NCBI GenBank assembly: GCA_027493775.1 | Contig: JAOSKE010000002.1 | Location: 407,435-471,434 of the forward strand | Origin: Kiritimatiellia bacterium | Lineage (GTDB): Bacteria > Verrucomicrobiota > Kiritimatiellia > CAIVKH01 | Direction of reading: 5' to 3' | DNA: 64,000 bases | Part shown: positions 1 to 64,000 of the stretch, one piece after another | Numbering within the stretch: position 1 is the first letter of the stretch | Layout: each line of letters starts with the position of its first letter | Notes under the pieces: generated by a model | The model's database searches: none | What the model was told of the DNA's origin: nothing | Seen by the model: only the letters and a program-made list of their open reading frames with translations | Made by a program: the position numbers and the translations under genes

Positions 1-41
1 AAACCCTTCCCCCATCAACTCATCCACTCATCAACCGGCTT

Positions 42-1668
42 ATGGGTATCCCCTTGATGCCTTTTGTGGTTAATTCTGGCGGCATTCATTTTATCGTCCC
101 TTGTCCCCTCCCCCGAAATGAGCTACGGTTAGAGGCTATGAAACAATGGATTTCTGATTCGATCATTTATCAAATTAATCTTCGCGGCCTCGCGATGCGC
201 GAGCCGCGCAATGCGATTGAGGCGGCGACCGAACGTCGGCTTGCAGAATCGCCATTGGCGTATGTCGCCAATCATCTGACGACGATCAAAAAGCTCGGCG
301 CAAATGTCCTCTATTTTATGCCGCCCTATCCCATCGGAAATGCGTTCCGAAAAGGAATCGGGTCGCCCTACTCCATCCGCAACTTTCGCGCGATTGAACC
401 GGAGTACGGAACACTCGAAGAAATGAAATCGCTCGTTCGCAAGGCGCACAAACTTGGATTCAAAGTGATCTTCGACATCACGCCGAACCATACGAGTCGC
501 GACAACGTGTGGATTCGCTCGAATCCCGAATTTTATGTGAAATGCAAAAACGGCGAAATTTTTTTATGACGCGGATTGGTCCGACACCGCAAAGCTCGAC
601 TACACACAACCGGCACTGCGCAAAAGGATGCTGGCGATCTATGACTACTGGCTCAGCTTCCTCGGCAAGGACGCAAAAGGACAGCCCGACGGCATTGATG
701 GGTTTCGTCTCGATATGGCGCACTTCATCAATGACAAGTCGTTTTGGAACGAGGCCATGCCAAGGCTGAAAAAGCGCCACGCTGGCCGCGAACTGCTATT
801 CCTCGCCGAGTGCTACGGCATTGCGAACAATGTGGACCTCTTTGACCGCGGCATCAATGCCGCCTACGATGATGATTTTTACAAAGTCTGCTCGTTCTAT
901 TACGGCATCACAGAGGAAGGGCGCTCAACAATCATCCCGTCAGCCGAGTGCGAGCACAATCACGACTTCAAAGATCGTTATCTAGCTTTTCAAAAAGGCG
1001 GTATCGCAGCCGCGTTCGAGCGCGCCTTATTGAACTACGAGGAAAAATACGCGTCGCAGGGCGCGCCCTGGGTCGCGCGCTATTCCGACAACCACGACGA
1101 GGGGCGGGGATTCTATCTATTTGGCCCCGAGGCAACAAAGGCGATCAATATGCTCGTCTTCATGGCGCCGCGAACAATTCCGTTCATTCTCACGGGCGAA
1201 GAGTTCGGCGCAACAAACCGACCGCCCATTCACGATCGGATGAACCCGATCGGCAAGCGGCGTCGTATCCAAACCGCCACCGGAATTCGTGAGCAGGAGT
1301 CCGTCGAATTCGAGGGCAATTCCTTCGCGCGCGACCCGGCGGAACGCAAAGCGATCTACAAACTCTTCCAAGACCTCATCCGACTCCGCGCACAGAACAA
1401 GGAACTCTCGCAGGGTTCGTTTGCGCTATTCAACGCGGGTGAGGAATCGCCGAGGAAACAGCGCAGCGTCGTCGCGTTTGAACGCAGGTTGGGCAACTCC
1501 ACCGTTCGCTGCGCAATCAATCTCGGGCCAACTGACCGGAAGTTGCGCAACCGCGGGCGATTCAAAGGAACTCGGTTGTTTGGCGCTCTAAAAGGAGACA
1601 CACTGCCCGCCTTCTCTGCGATTGCCGTGAAGGCTCGCACGCAGGAGCGCTCCGTTGGAACAGCTTGA
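42..1668 (+). CDS. glycoside hydrolase family 13 (alpha-amylase family) protein; frameshifted in T7 run 559-565
   Basis: ORFs 42-569 and 628-1668 lie in different frames. The first has YQINLRG and DITPNHTS motifs, the second GFRLDMAHF. Removing one T from the T7 run gives continuous GEIFYDADWSDTAKLDY. Start uncertain: in-frame ATG also at 138 and no upstream stop before the window edge. Confidence 0.8.
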
Positions 1669-1699
1669 AACTTCGGGCATTTCCGGCAAGGCTATACCG

Positions 1700-2743
1700 A
1701 TGAGCAACACACCTCCGCCCCTGCCGCGACCCCGCCGCAAGAAACGTCACATTTGGCCTTGGCTGATTTTCATTCTTGTTGTGGCGGTCATTGTCTTTGC
1801 CGGACGCACACTGCGTCAGGTGAGCAAGTCCAGCGCGCTCGTCCACTCAAAATTGATGCAACGCGGAATGCTCAGTGACCGCGCGGTGGACGAGTTCCCC
1901 GAAATGAACGAGGTCTGGTCGTACGGCAACGGCACAGTAAAAGTCGCGCGTATCGCCGTTCACGGCGTCATTATGCGTACGCCGCAAACCGGCGTATTTG
2001 CAATGCAGGGGAACATGGTGGACACCATCATTTCCCAAATCCGTCACGCGCAGGGAGACGAGAAGATTAAGGCCATAATTCTCGACGTGGACAGCCCTGG
2101 CGGCGGCGTCACCGCGAGCGATGAAATCTACAAGGCGCTCCAGGACTTCCGCGCGAGCAAGGAAGATAGAAAAGTCGTCGTTTATATGCGCGACCTTGCG
2201 GCCTCGGGCGGCTACTACGTTTCGATGGCGAGCGATTGGCTGATCGCACAACCAACCACCGTTCTCGGTTCCATCGGCGTGATTATGCAATCGTACAATG
2301 TGAAGGGCTTGGGCGAAAAATTGGGCGTTACCGATGTGACCATCAAGTCCGGTGCGAACAAGGACCTACTCAACCCATTCAGTGAAGTGGATCCCGCACA
2401 GATGGCGCTGCTGCAGGAGATGATTAATTCGATGTACGAACATTTCCTCGGCATCGTTGCAAAGAATCGCGCGATTCCGGCGCAAGATCTCCGCGCACTT
2501 GCGGACGGTCGCATCTTCGTCGCGGAACGGGCAAAGGAACTCGCGCTGGTGGATCAGATCGGCTACTGGGACGATGTGATGAAAAAGACCGCTGAATTAC
2601 TCGGCGAAGACTCAATCAAAGTCGTTCGCTACGAACAGCCGATGGATTTCATGCGGTGGATCATGGGCATCCGCGCGCCCCTGCAACCTCTGAACTGGCT
2701 GGCCCAATACAACTCCCGCTTCCTCTACCTCTGGCAGCCGTAA
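1700..2743 (+). CDS. sppA: signal peptide peptidase SppA (S49 family, 36K type)
   Basis: N-terminal TM segment WLIFILVVAVIVFA, then S49 motifs (ILDVDSPGGGVTASDEIY, AASGGYYVS). Start chosen at ATG 1700 (MSNTPPP) with upstream AAGG; the ORF track start 1655 overlaps the preceding gene. Confidence 0.85.
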   Translation: MSNTPPPLPRPRRKKRHIWPWLIFILVVAVIVFAGRTLRQVSKSSALVHSKLMQRGMLSDRAVDEFPEMNEVWSYGNGTVKVARIAVHGVIMRTPQTGVFAMQGNMVDTIISQIRHAQGDEKIKAIILDVDSPGGGVTASDEIYKALQDFRASKEDRKVVVYMRDLAASGGYYVSMASDWLIAQPTTVLGSIGVIMQSYNVKGLGEKLGVTDVTIKSGANKDLLNPFSEVDPAQMALLQEMINSMYEHFLGIVAKNRAIPAQDLRALADGRIFVAERAKELALVDQIGYWDDVMKKTAELLGEDSIKVVRYEQPMDFMRWIMGIRAPLQPLNWLAQYNSRFLYLWQP

Positions 2744-2805
2744 CCGCAGGCGTCGGACTGATCCTTGTGTCGGACCAGCCCGACGCCGCCACCTCGCCCC
2801 ACGTT

Positions 2806-3993
2806 CTATTGTTTGCTATAGGCCAGCACAAACCCGGCATAAAACGCGCACGCGCGGGTCAAATGCTCAATCTCGACACACTCATTCGGGGCGTGCGCCA
2901 TGTGTTCATGCCCGGGCCCGAACCCAATGGTCGGAATGTTGTGCATCCCCGCGCTGGCGACGCCGTTTGTGCTGAAGACCCAGTGGCCGACAATCGGCTT
3001 CTCATCGAACACCGCCTGATACGCCTCGCGCGCCTTCTTCACTTCGAGCGTGGATTCCGGCATCTCCCAGGTTGGGAAATACTTCTTCGTCGGATAGGTC
3101 AACCCCGTGTAGCTCGGCGTTGCATAATCAAGCACGCGCACAACCGCCTTCGCCTTCTTCACCGAAGGCAGCGCCTTGATCTGATTCACGGCAATCTTTT
3201 CCGTTTCGCCCACGGTCAAGCGGCGATCCAAATGGATGGCGCATCCGTCCGCGACCGCGCACAAACTCGGCGAGCGCGAACGGATGTGACTGATCGTCAC
3301 GGTGCCCTTGCCCAACGGCTTTTTCGGCTTGAGGCGCGCGTTCAACTTTTCGATATCCGCAATAATCGGCGCCATCTTATAGATCGCGTTCACGCCGCGT
3401 TCGGGCGCGGAGCCGTGGCAGGAAATTCCCGTCGTCTCCACTTCGATTTCCATGCGGCCACGGTGCCCGCGATAAATGCGCAGACTCGTCGGCTCGGTGA
3501 TGACAACCACGTTGGGACGTAGTTTCTCTTCCTTCACCAAATACTGCCAGCACAGCCCGTCACAGTCCTCCTCCTGCACCGTCGCCGTGATAAAGAGCGA
3601 TACATTCTTCGGGAAGCCCATCTTCTTCAAAAGCGCGCCCGCGTAAATTGCCGATGCCACACCGCCCTTCATGTCGCTTGTGCCGCGTCCATACAAACAT
3701 CCATTTTTTACAATCGGCTTGAACGGGTCGGTTTTCCATGCCTTGAGGTCGCCCACATCCACGGTGTCAATGTGCCCGTCAATAGCGATTTGAACCGGCC
3801 CCTTCCCGATTCGCCCGATGACGTTCCCCATCTTGTCCACGCGCACGGAATCGTAGCCGAGCTTCTTCATTTCATCTGCGATGCGGCGCGCAACGCGCCC
3901 CTCCTCGCTACTCAGCGATTTGATTGAGATGATGTCCTTCATGAATTTCAGAAGGCGCGATTCCATTGCCCGACTTGCTGCCAGTATGCTCAT
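2806..3993 (-). CDS. ygeY: YgeY-family M20 peptidase/hydrolase (selenium-metabolism-linked hydrolase family)
   Basis: 395 aa with M20 metallopeptidase motifs (GHIDTV, GRGTSDMKGG, ITEPT). Lies 5 nt downstream of the TrpB-like gene on the same strand. Confidence 0.8.
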   Translation of the reverse strand: MSILAASRAMESRLLKFMKDIISIKSLSSEEGRVARRIADEMKKLGYDSVRVDKMGNVIGRIGKGPVQIAIDGHIDTVDVGDLKAWKTDPFKPIVKNGCLYGRGTSDMKGGVASAIYAGALLKKMGFPKNVSLFITATVQEEDCDGLCWQYLVKEEKLRPNVVVITEPTSLRIYRGHRGRMEIEVETTGISCHGSAPERGVNAIYKMAPIIADIEKLNARLKPKKPLGKGTVTISHIRSRSPSLCAVADGCAIHLDRRLTVGETEKIAVNQIKALPSVKKAKAVVRVLDYATPSYTGLTYPTKKYFPTWEMPESTLEVKKAREAYQAVFDEKPIVGHWVFSTNGVASAGMHNIPTIGFGPGHEHMAHAPNECVEIEHLTRACAFYAGFVLAYSKQ

Positions 3994-3998
3994 GACCT

Positions 3999-5487
3999 TT
4001 ACTCCATGTTTTTCAGTACGCCTGTTGCCTCATTGAATTCCGTGATCCGCCGATCCCATTCGGCGATCCGTTCCTCCGCAAAAATGTCCCGCCAGAACGA
4101 CTCGTCCCACAGCCTCCGCAAGTCTTCCACGTCCCGGCCCTGCTGTTCGACCCAGGTGAAGTATTTGAACTGATGCAACGCCTTCCGTTCCTGATAATTC
4201 AGCTCGCGGAAAAGAGATGTTGTGTGTCCATCGAGATAGGTCGCCGCCACGGAGATCGCATCGCGAGCGCTGAACCGGCCACGCGCCTCCGTCATTTCTT
4301 CGAGGCGCGATCCGTAAAGCTCCATCGAATCCGTAAGCGGAATAAACAGAACGTCATTGCGGTCCATCTCGTAATATTCGGCGGTCTTTACCGCTGCGAC
4401 CAAATTGCAGATTCCGGAAATGCCTGCGAGATCGAGCGATTCAATCGTTGCTTCTGGCACTCCGCTTGCCGCGAGCAAATTTTTTCCCTCTATCTCGTTA
4501 AACAACCGCATGAGCTGCATGACCGCCTCGTCATCCACCGCGGCCACCGCATCGGTATTGCGGACGTTGTGAACCCACGGAACATGCTTGTCCCCGATTC
4601 CCTCGATTCGGTGTGCGCCGAATCCAAACTGGTACAGCGTCGGACACTGTAACGCCTCCGCCGCAACGACACGCAGCTGTGGATATTTTGTCCGCAAATA
4701 ATCGCCCGCCGCAATGGTGCCCGCCGATCCCGTTGCGCTGATAAATCCCGCAAGCCGCGAAGAAGGCCCACGGATCTGATTTTCGTACACCTCGCTGATC
4801 AGCGAACCGGTGACGTGATAATGCCACATCGCGTTTCCAAACTCTTCTGAACTGATTGAAAATCACGATGTCATCGCCGCGCGTGCGGCGTAGCTCCCAG
4901 CACTTGTCGTAAATCTCTTTTACGTTCGACTCCGTGCCCGGCGTCGCAATGATCTCGTCCGTCCCGATCTCGCGCAACCAGTTGAATCGCTCCTGACTCA
5001 TTCCCTCCGGCAGAATCGCAATGGCGGGACAGCCCAGCAGCGCACAGTCGTACGCGCCGCCCCGACAATAGTTGCCGGTGGATGGCCACACGGCCTTTTG
5101 CCGGGTCGGATCGAACTGCCCCGAGACCAGACGCGGCACGAGACATCCATAGGCTGCGCCCACTTTATGGGCGCCCGTCGGAAACCACTTTCCGACAATG
5201 CCCACGATTCGAGCGTCCACCCCCGTCAGCGCCGAGGGAAACTCAATCCAGTTCCCTTCTCCGAATCCGCCTCCGCGCGGCTTCGGCTCGTTCTTCCATG
5301 TGATGCGAAACAAATTCAGCGGATTCACATCCCACAATCCGATGGAGGAAAGTTTTGTCTTAATCGCGGCGGGGATTTGGGAAGGATCCATTTGCTGCGC
5401 GATGGTCGGCAAAATTACATGCCGCTCTCGCGCACGACCAATCGCCCGTTGCAATACGCTCTCTTCCGCCATCAATCCCGTAGTCAT
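3999..5487 (-). CDS. TrpB-like PLP-dependent enzyme (tryptophan synthase beta superfamily); frameshifted near 4848
   Basis: N-terminal ORF 4531-5487 has the PLP-lysine motif FPTGAHKVG and ends ...DIVIFNQF. C-terminal ORF 3999-4829 continues in another frame (EEFGNAMWHYHVTGSL...). A 1-nt indel at about 4848 restores one ~495-aa protein. Confidence 0.75.
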
Positions 5488-5653
5488 CGAACACCCCGCT
5501 GGTTCTTTCCGCTAAAGCGTCGCGCCGACTTCGTCATCAAACAACGGAATAACAGCCTCCGGCGCCCTGATTAGCCCATCGGTAAAACCCTGATCCCTCA
5601 AAAGAGGTTCTTCCCCGATTGCGATTCACAAGGAATTACGCAACCATTCCAAC

Positions 5654-5887
5654 ATGGAAATCAGGTTGGAATATGTCGCAATGCTGAAGACCAACGCGCC
5701 GCCGAGCGGGAGCGTAATGACCGTTCAAGAGGGCATCACGATTGCAGCGCTCTTGGAACAAATCGGAATCCCTGAAAAGCAACGCGGCGTGATCACGCCG
5801 TTTGTGAACACAGCAAAAGTCAGTCAGAACCACGCGCTCCAAAACGACGACCGTGTCTTCCTCGCAATGCCGATCGGTGGCGGGTAA
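5654..5887 (+). CDS. MoaD/ThiS-family ubiquitin-like sulfur-carrier protein
   Basis: 77-aa ORF ending ...AMPIGGG-stop (C-terminal Gly-Gly typical of MoaD/ThiS). Convergent with the xanthine dehydrogenase-like gene, divergent from the TrpB-like/ygeY operon. Confidence 0.7.
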   Translation: MEIRLEYVAMLKTNAPPSGSVMTVQEGITIAALLEQIGIPEKQRGVITPFVNTAKVSQNHALQNDDRVFLAMPIGGG

Positions 5888-6005
5888 GAGCTATTTTGCC
5901 CCGCGAACAACTCGCAACCGCCTCCGCAATTTGCGGGAAGCGGCAGGACAGGCGTCGGCAAAGCATTCGCGCTTATTCGATGTCGTCCGCTGCGTCGGCC
6001 CTCTT

Positions 6006-8330
6006 GTTATCCGCCCTCGCGTTCTTGAATCGCTTTCCAAATGGCATTCGGCATGAACGGAGAGCTGCGCATACGAACGCCCACGGCATTGTAGATGGCG
6101 TTGGCGATGCAGGGGAGCGGGCCGTTGATGCAAATTTCGGAAACGCTCTTTGCGCCGTACGGGCCACTCTTTTTCGTAGCTGGGGACCAGAATGGTCTTC
6201 AGCGCCGGCTTGTCCCGCATGGACATGATCTTGTAGTGCGCGAAGGATGGATTGAGCATCCGCCCGCGTGAACTGAAGCGATACTGCTCCGTCAACGCAT
6301 AGCTGATTCCGTTCAACACGCCGCCCTCGGTCTGGCCCTCGGCCAGCTTCGGGTTCACTGCCGTGCCGCAATCCACCGCTGCGACATAGCGCAGGACGCG
6401 CACCCTGCCGGTCAACGTGTCCACCTCCACTTCGCAGAAATGTGCGGAGAAAGGCGGCGGCGACTTGTGCGTGATATGCGAGGAAATCGCGCCAATTTGG
6501 AACTGGTCCGACCCATAGAGCGAGCGCAGCGCGATTTCCGGAGAACGTGACGGATTTTCCATCCGGCCCAAACGCGCAGTTGTCGCGCAGATCGATTTCC
6601 TTGGGTTTGCATTCCATCATCGCGGCGCCAACACCAGCGATTTGTTTGGCAACTTTTTCGGCGACGTTCTTCACCGCCATTCCGCTGAGATACGTCGTGC
6701 TGGAGGCATACGCGCCAACATCGAACGGGGTTGTGTCCGTGTCCGACGAATAGACGATGAGCTTGTCCACATCGCAGCCGACTGTTTCTGCAGCGATTTG
6801 CGCAAGAATGGTATCGCTCCCCGTCCCGATGTCCGTCGCGCCGACCAGCAAATTGAATGACCCGTCGTCATTCATCTTCATCGTTGCCGCGCCCATATCA
6901 ATTTCGGGGATGCTGGATCCCTGCATCAGCGACGCCATTCCGATGCCGCGACGGAAGCGCCCTTTTTTGTCCTGCCAGCGCCCGCGCTTTTTCCAACCGA
7001 TCTCGCGTGCGCCGAGCTTCATGCACTTCTCCATTTCGCAACTGCCGATGGACTGTTCGACGCCCGCCTTTCCTTCTCCCAGCGCCCGGAAAACCGGCGA
7101 TGTTTCACCCGAGCGAATCGTGTTCATCCGGCGGAACTCCAGCGGGTCCATGCCGAGCATCTCCGCCAGCTCATCCATCATGCAATCAATGCCGAACGTG
7201 GATTGCGTCGCGCCATACCCGCGATACGCTCCGCCGACCGGCAGGTTGGTGTATGCGGATTCGCCGACAAAGTGGATGGTTTTGCTGCGGTACAGCGGAA
7301 GAATTTTGCTGCCGCTATTGCACACCACCGTCAGCGCGTGCGCACCGTACGCCCCCGAGTTTGTGCAGCAATCCAACGCAAGCGCACTGATTGATCCATC
7401 CTTTTTCACGCCGGCACGAATACGCATTTTCTCGGGATGTCGCGTCCGGCTGGAAACAAACTCTTCCTCGCGCGTGTATTTCCAATGCACGGCCCGACCG
7501 GTACGCAACGCGAACATGGCAACCACCGGCTCCAGCAGCACCTCCTGCTTTCCTCCGAAGCCGCCTCCGATGCGGGGTTTCACAACGCGAATCCTGCGCA
7601 CCGGGATCTGAAGCACCTGCGCAACGATGCGGCGGACATGGAACGGCACCTGTGTGCTCGTTGTGACAATCACGCGACCATCTACATCAAGATGCGCGGT
7701 CACGATATGCGGTTCAATCGGACAGTGATGCGCATAGTCCGTGTAAAACTCCCGATCAAGCATCGTGTCCGCCGCCTTCAATTCGGCCTCGACATCCCCC
7801 ACGTCCATTGCGACCCGCGCGGCGAGATTCCGCTGCGGTTCGTATGGAACCGGAATCGGGACATGCGCCTCCGGCTCGTCGTGGATCACAGGCGCACCGG
7901 GCTTGAGCGCGTCATCAATCGTGAATACGGCGGGCAGTTCCTCGTACACCACCTTGATCGCCTTCACTGCTGCGGCAGCCTGTTCCGGCGTATCCGCGGC
8001 AACTGCGGCGACGCGATCACCAACGAAGCGCACTTTATTGTCAAACAGGAAGGAATCGTATGGCGAGGGCTCGGGAAAACCCTGTCCCGCAGTCGTGTGA
8101 ACCACACGCGGAACATTGCCGTGATGCAGGATGCAATGCACCCCCGGCATCTTCTCCGCCTCGCTTACATCAATGGATACAATCCGCGCGTGCGCATGGG
8201 GACTCCACAGCGCCTTCACATACAAGGAGTCGGCGGGCTTCAAATCCGCGACAAACATCGGCTTGCCGGTGGCAAGCGAGAGGGAGTCAATTTTCCGGAC
8301 GGACTTTGCGACAACATTAAATTTCTTCAT
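6006..8330 (-). CDS. xanthine dehydrogenase family molybdopterin-binding subunit (XdhD-like); two frameshifts (~6540 and ~6166)
   Basis: N-terminal 600 aa read in the frame of ORF 5973-8330 up to ...GPDGKSVTFS. The middle (FCEVEVDTLTGRVRVL...GQTEGG...ILVPSYEKE) is in the frame of ORF 5891-6571. The true C-terminus GPYGAKSVSEICINGPLPCIANAIYNAVGVRMRSSPF...EREGG-stop at 6006 is in the third frame. Confidence 0.8.
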
Positions 8331-8788
8331 GACCGCGCCTCCGAAGCAAGTTTGCGTAACGCCGATTCAATCTTCTGATAACCCGTACACCGACACAACT
8401 GGCCGTCCAGCGCGACAGCCAGCTCCTCTTCGGTGGGCGATGGATTTTTGTCAAACAGCGCCTTCGCCGCGAGAATGACTCCAGGCATGCAATACCCGCA
8501 CTGAATCGCGCCCTCCTCCACGAGCGCGTCCTGAATGGGATGCGGATGATCCAACGAACCGATCGCCTCCACCGTTTCCACCGTCCGCCCGTTCACCTGC
8601 CCGGCGTAGGTAAGACAGGAATTAATGAGGCGGCCGTCCACATTCACCGCACACGACCCGCACGCGCCTTCGTTGCACCCAATCTTTACGCTGGCGCAAC
8701 CAAGTTCCCGCAACAGGTCCGCGAGTTTGGTGTTGGCCTCAACTTCCGCCGTTCGCAATTTTCCATTGAGCGTGAATTGAATATTCAT
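8327..8788 (-). CDS. (2Fe-2S)-binding subunit of xanthine dehydrogenase-family enzyme
   Basis: Cys motifs CNEGACGSCAV and CGYCMPG...CRCTGY. Start at ATG 8788 (MNIQFTL) preceded by GGAGGAAGG; the stop overlaps the Mo-subunit start. Confidence 0.85.
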   Translation of the reverse strand: MNIQFTLNGKLRTAEVEANTKLADLLRELGCASVKIGCNEGACGSCAVNVDGRLINSCLTYAGQVNGRTVETVEAIGSLDHPHPIQDALVEEGAIQCGYCMPGVILAAKALFDKNPSPTEEELAVALDGQLCRCTGYQKIESALRKLASEARS

Positions 8789-8790
8789 AA

Positions 8791-9631
8791 TTACCTTCCT
8801 CCCGCCATCCCGCACGCCTCTAAAATCGCATCGGGCAAATGTGCGCGCGCCAGTTGTTTGATGTACTCACTGCTGTATCCGCGATCCCCTTTCCAGGAAA
8901 CACCGGCCAGATGCGCTTCCACGGCGGCGGCGATGTCCGCCTCTGCGCATTTTTTTCCCGACAAGCTCCGCCTCCAATGCCGAGAGTCGGCAAGGCAGCG
9001 GGACGCCCGCTCCAACCGCGACCCGTGCATCCCGAATCGTCCGGCCTTCGCGGCGAATCCATGCCGCAATGGTGAGGTGGCTGAAGTCCATATTAACAAG
9101 GCTCTCCTTGTGATAGCCAAAGCCGGACCCCTCTCCGATTTCCGGAACGGATATTTCAGTGAGCAGGTCGCCCGGCTGAAATAGACGACTCGGTTGACCA
9201 TCGAAAAAGACCGACGCCAGATGCGAGGTTTTTGCCTCGCCCGAAATGGTCATCGTTGCGTTCAGCGCAAGCAGCGCGACAGGAAAATCATTCCACGGAA
9301 AAACGCGGCTGATGTTTCCGCCGATGGTCGTCATATTTCGTAGCGGCTGACTCACAAAGCGAAGCGCGACGCGATCCAGCACCCAGCCCGGAGCGTGAAA
9401 CGCCTGCAAATCCGCAATTCGCGTATTTGCGCCGACCACAAAATGTCCATTTTTGCACTCAACACCTTCGAATCCGATATCGGCAATGTCCACACCGATT
9501 TTTTCGTCATCATTCTTAACAAATGAATGCGACGACGCGCCCGCAAGCGGCATCGCCGTCGGGCCAAGCTCCTTCAACAGTCGGCGCGCATCCGCCAGTG
9601 ATTTCGCGCGGTGATAGGCAGTCAGTTTCAT
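8791..9631 (-). CDS. FAD-binding subunit of xanthine dehydrogenase-family enzyme (YgfM-like); frameshifted in A7/T7 run 8950-8956
   Basis: ORF 8867-9631 (MKLTAYHRAKS...LPCRLSALEAELVGKK) plus the C-terminus in another frame (AEADIAAAVEAHLAGVSWKGDRGYSSEYIKQLA, part of ORF 8791-9201). The junction is at the T7 run. Confidence 0.75.
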
Positions 9632-11004
9632 ATTTGACCTCCAGCTTTCTTCAACATCATATCCGTCAACTCGTTCGCCCTATGAAAGAGACGCTGCTCA
9701 TCCGTGCCGATCAACTCGCCGCCGGCCACGCGAATGACGCCATTAACGATCGTATAATCCGCGCGCGCACCCGCGCCGCAGAACAGGATGGCGGACGCGG
9801 GATCCGTCATCGCGCCCGCGTATTCAATCCGATCCAGTCGAAACAAGGCGATATCCGCAAGCGCCCCCGGCGCAATACGTCCAATCTCCGGCCATCCGAA
9901 CACCTCTGCGCCCCCGCGCGTCGCCATGTGCAGCACACGACTCGACGGCATCGCGTCAACCGCCGTTCCAACGCGATGCGCCAGCAGCGCCATTTGCATT
10001 TCGCGGCTGAAACTGGAACTATCATTGCTGGCGGAGCCGTCCACTCCGAGCGCAACGCGAACACCCGCCTCCATCATGCGCGGAATCGGCGCAATTCCCG
10101 ACCCCAGCCGCAGATTGGACGACGGACAGTGCGCGATTCCGGTTTTCGTCGCCGCGAGTTTCTGTATTTCACCGTCATTAAAATAGATGCCGTGCGCAAA
10201 CCAGACATCGGGACCCAGCCACTCGTTCTCCTCCATGTATTCGATCGGTCGCTGTCCGAACATCTCGCGGCAGTAATTCTCCTCATCCACGGTCTCGCAC
10301 AAATGCGTGTGACAGATGACGCGATGTGCACGGGCAAAGCGGATTGTCTCCCGTAACAACTCCGTCGTAACCGAAAACGGCGAACACGGCGCGAGGGCCA
10401 GTCGACACATCGAATCCGGCTCGGGGTTGTGGTATTTTGCGATCAACCGGTCACAATCCGCGATGATTTCCTCGTGATGCTGCACCACGTCATCGGGCGG
10501 AAGTCCGCCATGTGATTTGCCCCGGCTCATGCTGCCGCGTGTGGGATGGAAGCGAATGCCCATCGCGCGCGCGGTTTCAATTTCCACATCCACCAATTCC
10601 CGCGTCACACCACGCGGGAAAACGTAAAAGTGATCCGAGGTGGTTGTGCAGCCGGACAACAACAGCTCGCCGATCCCGACACGCGCGCTGATATCCACCG
10701 CCTCCGGCGTAAGCCAGCGCCAGATTTCGTAAAGATTTGTCAGCCAGTCGAACAGTTTCGCGTTTTGAACGGCCGGAATGTTGCGCGTCAGTGTCTGATA
10801 AAGATGGTGGTGCGTATTGATGAAACCGGGGTAGAGCACATGGTTGCTCGCATCAATCACCGACGCGCCGGGTGGCGCGTCGAGCGACGGCTTAATCGCG
10901 GCGATTCGATTGCCCTCCACAAGCACATCCACGTCATGCACAGGCTGCTCGCCATCCACCATGCTGACGAGGGTCTGCACCCGTTTTAGAAGGATGGCAC
11001 TCAA
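9628..11004 (-). CDS. amidohydrolase-family deaminase (8-oxoguanine/guanine deaminase-like)
   Basis: Metal-binding motif GFINTHHHLYQT and typical amidohydrolase C-terminal half. Start is ambiguous: TTG at 11004 (after GGGGGAG) or GTG at 11019; the ORF track ATG at 11112 overlaps the upstream gene. Confidence 0.75.
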   Translation of the reverse strand: MSAILLKRVQTLVSMVDGEQPVHDVDVLVEGNRIAAIKPSLDAPPGASVIDASNHVLYPGFINTHHHLYQTLTRNIPAVQNAKLFDWLTNLYEIWRWLTPEAVDISARVGIGELLLSGCTTTSDHFYVFPRGVTRELVDVEIETARAMGIRFHPTRGSMSRGKSHGGLPPDDVVQHHEEIIADCDRLIAKYHNPEPDSMCRLALAPCSPFSVTTELLRETIRFARAHRVICHTHLCETVDEENYCREMFGQRPIEYMEENEWLGPDVWFAHGIYFNDGEIQKLAATKTGIAHCPSSNLRLGSGIAPIPRMMEAGVRVALGVDGSASNDSSSFSREMQMALLAHRVGTAVDAMPSSRVLHMATRGGAEVFGWPEIGRIAPGALADIALFRLDRIEYAGAMTDPASAILFCGAGARADYTIVNGVIRVAGGELIGTDEQRLFHRANELTDMMLKKAGGQI

Positions 11005-12316
11005 TGGATTCTCCCCCACAACGCACGCGCGCGCTCGTTTGCCTTTCTTCGTATTCCGGCTTCGTCGAGATGCGAAATGACGCCGTTTTCCAGCAACACG
11101 CGACCACGGCAAATCGTTGTCGTCACCGGCGCGGCGACTAGGCCGAACAAGAGGTGACCGTAAAATGTGGAGGAGTTGAAGGGGGTGAACGGGCGATAAT
11201 CAAAGATTGCGATGTCCGCCAGACACCCCGGCGCAAGACGTCCGCGCGGCTCCGGGAAAATACGGTCGCAAATCGCGCGGTTATTTTCCAACAACAGCCG
11301 ACACGCCTCAACAAATGCCACGCGCGGGTCGCGACGGATTGCGCGTTGCGCGAGATACGCCGCGCGCGCCTGTGCGATCAATTGGTTGGACATGCCATCC
11401 GTTCCTAGACCAAGCAGGATCCCATCGCGCAGAATTTCGAGCAACGGCGTCATCCTAAGTCCGTTGTTCATATTCGACTCGGGATTCGTCGCCATCATGC
11501 TGTCCGATTCGGCGAGCATCTTCCGGCCGCGCTCGTCCAGATGAATTCCGTGCGCGAAGATGGATTTCGGCCCGACAATGCCCGCGCGCTGGAAGCGATC
11601 AATCGGGAGCGCGCCAAATTCGCGCAGCGACGCTTCTCCATCGCACTCCGCCTCATCAATATGCACATGAAAGCCCGTGTCCAGCGCCTGGCCTTCCGCC
11701 GCACAGCGCTCCAGCGTGTCGGGGCTGAGTGTCATGGATGCGTGCAGGCCGAACAGCGGTTGTATCTGAGGGTTCTTCGCCGTCCGGCATTTCTTAATGA
11801 ACCGGATATTCTCCGCGACCCCTCCCCCTTCTTGTTGCGGTCTGACACTTCGTAGCAAAGGCAGCCATTCAATCCGGCCTCACGGAACGCGCGCTCGACT
11901 ATGTCAAGGCTTCCATCCGCGCAGGCGGGCGAGGCATGATGATCAATAATCGTTGTGCATCCGGCATGAATCGCCTCCACGCAGGGAAGAATGGACGAGT
12001 AATAGACATCCTCCGCGTCCAACGCGGCGTCGAGTTTCCACCAGAGCCGTTCGAGTATTTCCTGAAAGTTTTTCGCCGGCTCGCCCGGCGGCGAGAAGCC
12101 GCGCGCCAGGGTTGAATACAGGTGATGATGCGCATTAATCAGGCCGGGCATGACAATGCGGCCTTCCGCATCAATCGTGCGATCCACTCTTTCCGTCGCC
12201 ACACGACCGACGGCGAGAATTTTCGTGTCTTCCACGAGAATGGAGCCGTTTTCAATGATGGCCCCCGCGTCATCGAGCGTCACCAATGTTCCGTTTTGTA
12301 TTAATATGCGGCTCAT
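11001..12316 (-). CDS. ssnA: SsnA-like amidohydrolase; frameshifted in C-run 11819-11828
   Basis: N-terminal ORF 11732-12316 (MSRILIQNGTLVTLDD...GLINAHHHLYSTLARG) and C-terminal ORF 11001-11858 are in different frames; the junction ...EVSDRNKKGEG/VAENIRFIKKC lies in a C4/C5 run. Confidence 0.75.
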
Positions 12317-12317
12317 T

Positions 12318-15300
12318 TTATGAATTCTCCATCAGGGGTATAAACGGAACCGATCCGCGCAGACCATTTAGCAACGCCATCATCTCCACCACCGGGCGCA
12401 GCGAAACGCGCTCGCAATCCGGCGCATTGGGCTTGGCGGTGATGGAAAGCAACTCCCAGCCCACGGACCAAACGGCATCCAGTTCAGGGCTCGAATAATC
12501 AATCCGGCCATTCAGCGACAGGGTGTGCGTTCGACCCGCGATACGCGAGTGAATGGCCGCGCCATCAGCCAATCGCTCCAAGAGAAACGCATTGTTCGAC
12601 TCGCGCTCCCATTCATCGCGCCGCGAGTAGATGCGCGGCTTGTCTTTGTACGGTTTCCCAGCGGAAGGGCAAAACGTGACGCAGTTTCCGCACTCGTTGC
12701 ACAGATCGGCAAACACCGCAACCTGGTAGCGCTGCGTGATTTTGATCGTTTCTCCGTCGAGCGCGAACCAGCGGCTATCCTTAATCCGACCCAACGGCAG
12801 TGTCTTGCAGATCGGCGCGTGCTCGTAGGTGAACAATGCAAGGTTGGGGCATACGCCGACGCAGTAGCTGCACAACAGGTCGCAATCGAGACAGCGCGAC
12901 GCCTCCTCCTTTGCGATCCGTTGACTCAACGTGTTGACAACCTCGTCGAAATCGCGGCGATCTTTCGGCGCCCGCTCCGGCGCCTTCACGGCAAATTTCC
13001 GGGTCACTCTGCGACGCTGAAATTCCGCGCGATTCACAAACAACGCGGACTCCTTTTGCCCGTCCGCAGCGCGCCCCTCAAACTTCGCGCGAATCGCGCG
13101 CGCGATTCTCTTGCCGTCGCCCAACGCCTTCACAATCGTCGCCGGCCCGCTGCCGACCGCGTCGCCGCCCGCATACACGCCCGGTGCGCTGGTTTCCAAG
13201 GTCACTGAATCAACCTGCACGTAGCCGTTCTTGTTCAGCGCGACCCCCGCCTTTTGCAGCCACTCGAAATCACCGGCCTGACTGATTGCGACAATCAGCG
13301 TGTCCATCCCGAACGTTTCCGTTTCATCGCCTTTGGGCGATGGACGACGACGCCCGCTTGCATCCGGCTCGCCCAGCTCCATAACGCGACAAACCAAGCC
13401 GGTGAGATGGCCGTTTTCAGTGAGAATTTTTGCGGCGCACGCAATTCACGAATCGGAATGCCCTCCTCCAATACGCCCCGCAATTCATCGCGCTGTGCGG
13501 GCATTTCTTTGAGGGTGCGGCGATAAATAATGTTCACGCTCTCCGCGCCAAGCCGCCATGCGGCGCGTGCGCAGTCCATCGCGACATCGCCGCCGCCAAT
13601 GACCCCGACGCGGCGTCCGATTTTGGGACGACGCCCTTCGCGCGACTCGCGGAGAAATGAAAGCGAATCCCAAACACCCGGCGCATCCTCATCTTCCAGA
13701 CCAAGCCGCCCCGCGCGCTGCGCGCCGATGGCGACAAGGACTGCCGCGTATCCTTCGCGCTGCAAATCCGACAACTGGAAATCAACACCAGCTCGCTGCT
13801 TGTGCCGGACTTCGACGCCGCGTTGCTGCAAGAACGCCAGATCGCGCTGCAACGCGTCGTCGGATGAGCGATAGCCGGGAATTGAGGAGGCAACCATTCC
13901 CCCCTTGCGATCACTCGCATCGAAGATCGTCACGGGATAACCGGCGCGCGAGAGAAAATCCGCCGCGCCCAAGCCGCATGGCCCCGCCCCAACAATTGCG
14001 ATCCGCTCTCTCTTCTTCGGCTCGACAGCCGTTTGACTCTGCGCGTAGTCAACGATGAATCGCTTGATCTCGCGTATCGCGAGCGGCTCGTCCAAGTGCG
14101 AGCGAACACAGCGCATTTGGCAGGGATGGTGACACGCGCGGCCCAAAACAGACGGCATGGTGTTGTCGCGGCACACAATCGCGACGGCCTCATCCAAGCG
14201 GCTTCCTGCGACCGCGCGCATATACTCCGGCACACCCTGCTCAATCGGACACACCTCAACGCAGGGCGCTTTGATGCAGTCGAAAAGACCAAGCGGCCGG
14301 AGCGACTTTGTATCGGTTCGATCAAACGTCTCCTCACGATACAATCTGCTATCCAACACCTCCGCCGCGTAGCGCCTCAAATTGGCCTGCGCCGCCACAA
14401 TTCGATGATCGTTCCCTGCGGTCTTGCGGACAAATTCATCCGGCGAGTGCGCCTGCGCGGACTTCATCGCCGCCGCGAGATGCTGAACGTACTGCGCGAG
14501 TCGGCCATAGCCGCCGGAGCGGAGCAAATCCGAACAGACGGTGACGGTCCTCATGCCGCACTGCATCAACGACGCGATATTGAAGGCGTCCGCGCCGCCC
14601 GCAAATGAGACATCCACTTCGCCGCCGAACGCCTCTTGCAGGCGGAGCGCGGCGTGAACCGTCACAGCATGCAGCGGGCGGCCGGACATGTACATCTGCT
14701 TTTCTTTGGCGTCAAACGTCCGGCGGTGATTGATGACTTCCAGCGTATTCGACAGCTTCACTCCGAAGGACAAGCCCTGCGCCGCAGCGACGGCGCGGAG
14801 TTCACGGATCAGTTCCACGGCGTTATCAAAAGTGATGTCGTGCTCGAACGCCGCGTCCGGAACCGTGATGTCGTCGAAGCCGAGCTGATCATTCAAAATT
14901 GCGCGCAGCCGTTCCGGGCCAAGTAGCGTGGGGTTCAACTTGACGTAGGTGTGAAGCCGCTTCTTTTCGAGCAAATAGCGGCTGATTGCGCCGATTTCGC
15001 CAGGCGGACAACCGTGCATGGTCGAGAGGGTGACATTGTTGGAAACTCGACTGGGAACAGGCACGTCACCGATGTCGGGAAATATCCTGGAGAGTGTTTC
15101 TTTTCCCTTTTGGACCAAATCAGAGGCGTTCTCCATCGCGTCGAAGAAGCCCTGCACGTTCGGCTTGAGGATTCCCTCCATGTTGTAGCCGACGCTCATG
15201 TTGAAGACGGCGCCCGGCTGGTCGCCTTCCAACCCCAATACGCGATGCAGATAATGCGTCAGCAGCCAAGCGTTCACGTATTCCTGAATAGACTCGCGCA

Positions 15301-15649
15301 CGCGCAACTCTTGCGACCACTCCACATTGTAACCCGCGTCCTCCATATCAATGCACGGTTTACTGACCTCCAGCTCGTCCAGCGTTTGGATCGTCTTCAG
15401 TTCGATGAACCGTGCGCCGCACAGCCAGGCCGCAACGATGTTCTGCGCCATTTGCGTATGCGGCCCCGCAGCGACACCGATGGGCGTGAACAGCGTCTGT
15501 CCGAAAACGGAGGTGCGGAACGGGTCGGAAGCGCGCGGCTCGTAAAACAACTCACGATGGATTCCAAAAATGGATTGATTCGCCGCCATCTCATCGCGCA
15601 CCCATCCCGCAAGACGGCCCAACGATAGAGGAAACATTCGATCACTCAT
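12318..15649 (-). CDS. ygfK: YgfK-like putative selenate reductase subunit (FAD/NAD-binding plus Fe-S domains); frameshifted at T5 run 13427-13431
   Basis: ORF 13295-15715 carries Cys clusters and GXGXXG motifs (IAIVGAGPCGLGAA, VGVIGGGDVAMD). The C-terminal 360 aa (ORF 12318-13397, LVCRVMELGEPDASGRRRP...) is in another frame. Start taken at MSDRMFPL (15649), immediately after the sdaA stop. Confidence 0.75.
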
Positions 15650-16917
15650 GAAACACTCCCTTCCGTCGCCGCGACGACCGGCGCGGCTTGCGTTGACGCG
15701 GCTCGTTTGCGCCACACTGCGGCAAGGCCGCCGCGCGCGGTTTCCCGATAGGCGCTTTGCAGATCAAGCCCGGTGCGGTACATCACCTCGACCACATCAT
15801 CGAAACTCACGCGGTGCCGCCCATCCGTCAGCAGCGAAAACGATGCGCACTCAAACGCGCGAAGGCAGGCGGCCATGTTCCGCTCGATGCAGGGAATTTG
15901 CACGTAGCCTTCCACCGGGTCACAGGTCAATCCGAGGTGGTGCTCCATTCCGATTTCAGCGGCGTATTCAATTTGATGCGGCGAGCCGCCAAGCAGTTGT
16001 GAACACGCCGCAGCGGCCATGGAGCAGGCGGAACCGATTTCGCCCTGGCACCCCACTTCAGCGCCGGACACGGAGGCGTTTGCGCGGATGACTGACCCGA
16101 ACAAACCCGCAGTCGCCAATGCGCCCAGGATTTCCTGAAGAGGCGTCTTTTTAACCGTCGCAAAATAGTACAGCAACCCCGCGACCACTCCGGCGGGGCC
16201 GCAGGTCGGCGCGGTGACAATCGTTCCGGCGCTTGCGTTTTCTTCCGCGACCGCCAGGGCAAAGGAGGACAGAAACGCGAGATCGCGCCGCGTGCCCTGC
16301 AGGGATTGCGCCCGCTCCCAGGTGGTTCCTGCCTGGCGCGAGAGGTTCAGCGAACCGGGCAGAAGCTTGTCCGTGCTCTTCAACCCGCGCTCAACACTGT
16401 CGCGCATAGCGGCCCAAATCGGGATCAGCCTGTTCCATACATCCGGCTCATGCAGTTCGACGAATTGCCGGAACGAGCTGTTGTTTTTTTCGCACCAGTC
16501 GAGCGCGTCCGCGAGATTGGAAATGGGATAGGTGACGACCTCTCCCGTATTGACCGGCCCGCTGTCGTCGCGCAACGAACCGCCACCAATGCTGTACACG
16601 CGCCATTCATCTGAAATAAATCCCAGCGCATTGATCGCTTGCCAGATCATCGTGTTCGGGTGAACCGGAGTTGGCGACACGGCGTCCCACACGATTTCGC
16701 AAGCGATCGGATATAGCGCGGCGATAATCGTTCTATCCGTCAGATGTCCGCGTCCCGTCTCCGCAAGACTGCCCTGCAGGGTCACGCGCACGCAGGCGGG
16801 AGGGGTTGTCTGGCGGTCGAGAAGTATGCGCGCGGCACGCTGCGGCCCAATGCTGTGCGAGCTGGATGGACCCGCGCCAACTTTGAACGTCTCAAAAATG
16901 GATTCCACGACCGGCAT
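15646..16917 (-). CDS. sdaA: L-serine dehydratase, iron-sulfur-dependent, single chain
   Basis: Motifs FKVGAGPSSSHSIGP, YSIGGG, ANASVSGAEVGCQGEIGSACSMAAA and GMEHHLGLTCDPV...VQIPCIERN match the L-serine dehydratase family. First gene of the seven-gene minus-strand operon. Confidence 0.8.
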   Translation of the reverse strand: MPVVESIFETFKVGAGPSSSHSIGPQRAARILLDRQTTPPACVRVTLQGSLAETGRGHLTDRTIIAALYPIACEIVWDAVSPTPVHPNTMIWQAINALGFISDEWRVYSIGGGSLRDDSGPVNTGEVVTYPISNLADALDWCEKNNSSFRQFVELHEPDVWNRLIPIWAAMRDSVERGLKSTDKLLPGSLNLSRQAGTTWERAQSLQGTRRDLAFLSSFALAVAEENASAGTIVTAPTCGPAGVVAGLLYYFATVKKTPLQEILGALATAGLFGSVIRANASVSGAEVGCQGEIGSACSMAAAACSQLLGGSPHQIEYAAEIGMEHHLGLTCDPVEGYVQIPCIERNMAACLRAFECASFSLLTDGRHRVSFDDVVEVMYRTGLDLQSAYRETARGGLAAVWRKRAASTQAAPVVAATEGSVS

Positions 16918-16996
16918 GGCGACTTTCCGATTTTGCTTCCACCAATCAGTCTAGGTTTTCGTTGCGCGATGGACAGCGTTATGTCGCCCAGCAACG

Positions 16997-17014
16997 CCTG
17001 ATGCTCGCATCAGG
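16997..17014. promoter_or_regulatory. perfect 18-bp palindrome in the divergent sdaA/ygeW promoter region
   Basis: CCTGATGC-TC-GCATCAGG with 8-bp arms, in the 178-bp intergenic region between the two divergent island operons. Confidence 0.4.
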
Positions 17015-17095
17015 GGAACCCTGATTGAAGCAAAACGGACAACGCTGAATACTTCGCGCAGTGGTTTGGAACGTGTTGTGTGACCGTCCGAAAAA

Positions 17096-18319
17096 ATGCG
17101 TGACTACTGGTCGCGCGGAAAGGGACAAGTGAATACGCTGAATTCAATTATCGCCGACTTGCGCAAACGCCCCGCATCTCTTCACGGAAAAGATTTTCTC
17201 CTAACGTGGGATCGCTCGCTCGATGAATTAAAGTTGATCCTCGGCCTTGCCGAAGCCCTGCGATTGATGCGCAAGCAGGGAATCTCAACGCGAGTGTTTG
17301 ACTCGGGTCTGGCGGTCTCGAATTTTCGCGACAACTCAACACGCACGCGCTTCTCGTTTGCCTCCGCCTCAAATCTTCTCGGGCTTTCCGTTCAGGACCT
17401 CGACGAAGGAAAATCACAAATCGCGCACGGCGAAACCGTCCGCGAAACGGCGACCATGATTTCCTTCCTCACGGAAACCATCGGCATTCGCGACGACATG
17501 TTTCTCGGCGCGGGTCACACCTACATGCTGGAGGTGGCGGAGGCGCTCGATGAAAGTTTCCGCGAGGGTGTATTGCCGCAACGTCCGGGCATTGTGAATT
17601 TGCAGTGCGATGTGGATCATCCGACGCAGTCCATGGCGGATTTGCTCTGGCTCGAAAAGCAATTTGGATCGCTCGACAACCTGCGCGGAAAAAAGATCGC
17701 GATGACGTGGGCGTATTCGCCGAGCTATGGAAAGCCGCTGTCGGTCCCGCAGGGCATCATCGGTTTGATGAGCCGCTTCGGGATGAATGTGGCGCTCGCG
17801 CATCCAAAGGGATACGACCTGATTCCTGAAGTCGTCGAGCGATCGGCGCGGCAGGCGAAAGAGTCTGGCGGCTCGTTCACCCACACGCATTCAATGGAGG
17901 AGGCGTTCGAGGGCGCGGACATTGTCTATCCGAAATCCTGGGCGTCTTATTCCGTCATGGAAAAGCGCACCGGGCTGTTGCGGAACAACGATCACGCCGG
18001 GCTGAAGGAATTGGAAAAGGCGTGCCTAGCGGAAAACGCTGCGCATACGAATTGGGAATGCTCGCCGGACAAGATGAAGCGCACAAAAGATGGCGACGCT
18101 CTTTATATGCACTGCCTGCCGGCGGACATCACGGGCGTTTCCTGCAAACAGGGCGAAGTGGCGGCCGACGTGTTCGAGAAATATCGCCTGCGCACGTATC
18201 ACGAAGCGGGCGGAAAGCCGTTCATCATCGCAGCCATGATTCTGGCCAACCGCTTTGCCGACCCCGTCGGCATGCTGGAGGAATTGCTCAAAAAGAACAA
18301 ATCGCGCGTCGGCGCGTAA
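17096..18319 (+). CDS. ygeW: YgeW-type knotted carbamoyltransferase
   Basis: 407 aa with the carbamoyltransferase signature NSTRTR and HPTQ; length and overall pattern fit YgeW rather than OTC or ATCase. Confidence 0.8.
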   Translation: MRDYWSRGKGQVNTLNSIIADLRKRPASLHGKDFLLTWDRSLDELKLILGLAEALRLMRKQGISTRVFDSGLAVSNFRDNSTRTRFSFASASNLLGLSVQDLDEGKSQIAHGETVRETATMISFLTETIGIRDDMFLGAGHTYMLEVAEALDESFREGVLPQRPGIVNLQCDVDHPTQSMADLLWLEKQFGSLDNLRGKKIAMTWAYSPSYGKPLSVPQGIIGLMSRFGMNVALAHPKGYDLIPEVVERSARQAKESGGSFTHTHSMEEAFEGADIVYPKSWASYSVMEKRTGLLRNNDHAGLKELEKACLAENAAHTNWECSPDKMKRTKDGDALYMHCLPADITGVSCKQGEVAADVFEKYRLRTYHEAGGKPFIIAAMILANRFADPVGMLEELLKKNKSRVGA

Positions 18320-18326
18320 GGAGAGT

Positions 18327-19286
18327 ATGACAGCGTCCGCAAAGCGGAAGAAGCTCGCGATTATCGCGATCGGCGGCAACTCGCTGATCAGCGACAGCCG
18401 CAGCATGTCGGTTCCGGATCAATACCGGGCCGCAGGCGAGACAAGCCGCCATATTTCCGCGCTTGTTAAGCTGGGCTACCGGGTGGTGGTCACCCACGGC
18501 AACGGGCCGCAGGTCGGCTTCATCCTTTTGCGCTCCGAGCTTGCCAAGGACAAACTGCACTCGGTCCCGCTCGAAAGTTGCGTCGCGGACACACAGGGCG
18601 CGATCGGTTATCAAATTCAGCAAACGCTCAAGAACGAGTTGCACCGACTGGGAATCGTACAGCCCGTCGGAACGCTGGTTACCCAGTGCGTCGTCAGCGC
18701 AAATGACCCGGCCTTCAAAAATCCGACCAAACCCATCGGCCCCTTCTATACGGAAGAGGAAGCGCGTGCCCATGAGGTGAAGGACGGCTGGACGGTGCGC
18801 GAAGACGCCGGGCGCGGGTGGCGTCGTGTGGTGCCCTCCCCCGTCCCGCGCGAGATCGTGGAGGAACCCATTATCAAGGTGTTGCTGGAACGGGATGTCA
18901 TTGTCGTCGCCGTCGGCGGCGGCGGCATCCCGGTGACACGCACAAGGAGCGGACGCCTCAAGGGTTGCGCGGCGGTGATTGACAAGGATGCCGCATCAAG
19001 CCTGCTTGCGCAAAATTTGAAGGCGGATGTTTTGATCATCTCAACCGCGGTCAATCACGTCTATGTGAACTTCGGAAAACCGGATCAGCGGCCGATTTAT
19101 TACATGTCTCTCAAGGAAGCGGAAGGTCACGTCAAAGATGGACAATTCTCCGCGGGAAGCATGTTGCCCAAAATCGAGGCGGCGATCCGCTATCTAAAAG
19201 CCGGAGGAAAGAAGGTCATCATCACACAACCGCACCTCATCGAGAGTTCGGTTGTTGGAAAGGGAGGAACACACATCACGCCATGA
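18327..19286 (+). CDS. arcC: carbamate kinase
   Basis: MTASAKRKKLAIIAIGGN...VVTHGNGPQVG...; ATG 18327 preceded by AAGGAGAG. The stop overlaps the next start (ATGA). Confidence 0.85.
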   Translation: MTASAKRKKLAIIAIGGNSLISDSRSMSVPDQYRAAGETSRHISALVKLGYRVVVTHGNGPQVGFILLRSELAKDKLHSVPLESCVADTQGAIGYQIQQTLKNELHRLGIVQPVGTLVTQCVVSANDPAFKNPTKPIGPFYTEEEARAHEVKDGWTVREDAGRGWRRVVPSPVPREIVEEPIIKVLLERDVIVVAVGGGGIPVTRTRSGRLKGCAAVIDKDAASSLLAQNLKADVLIISTAVNHVYVNFGKPDQRPIYYMSLKEAEGHVKDGQFSAGSMLPKIEAAIRYLKAGGKKVIITQPHLIESSVVGKGGTHITP

Positions 19287-20536
19287 ATACGACATCCACA
19301 TCTCACGTCAGCGGTTTCCGCTGCCTTCGTTGCGGCGCCGAGCAGCCGAAATCATTCGACGGAATGCTCTGCCCCCTCTGTGAATACAATCTCGACGTTG
19401 AATACAACTACGCCGCGATTGATCCGCACAACTGGATGAATGAGCGCGACGATTTGTTCCGCTACTCCGCGCTGCTGCCCGTCAGCAACTTGGGCCTGAC
19501 GCCGGTTCAGCGCGTCGGACAAACTCCGCTCTATCACGCCGCACGCGCAGGAAAAGCACGCGGCCTGAGTCAGCTTTATGTCAAAGACGACGGCATGAAC
19601 CCCAGCGCATCGTTCAAAGACCGCGCGGGCGCGGTGGCGCTGGTCGTCGCGCGCGAGCGCAACGCGAGCGTGATTGCCGCATCCACCACGGGCAATGCGG
19701 GCAGCTCCATGGCGGCCTTGACCGCAGGCGTAGGATTTCCGTGCGTCATTTTCGTCCCCGCGACCGCGCCCGCCGCCAAGATCGCGCAGCTTCTCGTCTT
19801 CGGTGCAAAAGTAATCGCGGTGCAGGGCACCTACGACCAGGCGTACGACCTTTGCGAAACGGCGTGCGAGGAGATGGGCTGGTTCAATCGCAATACGGGC
19901 TTCAACCCCTTCACACGCGAGGGAAAAAAAACCTGCTCGTTTGAAATCTGGGAGCAGTTGGGCGGACAGGCGCCGGATCACCTGTTGGTAGGATCGGGCG
20001 ATGGAAACATCATCAGCGGAATTTGGAAGGGCTTCCGCGACCTGCTCGCGCTCGGCCTGATCAAGAAAATGCCCGCGCTCTACAGTTGCCAATCCGAAAA
20101 AAGCGCGGCCATTGCCACCGCCGTTCGCGCCGTTCAAGACCGCTCCGCAGTGGACTGGAAGGCGCTGAAACTGCCGACGGTGAAATCGGAAACCCTTGCG
20201 GACTCCATTTCGGTGGACTACCCAAGCGACGGCATTGCAGCCATGCGCGCGATGTTTGAAACCGGCGGCGACGCAATTACGGTTTCCGAAGATGAAATTC
20301 TACGCGCCATCCCCGACCTTGCCCAATCCACCGGCGTCTTCGCCGAACCCGCCGCCACCGCCTGCTGGGCGGCATTGGACAAACTCTTAACAATGAAGAC
20401 CATCGCCCACGACGAAAAGGTCGTTTGCGTCATCACGGGCAACGGCCTGAAAGATGTCGCCAGCGCCAGAAAAACCGTGGGCCAGCCGATCACCGTGGAG
20501 CCGACGATAGAGGCCGTGATGGCGGCGATTACCTAG
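19283..20536 (+). CDS. threonine synthase-family PLP-dependent enzyme with N-terminal zinc ribbon
   Basis: N-terminal CxxC...CxxC (CLRCGAEQ...CPLCEY) and the PLP-lysine motif SFKDRAG typical of threonine synthase-like enzymes. Confidence 0.75.
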   Translation: MNTTSTSHVSGFRCLRCGAEQPKSFDGMLCPLCEYNLDVEYNYAAIDPHNWMNERDDLFRYSALLPVSNLGLTPVQRVGQTPLYHAARAGKARGLSQLYVKDDGMNPSASFKDRAGAVALVVARERNASVIAASTTGNAGSSMAALTAGVGFPCVIFVPATAPAAKIAQLLVFGAKVIAVQGTYDQAYDLCETACEEMGWFNRNTGFNPFTREGKKTCSFEIWEQLGGQAPDHLLVGSGDGNIISGIWKGFRDLLALGLIKKMPALYSCQSEKSAAIATAVRAVQDRSAVDWKALKLPTVKSETLADSISVDYPSDGIAAMRAMFETGGDAITVSEDEILRAIPDLAQSTGVFAEPAATACWAALDKLLTMKTIAHDEKVVCVITGNGLKDVASARKTVGQPITVEPTIEAVMAAIT

Positions 20537-20699
20537 CCAGCGCCCGACTCACAATCAAATTTTGCCGCAAGGCAAAACGACACCTGCGACAGACAGCTCG
20601 CCGGGACGCTTGCGGATAAACTCGCTTCGCACGCGCGATTAATAAGGCGCACGGCGCAAAGATATGCTTCACTCCGCGCCATCACTTAGGAGTTACCGA

Positions 20700-21743
20700 A
20701 TGAAATTGCTTCGCGTCCTGGCCGCCGGCAGCTTGTTATTGCCGGGTATTGCTTCCGCTGAATTCATCACCGGCGGACGACCACTCAATTCCAATAAGAC
20801 ATTTTCAGTCCACGCAACAGTCGGACAGGTCAGCGAAATCAGCGGCGGGGTGACGGAAACAACACGGCGACTTTTTGAACTCGAGGGCCGCAACCCCTCC
20901 ACCTTTGAGCCTGAAAGCTATACCTTCAAAGATCTCGGCATCAAGGACAGCGACATCACCTTCGGCCTCTCGCTGGAGAGGAATTGGAAATATTTCACCT
21001 TTCGCGGCGGCCTCTCCTATATGAGCGCGGATGCCAACGGCGCCCCGCCACGCGACTTCTTCATCGGCGTGAGCGACATTGACTTCAACGGGAAATCCTA
21101 CGAATACATGAAGCTGGAGAAAAATATCCCCTACACCGCTTCGATTGACTCCGCAATTATTGACGCGCGTTTGCAATGGACGCCGGTGACCTTCGGCGAG
21201 GACTACACCATTTCCTTCACCCCTCATGCACACCTCGGTTTCTTTGCGCTCGCGGGCACATTTGAAGTGGATCAAGGCGATCCGAAACGCATCCAGATTT
21301 ATGAAGACCCGCCACGCGAATATGTCGTCGGCGGGCACGGTGAAGGCACGGTGGCCGGGTTTGCGCCGGAAATAGGATTGGGCGGCGAAGTTCGCTTTTG
21401 GCTCGGACGCGACCGCCACGGAGATCGCGAGCTGGCGATACAGGGAACCTATGCCATTTTTCAATACAACGGATCATCCGACGCGCTCGGCGTCAGCTCG
21501 CGCAACGCAAAAGACCTCGATGTGGATTACAACATGATGGAGCTTCGCGCATCGCTGTATCTACCGATGAGCGACAAGATAGATCTGGTACTCGGCGCGG
21601 AATACAAGGCCATCAGCACCGACGCGGAGAGCAAGAGCAAGGCACGGACACTGAAAGAAGCGCAAAAGAACCGTGAGAAGTTCGACAAGGACATTGATCT
21701 CGACCTGACCATCATCAATGTCTTCGCGGGCATTCGATTCTAA
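20700..21743 (+). CDS. putative outer-membrane beta-barrel protein
   Basis: Signal peptide MKLLRVLAAGSLLLPGIASA, alternating hydrophobic pattern, C-terminal ...FAGIRF ending in Phe. Confidence 0.55.
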   Translation: MKLLRVLAAGSLLLPGIASAEFITGGRPLNSNKTFSVHATVGQVSEISGGVTETTRRLFELEGRNPSTFEPESYTFKDLGIKDSDITFGLSLERNWKYFTFRGGLSYMSADANGAPPRDFFIGVSDIDFNGKSYEYMKLEKNIPYTASIDSAIIDARLQWTPVTFGEDYTISFTPHAHLGFFALAGTFEVDQGDPKRIQIYEDPPREYVVGGHGEGTVAGFAPEIGLGGEVRFWLGRDRHGDRELAIQGTYAIFQYNGSSDALGVSSRNAKDLDVDYNMMELRASLYLPMSDKIDLVLGAEYKAISTDAESKSKARTLKEAQKNREKFDKDIDLDLTIINVFAGIRF

Positions 21744-21760
21744 AGCGACGGCAGGTCGTT

Positions 21761-21792
21761 AAAAAACAAGCCGGACGGGTTCGGCCCGTCCG
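21761..21792 (-). terminator. rho-independent terminator after the AsmA-like gene (bidirectional candidate)
   Basis: Minus strand reads GGACGGGCCGAACCCGTCC followed by GGCTTGTTTTTT, between the convergent outer-membrane and AsmA-like genes. Confidence 0.5.
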
Positions 21793-21814
21793 ACTTGGTT
21801 AATTCCTCGCAGCG

Positions 21815-22783
21815 TTATTTGCTGGCAGGCTCTTCGGCCTCGCCCTCGTCTTTTTTGTCGTCTGCGCCGAACAGCCCGCCAATTCCCTTAACCACGCTGC
21901 CCGCGCCATCAAGCACTGCCCCACCGGCGGAAGCCGCCGCGCCGCCGACGGCTTTCGCGCCACCCGCCACAGCTCCACCAACCGCGGCCGCGCCATCCAC
22001 GGCTGCCCCGCCGACTGCAGTGGCTCCGTCCACTGCGACGCCGCCCACAGCCATTGCTCCGTCACCGACGGCTTTCGCTCCCTCGCCGACGAGCTTTCCA
22101 GCGCCCGTCGCAACCTGCGTCGCGCTGCCCAAAATGGCCTTTACGATGCGGGCAAGGACATCCGTCAAACTCGCGCCATCGTCTTCCTTGCCGATATCGC
22201 GCAGCGTCAGCGGCGGGAGCGGAAGCGGCGCGGATAGTCCCGCCATTCCCTTGATGCTCAAATTAAGCTGTGCGCCCGAAATGCTGATTTCATCAATGAC
22301 GACTTTCTTGCCGCCTTCCTCTTTCTTTTCATTTTTTGAGGCGGGCGTCCCTTCCCCGCTCTCTTTCTTTTCGCCTTCCAAATTTTCCAGCAATGCGCCG
22401 AGGTTGCTCTTGGTCAACCCGCGTTCCAGCGTGATCTTCGGATCCTTGATTTCAATCTTTTGAATCCGAATCGTGTCGCTCATCAGCGAGCGCGTATCCA
22501 TTTTGATGTCGAGGTAGCCGAGATCGAAAATGCCATCGGTCTGGAAACCTTCCGGATTGCCGACGTGCAACCCGGCGAGATACACGTGGCCGGCAAGCGG
22601 GCGCAATTTGGCGTCCTGCAGCGACACCGGAACGCCGAGCACCATCGGGCCGCCGGTATTTACCGCCTGCTTAATTGTTGCTCCGCCGAAATAGCGGAGG
22701 AAGAACACGAGGCCGACCAGAATAAGCACGAGGACAATTATGATTTTCTTTAGTGTTTTCACGATTCTTTCCCTTTCCCACAA
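21815..22783 (-). CDS. AsmA-like membrane-anchored protein with Gly/Ala-rich 8-residue tandem repeats
   Basis: N-terminal TM helix (KKIIIVLVLILVGLVFF) and AsmA-like N-domain; the C-terminal third is (A/V)VGG(A/V)AVDGA repeats. The opposite-strand ORF 21795-22463 is judged an artefact of the repeat. Confidence 0.55.
   Translation of the reverse strand: MWERERIVKTLKKIIIVLVLILVGLVFFLRYFGGATIKQAVNTGGPMVLGVPVSLQDAKLRPLAGHVYLAGLHVGNPEGFQTDGIFDLGYLDIKMDTRSLMSDTIRIQKIEIKDPKITLERGLTKSNLGALLENLEGEKKESGEGTPASKNEKKEEGGKKVVIDEISISGAQLNLSIKGMAGLSAPLPLPPLTLRDIGKEDDGASLTDVLARIVKAILGSATQVATGAGKLVGEGAKAVGDGAMAVGGVAVDGATAVGGAAVDGAAAVGGAVAGGAKAVGGAAASAGGAVLDGAGSVVKGIGGLFGADDKKDEGEAEEPASK
21910..22100. repeat. 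imperfect ~24-nt tandem repeats encoding the Gly/Ala-rich octapeptide repeats of the AsmA-like protein
   Basis: Repeated GCx-GCC/ACG-GCT-units (e.g. GCCGCCCACAGCCATTGCTCCGTC variants) visible on the forward strand; corresponds to AVGG(A/V)AVDGA repeats on the minus-strand protein. Confidence 0.6.
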
Positions 22784-22881
22784 ACAGGCCTCAAACCATA
22801 CCCCGGCTCTACGGCGGATACAACGTCATCTTTGGCCGCGCGTGGCTTGCCCGCAGCATCGCCACCCGCTAAAATAAGGAG

Positions 22882-23073
22882 ATGGGGAAAAAAGCCAATA
22901 GTCCCGGTGCGCTTGTGCGCGCATGGTTTGCGGTGACACCGCAAGAACGGCGTTTATTGTTCGGGATTCTGGCGGTGACTCTGCTCGGCTTCACGCTTCG
23001 TTACTTTTATCTGCGCGCCAGCGAGCCGACGGCGACCGAGCCACCGGGCAACGCCGGTGCCTTTAATCCCTAG
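22882..23073 (+). CDS. small hypothetical membrane protein
   Basis: 63-aa ORF with one predicted TM helix (LLFGILAVTLLGFTL) directly upstream of the HIT gene; the AAGGAG abuts the ATG, so the start is uncertain. Confidence 0.3.
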   Translation: MGKKANSPGALVRAWFAVTPQERRLLFGILAVTLLGFTLRYFYLRASEPTATEPPGNAGAFNP

Positions 23074-23085
23074 GGAGTCTGCACG

Positions 23086-23505
23086 ATGAGCAATTGTATT
23101 TTCTGCAAAATTGTTCGCGGCGAATTGCCGTGCGAGAAACTGTACGAGGACGACAGCGTCCTCGCCTTCATGGACATCGGGCCGATTGTGAAGGGCCACG
23201 CGCTGGTTATTCCGAAAGCGCACCACGATCCGTTGACGGATGTTCCCACGGAACTGCTCGGCAAAATAATGACTGTCGTCCAACGCATCGCGCGGGCGCA
23301 ACGCGACGGGCTGGGAGCGGACGGCGTGAACATCCACCAAGCCAACGGAAAGGCTGCGGGCCAGGAAGTCTGGCACACACACTTTCATGTCATACCGCGA
23401 TTTGCAAATGATGGGCACTCTTGGAACTGGCGCGCCCAAAAATATGAGCAGCGCGAAGAAATGCAGGCGCTGGCCGGAAAAATTCGCGGGGCGCTGCCGT
23501 CATAG
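23086..23505 (+). CDS. HIT-family (histidine triad) hydrolase
   Basis: HIT motif HTHFHVIPR and N-terminal CIFCKI. Confidence 0.85.
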   Translation: MSNCIFCKIVRGELPCEKLYEDDSVLAFMDIGPIVKGHALVIPKAHHDPLTDVPTELLGKIMTVVQRIARAQRDGLGADGVNIHQANGKAAGQEVWHTHFHVIPRFANDGHSWNWRAQKYEQREEMQALAGKIRGALPS

Positions 23506-23560
23506 GTCCCGCTCGGCGCTTTGCGTTTCATACCACGTGTGCTAAGCTTGTGGCCCTTGT

Positions 23561-23980
23561 ATGAAGAAGATTAATTTTCAGGAAGCGTTGAATCAGGTTA
23601 TCAAGGACGATCCCCGCTTTGCAGAGGATGCGTATGTATTTCTGCGCGAAGCGCTCGACTTTACAGTCAAGCTGCTTGACAAACCGACAGAAGGTCCGGC
23701 CCGCCACATCAGTGGACAGGAGCTGATACAGGGCATCCGCCAATACGCACTGCAAGAATTCGGCCCGCTCGCTCTTCGCGTGCTCAACACATGGGGCATT
23801 CACCGGACCCTAGACTTCGGTGAAATGGTCTACAACCTGATCCGTGTCGGGATCATGGGCAAAACGGACGAGGATCGCGTGGAAGACTTCGCGAACGGTT
23901 TTGATTTTGAAGACGCCTTCACAAAGCCGTTTCAGCCGCGCCGTCAAACTCGGGCAGCGCGTGCCGCAGGCCTGAATTAG
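23561..23980 (+). CDS. conserved hypothetical protein (resembles the Minf_1886 family of Planctomycetes/Verrucomicrobia)
   Basis: 139-aa ORF MKKINFQEALNQVIKDDPRFAEDAYVFLREALDFTV...; the family assignment is from memory, not a search. Confidence 0.5.
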   Translation: MKKINFQEALNQVIKDDPRFAEDAYVFLREALDFTVKLLDKPTEGPARHISGQELIQGIRQYALQEFGPLALRVLNTWGIHRTLDFGEMVYNLIRVGIMGKTDEDRVEDFANGFDFEDAFTKPFQPRRQTRAARAAGLN

Positions 23981-23997
23981 CCGACGCAACCAGTCTT

Positions 23998-26642
23998 ATG
24001 CGCAACTCCATCAAAACTCTGACCGCGCTCATTTGCGCGTGTTTTATCCTATCCCCCTTTATGAAAAATGCCTCCGCCGGAACTCTGGATGTCTTGCGTG
24101 AATCAAACAAACCCCTGCGCCGCGTGGTGCTCGATAACGGCATGGTGTGCCTGATCAAACCCGACGCAAGTGCGCCGGTGGTGGCGGTACAAATCTGGGT
24201 CGGCTCGGGATCCATTCACGAGGGCAAATGGCTGGGCGCGGGTCTTTCGCACTACATGGAGCACATGATTTTCAAGGGCACCCCGACGCGCGGCCCGTCT
24301 GAAATCACAAAAGCAATTGACGATGCCGGGGGTGAAATTAACGCATACACGGCGCAGGATCGCACGGTTTTCTACGCGGATTTGCCCTCCCGCAACTGGA
24401 ACGTCGGGGTGGATGTTCTCGCGGACGCGGTGATGCACGCCTCGCTTCCAGAGGATGAATGGGAGCGCGAAAAAGAAGTTATCCTCCGCGAATTTGCCAT
24501 GGGCGACGACAACCCCGACCGGTTATTGAGCAAGTTGCTGTGGAGCACAGCCTATCGCATCCACCCCTATCGCTTCCCTGTCATCGGCTACGAAGAGATT
24601 TTCCGCGCGATGACGCGCAACGAACTGGAAGAGTACTTTCACCAGCACTATGTCCCGGACAATATGATTACGGTCGTAGTCGGGGACATTGATCTGGACG
24701 AAGTGGAGGCGCACCTCCGGGACGTTTTCAGCGCCTTCCAGCGGCGCGCGCATGCAGCACCCTCTCTCCCCACCGAACCGACACAAGTCGCCCCGCGCGA
24801 GGCGCGAAAAATTTCGCCGGTCGAAGTCAGCCGACTCGCAATGGCCTGGCATACGGTCTCATTGGATCATCCCGACGTGCCCGCACTCGACCTGCTCGCG
24901 ACCCTTGCCGGACAGGGGCGCAGCTCCCGCCTGGAAGCGCGCTTGAAGGAGCGCGAGCAACTCGCGCACGGCATTGGCGCATGGTCATGGAACCCACGCG
25001 ACATGGGGCTGTTCACGATCACTGCAAATTTCGATCCGGACAACGAGCAGGCGCTCCGCGCGTCGCTTGACGAAGAGCTCGCCATCTGGCGCGAAGGCAA
25101 TTTCCGCGCGGACGAAATAGAAAAGGCGCGGCGCAACCTGATGGTGTCCGAGCTGGACGATCTAGAAACCATGCACGGCCAAGCATCGAGCTACGCATCC
25201 GGCGAGTATTACACCGGGAATCCGCGCTTCTCGGAAATCTATATAGCCAACCTCGCGCGCGTGACACCGGAAAAGATCGGCGAAGTCGCGCGTCGCTATC
25301 TGAACCCGGAGCAGCGCACCACCGTCATCCTTTCGCCTCCGACAACCAACGAGGCAAAGTCGGCCGAATCGAATCACACCAACTCGCCGAACATCTCGCG
25401 GTTCACATTGAGCAACGGGGTTCCCGTCATCGTCCGCGAAGACCACCGGCTTCCGTTCGTCTATGCGGCCGCCGTGCTCGGCGGCGGACTGCTCTCGGAG
25501 AACGAAACCAACAACGGCATCACCGTTCTGATGGGTGACCTGCTGACACGCGGCACCGCAAAACACACGGCGGAAGAAATTGCTGTCGAGGTGGAGCAGC
25601 GCGGCGCGGCGCTTAATGCGTTCTCCGGTCGCAACAGCTTCGGACTCGCCGCCCAGATGCTCGCGGAAGACACAGACGCGATATTCTCTCTCTTTGCGGA
25701 ATGTCTGCTCGGCTCCACCTTTCCCGAATCGGAATTTGAAAAACAGCGAGCCTTGCAAATGGCAACCATCCGTCGCCAACGCGAGCAGCCGATGTATATC
25801 GCGCAGGAGGCCCTGCGCAAGATGCTGTTCCCCGGACATCCGTACCGCTTCAACTCGGCGGGCAGCGCCGAATCCTTGAAAACTCTGACGGCTGACGCTG
25901 TCCGCGAACACTACCAACAGCTCGTGACCCGCTCCAACCTCGTCGTCTCGCTCTTCGGCGACATCACGCGCGAGGAGGCGGAGGCGTTGGCGGAAAAATA
26001 TCTGGCCGCAACGCCCAACGGCTCCAAGCCTAATCTGAAACGCGCCGCGCCCACGCCCACCCTCCCCGCAAGCGCCGAACAAACGCAACCAAAGGAACAG
26101 GCCATTCTGCTCATGGCCTATCCCGGCATTGATGTGACCGACCCGCGTGTGGACGCGCTAAATGTTCTCCAAAAAGCGCTCAGCGGTCTCTCGTCCGATC
26201 TCGGCATCGAGATTCGCGAGAAGCGCGGGCTGGTTTATTACGTCGGAGCATTCAGCCTCGTCGCGACGGATCCCGGCTTCTTCGCCCTCTACGCGGGCAC
26301 GCGCGAGGAAGCGATTCCGGAAGTCGAAAGGCTAATGACTGCGGAACTCGAACGCATTCGCACAGAGGGAATTCGCACCGACGAATTTGAGCGGGCGCGC
26401 GCACAGCTTGTCGCAGAGGCGAGTATGAGTTTGCAAGACAACGGCGGACTCGCGAGCGCTTGCGCACTGAACGAACTCTACGGTCTGGGCTATCGCCATC
26501 CCCTTGAACAAGAGCAACGCCTGCGCGCGCGCTGACGCCCGAAGACGTGCGCACGCTGGCCGACAGTTTGATTGTAGAACAACAACGCGCAATTTCCATC
26601 GTTCATCCCGCATCCGTGCAAAAGGACTCCGACAATGAGTGA
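23998..26642 (+). CDS. M16-family (pitrilysin-like) zinc peptidase, two-unit fused; frameshifted in a (GC)n repeat at 26523-26532
   Basis: Signal peptide, inverted zinc motif HYMEHMIF and a second inactive M16 unit. The ORF track stops at 26535 (...EQRLRAR-stop) but the adjacent frame continues LTPEDVRTLADSLIVEQQRAISIVHPASVQKDSDNE-stop (26642). Confidence 0.75.
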
Positions 26643-27012
26643 TTCAAAACAAAACAAAGAGCTTTTCGCGCAACTGGTACTCTCTCTCGCCCAGTCGGCC
26701 TTGATCGGGCTGGGCAAGGTTCTCCATCCGGCGACAGGGAAAGCAGAAGTTGACCTTCCCGGCGCTCAACAGGCCATTGACCTGATTGACATGCTGGAGT
26801 CAAAGACCAAGGGCAATATTGACGCGGAAGAAGAGCGTATGCTCAAAACCACGCTCAGCATGTTGAAGCTCAACTACGTCGAAACCTCCAACGCGCCGAA
26901 GAGCGAAACCCGACCGCCCGTCGCCGCGTCAGAGCCCGCCGCGCCAACGGACGACGCAAATCCGGCTCCCGACAGCGACGAAAAAGTAAAGTTCCGCAAG
27001 ACCTACGGCTGA
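26635..27012 (+). CDS. DUF1844-like protein
   Basis: 125 aa; MSDSKQNKELFAQLVLSLAQSALIGLGK...IDLIDMLESKTKGNI pattern. The start overlaps the M16 peptidase stop. Confidence 0.6.
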   Translation: MSDSKQNKELFAQLVLSLAQSALIGLGKVLHPATGKAEVDLPGAQQAIDLIDMLESKTKGNIDAEEERMLKTTLSMLKLNYVETSNAPKSETRPPVAASEPAAPTDDANPAPDSDEKVKFRKTYG

Positions 27013-27044
27013 AAAATCGGCAAGGGGTTCGGCAAATCCTTAAA

Positions 27045-28070
27045 TCACTCCGCGTCGCGCGTGAGGTCAATCCAGACCGGGTAATGGTCGGAGGCGTGGC
27101 CATTCTGACCAGGCAAGTCGCTGATACGCTCGCTCACCCCGCGCTGCAACACGCCCGGCGCGCCGACGCGCCACGGGTAATTTGTTGCGTCGCCGGCGGC
27201 ATACACCCGATCAAAACAGGCTGGCGGAAATTCCAGCGCGGGATCCCCATAACGGGTCGGAATGGTTGTCCGTTCATGCAACGGCGCGCCGTTCCACAAA
27301 TCGGCCCACGAGCGAAGCGGACTCAATGACCAATCGCCTTCAAATTCCTTCGACTCAGGGTCCACATTGAAATCGCCAATAACCAGCAACTCCTGCGTGG
27401 CCGTGGAGTCTTTTTGAAGCGCCTTCGCATCCGCAACCAGCTCGTCCAGAGCGTGCTTGCGCTTGTTCATATTGCGTGGGGTGTATCCAAAATTCGACTT
27501 GAGGTGAACCCCATATACCGTCAGCAAATGGTCGCCTCCCAAATCAAAGGTCGCGCGAAGCAGGCCGCGCGGCGGACGACCTGCGCCCGTGGTCGGGCCG
27601 AAATCCAGTTCGACCAACTCCTTCGGCTCAATTCGTGAGAGGATCGCAAGGTTGAGTCTTTCCGCATTCGACTCGCCGTCACCCAGCCTAGTCACCCAGC
27701 CGAATGGAAACGGTTTTTCAAGCGCGTCGTTCAGCATTTTGAGCGAATGTTCGTTCTCAATTTCCGCAAGCATCACCACATCAGGGTTAATTTCCTGCAC
27801 CAGCGACGCCGCATTCTTCGCCTGGGCCTGCGCATCGTCCAATGTACGCGCCGGGCCATCGTTGTCGGCATCGGTAAAGTTTTCAATGTTGTAGAACGCA
27901 ACGCGAATACGCTCGCCGACCGACGCAGCCTCCTTTTTCTTGTTCCAAACCTCGAAGGGGTGATCCCGCCGAATCTCGCCGGAATAGGAGAAGTCGTTCG
28001 TTTTTTTCTGCGCGGAACTCGCCGCAACGGCGAACGCGCCCAACACGAGGATCAGAGCTGCCTTCTTCAT
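27045..28070 (-). CDS. secreted endonuclease/exonuclease/phosphatase (EEP) family protein
   Basis: Signal peptide MKKAALILVLGAFAVAASSA; EEP-like motifs (VAFYNIENF, VMLAEIENE, LVIGDFN, SDHYPVWIDL). Confidence 0.7.
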   Translation of the reverse strand: MKKAALILVLGAFAVAASSAQKKTNDFSYSGEIRRDHPFEVWNKKKEAASVGERIRVAFYNIENFTDADNDGPARTLDDAQAQAKNAASLVQEINPDVVMLAEIENEHSLKMLNDALEKPFPFGWVTRLGDGESNAERLNLAILSRIEPKELVELDFGPTTGAGRPPRGLLRATFDLGGDHLLTVYGVHLKSNFGYTPRNMNKRKHALDELVADAKALQKDSTATQELLVIGDFNVDPESKEFEGDWSLSPLRSWADLWNGAPLHERTTIPTRYGDPALEFPPACFDRVYAAGDATNYPWRVGAPGVLQRGVSERISDLPGQNGHASDHYPVWIDLTRDAE

Positions 28071-28129
28071 AGCGTAAGTTTGAAGGATTCTGACGAAGGC
28101 GCAAGCGCCAAATCCGGCGGCGGTAATGA

Positions 28130-29056
28130 CTATTCTTTTACGGGCTTTTCGGGGACAAGGACGGAAAGGACACGAGGCTCCACGGAGACTTCCACCTCCG
28201 CTTCGCTCTCCTGTAATTCGCCATCCACCTGAATCACGGCTTTTTTTTCGCGCCGCACACGCATCTGTTTGAAGCGATGCGTCACAACACCCGGAAGACC
28301 GTCGAGGGTGCCGTCAAAAAAGCGCGGAACATTGGCAAGCGCCCGGCCCGTTTCCGGTTTTTCAATAACGACCAGCTCAAGCAAGCCATCGTCAGGTTCG
28401 GCGGTCGGCGCAATGCGGAGACCACCTCCGAATTGCGTCAGGTTCGCAGCCGTAAAAACCAATGGCGAATGGAACTCAAGTTTCTCACGGCCATCCAGCG
28501 TCACCTCGAAACGTTGCGGCTGGTAATCAAACATTTCATACGCCGCAGCAAACACGTAGGGAATAATTCCTCGAAACGGAAATGTCTCAATCGTCCGCAC
28601 AAGCGAAGCGTCTGCGGCCATGCTACAGGTAATAAAGAATGGACGCCCGTTCGCAACACCCACATCAATCTTTCGCACTGTGGCGCGCGTCAATGCCTTC
28701 GCCGCGGCTTCGATGTTCAACGGAACTCCGAAATGCCGCGCGAATCCATTTCCGCTTCCCGTCGGAATCACACCGAGCGCAACGTCACTCCCGATCAGCT
28801 CCGAACCGATCGTGTTCACGATGCCGTCTCCACCCATCACCAGAACCACGCTCACGCCATCGCCAACCGCGCGACGAGCCTTGCGGCGGCCATCCTGTTC
28901 GTTGTTGCTGAATTCAAAAGAGACATCGCAGCCCAACTCGCTCCAATGCCGGTTGACCGAGTGAACCACATCATCCAATGAATGGCCGCGCCCACTGTGC
29001 GGATTCATCAATACCCGCACGAGCTTCCGCTTCGCCACAGTTCCAACATCACTCAT
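28130..29056 (-). CDS. diacylglycerol kinase-family lipid kinase (YegS/DagK catalytic domain)
   Basis: GGDGT-type motif VLVMGGDGIVNT and conserved downstream GxIPxGSGNxFA. Confidence 0.8.
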   Translation of the reverse strand: MSDVGTVAKRKLVRVLMNPHSGRGHSLDDVVHSVNRHWSELGCDVSFEFSNNEQDGRRKARRAVGDGVSVVLVMGGDGIVNTIGSELIGSDVALGVIPTGSGNGFARHFGVPLNIEAAAKALTRATVRKIDVGVANGRPFFITCSMAADASLVRTIETFPFRGIIPYVFAAAYEMFDYQPQRFEVTLDGREKLEFHSPLVFTAANLTQFGGGLRIAPTAEPDDGLLELVVIEKPETGRALANVPRFFDGTLDGLPGVVTHRFKQMRVRREKKAVIQVDGELQESEAEVEVSVEPRVLSVLVPEKPVKE

Positions 29057-29237
29057 GCTTGAACTTTACCATCAATAAACAATTTTGGCGATAAAAAGCC
29101 CCCCACTCGCCCAACTGCGCCACATCGTCACCACTTGTTCGTACAAGATGCCGAAAGCGTCATTATGTCACACAGCCCGTCGCCCAGTGAAGATAGTAAC
29201 ATTATGACTACCAACGCTTTATTCGAGTTTAACAAAC

Positions 29238-29253
29238 CTGGCACGCGCAATGC
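29238..29253 (+). promoter_or_regulatory. sigma-54 (-24/-12) type promoter upstream of the hsp20 operon
   Basis: CTGGCACGCGCAATGC: TGGCACG exact, GG (29240-41) and GC (29252-53) at the canonical spacing; -12 element ATGC versus consensus TTGC. About 33 nt upstream of ATG 29286. Confidence 0.5.
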
Positions 29254-29285
29254 TTTCTATAAATGCGTAAATAAGGAGAAACACA

Positions 29286-29723
29286 ATGGTATATCCTATC
29301 GCAAGATTAGATTGGTCGCTGGATCCGTTCAACGGGCTTCACAGGCTTCATCGCGATATGAATCGTCTCTTTGCCGGGTTTGCGTCTCCGGCCGAGCGAT
29401 TTCCCGCAATAAACCTTTGGAACTCGGAAGACGGCATGGTGCTGGCTGCCGAAATTCCGGGCGTGGACCCGAAGGATGTCGAGGTATCGGTGCTGGGCAA
29501 CGTGGTCTCGGTGTCGGGTGAGCGCAAAACGGATTCGTCCGTTCCTGCGGATAATTATCACCGCCGCGAGCGCGAGGCCGGAAAGTTCACGCGCTCGATC
29601 CGCCTGCCCTACGAGGTCGAATCAGACAGCGTTCAGGCTCGGTATGAGTTCGGAACACTGCGCGTCACATTGCCGCGCAAGGAGGCAACCAAGCCACGGC
29701 GCATCGCAATCAGCGCGGAATAA
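29286..29723 (+). CDS. Hsp20/alpha-crystallin family small heat-shock protein (1 of 3)
   Basis: Alpha-crystallin domain (WSLDPF...MNRLFAGF...ARYEFGTLRVTLPRKE); perfect AAGGAG 8 nt upstream of the ATG. Confidence 0.9.
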   Translation: MVYPIARLDWSLDPFNGLHRLHRDMNRLFAGFASPAERFPAINLWNSEDGMVLAAEIPGVDPKDVEVSVLGNVVSVSGERKTDSSVPADNYHRREREAGKFTRSIRLPYEVESDSVQARYEFGTLRVTLPRKEATKPRRIAISAE

Positions 29724-29736
29724 GGAGCAACACAAA

Positions 29737-30126
29737 ATGACAACACAGACAGCAGAGCTTCAAACGAAAGAAAATGAGCGGACACGCGATCTCCCGGTTG
29801 CTGTGCCAGCAACGGATATTTACGAGACCGAGAACGGAATCGCACTGTCCGTGGACTTGCCCGGCGTGCGCCAGGAGCAGGTCGAGGTAACGCTTGAAAA
29901 TCGAGTGCTCACGATCAGTGCGCGAAGCGAAGCGGTGGATCCGGCGGGTTACGATGCCGTTCATCGCGATTTCGAGCCGGTCGAATATCGCCGTTCGTTC
30001 ACACTCACGGAGGATGTGGATCGCGCGGCAATCAGCGCACGGCTCAAAAACGGCGTTCTACACCTCGCGCTGCCCAAAGCTGCGGAATCGCAGCCGCGAC
30101 GCATTGAGGTAAAGACGGAACATTAA
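29737..30126 (+). CDS. Hsp20/alpha-crystallin family small heat-shock protein (2 of 3)
   Basis: MTTQTAELQTKENERTRDLPVAVPATDIYETENGIALSVDLPGV...NGVLHLALPK; AAGGAG upstream; 13 nt after the previous stop. Confidence 0.85.
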   Translation: MTTQTAELQTKENERTRDLPVAVPATDIYETENGIALSVDLPGVRQEQVEVTLENRVLTISARSEAVDPAGYDAVHRDFEPVEYRRSFTLTEDVDRAAISARLKNGVLHLALPKAAESQPRRIEVKTEH

Positions 30127-30147
30127 TGAGGAAGGAGGTGATGGAAA

Positions 30148-30663
30148 ATGAAAAAGAACTTGGTTCCATGGCGCAGACGCGCAAGCGACTCCGCGATGGC
30201 GCGGCACGAGGACAATCCTTTCGCCGACTTCCATCGCCAAATGAACCGGCTGTTCGATGACTTCTTCTCGGATTTCGAGGATAGGCCCTTCGGGCTACGG
30301 CTCCCCTCCGCGTTCGAGCGCACCGACACGGCCACGCCCCGCGTGGATGTGTCGGAAACGGACAAAGAGGTGACGGTGAAAGCCGATCTCCCCGGCATCG
30401 CGGAAAAGGATGTTCAAGTCACACTTGATGAAGATGTCCTGATCATTCGCGGGACACGCGAAGATGAGCGGGAAGAAAAGAAGCGGAACTACCACATCGT
30501 GGAACGCCAATACGGCGAATTCCAGCGAAGCGTCCCGCTACCCGGCGGAATTGACGAGGAACACGTAAAGGCCAGCTTTGAAAAAGGCGTGCTGACCGTG
30601 ACCCTGCCGAAACTGCCAGAAGCGCAGTCGAGAAAGAAAACGATTGCGGTGACGAGCGAATAA
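30148..30663 (+). CDS. Hsp20/alpha-crystallin family small heat-shock protein (3 of 3)
   Basis: ...FADFHRQMNRLFDDFF...VKADLPGIAEKDVQVTLDEDVLIIRG...KGVLTVTLPK; GGAAGGAGG upstream. Confidence 0.9.
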   Translation: MKKNLVPWRRRASDSAMARHEDNPFADFHRQMNRLFDDFFSDFEDRPFGLRLPSAFERTDTATPRVDVSETDKEVTVKADLPGIAEKDVQVTLDEDVLIIRGTREDEREEKKRNYHIVERQYGEFQRSVPLPGGIDEEHVKASFEKGVLTVTLPKLPEAQSRKKTIAVTSE

Positions 30664-30668
30664 ACATC

Positions 30669-30704
30669 GAGGGCGCGGCGCCCGCCGCGCCCTCTCTATT
30701 TATT
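30669..30704 (+). terminator. rho-independent terminator after the hsp20 operon
   Basis: GAGGGCGCGGC-gccc-GCCGCGCCCTC (11-bp GC-rich stem) followed by TCTATTTATT, between convergent hsp20 and alaS. Confidence 0.6.
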
Positions 30705-33385
30705 CCAAAAGTTTTTCAGCAGCAGCAAGCGCGGCGTCCAGCTTTGACGCATCCTTGCCGCCGCCTCGCGCGAAGTCAGGTTTGCCACCGCCACGTCCAC
30801 CGACAATCGGAGCAATCGTTTGAATAATTTTTCCCGCCTGCGCCTGCTTTGTGTAATCCGCAGAAACAGAGGCCAGGAGCGCGACCGCGCCAGCGCTCGC
30901 CGCGCCCAATACGACGACCCCCGCAAAACGCGATTTGAGATGATCCGCAATCGCGCCCATGGTATCGCCGTCCACTTCGCCAAGATTCGCGACAATCGTC
31001 GGACGGCCGCCGCGCGTGACCGCCTGCGCGCACAACGCTTCGGCTCGCTCCGCGGCTTGCTTCAAATGAAACGACTTCAATTGTTTTTCCAACGCCTTCT
31101 GATGCGCAAACAACGCCTCAACACGTTTCTCCATTTCGGCGGGCGCAGAATTCAGCGCAGCGGCGGTGCGCTTCAATTGGTGTAGATCATCGGCGACAGA
31201 CTGCCAACCGGATAAACCGGCAACGGCTTCAATGCGACGAATCCCCGCAGCAATTCCGCCCTCGCCGACAATCCGGAACAAACCGATTTCACCGGTCGCG
31301 CGTGTATGCGTTCCGCCGCACAGCTCCATCGAATAGCCGTTCAGCTCGCCCGGTGCGCCACCGATCTGCACAACGCGCACAACATCGCCGTATTTATCGC
31401 CAAAGAAGTGCATGACATCGGGGCGCGCCTTCACATCGGCATACGCGGTTTCCCGCCAACTCACCGGCGCGTTCTCGACAATTCGCTCGTTGACCAATCG
31501 CTCAATATCCGCCACCTGCGACGGCGTCAGCGCAGCGCTGTTGAAGTCGAACGTGAGCTTGTCCGGGCCGACATACGATCCCTTCTGACTCGCATCTGGA
31601 CTGACCACTTCGTGGAGCGCCCAGTGAAAAATATGCGTTGCGGTATGATGCCGTTGAATCGCATTACGCCGCGACATATCCACGGAAATAGAAATTTCGG
31701 CCCCTGCTTCCGGAGACTCGCCGCCGTCAACAAAGTGAAGCCAGGCATCTCCCGCCTTTTGCGTATCAACAATGCGCCAAAGCCGACTGCCTAATCGAAT
31801 CTGCCCCGTGTCGCCGACCTGTCCGCCCATCTCGGCATAGCACGGGCTCTGATCGAGAATAACCGCAACGCGGCCTTTCACATCGAGCACATCCTCCACC
31901 CGCGCCGACGCTTCAAAATGGTCGTAACCGACGAAGTCTGTTTTCACTTCGCTCGCAATATCGGCCACCTCAATCACGGTCTTTTTCTGCGCGGCGCGCG
32001 CACGGGCGCGTTGCTCCTCCATATGCTTTTCAAAACCGATATGGTCCACGCCCAACCCCTGCTCGCGCGCCATCAACTCGGTCAGATCGAGCGGAAAACC
32101 GTAGGTGTCATACAGCTTGAACGCGAATGCGCCATCCAACGATTCCCCACGCGCAAGGCGGTCCGCACGTTCATGAAACAACTCAATGCCGCGATCAAGG
32201 GTCCGATTGAACGCCTCCTCTTCCACGCGAATCGTTTCCTGTACGGCTTTTCTGTGCACGCGAATTTCGGGGAATACATCGCCCATTGTTTCGGCGAGAA
32301 CATCCACCAACTTGAAAAAGAAAGGCTCGCCAAATCCGAGCGCACGGCCGTAGCGGACGGCGCGGCGCAGGATCCGACGTAGCACGTAATGGCGATCCGT
32401 ATTACCCGGTTGAATTCCATCGGCAATGGCAAAACTTAACGCGCGGATATGGTCGGCAATCACGCGAAACGCAACGTCCACCTTCTCCTGCTCCGTCTCG
32501 CCCGCGCTGCCCGTCGCAGGAAGCGTCGAGCCATAGTTTTTTCCGCTCAAGCGTTGCAGCGCATCGAAAATCGGGCGGAACACATCCGACTCGTAGTTGG
32601 ATACCATCCGGCTGAAGTCGGTGAAATTTTTTGTGCATTGCATGATTCCCGCAACGCGCTCAAAGCCCATCCCGGTATCCACATGCTTTGCCGGGAGCGG
32701 ACTGAAAGAACCGTCCGCATCGGCATTGAACTGAATGAACACGAGATTCCAAATCTCAATACACTCCGCAGAACCCTTGTTCACCAATGCACCACGCGTG
32801 TCGCCAGCGGGGGTCAGATCAATATGAATTTCCGAGCATGGCCCGCAAGGCCCCGTGTCGCCCATCATCCAGAAGTTGTCCTTCTTGTTGCCGTTGACGA
32901 TGTGTTCCCCGGGATCAAGTCCGGCGCTCGTGAAAACTGCAGCCCATTGATCGTACGCTTCTTGATCAAATTCCGACGGATCACCCGCGCTCTTGTCCGG
33001 ACTGTACACCGTCGCGTAGAGGCGCTCGGCAGGAAATTTCCAGACCTTCGTCAGCAATTCCCACGCCCACTCGATCGCCTCCTTCTTGAAGTAATCGCCG
33101 AACGACCAGTTGCCGAGCATCTCGAAAAAGGTGTGGTGATAGGTATCGAGTCCGACATCCTCTAAATCGTTGTGCTTACCGCCGGCGCGAATGCACTTTT
33201 GCGTATCGGCCGCGCGACCGGGATGATACGGACACGACTGCTGGCCGAGAAAGATCGGTACAAACTGATTCATTCCCGCGTTCGTGAACAATAGATTCGG
33301 CGAATCCGGCATCAGGCTCGACGACGGCACGATGGTGTGTTGCTTCGACTTGAAAAAGTCGAGGTACGACTGACGAATTTGGCTG
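30700..33385 (-). CDS. alaS: alanine--tRNA ligase
   Basis: Class II aaRS AlaS motifs across ~894 aa (FTNAGMNQF, catalytic core, editing domain HTATH...CGGTH, C-terminal DHHA1-like). Start at tandem ATG 33385/33382 (MMTSSQIRQ); the ORF track start 33519 adds an implausible extension. Confidence 0.9.
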
Positions 33386-33564
33386 GAAGTCATCATAAAA
33401 CTCTTCAAAAGAAGGCGAAACGATAGGCAAACGCGGCCCGCAAGACCAGCGGAAGTTTGGGGGCGGCGCAAATGCCGGAATAACGCTAAAAACTTGCCGT
33501 ACATCCGCACACCAAGCACACTTCGCCCCAGATTTTATTTGTAAAAGGGTGATAAGAACCATTT

Positions 33565-33611
33565 TTCCAAGGGTTGGAAGTCCCGCAAAGGGTCTTTTCC
33601 AACCCTTGGAA
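33565..33611. promoter_or_regulatory. pair of 15-bp palindromic sites TTCCAA-N3-TTGGAA (candidate operator) upstream of proB
   Basis: TTCCAAGGGTTGGAA (33565-33579) and TTCCAACCCTTGGAA (33597-33611), exact reverse complements, centres 32 bp apart, ending 21 nt before the proB ATG. Confidence 0.55.
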
Positions 33612-33631
33612 GTTTCTGATAGAGTGGCGCC

Positions 33632-34774
33632 ATGGCTGTCGAAAAATCCATTCGAACTCGTCTGACGAAGGCCCAGCGGATCATCGTAAAGATCGGAAGT
33701 CGCGTGATTGTTCAGCGCACGGGCCGCCCCGACCGGCGACGTATGCGCGAATTGGTCCGTCAGCTCGCTGCTCTTCACAAAGAAGGGCGCGAAGTCGTCG
33801 TGGTCTCTTCGGGCGCGATTGGGAGCGGAATCGAAGCGTTGGGCTGGCGCAAAAAACCCACGACGTTGAAGCTGCTCCAAATGGCGGCAGCGGTGGGACA
33901 ATCGCGATTGATGGCGGAATACGACGAACTCTTTGCCGCGCACGATATTCGGATCGGTCAGATTTTGCTGACGCACGAAGACCTACGCCACCGCACACGG
34001 CACCTCAATGCGTCGGCAACGATCACCACACTGTTGGAACATCGCGTCATTCCGATCATTAACGAAAACGACGTGGTTGCAATTGATGAGATAAAATTCG
34101 GCGACAACGATTTACTCGCGGCATTGACCAGCCTGCTGATTCAGGCCGACGCGCTGGTTCTCCTGAGCACCGTGGACGGATTTCGCGCACCCGCCGGAAA
34201 AGGCCGCACCCGCCGCGTTCCCACACTGGCCGGGGTTGGGGAAAAAGAACTGGCGCTTGCGCTGGGCAAAGGCAGCGCGCTCTCCACCGGAGGGATGGCG
34301 AGCAAGCTTCAATCCGCAGGGATGGTCGCCGAAAACGGAATTCCTGTTGTCATTGCCAACGGGCGTTCCGACGGCGTGCTTGAGCAAATTTTGGCAGGAG
34401 CGGATATTGGAACGTTGATTAAGGCAAACGTGTCGCCCAGCGCTCTCTCGCGCCGAGAGCGCTGGATCACACTATTCCACCGCCCTGAAGGCGCGTTGGT
34501 CGTGGACAACGGCGCACGCGTCGCGCTACTCGAAAAAGGCCGCAGTTTGCTGCCGGTCGGCATTCGCGAGGTGGAGGGCCATTTTGAAGCTGGCGCCGTG
34601 GTCAGTATTAAGGCGCTGGACGGTGCAGAAATTGGGCGGGGACTGTGTACCTTTTCCAGCACAGAAATGCGCCTGATGAAAGGTCGGCACTCCAAAGAGC
34701 TGGAGGCGATTCCCGGACATACCGAAGCGCCCGAAGCGGTCCATCGCGACAACCTTGTTTTTCGTAAGAAATAG
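33632..34774 (+). CDS. proB: glutamate 5-kinase with C-terminal PUA domain
   Basis: ...RIIVKIGSRVI...VVVVSSGAIG...INENDVVAIDEIKFGDNDLLAA... plus PUA domain. Confidence 0.9.
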   Translation: MAVEKSIRTRLTKAQRIIVKIGSRVIVQRTGRPDRRRMRELVRQLAALHKEGREVVVVSSGAIGSGIEALGWRKKPTTLKLLQMAAAVGQSRLMAEYDELFAAHDIRIGQILLTHEDLRHRTRHLNASATITTLLEHRVIPIINENDVVAIDEIKFGDNDLLAALTSLLIQADALVLLSTVDGFRAPAGKGRTRRVPTLAGVGEKELALALGKGSALSTGGMASKLQSAGMVAENGIPVVIANGRSDGVLEQILAGADIGTLIKANVSPSALSRRERWITLFHRPEGALVVDNGARVALLEKGRSLLPVGIREVEGHFEAGAVVSIKALDGAEIGRGLCTFSSTEMRLMKGRHSKELEAIPGHTEAPEAVHRDNLVFRKK

Positions 34775-34886
34775 ACCGAAACTGTCCGTGTTGCGCGAGA
34801 GGGAATTTTTCGTTTTTAACGGTTTTCATCCGTAATTTTTGCTACTCTCGCAAAGGAACCACGCGTGTACACCAGCGAGGCAAGTT

Positions 34887-36143
34887 ATGAATCTACATGA
34901 AGAAATGATGGCAATGGCAGACCGGGCAGTCGTCGCATCACGCGCGATGGCGCAGTTGTCATGCCGTCGCAAGAACACGATTCTTGAAGCGATGGCCGAC
35001 GAGCTGGACAAGCGGCGCGATTCGCTGAAAGAGGCCAACGCGCTCGATATGGACGCGGGCAAGGCAGCCGGTCTCTCGGCTGCAATGCTGGATCGCCTTC
35101 TCCTCACCGACGGGCGAATTGACGGAATGATCAAGGGCATCCGCGATGTCGTCGCGCTGAAGGACCCGGTCGGAGAGAAGATCAGCAAATGGCTTCGTCC
35201 AAACGGCCTTGAGATCATCAAAGTTCGCGTGCCGATCGGCGTCATTGCGATCATCTACGAATCGCGCCCGAATGTGACGGCGGACTCCTCCATCCTCTGC
35301 ATCAAAACCGGTAACGCTGTGATTTTGCGCGGCGGCAAGGAAGCGCTGCACTCCAACAAGGCGATTGCAGAGGCGCTGCAAGAGGGCGGCAAAGAAAAAG
35401 GACTTCCCGACAACGCGCTGCAAATCGTCGGAACGACTGACCGCGAAGCCATTCGCGAACTGGTTCAGATGGACGGGCGCGTGGACCTCGCAATTCCGCG
35501 CGGCGGCGAAGGTCTAATTCGCGCGGTAACGGAACACGCGCGCATTCCCGTCATCAAGCATTACAAAGGCGTTTGCTACATCCACGTGGATAAATCGGCG
35601 GACACCCAGATGGCGCTGCAAATCATCGAAAATGCAAAAGTGCAACGTCCCGGCGTCTGCAACGCGGTCGAGCACGTCCTGGTGGATGAAGCGATTGCAA
35701 AGAACTTCATTCCCGACCTCGTGAAGACACTTCGCAAGGACAGCGTAGAGCTGCGCGGCGACGAATCCGCGCGCGCAATTGTCGGCGACTTGATCCCCGC
35801 AACTGACGCGGACTGGGATACAGAATATCTCGATCTCAAAATGGGTATTAAAGTCGTGCCCGATTTACATTCCGCGATTGAACACATCAATAAACACGGC
35901 TCGCATCACTCCGATGCAATCGTGGCAACCGATCCAACCGCGTTAAAAGAATTCACCGAGCAAGTGGACTCCGCAACCGTGTACGCGAACGCCTCCACCC
36001 GCTTCACCGACGGCGCGGAATTCGGCCTCGGCGCAGAAATCGGCATCAGCACCGACAAGCTGCACGCGCGCGGGCCGATGGGCTTGGAAGAACTGACCAC
36101 CTACAAATATGTGATTCAGGGCACGGGCCAAATTCGCCCGTAG
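34887..36143 (+). CDS. proA: glutamate-5-semialdehyde dehydrogenase
   Basis: Gamma-glutamyl phosphate reductase pattern (IYESRPNVT, catalytic Cys in PGVCNAVEH). Start at ATG 34887 with GAGG upstream. Confidence 0.9.
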   Translation: MNLHEEMMAMADRAVVASRAMAQLSCRRKNTILEAMADELDKRRDSLKEANALDMDAGKAAGLSAAMLDRLLLTDGRIDGMIKGIRDVVALKDPVGEKISKWLRPNGLEIIKVRVPIGVIAIIYESRPNVTADSSILCIKTGNAVILRGGKEALHSNKAIAEALQEGGKEKGLPDNALQIVGTTDREAIRELVQMDGRVDLAIPRGGEGLIRAVTEHARIPVIKHYKGVCYIHVDKSADTQMALQIIENAKVQRPGVCNAVEHVLVDEAIAKNFIPDLVKTLRKDSVELRGDESARAIVGDLIPATDADWDTEYLDLKMGIKVVPDLHSAIEHINKHGSHHSDAIVATDPTALKEFTEQVDSATVYANASTRFTDGAEFGLGAEIGISTDKLHARGPMGLEELTTYKYVIQGTGQIRP

Positions 36144-36176
36144 CAACAAGCGCGACTGTGTTGTCGCCTGTTCAAA

Positions 36177-36611
36177 TTATCTTTGCGACGACGCCCCGGC
36201 TTTTCCGCGAAAATCCACAGGGGCGTCGGCGAGGCGGCGGGCGGTGTAGTCGAAGAAAACGAAGCCGGTTGTGGCTCGGGCGACCTCGTTTCCACCTTTG
36301 CTCACGAGATACACCAACTCAAAGCCGCGGCGGCTCCATTCGGCGACTGCGATTTGTACGCGCGCGATGTCACCGTAGATCAACTCGGTTTTGAAGCGCA
36401 CGGCGAGGTCCACAAGAATCAAACCAACCGGCTCAACCAGAAGTTCGGAGGGATACCCCATCCCACGCAGCCACTGAACGCGGGCCTCCTGTAAAAGCGA
36501 AAGCATGGTGTCGTTGCCGACATGGCGACCGTAGTTTAGATCGGTGATGCGGACGGGGATTTCTGTGGAAAATAGCCAGTTCTCAGGAAGCTCAATTTTC
36601 TGGCGGGGCAT
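36177..36611 (-). CDS. acyl-CoA thioesterase (hotdog fold, YbgC/4HBT-like)
   Basis: 144-aa hotdog-fold pattern (...RITDLNYGRHVGNDTMLSLLQEAR...). Confidence 0.65.
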   Translation of the reverse strand: MPRQKIELPENWLFSTEIPVRITDLNYGRHVGNDTMLSLLQEARVQWLRGMGYPSELLVEPVGLILVDLAVRFKTELIYGDIARVQIAVAEWSRRGFELVYLVSKGGNEVARATTGFVFFDYTARRLADAPVDFRGKAGASSQR

Positions 36612-36667
36612 AATGAATTCTCCAAGACAACCCCTCCCTCAAGACGCAGATTGCGCCGGAAAGGGAG

Positions 36668-36744
36668 TGGCGGGAGCGACGGGACTCGAACCCGCAACCT
36701 CTGCCGTGACAGGGCAGCGCTCTAACCAGTTGAGCTACGCCCCC
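36668..36744 (-). tRNA. tRNA-Asp (anticodon GTC)
   Basis: Reverse complement GGGGGCGTAGCTCAACTGGTTAGAGCGCTGCCCTGTCACGGCAGAGGTTGCGGGTTCGAGTCCCGTCGCTCCCGCCA folds as a cloverleaf: 7-bp acceptor stem, anticodon loop CUGUCAC (GUC), T-loop TTCGAGT, encoded CCA. Confidence 0.9.
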
Positions 36745-36820
36745 GCCTGAAAGAGAACACGAAGAATAGGTTAATTCTGCTGCAGTTCAAGCCCGATTTC
36801 GAGGCTCGCCAATAAATCTA

Positions 36821-38041
36821 TCAGCCGAGCGGATGAACAAACAAGCCGGAACGGAGCTTCGGCTCAAACCACGTGCTTTTCGGCGGCATAATTTGACCCG
36901 CATCCGCAATGGCGATCAGTTGATCCACCGTCGTTGGATGCAGCGAAAAACCGACCACGGCCTCGCCTGCGTCCACGCGCTGTTTCACTTCCTCTGCGCT
37001 GTGAACGCCGCCGATATAATCAATGCGCGTGTTGTTGCGCGGATCAGTGATCCCTAACACGGGGCCGAGCAAACGATCCTGCAAAACAGAAACATCGAGC
37101 GCGGAAACCGGGTCCGCGCTCGCATCCGGCTGCCAACTCAACGCGTACCAACGTCCGCCAAGATACATCTGTACACTACCCGGCGCGGCAGGGCGCACAT
37201 CCGATGTATCGCCAACCGCAAATCGTTCGCGAACGGTCGCAAGAAACGCCTCAGGTGTAAGCCCGTTCAAATCGTGGAGAATTCGATTGTAGGCAAAGAC
37301 GTGCAACTGCGTGGCCGGGAAAATTACCGCCATCACCCAGTTGTACCCCTCGTCGCCAGTGTGATGCGGGTTTCCCGCCCTCTTCTCGCGGCCCGCCCGC
37401 GCAGCGGCGGCGGAGCGATGGTGCCCATCGGCGACGTACATTTCAGGCACGGGCTCAAATGCGTGACGGAGCTCACTCGCATTCGGAACATTCCAAATCT
37501 CGTGACGAATTCCATCGTTAGCTCGAAAATCAATGGCCGCAGGTCGCCGAATAATATCGTTCACCAACTGATCAATCGCAGGCTGGTCTTTATACATCAG
37601 ATAGATCGGCCCGGTCTGGGCACCGACCTGCAGGACGTGTTGTGTGCGATCATCTTCCGTCGGCTTCTTCGTTTTCTCGTGTTTCTTGATCGGATCCGCG
37701 TAGTAGTCATCCACATGGCAGCCGCCTACGATGCCGACCTGCGAGTGCGCGCCCATCGTGATGCGATAGACAAACAGCGCGGGCGCGGGGAGTCGCTTCA
37801 AATCACCTGCGGCGAGCAGACGCTCCAAATTTGCCCGCGCGGTTTTGTGATGAATTCCGCTCGCAGCGTCAAAATTTACAGGCAAGTCCACTTCCGGACG
37901 TTCGACGTGCAAAAAGCTCGATGGATTTTGCTGCGCCTCGCGGCGCGCGTCTTCCAACTGCCCGACGTCATACGGCAAACTCGCGACGGCGGCGGCCCGA
38001 TCCGGGGGCGGCTGTAAAACTGAAATGGGGTGAACACGCAT
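36821..38041 (-). CDS. DUF1015-family protein
   Basis: ~407 aa; N-terminal ...PPYDV...SFLHV pattern typical of DUF1015. Start at ATG 38041 preceded by GAGAGGAAA. Confidence 0.65.
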   Translation of the reverse strand: MRVHPISVLQPPPDRAAAVASLPYDVGQLEDARREAQQNPSSFLHVERPEVDLPVNFDAASGIHHKTARANLERLLAAGDLKRLPAPALFVYRITMGAHSQVGIVGGCHVDDYYADPIKKHEKTKKPTEDDRTQHVLQVGAQTGPIYLMYKDQPAIDQLVNDIIRRPAAIDFRANDGIRHEIWNVPNASELRHAFEPVPEMYVADGHHRSAAAARAGREKRAGNPHHTGDEGYNWVMAVIFPATQLHVFAYNRILHDLNGLTPEAFLATVRERFAVGDTSDVRPAAPGSVQMYLGGRWYALSWQPDASADPVSALDVSVLQDRLLGPVLGITDPRNNTRIDYIGGVHSAEEVKQRVDAGEAVVGFSLHPTTVDQLIAIADAGQIMPPKSTWFEPKLRSGLFVHPLG

Positions 38042-38163
38042 TGTGTTTCCTCTCTCTAAAAATAGGTTGAACGTCGGGTGTAGCACGGGAACAGAGAGGT
38101 GTCACGGAGTTTGCAGAATCAGCCGCCTTGCCACGCCGCGAAGCAACTGCCTATAGTCGCGTG

Positions 38164-39226
38164 ATGAATAAAATCAACTGGGCCACACTTGCGATTTCCG
38201 CACTTTTCGCGATGCCCGCTCACTCCGCAAACTCCGGAAGAATTCCGATGAACCCCCTCCCCCCTCCCCCTCCACAGCCATACCAACGCCCTGCTCCTGC
38301 AAAACAGAACCATCGAAGTCGCAATTTTTCCGACAATCGGTCGGATTGGCCTTCTGAACTTTCGCGGTGAGTCGAATGTGCTTCGCTTCGATAGCAGTCT
38401 CGCGGAATCATCCGCAGCTCCACTCACACAATCGCCGGCGGACTGGCGCAATTTCGGTGGCGACTGGGTTTGGCCGGTCTCGCAAGCGCGGTGGCCTGAT
38501 TATTTCGGCGCAAATTGGCCGCCACCGTGGTTGTTGGACGGACCGGCCTGGAGCGCGAATGGATGGGTCAACAACGATCAGTCACAAACCGTTCTGATGA
38601 AGATTGAAATCGGCGAGCCGGTGAACATCATCGTTGAGCGCAAGATCACACTGCCCGCCGATTCCACCACGCTTACGATTCAACAGCGCATCGTGCGCAC
38701 GGCGCCTTCAGCCATCCCCGTCACACTCTGGAACATCAGCCAGCTCGTCGGCGCTCAGCGCGTCGCTCTGGCGACGGATTCAAACAGCGCCTTCACCAAC
38801 GGCTATCGCGTGTTGGATTTTTCGCCGCCGTCGCCGGAGATTATGGATACGGAGACGGCGGAGGTACTCGTCCTAAATGTGAAGAGTGTGGACGAGATTA
38901 AAATCGGCAGCGATTCACCGCGTGGCTGGATTGCCGCGCAGCGCGGGGACACGGTGATCATCGAAAAAGCGCAAGGTCGCGCAGACGCCACGGAATTTCC
39001 TGATGGTGGCTGCCGGACAGAGCTGTATTCCAATAGCGGCCTCGGCTACAGCGAAATTGAGACACTGAGCGAAGAGATCAACTTGGCCGAAGGGCAGTCC
39101 GTTCAAAACACGTTAACCGTCTCGCTCTATCACGTTCCCGCGAATTTGAACGATGAGGAATTTGCCACACGCATTCGCGAATTGCTCGGCGAGCAAGTTG
39201 CGTCGAGCGTGGAAGTCACTGAATAA
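38164..39226 (+). CDS. hypothetical secreted protein; possibly frameshifted between signal-peptide ORF and main ORF
   Basis: ORF 38128-38370 encodes a signal peptide (MNKINWATLAISALFAMPAHSA) plus a Pro-rich stretch; ORF 38378-39226 (GTG start, no signal peptide) follows in another frame. A C-rich tract at 38250-38280 could hide an indel. The merged model is tentative. Confidence 0.4.
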
Positions 39227-39235
39227 ATTCGCGCG

Positions 39236-39631
39236 CTACTCCAGGCGCGCAAGCGCAAACGCGGCGGCGGACGCGGCGAAAACCGCATAGTCGAACACCG
39301 GCTTCAAACCGACGGTGTAGCTCATGGACAGGGCAAACATTAGAAGCAATGCGCCACTCGCTATCGCTGTCCATTTCAACTTGTAGCCGATTAGCAACGC
39401 GATCCCCAAAAGCAATTCGGCGACAGTGGCAATCCAGCCGAGCGCGGGAATCAATGCCGCAGGGCACCACGGGTTGAGGGTTTGCGTGTACGTCAAAAAT
39501 GCGTCCATCGTGTGCCAAACCGATACCTTTTCGGGCCAAAAGCCAAAACGGTCTGCAACGGCTGAAAGAAACCCTGCGGCAATCGCAAGGCGCAAATAAA
39601 TTTTTACAGTTTTGTTGCTCAACTCACTCAC
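39236..39631 (-). CDS. DoxX-family membrane protein
   Basis: 131 aa with 3-4 predicted TM helices; GTG start adjacent to AAGGAG. Confidence 0.6.
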   Translation of the reverse strand: MSELSNKTVKIYLRLAIAAGFLSAVADRFGFWPEKVSVWHTMDAFLTYTQTLNPWCPAALIPALGWIATVAELLLGIALLIGYKLKWTAIASGALLLMFALSMSYTVGLKPVFDYAVFAASAAAFALARLE

Positions 39632-39666
39632 TCCTTTTAAGTAGGACGCTGCAAACGGCGACTTCC

Positions 39667-40086
39667 TTACAAGAATGAGCGCAAGACTTCGACGGCTTTT
39701 TTAGGTTTGTTGACATGCGCGACGATCAGGCTCTGCTCTGCGTCGGCGTCATCGGCAGAGTACGCATACTCCACATTAATTCCGGCCTTTGCCCAAACAT
39801 CAATCGCGCTTGCGAGTCCGCCCGGTTTGTTGGCCACCGTGAGCAAGACCACATCGGTCACGGAGATGATGTGTTTGGCCTGCTTCAACACCTCAACCGC
39901 TTCGTTGTGTTTGTCCACAATGATGCGGACGTAGCCGACGTCAATGCCTTCGGAGAGGGAGAGTGCGAGCATGTTAACGCCGTGCTTGCGTAGGGTGTTG
40001 ATCACTTCAGCAAGGGTGCCGGGGCGATTTTCCAAAAAGATGGAAATCTGTTTTCCCGGTTTCGCATTAAATAATTTATTTGTCAT
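39667..40086 (-). CDS. ACT domain-containing protein
   Basis: Tandem ACT-like pattern (ISIFLENRPGTLAEVINTL...); ATG 40086 preceded by GGGGAGGAG. Confidence 0.65.
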   Translation of the reverse strand: MTNKLFNAKPGKQISIFLENRPGTLAEVINTLRKHGVNMLALSLSEGIDVGYVRIIVDKHNEAVEVLKQAKHIISVTDVVLLTVANKPGGLASAIDVWAKAGINVEYAYSADDADAEQSLIVAHVNKPKKAVEVLRSFL

Positions 40087-40108
40087 TTTTCTTCTCCTCC
40101 CCAACCGA

Positions 40109-41329
40109 CTAGAATCGCAGCGCAGCCTTTTTCAACCGGCTCTCCAACTCCGCCAACACGCGGTCTTCGTCCGCCTCATCCTTTGCCTCAAACGTCGCGG
40201 AGAAACGCAGGAACGGACCCACGTCATCCCACGGCACGGTTGAGACCGATGCTTCGCGAATCAGGAATTGCGACGCGTCCTCGGCCGTATCAAACCGCGT
40301 ATCGCCCGTGCCGACCGGCGCGCGCACGTAGAGATAGAACGTGCCGCCCGGCATAGCGGCCTCGAAACCAACACAGTCGAGCACGTATACCATCTTTTCC
40401 AGTCGCCTGCGATAGTGTTCGCGAATGCTTTCGGAAAGCGTGATGTCTGCAATTCCGGCGCACGCGGCGTGTTGAATCGCCTTGAACTGACCTGAATCGC
40501 AGTTGTCTTTCACCTCCGCAAACGCTTTCACCGCCTTCTGCGAGCCAGCTACAAAACCGAGTCTCCACCCTGTCATATTGTAGCTCTTGCTCATCGAGTG
40601 CAGTTCAATCGCGGCATCTTTTCCACCGGGGCGGGAGAGAATGGAAATGCGGTCACCATAAATCAGCGTCGCATACGCGGCGTCTTGTACGATGAGGATG
40701 TTGTATTTGTTCGCAAAGGCAATCAGCTCATCGAAGAATTCAGCCGTCGGCGCGGCGCCGGTGGGGTTGTTCGGATAATTGACATAGAACAATTTCGCGC
40801 GCTGCGCGAGGGCGGGATCAATCGCCTTCAAGTCGGGGAAGAATCCGTTTTCCTGCTTGAGCGGGATCTTGACCACCTCGCCGCCAACATAGCGGGCGTG
40901 CGTCGCCATCACCGGATAGCCCGGAACGGTTTGAAAGACCACATCGCCGGGATTCACAAAGCACAGCGGCAACATCGCGAGAGCCGGCTTGGACCCGATG
41001 CTGTGATTGATCTCGGTGTCAGGATCCAGATCCGATACGCCGAAGAACTTCTTCATGTATTCCGCAGCGGCCAAGCGGAACTCGCGGATGCCGTTGTCGG
41101 AGTAGCCGCGGTTGGCGGGATCGTCCACCGCCTTCTTCAAGGCATCCCGGATCGCCGCCGGCGCAACCTTGTCCGGTTCACCCACGCCAAAGTCCAGCAA
41201 CTCAACACCAGGCCGCGCGGCGCGGGCGGCCGCCTTTGCCCGCTTAATTTTCTCAAACTTATAGATTTCGGTGCCGACGCCAAATTTGGCGCCGCCAATT
41301 CGTTCGGCAAAGAGTGATTGAATATCCAT
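40109..41329 (-). CDS. dapL: LL-diaminopimelate aminotransferase
   Basis: 406-aa class I aminotransferase with the DapL N-terminus (MDIQSLFAERIGGAKFGVGTEIYKFEKIKRAK...LDFGVGEPD) and PLP-lysine region SMSKSYNMTGWRLG. Confidence 0.8.
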   Translation of the reverse strand: MDIQSLFAERIGGAKFGVGTEIYKFEKIKRAKAAARAARPGVELLDFGVGEPDKVAPAAIRDALKKAVDDPANRGYSDNGIREFRLAAAEYMKKFFGVSDLDPDTEINHSIGSKPALAMLPLCFVNPGDVVFQTVPGYPVMATHARYVGGEVVKIPLKQENGFFPDLKAIDPALAQRAKLFYVNYPNNPTGAAPTAEFFDELIAFANKYNILIVQDAAYATLIYGDRISILSRPGGKDAAIELHSMSKSYNMTGWRLGFVAGSQKAVKAFAEVKDNCDSGQFKAIQHAACAGIADITLSESIREHYRRRLEKMVYVLDCVGFEAAMPGGTFYLYVRAPVGTGDTRFDTAEDASQFLIREASVSTVPWDDVGPFLRFSATFEAKDEADEDRVLAELESRLKKAALRF

Positions 41330-41422
41330 AGATAAACGGCCCTTAACAAGTGAGGCCGAACGTCCGGCTGCTCTTCGCCCGGCCGAACGCTGGCTTCATT
41401 CCAACAAGCTTCCGATCAATTC

Positions 41423-41880
41423 TTACGCATTAATGGCAATCATGGAGAAGACCATCACGAGTAGCGCAACCGTTTCCACGATGCCCAGCCCCATGAGATA
41501 ATTTCCAAAGCCCTTCCCCGTCTCCGCCTGCGAATCCGCTGCGGCAGCGCCAATCACGCCTTGGAACCAGGCGGAAAAGCCCATCGCCAGACCGCCGAAA
41601 ATACCGACGGCGATCAGCATCGGAAAGTCGCTCGGCGTCGCCTTGGCGACCTCGATCATCTTGTTCATCAAAATCATTCCGTAAATCGTCTGCGAGAGCG
41701 GGGCGCCAACGAAGGTTACAAGAATGAACGGCGCGGCTTTATTCTGCAAAAACACTTCTTCCACGCGCCCACCGCCGCGGCGCCGGCTGCACCGATTCCG
41801 ATTGCAGATCCTATCGCGCCAAAAGCCAACGCGCTCGCCGCACCAAATTTTCCCCAGCCGATCATCAGTTCAGGTGTCAT
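41423..41880 (-). CDS. atpK: V-type ATPase proteolipid subunit K; frameshifted near 41761
   Basis: N-terminal hairpin MTPELMIGWGKFGAASALAFGAIGSAIGIGAAGAAAVGAW (ATG 41880 after AAGGAG) is in one frame; the remainder (EEVFLQNKAAPFILV...LLVMVFSMIAINA) is ORF 41423-41764. Confidence 0.75.
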
Positions 41881-41905
41881 CGTTCAGTCTCCTTATAAAT
41901 TAATC

Positions 41906-43670
41906 TCAGTCTTCCGCCGTCTGCTCCGCGTCCAGCCGCCGGAAGGGTTTATATGCAAACCCCGCCCACGAAATGCCGCTGTGCGACGAGAACTCCAGCG
42001 TGATCAAACGCACGCCGTGCACCAGCACGCCCATAACGCAGAGCAATATATTCAGCGCATGTCCGGCAAAGAGGAGCAAGGCCGCAATCAAACCGGCCAC
42101 AATCCCCTTCACCCCGCCAGCAAGAATCATGGTGTTGAACGAGTTGGCAACCGTGTAACTCGCAGCGCCGACGGCAAAGAGACGGATGTAGGAAACAAGA
42201 TCCACGAAGTTGCTGACGAGGTTCAACGGAAGCATGACGTGATTGAACCACTCGCCCTTGAGGTCGCGTGGCGCGGTCATAAACAGCACAATCAGCACCA
42301 CACTCACAATAAACAGGGGAGCGAGCCAGCCCGGCATCGGCTGTCCCAACACGAAACTGCACGCGACAAAAAACATCGTCCAGGTGCTGCCGATCCAACC
42401 CAACTGCGCGAGCATTCGGGGGCTGTTCCAAATCCGCATTGCGTTCCACAGATGCGCCAGCGTGAGGTGAATGGCGCCCAAGAGGAAACTGAGAAACATG
42501 ATGTTGTTCCCGTCCTTCAACCAAGCGACTGTCATGTCGTTAAAGAAACGTCGGCAGCGCGCCCGCGCCGAACCAAGTGCCCGTTACAGTGCCCCAAAGC
42601 ACAGTGCAGAAACTCATAATATAGAGCAGGCGGAAGGGATAGGCGGGCGCTTTCGGCATCTTGCGCCGGGCCGCGAATGTCAGACCCATAAAAATCAATC
42701 CGTAGCCCGCATCGCCAACGATGATGGCGAAAAAGATGCTCAGAAAGAGCAAAAAGGCGGCGTTGGTATCAATCTCGCGATACCCCGGCAACACGCCCAT
42801 AAAATCGAGCACCGCCTTGATGGGTTGAACCCAGCGCGGATTTCGAATCAGTGTCGGCACCTCATCGCCTTCCGGCTCGGAAAGGACCAGACCCCAACCA
42901 TGGCGCGCTGCGGACGCGCGGAGCGCCTCGACGGAATCCGCCGGACAAAACCCACGCAAATACGCGAGGGAAGCTTCTGTGCCCATTCCTTCCCGCGCCT
43001 CCAGAAAGCGAACGGCATCTTCCGCGTCCAAGGCATACTTCTTCAGCAACCCTGCATCTCCCGCGCGTTGTTGCAATAGCTTTTCAGAGGCCGCGATCCG
43101 CGCATCGAGATCGCCGAGTCGCCGATCCAGTTCACTCAACGGCAATTCCGGCATCCGAAACTCATGCGCATCAAGCGAAATCGGCTCGCGGCCGATTGCG
43201 GCAAAATACACACCGCTCTTGTCTTCACGCAAAATCTGAATAGCCACCCCGTCCGGCGCATCCACGCGATGGCCAGCATTCGCGTGGAACAGGCGCACGT
43301 GAACGCCCTTCTTCGCCAGCGCTGCAATGGCCTGTGGATCAAATGTTCCGTACGGCGCGAGGCGGGCGCGCTCCTGCAAAAGCGACTCCCTTTCCTCGCG
43401 GCATTTTCGCGTCTCGTCGAGCACGCCCAAAATCCGTTCCACCATCAAATCGGCCGGTTCGCCGGACGAGGCCGTTCCCTCGTTTTCCGGAAGCGCATCC
43501 AACGCGCGCTTAACATTCGTACGTCGCGCGCGCGCCTGCTCGACATCCTTCCCCTCCGGTGCGCGCACCGAAACCAAATGCAACACGCCCCATTCACGCA
43601 GCGCTTCCAGCGTCGCTTCGCGTTCCGACGCGAGGCACAACAGGGTGAGGCTCTTCATCGGAACAATCAT
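41906..43670 (-). CDS. atpI: V-type ATPase subunit I; frameshifted at 42538-42541
   Basis: N-terminal soluble domain (ORF 42540-43670) and C-terminal membrane domain (ORF 41906-42535) are in adjacent frames; the junction ...GALPTFL/NDMTVAWLKD lies at a T-run. Confidence 0.8.
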
Positions 43671-44266
43671 GCCCCGACCTCCACCGACTTGCTCTTTGCA
43701 ATCTTCGCGCGCGCGACTTCCGCCACCTGCGCGTCGCCGATAAAAATACGGATGATTCGGATGTTCGATTGCGCCTCAGGAATCTTCACCTTCTCAAACA
43801 GGTTCACCCGCTGCGAGGTGGTTCGCAATTCTTCGCCCAATAAGCGGTGCTGTTCGGCGAGAATTTCATGTTCCACGCGAAGGCCGACCAATTGCTCGAC
43901 AGCCGCACGCCCGTCATCCACCCAGGCGTCCGTCGCGAGCAAATCCATCTTCACCGCCTCAAAGCTCACTTCCTGCAAAACCGGGATGTTCACGCCGGCG
44001 ATGTTCCCGCTGCCCGTCTTCACCGCCTTCAATCGCACCCACGCCGACAAATCCACCGGCTCGGCAAACAGGCGCACCCACGAGCGCATGCCCCGTTGCA
44101 AGCGCTCCATCTCGCCGCGCACTTCATCCATCCGCTGCTCAAGCTGTCGCATCTCCATCTGCAACTGCTGTTTTTTGAGCAGCAGCGTCGGGAGATAGCG
44201 CTTGAAGCGCCGCAGTGCATCGCGCTGCGCCTTTAGCTCGTTCTTGGTATGCTTGATCTTCGCCAC
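43667..44266 (-). CDS. atpD: V-type ATPase subunit D
   Basis: MAKIKHTKNELKAQRDALRRFKRYLPTLLLKKQQLQ... typical subunit D coiled-coil. Confidence 0.85.
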   Translation of the reverse strand: MAKIKHTKNELKAQRDALRRFKRYLPTLLLKKQQLQMEMRQLEQRMDEVRGEMERLQRGMRSWVRLFAEPVDLSAWVRLKAVKTGSGNIAGVNIPVLQEVSFEAVKMDLLATDAWVDDGRAAVEQLVGLRVEHEILAEQHRLLGEELRTTSQRVNLFEKVKIPEAQSNIRIIRIFIGDAQVAEVARAKIAKSKSVEVGA

Positions 44267-44282
44267 GGATTCGCTCTTTGGA

Positions 44283-45588
44283 TCAACCCTCGGATTTTTT
44301 CGGCCAGTATTGGTCCGTCATCTTGCCAGGAATACCGGTCTCCGTCGGCTCAAAGCAGTCCGCAAGGATGTGCCAGCCGAGGTCGAGCGCCTTTTCCAAC
44401 GGAATATTCACGCTCAGATCCATCATCTCGCGCTCAAAGCGCGCGCCGTACTTGAGCAACTTCTGATCCCACGCGCTCATCCGGAAACCCATCGCCTGCT
44501 TCTCCAGTGTTTCGCGATAGGACGCATAAAGCTGAATCATCGAGTTCATAATCGTGCGGTGATCCGCGCGCGTCTTGTCGTTCACCAACTGCTTCAGACG
44601 ACTGAGCGAACCGAACGGCTCGATGCGTCCGTTGCGCAGATAGAACTGCCCCTCGGTAATGTAGCCCGTATTGTCCGGCACCGGGTGCGTGACGTCATCG
44701 CCCGGCATCGTGGTCACCGCGAGAATGGTAATAGATCCGGCCGTATCGAAATCCACCGCCTTCTCGTAGCGCGCAGCCAACTGGCTATAGAGGTCACCCG
44801 GATAGCCGCGGTTCGACGGAATCTGCTCCATCGTAATCGCGATTTCCTTCATCGCGTCGGAGAAGTTTGTCATATCGGTCAGCAACACAAGCACGCGCTT
44901 GCTCTGCAGCGCAAACTGCTCCGCGACGGCAAGCGCAATGTCCGGCACCATCAAACACTCCACCGTTGGATCCGCAGCCGTGTGAACGAACAACACCGAG
45001 CGCGCCAACGCGCCCTGCTTTTCGAGCGTGTCGCGGAAATACAAATAATCGTCGTGCTTCAGCCCCATGCCGCCGAGAATGATGATGTCCACTTCTGCTT
45101 GCAGCGCGATGCGCGCAAGCAACGGGTTATACGGCTCACCCGCGACCGAAAAAATCGGGAGTTTCTGCGACTCGACGAGCGTGTTGAACACGTCAATCAT
45201 CGGCAGCCCCGTGCGCACCATGTTTCGCGGAATAATACGCTTCGCCGGATTGACGGACGGGCCGCCAATGGCGGTCATATTTTCTTCAATCGTCGGGCCG
45301 CGATCGCGCGGCTGACCAGAGCCGGTAAAGATGCGGCCCAACAACGCATCGGAAAACGGGACTTCCATCGGATGTCCGAGAAAACGCACCTGCGCATCCG
45401 TCGTGATGCCGCGACTGCCCGCGAACACCTGCAAGTACACGCGCTCGCCCTCGAGTCGAATCACCTGCGCCAACGAGGACCCCGTGTTCGGAGGTGACCT
45501 GCGCCAATTCGCGATAGCCGATTCCTTCCGCGCGCACCACAATGACGTTGCCCGCGATCTGTTCGATTTGTTGATACGTCTTATGCAT
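44283..45588 (-). CDS. atpB: V-type ATPase subunit B; frameshifted at G4/C4 run 45480-45483
   Basis: N-terminus [35 protein letters not shown] (ORF 45286-45588) and the rest ([26 protein letters not shown]... with the nucleotide-binding region) in ORF 44283-45542. Confidence 0.8.
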
Positions 45589-47317
45589 GAGCCGTCACCT
45601 CCGCGAGCATGTCTTCCGCGCGGCTTTCGAGCGTTTTGAATTCGGCGCCGTCCTGCGGCGTGCGGTTCCAGTCCTTTGTGAGCTGTGTCAGCTTTTGGAA
45701 AAATTGCCGTGCGGCATCCTTTTCTTCAAACGTCATCTGCATCTTGAGAACATCGTGAATGTGGTTGAACATATACTTTTGACGATCCGCTGACGTCGCA
45801 GCGTCCACATCGTGATACGCATCCTGCTGCAGATAGACCGAATCGAGATACTCCGCCTTCAGGTACACGACAAAGTCGTCAATGGATGTCCCCTCTTCGC
45901 CGACGACCTTCATCATCTGATTCACTTCACTTCCGCGCCGCAACGTGGAACGCGCAAACACGACTTGATCTTCCGGCACAACACCGTCGTACTTGCTCCA
46001 GGAATCCAGCGGCTGAATCGCCGGGAACCGGCGCGCATCCGAGCGTTCGCGCGACAACCCATGAAACGCGCCGACGACCTTCAGCGTGCTTTGCGTGACC
46101 GGCTCTTCAAAGTTGCCGCCCGCCGGACTCACCGTTCCTCCGATGGTGACCGACCCCGTCGATCCGTCGCGCAATCGCACCACGCCACCGCGCTCGTAGA
46201 ACGCGGCGATAACCGATTCGAGGTACGCAGGGAACGCTTCTTCACCCGGAATTTCTTCCAAGCGCCCGGACATTTCGCGCAGCGCCTGCGCCCAACGCGA
46301 CGTGGAGTCGGCCAGCAGCAGCACGTTGAGGCCCATCTGGCGGTAGTACTCCGCCAGCGTCACGCCCGTGTACACCGACGCCTCGCGCGCAGCGACGGGC
46401 ATCGAGCTGGTATTACAAATAATCAGCGTGCGCTCCATCAAACTGCGGCCCGTGCGCGGATCCTCCAAGTGCGGAAATTCGCGCAAGGTTTCCACCACCT
46501 CACCCGCGCGTTCGCCGCAGGCGGTGATAATGACGATGTCCACATCCGCGTGGCGACTCGTGATCTGCTGCAAAACCGTCTTGCCGGCGCCGAACGGACC
46601 GGGGATGCAATAGGTGCCGCCGCGCGATACCGGGAAGAATGTGTCTACAATGCGAACCTTCGTGACGAGCGGTTCCGTGGGACGCAAACGCTCCGTGTAC
46701 ACTTTGATCGGCAGCTTCACCGGCCAGCGCTGCATCATCGAAACGGAAATCGCGCGCCCCTGCTCGCCCTTCAATGTCGCAATGCCCTCCTCCACCGTGC
46801 GCTCGCCCGCGCCGACGATGGTCTCCACCGTGAACGTTCCGCGCAGCCGGAACGGGACCATGATTCGGTGTTCAAAAATGCCTTCGGGCACCGTTCCCAG
46901 CGTATCGCCCGCCTGCACAACATCACCCACCTTCACCTTGGGCGTGAAGGCCCATTTCGTGTTGCGATCCAACGCGGAAAGATACTTTCCGCGCTGTAGA
47001 AAAAAGCCGCTCTCCTCCGCCAACTCGGGCAGCGGGTTTTGCAAGCCGTCATAAATGGCGCCGAGCAGACCGGGGCCCAATTCAACGCTCAGCAGTTCGC
47101 CGGTGAAATCCACCGCATCGCCCACGCGCAAATCGCCCGTGTCTTCGAACACTTGCAGCTCTGCGATGTTGCCGCGAATTCGAATCACCTCCGCCTTCAA
47201 GCGAAGGTCGCCACTCATCGCATAGGCCACCTCGTTTTGCGCAACTGGCGAAAAGAATTCAACGCGAAGCAGGTTTCCGTTGATCCCTGTAATTTTACCC
47301 TGATGTGTCGTTTCCAT
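45581..47317 (-). CDS. atpA: V-type ATPase catalytic subunit A
   Basis: 578 aa with the Walker A motif GPFGAGKT and typical A-subunit N-terminal barrel; apparently intact. Confidence 0.9.
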
Positions 47318-47328
47318 CCGTTTCGTTC

Positions 47329-47878
47329 CTATTCGTTAACCGATGCCGTCGCCGATGCGCGAACGCGCGTCACCGTCTCTTCCAAGCGCGAATAACCGGA
47401 CTCCTCCGTCAGTCGCGCCCAGCGATGAAGCATGCTCAATTTCACTGCGTACGCAAATACGTACGGCTTGCCAAAAGGCGTCGTGCGCGCCCAGTCATCC
47501 AACAACGCCCAGCGAGAGCGATCCAACGACTGCTCGCGCTCAAGAGGATTCGATTTTGCCGTCGCCTCAACCACGGCGCGCTCCGCCTCGCTGCTAAACG
47601 GGACGCCGGCGTTCTGATACTCGCCCGCATCCACGCCCAGCTTCGCCAGCGCGCGCGCGCGCAAGCGCCAGGCCCAATTGTCGCTCCGCCAGCAACCAGC
47701 GCCGCACAAAGCGGTCTGTCACGGCGGCGCCGCTCGTTCCCAGAAGAATCTCCAACTGATCGCCGAACTCATCCCCTACGATGCGCCGGGCATCCGCCGA
47801 AAACGCCTCCATCGTCATGGGCGGCTCCCCCGTGAACGATAGGGTCGGCAAACTGGCCACAAAGTAGTAGAGGCTCAT
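47329..47878 (-). CDS. hypothetical protein in the V-type ATPase operon; frameshifted in (GC)7 repeat 47649-47662
   Basis: ORF 47594-47878 (MSLYYFVASLPTLSF...LGLALARARA) and ORF 47329-47709 (...LAKLGVDAGEYQ...) join across a GC-dinucleotide repeat. Its position between atpE and atpA matches the Chlamydia-type operon. Confidence 0.55.
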
Positions 47879-47880
47879 GG

Positions 47881-48504
47881 CTACCCATTCTCGCGCGCGG
47901 CCTGATAAACGATCGCGGCGAGGTGTGGACGCAGAAAACTCGAAAGCGCCTCCGCAATCGCCTCATTGGTAAAGCTGTGTTCAATGCGGCCATTCGCGAG
48001 CTTCACGTTGAAACCCTTCAAGATGCGCTCGTCGCCTTTCACTTCGAGGCCCTTGCCCAACTGCTCGCGGTACTTCGATTTGAAGAACGCGACCAATCGC
48101 TCCTGGTCCTTCGGGTTGACCATCACTTCGATCCGATGCTCGCGATCCGGTCGGGACCAGTACGATTCGACGAGCTTCTCCAACATCGTCTGTACCGTCT
48201 CGTACGTCAGCGAGGCGTCGGACGCCTCTTTCGCGAGACGACCGACGATGTTCTCTACGCCCCGCCCGACCGTGATCAACAAATCGCGCGATGCCTGCCG
48301 GAGTGTTTGCTGGCTGCGCGCCGTGAATTGCTCCGCGTCGCGCTCGGCCTTTTCCCGATACTCTTTTGCCTGCTTCTCCGCCTCCGCGACAATCTCTGCG
48401 GCTTGCCTCTTCGCCTTCGCGACGAGATCCGCTGCCTGCTTTTCGCCGGTGTCCACGGCCTCGCGCTGGATGCGCTCGATCAGATGTTGCAATTCTTCAG
48501 CCAT
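47881..48504 (-). CDS. atpE: V-type ATPase subunit E
   Basis: MAEELQHLIERIQREAVDTGEKQAADLVAKAKRQAAEI...; ATG 48504 with AAGGAG 9 nt upstream. Confidence 0.8.
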   Translation of the reverse strand: MAEELQHLIERIQREAVDTGEKQAADLVAKAKRQAAEIVAEAEKQAKEYREKAERDAEQFTARSQQTLRQASRDLLITVGRGVENIVGRLAKEASDASLTYETVQTMLEKLVESYWSRPDREHRIEVMVNPKDQERLVAFFKSKYREQLGKGLEVKGDERILKGFNVKLANGRIEHSFTNEAIAEALSSFLRPHLAAIVYQAARENG

Positions 48505-48592
48505 TGACGACCACTCCTTAATCTTGTCGCCATACCCTTTTCGAATAAAGGGCATCCCGACGTGAAAGACACGGGTGTTATAGGCAAGGATA

Positions 48593-48610
48593 TGGCAATT
48601 GAAAAGCCAA
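48593..48610 (-). promoter_or_regulatory. possible sigma-54-like or palindromic element upstream of the V-type ATPase operon
   Basis: Minus strand reads TTGGCTTTTCAATTGCCA: GG and GC at -24/-12 spacing but a weak -24 box (TGGCTT); also TGGC...GCCA inverted ends. About 90 nt upstream of the atpE ATG. Confidence 0.25.
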
Positions 48611-48663
48611 ACTCGCTCTGATCAAAAATAGGGTTTTCCCCGTAGAAAGCAGTTTATCCGCTT

Positions 48664-50344
48664 TTACGGAACCCTGAAGTTTGCGGTCAACTCAACGACC
48701 TCTTTTCCGACGGCCTCTATGACCGATTCGTTTTGCGGGTCGTTGAGCACGCGCGAAATGAATCCCGCAATACGGGCCATTTCCTTTTCCTTCATTCCGC
48801 GCGTGGTCAACGCGGGAGTGCCGAGACGAATGCCCGAAGTGACAAAGGCGCTCTTGGTATCGAACGGAATCGTGTTTTTATTGACCGTGATGTTCGCCCT
48901 ATCCAGCGCTACCGCCGCGTCCTTTCCGCTAAGCCCCGCAGCGCCGACATCCACGAGCATCAGGTGATTGTCCGTGCCACTGGAGCAAATCCGGAAGCCT
49001 GCATCCATCATCCCCTTCGCCAAGGCCCGCGCATTGGCAACGATCTGTTTCGCGTAGTCCGCGAACGACGGCTGCAGTGCCTCGCCAAAGCAAATCGCCT
49101 TCGCAGCAATAATATGCATCAGCGGCCCGCCCTGAATGCCGGGGAATACCTGCTTATCGAGATCTGCCGCAAATTTTTCGCGGCACAAAATCAAGCCACC
49201 GCGCGGGCCGCGCAGCGTCTTGTGCGTCGTCGAGGTGACAAAGTCGGAATAGGGAACCGGAGCTCGGATGCGCACCGCCCGCGACCAACCCCGCGATGTG
49301 CGCCATATCCACCATCAGCAACGCGCCGACACTGTCCGCAATCTCGCGGAAACGCTTGAAGTCAATGATGCGGGAATAGGCGCTCGCGCCGGAGGTGATT
49401 AGTTTCGGACGATGCTCCTTCGCAAGACGCTCGATCTCGTCGTAGTCAATCTGCTCCGTGTCCTGCCGCACGCCGTACGGAATCACCTTATAGTAACGGC
49501 CCGAAAAGTTCATCGGGTGACCGTGGGTCAGGTGTCCGCCATGCGAGAGATTCATCGCGAGAATCGTGTCGCCCGGTTGCAGCACTGAAAAATAAACCGC
49601 CATATTGGCCTGACTGCCGCTGTGCGTCTGCACATTCGCGTGCTCCGCGCCGAACAACTGCGTCACGCGGTCAATTGCAAGCTGCTCCGCTTTGTCCACA
49701 CACTCGCAGCCGCCGTACCAGCGCTTCTTGGGATAACCCTCGGCGTACTTGTTCGTCATATTGCAGCCAGCAGCCTGACGAATCGCGCGGCTCGTGTAGT
49801 TTTCGGAAGCAATCAGCTCCAAATTCCGGCGCTGCCGAACGCCCTCTTCCGTAATCGCTTCGAAGATCGGTGAATCGTGCTTGGCGATGGAGTCCAATCC
49901 CCCGGCAATGTTGCTCGATTGTTCAATCTTTTCGATGCGGCGAACGTGGCGGCCGCCCTCAAATTCTGTCGCAAACCACTTCTCTAAAATTGCGGGAATC
50001 TCCGCAGTCGGCGTCGTCGCCGCACCAAAGACGATGATATTTGCATTGTTGTGCAAACGTGCAAGTCGTGCCATTTCGGGCGAAACGATCAAAGCGGCGC
50101 GAATGCCGGGATAACGGTTCGCAGTGATGCTCATCCCCACGCCGGTCTTGCAGATCAACAAGCCCTGATCAAATTCGTGATCCGCAACGCGACGCGCAAC
50201 GACGCTCGCGTAGTCAGGATAGTCCACCGACTCCGGCCCAAAAGCGCCGATGTCCTCAACCTCAACGCCACGCTTTGTGAGCAGGTCCTTAACCAACGCC
50301 TTCATCTCCACGCCGCCGTGGTCGGAACCAATAATCATCTTCAT
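48664..50344 (-). CDS. glyA: ribose-5-phosphate isomerase B fused to serine hydroxymethyltransferase; frameshifted near 49264
   Basis: Residues 1-145 are RpiB ([11 protein letters not shown]...[15 protein letters not shown]...[13 protein letters not shown]), running without stop into SHMT ([11 protein letters not shown]...[11 protein letters not shown]). The SHMT C-terminus ([25 protein letters not shown]...) is in the frame of ORF 48664-49275. Confidence 0.75.
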
Positions 50345-50844
50345 TGTTCTTCGCTCTCCGTCTTCCGTTTCAATTGTTTCGTATCTTCCAAAATCGTCAG
50401 CAGCACATCCGCGATCGCGCGGTCAATTCGGTCGCGCGTGAAGCGATACACATCCAGCGACATCCCGATCGGGTCTGGAATATCCTCCATCCGCCGATCC
50501 GTGCCGAATTCCGTCAGCAGGCGCACCCGATCCCGCGCCTCGGGGAACATCGAAAGCACCGCCTGTGCATGACCGCGCGTCATCACAATAATCCAATCGG
50601 ACTCTTCCACCAACTTTTGCGTCAGTGGCTGGCTGCGGTGCTGGCGGACATCAATCTGCCACTCGCGCAGTGCAACCAACGCCTCCGCGCTCGCGGGCAC
50701 GCCCGTCAGTGCGGCGACGCCGGCGGATTTTACGCGCCAACCCGGACGGTTTCCGAGCCGATGCCGCAAAATCGCCTCCGCCATCGGGCTGCGACAAATG
50801 TTGCCCGTGCAGACAAACAAAACTTGATGTGTAGCTTCAGCCAT
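50341..50844 (-). CDS. low-molecular-weight protein tyrosine phosphatase (or arsenate reductase-like)
   Basis: P-loop motif [17 protein letters not shown]. Start at ATG 50844 preceded by GAGAGAGGGAAA; the ORF track start 50916 runs through the palindromic operator. Confidence 0.8.
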
Positions 50845-50878
50845 TTCGTAAAAGCGTTTCCCTCTCTCAACCAAAAAC

Positions 50879-50925
50879 TTCCAAGGGTTGGAAGAACCGT
50901 TCCGCGCGACTTCCAAGGCTTGGAA
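50879..50925. promoter_or_regulatory. pair of 15-bp palindromic sites TTCCAA-N3-TTGGAA (candidate operator) upstream of the PTP/rpiB-glyA operon
   Basis: TTCCAAGGGTTGGAA (50879-50893) and TTCCAAGGCTTGGAA (50911-50925), centres 32 bp apart, 35-81 nt upstream of the minus-strand start at 50844. Confidence 0.55.
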
Positions 50926-50944
50926 CTTTTGCCCACAGTCGGCG

Positions 50945-52264
50945 TTACAACGCGGACGATAGCGGGCCGGGCCGGATATTCAAGGCTTTGAGTCCCAACA
51001 AAACATCCACGGCCCGCTGCAACGCCGCATCGCCGCGAATCCGGTCGCGCAACGCGAGGTCGGAATCTTCCTGATCCAATCGAATCCGACGATCCACCCC
51101 CAGCTCCGGCTCGTACTCAACTTTGCCGGGGCCCGCAGGCAGAATCACGGTCGGTTTCACGCCCGACCGCCCGTCGAGCACGATGCCATCTCCCACAAGC
51201 AGCTTCCGCGTTGCAATGCAAAGTGACTCGCTGTCAGAAATGGAAATGACATCGCGGATGGCGGGGTCGCCCGCAGTCTCGCGCCCGATCACGAGCGTTC
51301 CGCGCAAGCTGCCTGCCGCCGTCGCAGCCAGCGCTTCCGCCGCGCCGGAAGTGTGTTCGTCCACGAGAACCATCACAGGCAAATCAATCGGCGCGGATCC
51401 ACCGGCTTGATAGTTCGTCAGCGTATTGCCGTCGCGATCGAGAAATGAAAACAGCGCCGAACCGGGCGATGCAAACGCGCCGGCAATCTGCGCCGCGCTG
51501 GCAACGTCGCTCCCATCTGCACCGCGCAAATCGAGAATGCCTCCCGCGAGTTTTGCGTCCGCCCACGCCTGCAACTGCGTCAACACCCCCTCGCCGGAAC
51601 CCGCATTCAATCCATTTACTCGCGCATAGCCGATGTCGCGCGGCCACATTTCCGAAACTTCGAACAGGGGGAACGGCGACAACACCCGCTCAACGCGAGT
51701 GGTGGCGGGAGCATTCGTGCCGCGCACGTAAATCAGCTCCGTGCCGCCCGCCGTATGGCCGCGCAACTGGCGCAACGCATCGCTTAACGTGACGTTGGTG
51801 GCCGGCGCGCCCTGAATGGAAATAATGCGATCTCCCGTGCGCAAACTCTCCCCAAGGTCGGCTGGCGCGGCGACGACCACCGGCGTTGCATTCGAAATGG
51901 TCAGGCGGATATCCGTGTGGTAATCCACGCCCGCTTGTTCGTGTTGCCAGTGCTCCAACTCAGCCGCGGTGAAAAGTCGCGCCTGCGGATCCACGATGCG
52001 CGCAACACATTCGTAGAGCGGCGCACGTTCCTCGTCGCCGGTCAGTTGAATGCCGTGCGCCGCCAGATTCGCCAACAGCGCATCCACGTCGGCAACCAAT
52101 GGGTGTTTTGCGGGATCAGGCTCCGGCGTCGTCGCGACAACTTCTGCGTCGAGTTCCAAGACCGGCTCCGCAGCGAGATTCTCCTCAGCAACCTGCGCAT
52201 GAAGGCCGACAGGCAAAAGAAGTACGCCGAAGAGAAACAGCAGTATTTGTCTTAGTTCATTCAT
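50945..52264 (-). CDS. S41-family peptidase (C-terminal processing protease-like), secreted
   Basis: Signal peptide MNELRQILLFLFGVLLLPVGLHA; S41-like catalytic region (...VLVDEHTSGAAEALA...). Confidence 0.65.
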   Translation of the reverse strand: MNELRQILLFLFGVLLLPVGLHAQVAEENLAAEPVLELDAEVVATTPEPDPAKHPLVADVDALLANLAAHGIQLTGDEERAPLYECVARIVDPQARLFTAAELEHWQHEQAGVDYHTDIRLTISNATPVVVAAPADLGESLRTGDRIISIQGAPATNVTLSDALRQLRGHTAGGTELIYVRGTNAPATTRVERVLSPFPLFEVSEMWPRDIGYARVNGLNAGSGEGVLTQLQAWADAKLAGGILDLRGADGSDVASAAQIAGAFASPGSALFSFLDRDGNTLTNYQAGGSAPIDLPVMVLVDEHTSGAAEALAATAAGSLRGTLVIGRETAGDPAIRDVISISDSESLCIATRKLLVGDGIVLDGRSGVKPTVILPAGPGKVEYEPELGVDRRIRLDQEDSDLALRDRIRGDAALQRAVDVLLGLKALNIRPGPLSSAL

Positions 52265-53544
52265 AGCAAAAGCGCCCGCCATGCAATATCCTTCCGATAG
52301 TGTGCGTTCGCAAAGCTAATTTTTTCGGCCGCCCCGTATGCCCGCGACACCGCATCGCGCAAACTCGCCCCCATTGCGGTCACGCCGAGAACGCGACCGC
52401 CGTTTGTGACCACTTCCCTGTCCTTTAATAGAGTCCCCGCGTGGAACACCACAGCGCTCTGTTGTTGCGCGGCTGCTGACAGCCCGGAAATTGTGTCGCC
52501 ACACGCATACGAGCCGGGGTAGCCGCCGGCCACCATTACGACGCAGGCACAGGCTTCGTCCTTCCACCGTACAAGCTCATCGCGCAGCTCGCCGTCCGCG
52601 CACGCATCCAGCGCGGGGAGCAAATCGCCGTCCCAACGCGGGAGAATCGCCTGAATTTCGGGATCGCCGAAGCGACAATTGAACTCAAGCACCCTCATAC
52701 CACGGGCGGTCAGCATCAATCCCGCGTACAACACGCCGCGATAGATGATGCCGCGGTTGCGAAGCTCCCTCAGCGTCGGTTCAAAAACAGTCTTGCGAAC
52801 AACTGGCCACAACTCGTCGCTCACGACAGGCGCCGGTGAATAGGCCCCCATCCCGCCCGTGTTTGGCCCCTGATCGCCATCGAAAACACGTTTGTGATCC
52901 TGCGCAGAGGCGAGCATCACAAGATGCTCGCCATCGGTCAGCGCGAGGATGGATGCTTCCTCTCCTTCGAGAAATTCTTCAATCACAACTTGCGCGCCGG
53001 AGCTGCCAAACGCGCCGCGCACCATCATTTCTTCAATCGCCGACTCCGCCGCCGTCAGCGTCTCGCAAATCACAACGCCCTTCCCCGCCGCTAGTCCGTC
53101 GGCTTTCACAACCAATGGCAGTTGCGCCCCACGCGCGTAAATCAGCGCTTCGCCGACTTCGGTGAACGAGGCCGATTTGGCTGTCGGCACACCCGCCTTG
53201 AGCATCACGTCTTTGGAAAAAACCTTGCTGCCTTCGATCTGAGCGGCGGCCTTGTTCGGCCCGAATACGCGCAAGCCTTCGGCCTGCAATCGGTCTGTGA
53301 GCCCGGCGCACAAGGGGGCTTCCGGCCCGATGACGACGAGGTGCGGCCGATGTTCAATTGCCCACGCGACAAGTCCTTCGCAATCCGTCGCGGCAAGATC
53401 AAGGTTCGTTGCGATTTCCGCCGTTCCCGCGTTTCCGGGCGCGCAGACCAAGCGCGGTTGCGCACTGTCCTGCGCGAGCTTCCACGCCAACGCGTGTTCG
53501 CGGCCCCCGCCGCCGACAATTAAAATCAGAGGATGGCTGTTCAT
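52261..53544 (-). CDS. purD: phosphoribosylamine--glycine ligase
   Basis: MNSHPLILIVGGGGREHALAWKL... ATP-grasp pattern; 427 aa. Confidence 0.9.
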   Translation of the reverse strand: MNSHPLILIVGGGGREHALAWKLAQDSAQPRLVCAPGNAGTAEIATNLDLAATDCEGLVAWAIEHRPHLVVIGPEAPLCAGLTDRLQAEGLRVFGPNKAAAQIEGSKVFSKDVMLKAGVPTAKSASFTEVGEALIYARGAQLPLVVKADGLAAGKGVVICETLTAAESAIEEMMVRGAFGSSGAQVVIEEFLEGEEASILALTDGEHLVMLASAQDHKRVFDGDQGPNTGGMGAYSPAPVVSDELWPVVRKTVFEPTLRELRNRGIIYRGVLYAGLMLTARGMRVLEFNCRFGDPEIQAILPRWDGDLLPALDACADGELRDELVRWKDEACACVVMVAGGYPGSYACGDTISGLSAAAQQQSAVVFHAGTLLKDREVVTNGGRVLGVTAMGASLRDAVSRAYGAAEKISFANAHYRKDIAWRALLL

Positions 53545-53636
53545 AGGGGCGCGAGTGTAGGAAGGCGCGCCTCAAATAACAGATAAAATCAGGTTAGGAA
53601 AAGACGAAGGCGAAGAATCGTCAACGGTGGCGCTAA

Positions 53637-54798
53637 TTAGAAAATATCTATTTCGACATCGTCCGAACTTTCGTTCGCCACACGCGCGGGAGTCTCATCG
53701 CGACCGGACGGAAGGCGGAACGAGGAAGGCGCCTTGCCCGTGCGTTTATATTCTTTGAAGTCCTGAACGAGATCGAGCAACTGAACGCGCTGCAAATATC
53801 CCTCGTCCATCGTCTTGTAGTTCACGATGTGTGAGTAGGGAATGTTGTCCAAGAGCGCCGGGTTCCGCATCTTCTTGCGGTTCACATAATTGCCGCCCTG
53901 TTGCTCGTTCCACTTCAACAATTCGCGCGTGGAAATGCCGTCGGCCCACATGCAATCGGTCGGCACCAACTGACGCTGGATACCCGCGTCCTCGCTACTC
54001 CACTCCAGGCGGCTGACGGCGTGAACGAAGACTTCGCAGAATGCGTACTTCACGTCATAGGAGAGTCCGGCAAGCATCTCAATCTGAACCTTGTCTTCCT
54101 GCTGCGGGTGTTCCGTCAACTGGTCGAGCACGAGTTTGTCGTTGATCCACATCCGTGCGCCATCGTCGGATTGTAGATAGAGGGTGTAGTGGCCGCTGCG
54201 TTTCGGAACAATGCGCCCGGTCCAGATAACGGAGAATAGGTCGGGCTTAACGCGGCCCGGCCAGGGACTGGACTCGCCCCAGTTTTTATTCAGCGTCTCG
54301 TCAATTCGCATCAGTGTTGGGCCGGTGAAGTCCACGTTCGCAAAATAGGAGCCGAGCAAACCATTTTCTGTCGCGCGCGAGCCGTAGCGACCTTTCAGCG
54401 TGCCCATGGATTGCGAATCGCCACCGAGCGCCTTGAAGGTGAGTGGGGAGTCGGACGGCAGGATACTCGGCAGCTCATCCACCATCGAAGGCGTTTCCGG
54501 CGTCACATCCGCGAGTTTCTGCGCGATATCGTCGAGAAGCGGCTGCGTATCACTTTCGCTGATCACGTCGTCGTTGAGATCCTGCAACGGCTCAATCGGG
54601 TCCCAGTTCCTTAATGTCGTCCAATTCAAGCTGTTCATCCTGAACGAGCTTCGTCTCCAAATCCGGCGTCGTACTGCTCGAGCTGAAGACCAGAAAGTGC
54701 AAAAGCGCATAAAACAAAAGGATGTGGGCCAGCACAGAAATGGCTGGGCCGCTTGAGCGCTGCAAAAATCGTATGAAAGGGCTGTTTTTATTCATCAC
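53637..54798 (-). CDS. membrane-anchored PA14 domain protein; probably frameshifted near 54595-54605
   Basis: ORF 54592-54798 gives an N-terminal TM anchor plus acidic linker ending ...DDIKELGPD-stop; ORF 53637-54710 continues the acidic linker (...IEPLQDLNDDVISESD) in another frame and contains a PA14-like domain (GLLGSYFANVDFTGP...HYTLYLQSDDGARMWIND). Confidence 0.6.
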
Positions 54799-54922
54799 GT
54801 TTCCCGATTTGTTAACCTCTACGATAGTTTAACGAGAATTGCACTTCCGAAATTACGGGCGCCGAAAGAATTTGCCGTGTCCAGCCTCGCAGCGAGCGCG
54901 ACACTATGCTAGTGGTTAACGA

Positions 54923-55798
54923 ATGCGGCTCGGGCCACTCATAATTTGTCTGACACTCGCCGCGAGTTCCGTCGCGCGGGCGCAAATTCCGCGCGACGAC
55001 TTTCGTTTTCGTGTGCCACTGGAGGGAACGCTGACTAGCGGCGCGCTCTACCGGGTACTCATCCCCGGCCCCATTTTTTCCGGCAGCCAATCGTTTCCAG
55101 CCGATTTGCGTCTGTTGGACGAACATGGAGCCGAGTGGCCGTTCTTCATCCAACAAAGCGACGACGACGAATCGCTGACCCCCACCCCGCTGAGCCAACT
55201 TTCGCCGCCGACCGACTACGTGCCGCAGGAAGACATTCAGTCCGTCTTCTTCGAGCCGCAGTTTGAGCACCAGCCACTGCGCTTCCTTGTACTCAATGTC
55301 GAAAACAAGGAGTTCACGCGCCCGATCAAAGTCTTCGGGCGACACTCCGACCTCGCCCGCTGGCGCTTGGTGGGAAATGGCGCGATTCACCGAATTGAAG
55401 GACTGGAGCGCAACAAGATCAACCTCCACAACAACGGATTCCGTTACCTGCGCCTCGACGTGTATAACTATGAAGAGCCGGAGCTGGTGATCACCGACGC
55501 GCATGCGTTGGCCGAAACGCAGTTCGTCGTCACCCGCGCCGCGAGCAGCGGTCGGGCGTGGATTTACTTCGGCTCCGACACGTTTTTTCTTCCGCGCTTC
55601 GATCTGCAACACTCCCTTTCGCGCACGGAGCTGACGAATGCCACCCCCGTCAGCGCCGGGGCGCGTGAACGGAACCCCTACCGGCTGACTCAGGAAATTT
55701 GGCTCTACGCCCGCCTCTTGCTCTACGTCGTTCTCGACGGCGGCGTAATTTTTATTGCCCTGGCGTGGATGAAAAAATTCCGAACGCGGTCCGGTTGA
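54923..55798 (+). CDS. hypothetical secreted protein with C-terminal TM anchor
   Basis: Signal peptide MRLGPLIICLTLAASSVARA and C-terminal hydrophobic helix (LLLYVVLDGGVIFIALAWM). Confidence 0.5.
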   Translation: MRLGPLIICLTLAASSVARAQIPRDDFRFRVPLEGTLTSGALYRVLIPGPIFSGSQSFPADLRLLDEHGAEWPFFIQQSDDDESLTPTPLSQLSPPTDYVPQEDIQSVFFEPQFEHQPLRFLVLNVENKEFTRPIKVFGRHSDLARWRLVGNGAIHRIEGLERNKINLHNNGFRYLRLDVYNYEEPELVITDAHALAETQFVVTRAASSGRAWIYFGSDTFFLPRFDLQHSLSRTELTNATPVSAGARERNPYRLTQEIWLYARLLLYVVLDGGVIFIALAWMKKFRTRSG

Positions 55799-55808
55799 TT
55801 CACGCAAA

Positions 55809-56744
55809 TTAGCGGCTTTTCCCCGCTTCCAACAGTTCCAGCGCAGCATCAATAACGGGCGCAGCGCATTGATCGTTTAGATTCAATCCGTCACGAACGA
55901 CACGTTGTTGTTTTCCGTATGGCCCGGTCTTGATCGGATCGGTCGGGCCAAAAATTGCAACAGTGGGAATTCCCACCGCGGCGGCGAGGTGCATGGGGCC
56001 GGAGTCCACCGTGATGAGCAGGTCGAGGTCACGCAGCAGGCCGCCCAACTCCAGGATGGAAGTCCGACCGCACCAATTCTGAGCGCTTTCCCCGATCAGC
56101 TCCGTCAGCGCCGCGCAGGCTTCCGCATCGGCCGGCCCGCCGAGCACGACAAAACTCGCCTGCGCTTTTGGGCCCAGCGCTCGTGCGACTTCGGCAAACC
56201 GTTCAATCGGCCAGTTCTTCTCCGTTCGCCGCGAGCAGGGCAGTAATCCGATGCGGGGATGTGGAAGATCCAACGAAATTTTGGGAAATTTTACCGGGAA
56301 CTCAACCGGCGCATCGGGCAGGCCAAGGAATCGCGCGGTATCCAAACACTCCTCTACCGCGTGACGTTTTTTGTTCGTCGGGCCGGACACCGCGTCGTAA
56401 AAAATATGCGAGCCTTCGCGACTGAACGACGGGCCGATTCTTCGCGCTGCGCGGGCAGCGCGGATCACCATCGCGCTTTTGAGCAGCCCCTGAAAATCGA
56501 GCGCGAGATCGTATTCCTCTTTGCGAAGCGCCGCAAAAAATGCGCTCGCGTCACGAACAAACGAATGGCGCGGATAGGCAATCGCACGACTCACCGGGAC
56601 GAACGCCGCAACGAGGTCGAGATACATTCGGTGACAGACCCAGTCCACTTCCGCGCCCGTGTGCCGCTGAATCAGATTCACCGCAGGGAGCGCGTGAAAC
56701 AAATCGCCAAGCGAGCTGAGTTTGACGACGAGGATTCGCTTCAT
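55809..56744 (-). CDS. glycosyltransferase family 9 (heptosyltransferase-like)
   Basis: MKRILVVKLSSLGDLFHALPA... and C-terminal ...DSGPMHLAAAVGIPTVAIFGPTDP typical of GT9. Confidence 0.8.
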   Translation of the reverse strand: MKRILVVKLSSLGDLFHALPAVNLIQRHTGAEVDWVCHRMYLDLVAAFVPVSRAIAYPRHSFVRDASAFFAALRKEEYDLALDFQGLLKSAMVIRAARAARRIGPSFSREGSHIFYDAVSGPTNKKRHAVEECLDTARFLGLPDAPVEFPVKFPKISLDLPHPRIGLLPCSRRTEKNWPIERFAEVARALGPKAQASFVVLGGPADAEACAALTELIGESAQNWCGRTSILELGGLLRDLDLLITVDSGPMHLAAAVGIPTVAIFGPTDPIKTGPYGKQQRVVRDGLNLNDQCAAPVIDAALELLEAGKSR

Positions 56745-56769
56745 AATTCGCACGGAATCAGACTACGCC

Positions 56770-57708
56770 CTATTTTTTTACCGACGCCAACAGGAGGAGC
56801 ATGACCGCCTTCTGCGCGTGCAGACGATTTTCCGCCTGATCGAAAACCACGGACTGCGGGCCGTCAATGACCTCGGCCGTCTGTTCACAACCCCGCACCG
56901 CCGGGAGGCAGTTCATAAAAATCGCGTCCTTCTTCGCCCGCTTCATCAGCGCGGCATTCACCTGATAGGGCGTGAACATCTTGATACGCGAGTCCTGCTT
57001 GTGCTGTGGAATGTGATAGCTCATCCAGGAATCGGTATAGACCACATCTGCGCCCACCACCGCCTCTGCGGCGTCGCTTGTGAGAACGATTTTTGCGTCG
57101 GTCTCTTTTGCAATTTCCTTTGCGCTTGCGACTACCGTATCGAGCGGCTCGTACTCTTCGCCCTTCGGGCAACCGACGCTAATGTCCATGCCCACTTTCG
57201 CACAGCCGAACAGCAGCGAGTGAGTCATGTTGTTGTTTCCATCGCCAAGGTACGCGAGCTTGATGCCCTTCAATGCGCCCTTTTTCTCCCGAATTGTTTG
57301 AAAATCCGCAAGAATCTGGCACGGGTGCTCGTAGTTCGTCAGCGCATTGATCACCGGCACGCCCGCAAGCCGCGCCATCTCTTCAATGTGCGCCTGCTCA
57401 TAGAGACGGCCCATAATGATATCCACGTAACGACTCACGACACGGACCAAGTCGGCGACGTTCTCTTTGCCGGAGCTTAGCGGCGAAGTTGCAAGGTCGT
57501 AAAAAATGGCGTGACCGCCCATTTGCGTCGCGCCGGTTTCGAACGACACGCGGGTGCGCAGGCTCGGCTTTTCGAAAATCATCATCAGCGTCTTGCGCCG
57601 CATCGAATCGTGATATTCTTCCGGCTTTGCCTTGACCCTGTCGGCCAGATCAACGATTTCCAACAACTCTGCGGTGGACCAATTCTCAAGTGTAATCAGA
57701 TGTTTCAT
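56770..57708 (-). CDS. argF: ornithine carbamoyltransferase-family protein
   Basis: Carbamoyltransferase motifs SLRTRVSFE (variant of STRTR), HPCQILAD and CLPAVRG; 312 aa. Substrate specificity is inferred only. Confidence 0.7.
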   Translation of the reverse strand: MKHLITLENWSTAELLEIVDLADRVKAKPEEYHDSMRRKTLMMIFEKPSLRTRVSFETGATQMGGHAIFYDLATSPLSSGKENVADLVRVVSRYVDIIMGRLYEQAHIEEMARLAGVPVINALTNYEHPCQILADFQTIREKKGALKGIKLAYLGDGNNNMTHSLLFGCAKVGMDISVGCPKGEEYEPLDTVVASAKEIAKETDAKIVLTSDAAEAVVGADVVYTDSWMSYHIPQHKQDSRIKMFTPYQVNAALMKRAKKDAIFMNCLPAVRGCEQTAEVIDGPQSVVFDQAENRLHAQKAVMLLLLASVKK

Positions 57709-57717
57709 TTTGCGCCT

Positions 57718-58809
57718 CTAGCTCATCAGGTCTTCATAATAGCTGTTAATTTCGTGATCGCGCTCAAAAATCATTAAAATCAGCGTCGCGCGCACCCACA
57801 TTCCATTCCGCACCTGCCGCCAGTATTTCGCGCGGGGGTCCGCGTCCACCTCCGGCGCAATCTCGTGACGTCGCGGAAGCGGGTGCAAAATGATGGCCTT
57901 CTCCTTGAGCACGGAAAGATGTTCCGCGCGCAGATAGAACTTCGTGATGTCAACTGCCCCGCTCTCGCCCGCCTGATCCCACTCGTCCTGAATGCGGGTC
58001 ATATAGACTGCATCCAGCTCCGGCAGCACCTTTTCAAAGTCCGACGTGACCTCGTATTCCATCCCCGCCGCGTCGAGTTTTTCCAAAATATCCGATCCAA
58101 TTTGCAGTTGTTCGGGCGCGACAAAATACTGCTTCACTCCGGGATAGTGCCGCAGCAGCAGTGAAAGAGAACGCACGGTGCGCCCACGCAGAAGGTCGCC
58201 GACAAACGCAATTTTTGCGCCCTCCAAACCGCCGCGTCGAATTTCGAGACTTCGCTGGAGCGAGTAAATATCCAGCAGCGCCTGAGTCGGATGCTGATCC
58301 TTCCCCGACCCCGCATTGATCACCGGCACCGGACGATCCGTTCCGGAGAGCATCCATGCGATGCGCTCCGCAAACCCGCCCTGCGGGTGGCGCATAATGA
58401 TGAGGTCGAAGTAGGAGCTGAACGTACGGACGGAATCCTCCTGCGACTCACCCTTGACCTCCGACGATGTCCGCGCGTCGCGCACCTCCGCCGGTTGAAT
58501 TCCGAGGATTTGGCACGCGGCATAAAAAGAAAGGAACGTTCGCGTGGAGGGCTGCGCGAAATACAACATCGCGCGTTTCTCCGAAAGAAGGTCTTGTAAA
58601 AACTTCATCCCTCCGCGCGTCTTCCCGATCTTCCGCATCTTCGTCGCTGTATCCACGATGCGATCGAGCAGCGGGCGATCAAACTGCTCCGCAATCAACG
58701 CGTGATACGGCCGGCCGTTGTGATTCAGCAACGGCCCCTTTTCCTTCGGCGCCATCGCATGAAATGTCTCCCAAGGAATCCCCCGCAATGCCTTATGTCT
58801 AAAAACCAT
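57718..58809 (-). CDS. pyrB: aspartate carbamoyltransferase catalytic subunit
   Basis: Motifs PSTRTFLSF, HPTQALLD and HPLPRR. The N-terminal extension is uncertain (alternative ATG at 58755). Confidence 0.75.
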   Translation of the reverse strand: MVFRHKALRGIPWETFHAMAPKEKGPLLNHNGRPYHALIAEQFDRPLLDRIVDTATKMRKIGKTRGGMKFLQDLLSEKRAMLYFAQPSTRTFLSFYAACQILGIQPAEVRDARTSSEVKGESQEDSVRTFSSYFDLIIMRHPQGGFAERIAWMLSGTDRPVPVINAGSGKDQHPTQALLDIYSLQRSLEIRRGGLEGAKIAFVGDLLRGRTVRSLSLLLRHYPGVKQYFVAPEQLQIGSDILEKLDAAGMEYEVTSDFEKVLPELDAVYMTRIQDEWDQAGESGAVDITKFYLRAEHLSVLKEKAIILHPLPRRHEIAPEVDADPRAKYWRQVRNGMWVRATLILMIFERDHEINSYYEDLMS

Positions 58810-58983
58810 GCGGATGCGATACAGCGCGGCGAAGATTTAGGCAATATGAAAAGAGAATCGCCTTCTTTTCGCCTTTTAGACCCGGACAGCGACAGGTCGG
58901 CACGGGCAGGGCATGCCATGTCCCTACGAATCATAACGGGAATCTAACGTGACGTTTCTGCTGGCGTGGCGCACAACTTCGGC

Positions 58984-61936
58984 ATGGCTATTCGTATTGA
59001 GGTCGGACTTCGTGACGGTGTGCCGGATGCGCGAGGGGCGGGGGTGGCTGCGGGGGCGCGCGAGGTGTTGGGGGCGCGGGTGGAGCGGTGCGCAGTGCGG
59101 GAATTTTTCTTAATCGAAGGGGCGTTGTCGCCCGCCGAAGTTGAGTTGGTGCGGGGCGCATTTGTTGATCCGGTCACACAAGTGGCAGCGGTGGATCGGC
59201 TCCCTGCCCCATCGGATTTTTCCTACGCGCTGGAGGTGGGGCTGAAGCCAGGGGTGACGGACAATCTGGGCCGGACGGCGGCGACGGTGATCGGCGACAC
59301 GTTGGGGCGCGAGGTGGCAGGTTGCGAGGTGTTCACCGGAACTCAGTATTTCCTGTGGGGTGAGGTGTCGCGTGAGGAGGCGGAGCGGATCGGATGGGAG
59401 TTGTTGGCGAATCGGCTGATTCAAACGGTAGGCGTATTTTCGGGCCGAGAGTGGGTTGTGCGCGCTGTCGGGCGCGATGCGCCGCTGGTGCGGGAAAAGA
59501 GTGCGGTGGAGGCGCGCACATTCGATCTGGAGGTGAGCGACGAGGCGCTACTGGAGATCAGTCGCAAGGGCGTGTTGTCGCTGTCGCTAGAGGAAATGCG
59601 CGCGATTCGGGAATATTACCGGAACGAGGCGGTGCGCGGGGCGCGCGTGGCTGCGGGGCTGCCGGAGTGTCCGACGGACGTGGAGCTGGAGTGTATTGCG
59701 CAGACGTGGAGCGAGCACTGCAAGCACAAGATTTTTTCGGCGCGCGTGCGATACACGGATGAGCACGGCGAGACGCGGGTGATTGATTCGCTATTCAAGA
59801 CGTTCATCAAGGCGGCAACGGCCGAGGTCGGGCGTCGAGTGGATTGGCTGGTATCGGTGTTCAGCGACAACGCGGGGGTCGTGAAATTTAACGAGCGGTG
59901 GAATGTGTTGTTCAAAGTAGAGACGCACAATAGCCCGTCGGCGTTGGACCCGTATGGGGGAGCGATCACCGGAATCGTGGGCGTGAACCGGGATGCGATG
60001 GGGACGGGAGTTGGCGGTGAGATGCTCTGTAATGTGTGGGGATATTGCTTCGGGCCGCCGGATTTCGCGGGAGATTTGCCGGAAGGCTTGATGCATCCGC
60101 GTCGGATTCGCGACGGCGTTCACACGGGGGTGATTGACGGCGGAAATCAGAGTGGGATTCCGTGGGCGCGCGGATGGGAGCTGTTTGACGAGCGATTTCT
60201 GGGAAAGCCGTTGGTGTTCTGCGGAACGGTCGGAAAGCTCCCGGTGACGGTGGGAGGTGAGCCGTCGGAGCGAAAGGAAGCACTGCCGGGCGATTTGATC
60301 GTGCAGGCGGGGGGCGCATTGGGAAAGACGGAATTCACGGGGCAACATTCTCATCCGTTGAGCTGCGCGAGGAATCGCCAGCGCAGGCGGTGCAAATTGG
60401 GGATCCGATTACACAGCGAAAGCTGTACGAATTTTTAGTCGAGGCGCGGGATGCTGGACTGTTTCGGGCAGTGACGGACAATGGCGCAGGCGGATTGAGC
60501 AGCTCGGTCGGTGAGATGTGTACGTTGAGTGGTGGAGCGGAGGTGGATTTGACAGAGGCACCGCTAAAGTATGAAGGGCTGCAACCGTGGGAGATTTTTC
60601 TTTCTGAAGCACAGGAGCGGATGACGCTGGCGGTGCCGCCGGAGAAATGGAAGGCGTTTGCAACATTGGCGCGGCGTCGGGATGTGGAGGTTGCGCGGCT
60701 CGGACATTTCACGGGTTCGGGGCAATTGCGGATATGGTATCAGGGGCGACTATACGGGGCGCTGGCGCTGGAGTTTCTGCACGAAGGTTGTCCACGAATG
60801 GAGATTCCCGCAGTGTGGTCGGCGCCGCGCGTGGCAGCGCCACCGCCACTGCCAGAGGGAGACTGCCCCGAGTGGGTCGTGCGCGTGTTGGAGGCGCTGA
60901 ACATTCGCTCAACGGAAGAAAAGAGTCGGATGTACGACGGGGAAGTGAAGGGCCTGAGTGTGGTGAAACCCTACGTGGGGGTGCGGAGCGATGTGCCGAG
61001 CGATGCGACAGTGATACGCGTGGAGTACGGCGAACACGAGGGGATCGCGCTGGCCGAGGGCGTGAATCCATTTTTGTCGGATTTGGACACGTACGCGATG
61101 GCCGCATCGGTCGTGGACGAAGGGGCGCGTCGAATTGTCAGCGTGGGCGGGCGCTGGGATCAGATTGCGGGGTTGGACAATTTCTGCTGGCCGGACCCGG
61201 TGCTGTCCGAGGGGACGCCCGACGGGCCGTATAAGATGGCGCAGTTGGTGCGGGCAAATCAGGCGCTGTACGATGTGTGCGTCGCGTACGGAATACCACT
61301 GATCAGCGGCAAGGACAGTATGAAAAACGACTCGGTGCGGGGCGGGCGCAAAATTTCGATCCCCCCACCCTGCTATTTTCGACGATTGGAAAACTGGACG
61401 ATGTGCGAAAGGCAGTAACCATGCCCTTCAAGCGCGCGGGCGATGTTATTTTTGTGCTGGGTCTCACGCGGGACGAATTGGGCGCATCGCTGTTTTATCG
61501 TCTGCGCGCCCGCGCGGCGGCGACGCCGGATCAAATTGGCGGCGCGACACCGGGGTTGGATGTGCACGTCGCAAAGCGGCTGTACGCGGCAATGAACGTG
61601 GCGCAGTCGCGTGGCTTGGTGCGGTCGTGCCATACGCCGACGCGCGGTGGATTGGCCGCTGCATGTTGTCTCGCCGCACACGGCGGCGGGTTGGGCGCGG
61701 AGATTGACTTGGAGCGCGCACCGAACAATGACGTTTCACTGGATGCGTTGTTATTCGCGGAGAGCAACAGTCGTTTTGTCACAACCTGCGCACCGGAATG
61801 CGCGGCGCAGTTCGAAGAAGTCTTCGCGGGCCTGCCGTGTGCGCGCGTGGGATTTGTTTCAGCGGAGCCGGAGGTGGCCGTGAGGTATGCGGGCCGCGAG
61901 GTCTTCCGTTGGCGCGAGGCGAACAGCGCTCGATAA
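58984..61936 (+). CDS. purL: phosphoribosylformylglycinamidine synthase PurS-PurL fusion; two frameshifts (G-run 60309-60314, C-run 61361-61366)
   Basis: PurS-like N-terminus (MAIRIEVGLRDGVPDARG...), then PurL AIRS domains. The frame changes at ...IVQAGG/RIGKDGIHGATFSSVELREE... and again at ...KISIPP/TLLFSTIGKLDDVRKA...; the three ORF-track pieces 58966-60438, 60390-61418 and 61277-61936 join into ~984 aa. Confidence 0.8.
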
Positions 61937-61940
61937 AAAT

Positions 61941-62741
61941 ATGAAACCTACGATCTTGATTATTACCGGCTACGGGCTGAACTGCGAGGGGGAGTCGGAG
62001 TATGCGTGGCAGTTGGCGGGGGCTGAGCCTCGGCGAATGCACGTGAATGATTTGTTGGCAAATCCTGCGCCGCTGCGCGATACGGCAGGCTTGATGCTTG
62101 GGGGCGGGTTCTCGTTTGGCGATCACTTGGGATCGGGATTGGTCTTTGCGAATCGGCTGAAGACAAAATTGCGTGATGAACTGCAATCGTTTTTGGAGCG
62201 CGGTCGGATTGTGCTGGGGATCTGCAATGGGTTTCAGATTTTGACGAAGCTGGGAATGCTGCCGGGGTTGAATGGAGACTATTTTGCACCGACGGTTTCG
62301 TTGCAACAAAACGAGTGCGGACGGTTTCAGAATTTCTGGGTGAAGCTGAAGTTCGAGTCGGAGAGCCGGTGTATTTTCACACAGGGCTTGGGCGAGATGG
62401 AGGTTCCGATTCGACACGGTGAAGGTCGAATTTTTCCGGCGGACGCAAAGGTATTGCGGGAGCTGGAGGAGAAGAAACTGGTTCCATGTCGCTATGTGAA
62501 TCCCACCACAGGCGAGCCGACGCAGGAGTTCCCGTACAATCCGAACGGATCGGTGAATGCGATCGCGGGGTTGTGCGATGAGACCGGGCGGGTGTTCGGG
62601 TTGATGCCCCACCCCGAAGCACATTTATTTCCCGAAAATCATCCGCAGTGGGACTTCAAAAAAGCCAGTGGCACGTTGCCGGAGCACGGAGCGGGGCTGG
62701 CGATTTTTAAGAACGCGGTCGCTTATCTGAAATCTGCGTGA
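61941..62741 (+). CDS. purQ: phosphoribosylformylglycinamidine synthase glutaminase subunit
   Basis: MKPTILIITGYGLNCEGE..., catalytic Cys in GICNGFQIL, His near the C-terminus (GLMPHPE). Confidence 0.9.
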   Translation: MKPTILIITGYGLNCEGESEYAWQLAGAEPRRMHVNDLLANPAPLRDTAGLMLGGGFSFGDHLGSGLVFANRLKTKLRDELQSFLERGRIVLGICNGFQILTKLGMLPGLNGDYFAPTVSLQQNECGRFQNFWVKLKFESESRCIFTQGLGEMEVPIRHGEGRIFPADAKVLRELEEKKLVPCRYVNPTTGEPTQEFPYNPNGSVNAIAGLCDETGRVFGLMPHPEAHLFPENHPQWDFKKASGTLPEHGAGLAIFKNAVAYLKSA

Positions 62742-63836
62742 TCACCACGGAAGCGTTTTCGGCGTAAAGCGGTCGTTCTCGGTTCCCATACCGCCGAGTT
62801 TTGATGCGGGCGCCTCCGCACTAATCGGCGTAGTGGGCAGGGAGACCGACGCGGGCTTGATGTCCACTGCCGGTGAATCCAGCGGGCCGACCGAGAAGGG
62901 TTTGAATCCGCCGAAATCGCTGACGGCAGCGCTGCTCGAAAAGAGACTTCCGGGACTTTCCGTGTTGAAGCGTTCCGTCTTGAAGCGGTCTCCATCGCCA
63001 AATCGCGCATCCGGCGCAGCGACCGGTGTTGGCGCGGGGATATCGCGTGGCGCATCGCGCAGAGTTGGAGATACAGCGGAGAGATCGAAGAGCGACGGCG
63101 TTGCGGCGAGCTCCGCTGCGAAGCTTGGGCTATCCCAGACACCAGAACCCGAAGGAGCTGACCAGTCTGTTCCTGCGGAAATATCCTGTTGCGCGGCGCC
63201 GAGGAGATTCCGGTCAGCCTTTGGCGTGACATCGCTCGCCTGCTGCGCATCGTTCTGCGAGTCGCCGAGCCAACCAAGCGCCGGCTCGCTAATCACTGCG
63301 CGGGAACTGGATTGGTTTGTGGCTGATACCGAAGACGGGTCATCGTACGCGGTAGTCATTCGATTGGTCTGAAAATCTGTGCGTCCTGAATCGTTGTTAT
63401 CTCGGCCATTCGCCGAGCGATCATCTTCATCCTGTTGCATCGCGCGTGCGGCAAGGTTGCTTGCCATGCCATCGGCAAGCCAGCCCCAACCCGATCCGGC
63501 TTTGTTCGACAGCGAATTGTCGCGCAGCCCTAAAAATGGGTCGATTCGGTCGAAGGTTGAGTAGTCGCTTCGGCTGTCCGGATTTTGCGCAGTCGGCTGG
63601 ATAATCATCGGGATAACCCGCGTGACACCCTCCACCGCAGGCGCCTCACGCGTCGTCGGCGCTTGATCGTCTGGAATAGCCGCCGGCTTTGGCGACGCGA
63701 CCGAGAGCGGCGCATCATACAGTTGCGCACGACCGCTATAATTCGCAGGCGGCCTTTCCCTCTTCTGCGTCCCCTGCCCCATCGCCACACCAGCGAACAG
63801 AGCGAGTGCAAACGCTATGGAGCAAGTTCGAAACAT
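62742..63836 (-). CDS. hypothetical secreted low-complexity (Ser/Asp/Ala/Pro-rich) protein
   Basis: Signal peptide MFRTCSIAFALALFAGVAMG followed by low-complexity sequence; no recognised domain. Confidence 0.4.
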   Translation of the reverse strand: MFRTCSIAFALALFAGVAMGQGTQKRERPPANYSGRAQLYDAPLSVASPKPAAIPDDQAPTTREAPAVEGVTRVIPMIIQPTAQNPDSRSDYSTFDRIDPFLGLRDNSLSNKAGSGWGWLADGMASNLAARAMQQDEDDRSANGRDNNDSGRTDFQTNRMTTAYDDPSSVSATNQSSSRAVISEPALGWLGDSQNDAQQASDVTPKADRNLLGAAQQDISAGTDWSAPSGSGVWDSPSFAAELAATPSLFDLSAVSPTLRDAPRDIPAPTPVAAPDARFGDGDRFKTERFNTESPGSLFSSSAAVSDFGGFKPFSVGPLDSPAVDIKPASVSLPTTPISAEAPASKLGGMGTENDRFTPKTLPW

Positions 63837-63969
63837 AGTGCGATTGTACTCGCGCACAGAGCGGATGCAACCGCGCAGAAATCCCACCCGCTCCGCCCGA
63901 TTTTGGGCTTCCGTTCCTCTTCAACTTCTGGGTATATGATTTGCGTCGGACTGTTCCAGTCCAAGCAAC

Positions 63970-64000
63970 GGAGAGGTGGCCGAGTGGTTTAAGGCGCACG
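63970..64000 (+). tRNA. tRNA, 5' part only (truncated by window end; tRNA-Ser-like start)
   Basis: GGAGAGGTGGCCGAGTGGTTTAAGGCGCACG matches the acceptor and D-arm of a type-II tRNA; the anticodon is beyond the window. Confidence 0.6.

Follow-up and report, generated by a model that had tools for sequence, protein, structure and literature searches.

What the twin palindromes upstream of an LMW phosphatase gene are for is the question that this locus raises. The initial annotation had seen in the two TTCCAA-N3-TTGGAA sites found there, together with a similar pair in front of proB, a suggestion of a small regulon. In this study, the pair was followed within the window (the whole stretch of DNA that was analysed, 64,000 nucleotides in length) and among its relatives in Kiritimatiellia.

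A pattern search of the window allowing at most one mismatch returned exactly four sites, all perfect, at 33565, 33597, 50879 and 50911, against a chance expectation of 0.14 sites in shuffled sequence, and none of 100 shuffles contained four or more. When up to three mismatches were allowed, the window held 25 matches versus 23.6 expected, which is the chance level, suggesting that the sites of the source genome are all perfect. The four sites form two pairs, so that the claim of a second copy of the twin element is upheld, and each pair has the same 32 bp from start to start, just as had been stated, with a spacer of 17 nt and the same orientation relative to its gene. Read in gene orientation, the two pairs share the pattern TTCCAAG-SS-TTGGAAGTC-N14-TTCCAACCCTTGGAAGTTTyTG. 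On the plus strand, the pair at the phosphatase (PTP) locus reads TTCCAAGGGTTGGAA at 50879-50893 and TTCCAAGGCTTGGAA at 50911-50925, and the sequence agrees with its description as lying 35-81 nt upstream of the minus-strand ATG at 50844. In the direction of transcription, the features of this locus are the following.

52261-53544, minus strand: purD, upstream of the S41 gene
50945..52282, minus strand: peptidase S41 gene, with its stop codon 19 nt upstream of the palindrome pair
50911..50925, minus strand: distal palindrome of the PTP-locus pair, TTCCAAGCCTTGGAA in gene orientation
50894..50910, minus strand: 17-nt spacer of the pair, GTCGCGCGGAACGGTTC in gene orientation, setting the 32-bp spacing of about three helical turns
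50879..50893, minus strand: proximal palindrome of the pair, TTCCAACCCTTGGAA in gene orientation, 35 nt from the ATG
50869..50878, minus strand: T-rich flank GTTTTTGGTT after the proximal palindrome, which together with a 7-bp stem gives a terminator-like flag
50341..50844, minus strand: LMW phosphatase gene (LMWPc; named arginine phosphatase at NCBI), downstream of the pair
48664..50344, minus strand: RpiB-SHMT fusion gene, present as two ORFs (49154-50344 and 48664-49275) with a frame break near 49154-49275

The LMW phosphatase of the window matches a protein at NCBI from a Kiritimatiellae MAG with 100% identity, and the RpiB-SHMT fusion is unbroken in relatives (555-560 aa). The gene order purD-S41-PTP-RpiB/SHMT is shared with two orthologous loci, L118 (87% PTP identity) and L117 (83%), and the whole pair is kept in both. 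Both arms of both palindromes are identical in L118 and L117; the centres vary (GCC or GCG in the distal palindrome, and CCC, GCC or TCC in the proximal one), the spacer matches at 17/17 positions in L117 and 15/17 in L118, and the DNA from the S41 stop codon to the pair is divergent among the orthologs. Between the pair and the ATG of PTP, there is an indel of 1 nt in L118 and of 3 nt in L117. Open reading frames running through the motif do exist, as the initial annotation had noticed (50341..50916 with NPWKF, and 33574..34062), but they cannot be kept as a coding extension, since homologues begin MAEATHQ; this start and the indels before the ATG together mark the N-terminal extension of 50341..50916 as non-coding. 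The same artefact recurs in relatives, where gene callers often read through arrays at the 5' ends of genes (as in L121 versus L119 calls for the same genes), and the arrays thus explain a recurrent source of false N-terminal extensions in annotation.

The pair at 50879-50925 lies inside a gap of 100 nt from the S41 gene to the LMW phosphatase gene. Relatives at a greater distance (54-57% PTP identity) have overlapping genes in the order purE (or another gene)-S41-Sua5/TsaC-LMWPc-RpiB/SHMT, and neither gap nor site is found before PTP. Because S41, Sua5, LMWPc and RpiB/SHMT overlap there as an operon, the gap of the window looks intercistronic; it occupies the position of the missing Sua5 gene, inside what elsewhere forms an operon, and this makes the assignment of a promoter at PTP uncertain. 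A consensus scan detected no sigma-70-like promoter in the S41-PTP gap. The upstream non-coding position assigned to the pair is correct, but its placement at a promoter is not clear.

The sister pair lies in the divergent gap of alaS and proB, where the features are as follows.

30700-33396, minus strand: alaS, with its true start at MMTSSQIR
33565..33611, plus strand: sister pair, reading TTCCAAGGGTTGGAA, 17 nt and TTCCAACCCTTGGAA, 20 nt from the proB ATG
33617..33625, plus strand: possible extended -10, TGATAGAGT, directly ahead of the proB start codon (ATG, 33632), as read from the sequence
33632-34774, plus strand: proB, followed by proA

The putative extended -10 is conserved as TGATACACT in an orthologous locus, L066, and no full sigma-70 promoter was found at the proB locus by consensus scan. 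If this promoter is used, the proximal palindrome would overlie its -35/spacer region and proB would be nearly leaderless. In L066, the alaS product of which is 78% identical, both palindromes are in place with identical arms and altered centres (GGG to TCC and CCC to TCG), two extra sites are present upstream, and the intergenic region is similar in length. Hence neither locus of the window shows any change in the arms among orthologs of 78-87% protein identity, and the central triplets and intergenic flanks diverge; such invariant arms are best read as footprints of selection on the arms themselves, and a site bound by a protein would be expected to show them.

The pair turned out to be part of a large family. 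A scan using one genome per species, in which two palindromes were allowed to be 7-28 nt apart (22-43 from start to start), found the pair in at least 116 loci, and in about 46 assemblies among the matches listed, with about 0.1 matches expected by chance for the 24 specified bases. Nearly all the assembly labels among these listed matches are Kiritimatiellia, Kiritimatiellales, Tichowtungia, Pontiella, 'Lentisphaerae' or Verrucomicrobiota, and the same 12 arm positions are found across these assemblies. The matches listed and the window together hold 390 perfect sites, arranged from pairs to arrays of up to six, along with 79 sites with one mismatch and 43 with two (versus 18 with two in a shuffle); the family loci were selected for perfect pairs, so that the apparent perfection of the sites is inflated. 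The family consensus, (T)TTTCCAA-N-S-N-TTGGAAA(A), is dyad-symmetric, with G or C at the central base in 386/390 sites (99%; matches listed and window), and the most variable arm position is the innermost one (A/G). The dyad reaches into the flanks, as the base after TTGGAA is A in 71-73% and T in 1-3% of the listed matches, with the mirror image on the other side. Symmetric double variants account for 4/9 of the phased two-mismatch sites (TTCCAG..CTGGAA three times, TCCCAA..TTGGGA once), a hint of constraint at the level of the hairpin or palindrome.

The most distinctive property of the family is its spacing. Among 192 adjacent perfect sites in the matches listed and the window, the start-to-start distances fall into three classes only, 21-22 bp (14), 30-33 bp (169) and 42-43 bp (9), the commonest being 31 bp (91) and 32 bp (70), and no adjacent sites in the listed matches are 23-29 or 34-41 bp apart, despite a scan that permitted 22-43. 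Longer distances, on which the scan placed no constraint, are also multiples of about 10.4-10.5 bp, up to 127 bp, and in loci picked by the PTP protein rather than by the motif all neighbour distances are 30-32 bp, with 31 and 32 often mixed. The spacing of two, three or four turns is thus helical phasing. The spacers are fixed in length and unrelated in sequence between different loci. Some spacers of one genome, CAIVKH01 ('bin-1020'), are related to one another (GTTTGCG...), which implies that copying has occurred.

Placement was assessed with a crude self-trained gene finder, checked on the window. Pair density is 0.44-0.99/kb in intergenic DNA versus 0.035/kb deep in coding sequence, an enrichment of about 20-fold. 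By type of gap, it is 0.82 pairs/kb in convergent and 0.44 pairs/kb in divergent gaps, tandem gaps also hold pairs, and several pairs in convergent gaps are bounded by high-scoring genes on both sides. A count from the site map of bin-1020 gave the element in 7/7 convergent gaps (of at least 80 nt) versus about 2/8 divergent ones. In a 20.5-kb stretch of L121 with independent gene calls, six arrays occupy one divergent gap upstream of the purE operon, two convergent gaps and three tandem gaps; the arrays bracket the purE-S41-Sua5-PTP-RpiB/SHMT operon on both sides, and four sites fill the 132-nt convergent gap after RpiB/SHMT. Many pairs are 1-30 nt past stop codons. Start codons follow the last palindrome after anything between 0 and more than 150 nt, and a common register is not seen. 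Gene and operon boundaries of every kind are marked by the family, rather than those of one pathway.

We consider it slightly better than an even bet that the family is an array for a dimeric DNA protein that binds cooperatively at gene and operon boundaries. Each palindrome would be occupied by a homodimeric, sequence-specific DNA-binding protein, and neighbouring dimers would touch along one face of the helix across two, three (the usual case) or four turns, so that a nucleoprotein complex would assemble cooperatively on the DNA that separates genes and operons. In the S41/PTP gap, such a complex could block or modulate read-through into PTP-rpiB/glyA, and at proB, over the -35/spacer region of the putative promoter, it would most simply act in repression. 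Binding of a protein to DNA is the best-supported interpretation because the spacing is quantised in turns across spacers of free sequence, the dyad runs through the centre and the flanks, and the arms are invariant. From sequence we infer not only this binding but also the type of protein and any effect on transcription, and the candidate roles of the putative complex accordingly range from a barrier or roadblock through a topological site or global regulation to no role at all. No recurrent DNA-binding family and no small DNA-binding protein was found beside the arrays in the family loci. Several observations count against a protein array. The sites are unusually perfect for transcription-factor sites; the symmetric double variants, the related spacers of bin-1020 and, as described below, the uneven copy number and the sites in MurF weigh on the same side; and the apparently higher occupancy of convergent than of divergent gaps fits tolerated insertion.

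The latter pattern leads to a first rival explanation, in which the family is a REP/MITE-like selfish repeat, mobile or copy-driven via a transposase or recombinase, tolerated in intergenic DNA and with no host function at PTP or proB; in that case the phasing would stem from the way in which the mobilising protein is built. We regard this as unlikely. Besides the apparent preference for convergent gaps, it would explain why copy density varies so widely between related genomes, from two pairs in the 64-kb window to six arrays in the 20.5-kb stretch of L121 and about one every 2-4 kb in bin-1020 (in sampled blocks, picked for containing a pair), with zero sites in 19 kb of L123 (GCA_964500395.1), which is from a different lineage. 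Such uneven copy number resembles that of a repeat family. Near-identical spacers within the arrays of L038, L012 and L081 point to growth by tandem duplication, and the related spacer subfamily of bin-1020 agrees with copying. In MurF (L006), two sites sit in a segment of about 27 residues that appears to have been inserted in frame and at which the match to Mur_ligase_M is broken, and 14 IMG/VR viral contigs match the motif, about half of them carrying the same type of site.

Against a selfish repeat stands the behaviour of the arms, which stay perfect in orthologs as the surrounding DNA diverges, and of the core, which is conserved across about 46 assemblies of the whole class among the matches listed. 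Copies inside genes speak in the same direction. Pfam confirmed intragenic pairs in mnmE (L096) and aroB (L104). The mnmE segment with the pair equals that of E. coli MnmE in length, and the aroB segment with the pair is 5 residues shorter than related AroB (LFELLE in one protein corresponding to LFQCLE, encoded by cTTTTCCAATGTTTGGAAaa, in the other). Since neither segment shows an insertion, the motif seems to have been built in place in both genes, and this indicates selection for the DNA sequence itself. Y1_Tnp genes were found in L081 and L092, but the one in L081, the only clearly RAYT-like gene whose flanks are visible, has another, GC-rich repeat on its sides and no TTCCAA site nearby.

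Comparison with known repeats is informative in this respect. REPs, which occur in Proteobacteria and other phyla, are usually species- or genus-specific, and in E. coli REP/BIME elements are bound by IHF and gyrase, among others. Like them, the Kiritimatiellia sites are high-copy and mainly intergenic, occur as dimers and clusters, after stop codons, inside operons and in convergent gaps, differ in copy number between genomes and have occasional intragenic copies. They differ in being perfect dyads of 15-19 bp, whereas REPs are imperfect stem-loops of 20-40 bp, and in their strict helical-turn spacing, unrelated spacers and class-wide core. REP/REPIN palindromes carry a conserved tetranucleotide, GTAG or CGTC, at one of their ends, and the verrucomicrobium Opitutus terrae has REPs with occasional intragenic copies (PMC3733652). 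Such a GTAG or CGTC tag is absent from the flanks of the family, which are symmetric, with one side rich in T and the opposite side rich in A, and its absence is a further point against a selfish repeat of this kind. In other words, the family has the high-copy extragenic dimers and clusters by which REPs are recognised but not their species- or genus-specific sequence, and it has the whole-turn dyad spacing of operator arrays but not their restriction to the promoters of a coherent regulon; its distribution resembles that of REP/BIME elements or of sites for nucleoid-associated proteins, and its anatomy that of an operator array. The selfish repeat and the protein array are compatible, as copying could spread sites that are constrained by a protein.

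A narrower form of the protein array would be a dedicated, sequence-specific Kiritimatiellia protein that uses the phased arrays where transcription units meet as a general insulator, roadblock terminator or topological barrier, a proposition that seems to us rather doubtful at this degree of detail. Termination of the mTERF/Reb1 type and gyrase-binding BIMEs offer a comparable logic for such supposed protein-based punctuation, of which the S41/PTP and alaS/proB pairs would be two instances.

Another explanation is an element acting at the RNA level, with transcribed hairpins serving as intercistronic terminator, attenuator or stabiliser of mRNA ends; this would mean partial termination or stabilisation of the upstream transcript at S41/PTP and a leader attenuator at proB. 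Taken as a whole, this appears improbable to us. A terminator scan of the PTP locus gave one weak terminator-like match, consisting of the proximal palindrome and GTTTTTGG, and the proB pair folds as one long hairpin (-38 kcal/mol, z = -4.9), both of which favour an RNA element, as do the many pairs shortly after stop codons, the filling of convergent gaps and the symmetric double variants, which preserve pairing. Against it, the PTP region folds no better than shuffled sequence (z = -0.6), the stems are short and A/U-rich (6-8 bp with 3-nt loops, and 2-3 G:C pairs out of 6-7), pairs occur in divergent gaps too, helical-turn spacing has no RNA rationale, and the arms are conserved in sequence, beyond the mere ability to pair. 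A flank resembling the T-rich one of the PTP locus (GTTTyTG) also follows the proB pair; in the comparison of flanks across the family loci, it is no general feature of the palindromes. Neither a U-tract nor strand asymmetry relative to transcription was seen in the family flanks of tandem or convergent gaps, and the flanks in convergent gaps are the poorest in T (mean 1.35 T per 8 nt; four or more T in 3/26). A canonical intrinsic terminator was rejected on these grounds, as the stem is not G+C-rich and 3' T enrichment is lacking across the family.

A long hairpin formed by the whole pair fares no better. Isolated pairs with complementary centres (38) are about as frequent as those with identical centres (34), so that such a hairpin seems not to be under selection, and selection for a REPIN-like one was rejected. 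An RNA element also lacks a match to any Rfam family. At the gathering score, Rfam identified one tRNA only in the window, and a permissive search gave nothing at 50780-51000 and chance-level matches (E about 0.5) at 33390-33660.

Coming back to a protein bound to the DNA, several known systems show parts of the anatomy of the family. NrdR boxes are two 16-bp palindromes about 31-32 bp apart from centre to centre, upstream of ribonucleotide reductase genes. These twin palindromes, about three turns apart and bound cooperatively by an oligomeric repressor, have the geometry of the window pairs, but they have another sequence and are confined to nrd promoters, whereas the Kiritimatiellia family is found at hundreds of unrelated boundaries including convergent gaps. 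Arrays for Lrp/AsnC (feast/famine) proteins, such as those of E. coli Lrp at pap/ilvIH and the 15-bp boxes of Ss-LrpB, resemble the family in their 15-bp dyads of 6-3-6 form, in arrays of three to six sites and in a spacing of about three (or four) turns, and a global regulator of the Lrp type is at the same time a nucleoid protein, many of whose sites are not regulatory. However, the centre of Lrp sites is A/T-rich and the sites are degenerate, in contrast to the G/C centre and near-perfect arms seen here, and an Lrp gene is linked to the motif in one weak case only (L063). The ComK boxes of Bacillus subtilis, two AT-boxes that are two, three or four helical turns apart, have the identical discrete set of spacings, with the sites of two dimers lying along the same helical face, but their sequence is different, and ComK is a promoter-specific competence activator, not a protein of a genome-wide boundary element. 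DNA uptake sequences (DUS/USS) are exact motifs of naturally competent lineages, very numerous and frequent within coding regions too; the Kiritimatiellia motif, exact and abundant in some genomes, shows a depletion of about 20-fold in coding sequence and forms phased arrays.

These likenesses bear on the small regulon of amino-acid or central-metabolism operons put forward in the initial annotation, with a dedicated transcription factor acting on proBA and PTP-rpiB/glyA. In its favour, the window contains just two pairs, one upstream of proB and the other upstream of ywlE-rpiB-glyA-like genes, and they are oriented alike; close relatives retain both, and the geometry of the pairs matches operators of the NrdR or Lrp type. 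One gene of the AsnC/Lrp family (L063) is preceded by a pair at a distance of about 105 nt, but its genome is dense in pairs, and this case carries little weight because pairs occupy many intergenic gaps in bin-1020. Across the family, the 102 genes flanking pairs comprise 159 Pfam families with at most two members each and no enrichment, among the matches listed. Among them are sulfatases, glycosidases and Mur ligases as well as purM, a P-type ATPase and giant surface proteins, and the longest arrays neighbour FG-GAP, P-type ATPase, PurM, sulfatase, SIS/CBS, decarboxylase, TIG and RCC1 proteins. A few associations are seen in more than one genome, namely the murE/murF gap (L006, L040), a phosphoribosyltransferase (L014, L061), YggS (L017, L114) and aroB together with the gene that follows it (L023, L104). 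With at least 116 loci beside genes of so many families, with pairs in convergent gaps, for which one would not expect a promoter, within operons (murE/murF) and within genes, with many gaps of bin-1020 occupied, and with distant relatives that have neither gap nor site before PTP, the regulon is not borne out, and we give it very little credence.

A search of the literature turned up no account of this motif or of repeats in Kiritimatiellia; a paper on Hbb came up as a possible report of the motif and was set aside, as its match is a primer sequence only. The PTP and proB pairs should not be read as evidence for a shared metabolic regulon, the family being tied to no single function. The main interest of the family lies in its very clean phasing and in the presence of pairs in many gaps between transcription units in some genomes, and in MAGs the arrays offer a simple way of recognising operon boundaries from sequence. 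Should they be bound by a protein, the arrays would constitute a highly specific, previously undescribed signal of Kiritimatiellia at gene and operon boundaries, which would give access to the way in which transcription units are delimited or insulated in this poorly studied lineage of polysaccharide degraders.

The genes at the phosphatase (PTP) locus of the window are arranged as follows.
50945-52282, minus strand: S41 peptidase gene, upstream of the phosphatase gene
50845-50944: 100-nt gap with the twin TTCCAA-N3-TTGGAA element
50341-50844, minus strand: low-molecular-weight phosphatase gene
48664-50344, minus strand: RpiB-SHMT fusion, as two overlapping ORFs (49154-50344 and 48664-49275)

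In three more distant relatives (L119, L121 and L123), a Sua5/YciO/YrdC (TsaC-like) gene lies between the S41 and phosphatase genes and overlaps both neighbours; the window and the closer orthologous loci L117 and L118 are without it, and the gap with the twin element stands in its place. The SHMT profile match in the window is split at about profile position 217-219, and the RpiB-SHMT fusion is unbroken in relatives (555-560 aa); the break points either to an error (frameshift or assembly) or to a pseudogene. L123 (GCA_964500395.1, CAZCOO010000016.1) also has the S41-Sua5-PTP-RpiB/SHMT operon, and zero sites at <=2 mismatches were found in its whole 19.3 kb; some lineages are without the motif system.

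Automatic gene calls read through the arrays at 5' ends in L121 (2358-2434, 5103-5180 and 7383-7492) and in many of the pair-bearing scan loci L001-L116, whereas the orthologous calls in L119 begin downstream of the arrays. The N-terminal extensions produced by this read-through, with peptides such as SN[DH]WK, FQxLE and FPxIG, are false. At 361-375 of L005 and at other loci of the CAIVKH01 assembly, the palindrome centre is TGA/TCA, and the gene upstream can use this triplet as its stop codon (..TTC CAA TGA). At the proB start, an extended -10-like sequence, TGATAGAGT (window 33617-33632 region), ends 6 nt upstream of the ATG, and the orthologous locus L066 conserves it as TGATACACT; judged from sequence, the proB mRNA may be leaderless or nearly so.

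Pairs were also identified inside genes and operons.

Perfect pairs within coding sequences
L096 963-1009: mnmE, without insertion
L104 1037-1082: aroB, without insertion; locally 5 residues shorter than a related AroB
L006 1848-1928: murF, in-frame segment of ~27 residues
L010 1405-1451: sulfatase, between TAT signal and catalytic domain

The murE|murF junction of the dcw cluster holds a pair in two different assemblies (L006 1250-1307 and L040 4361-4407) and is a conserved intra-operon position.

Other repeats were found as well. A Y1_Tnp (RAYT-like) gene at 6663-7139 of L081 has tandem copies of the GC-rich repeat TTTGGAGACGCCGCGCCCTCGCGCCGCAATCCCCCC on both sides (region 6500-7330), an arrangement resembling a classical REP/RAYT system that exists separately within this lineage. 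L092 contains a second Y1_Tnp gene, at 161-571. Four IMG/VR viral contigs (L126, L128, L129 and L136) carry palindromes related to, yet different from, the TTCCAA-N3-TTGGAA family. Three AT-rich contigs among them have TTCCAA-N3-TTGGAA with A/T centres at a spacing of 28 bp, and in L136 GGAGTTCCAAASTTTGGAACTCC occurs six times at irregular intervals of 36-60 bp; these palindromes are probably separate families.

In L063 (region 3359-4011), a perfect pair lies directly after a rubredoxin-like ORF and ~105 nt upstream of a gene of the AsnC/Lrp family (3359-3838, minus strand), behind which comes an aminotransferase gene. With the caveat that pairs are dense in this genome, the AsnC/Lrp protein is possibly an autoregulated candidate binder of the pair.
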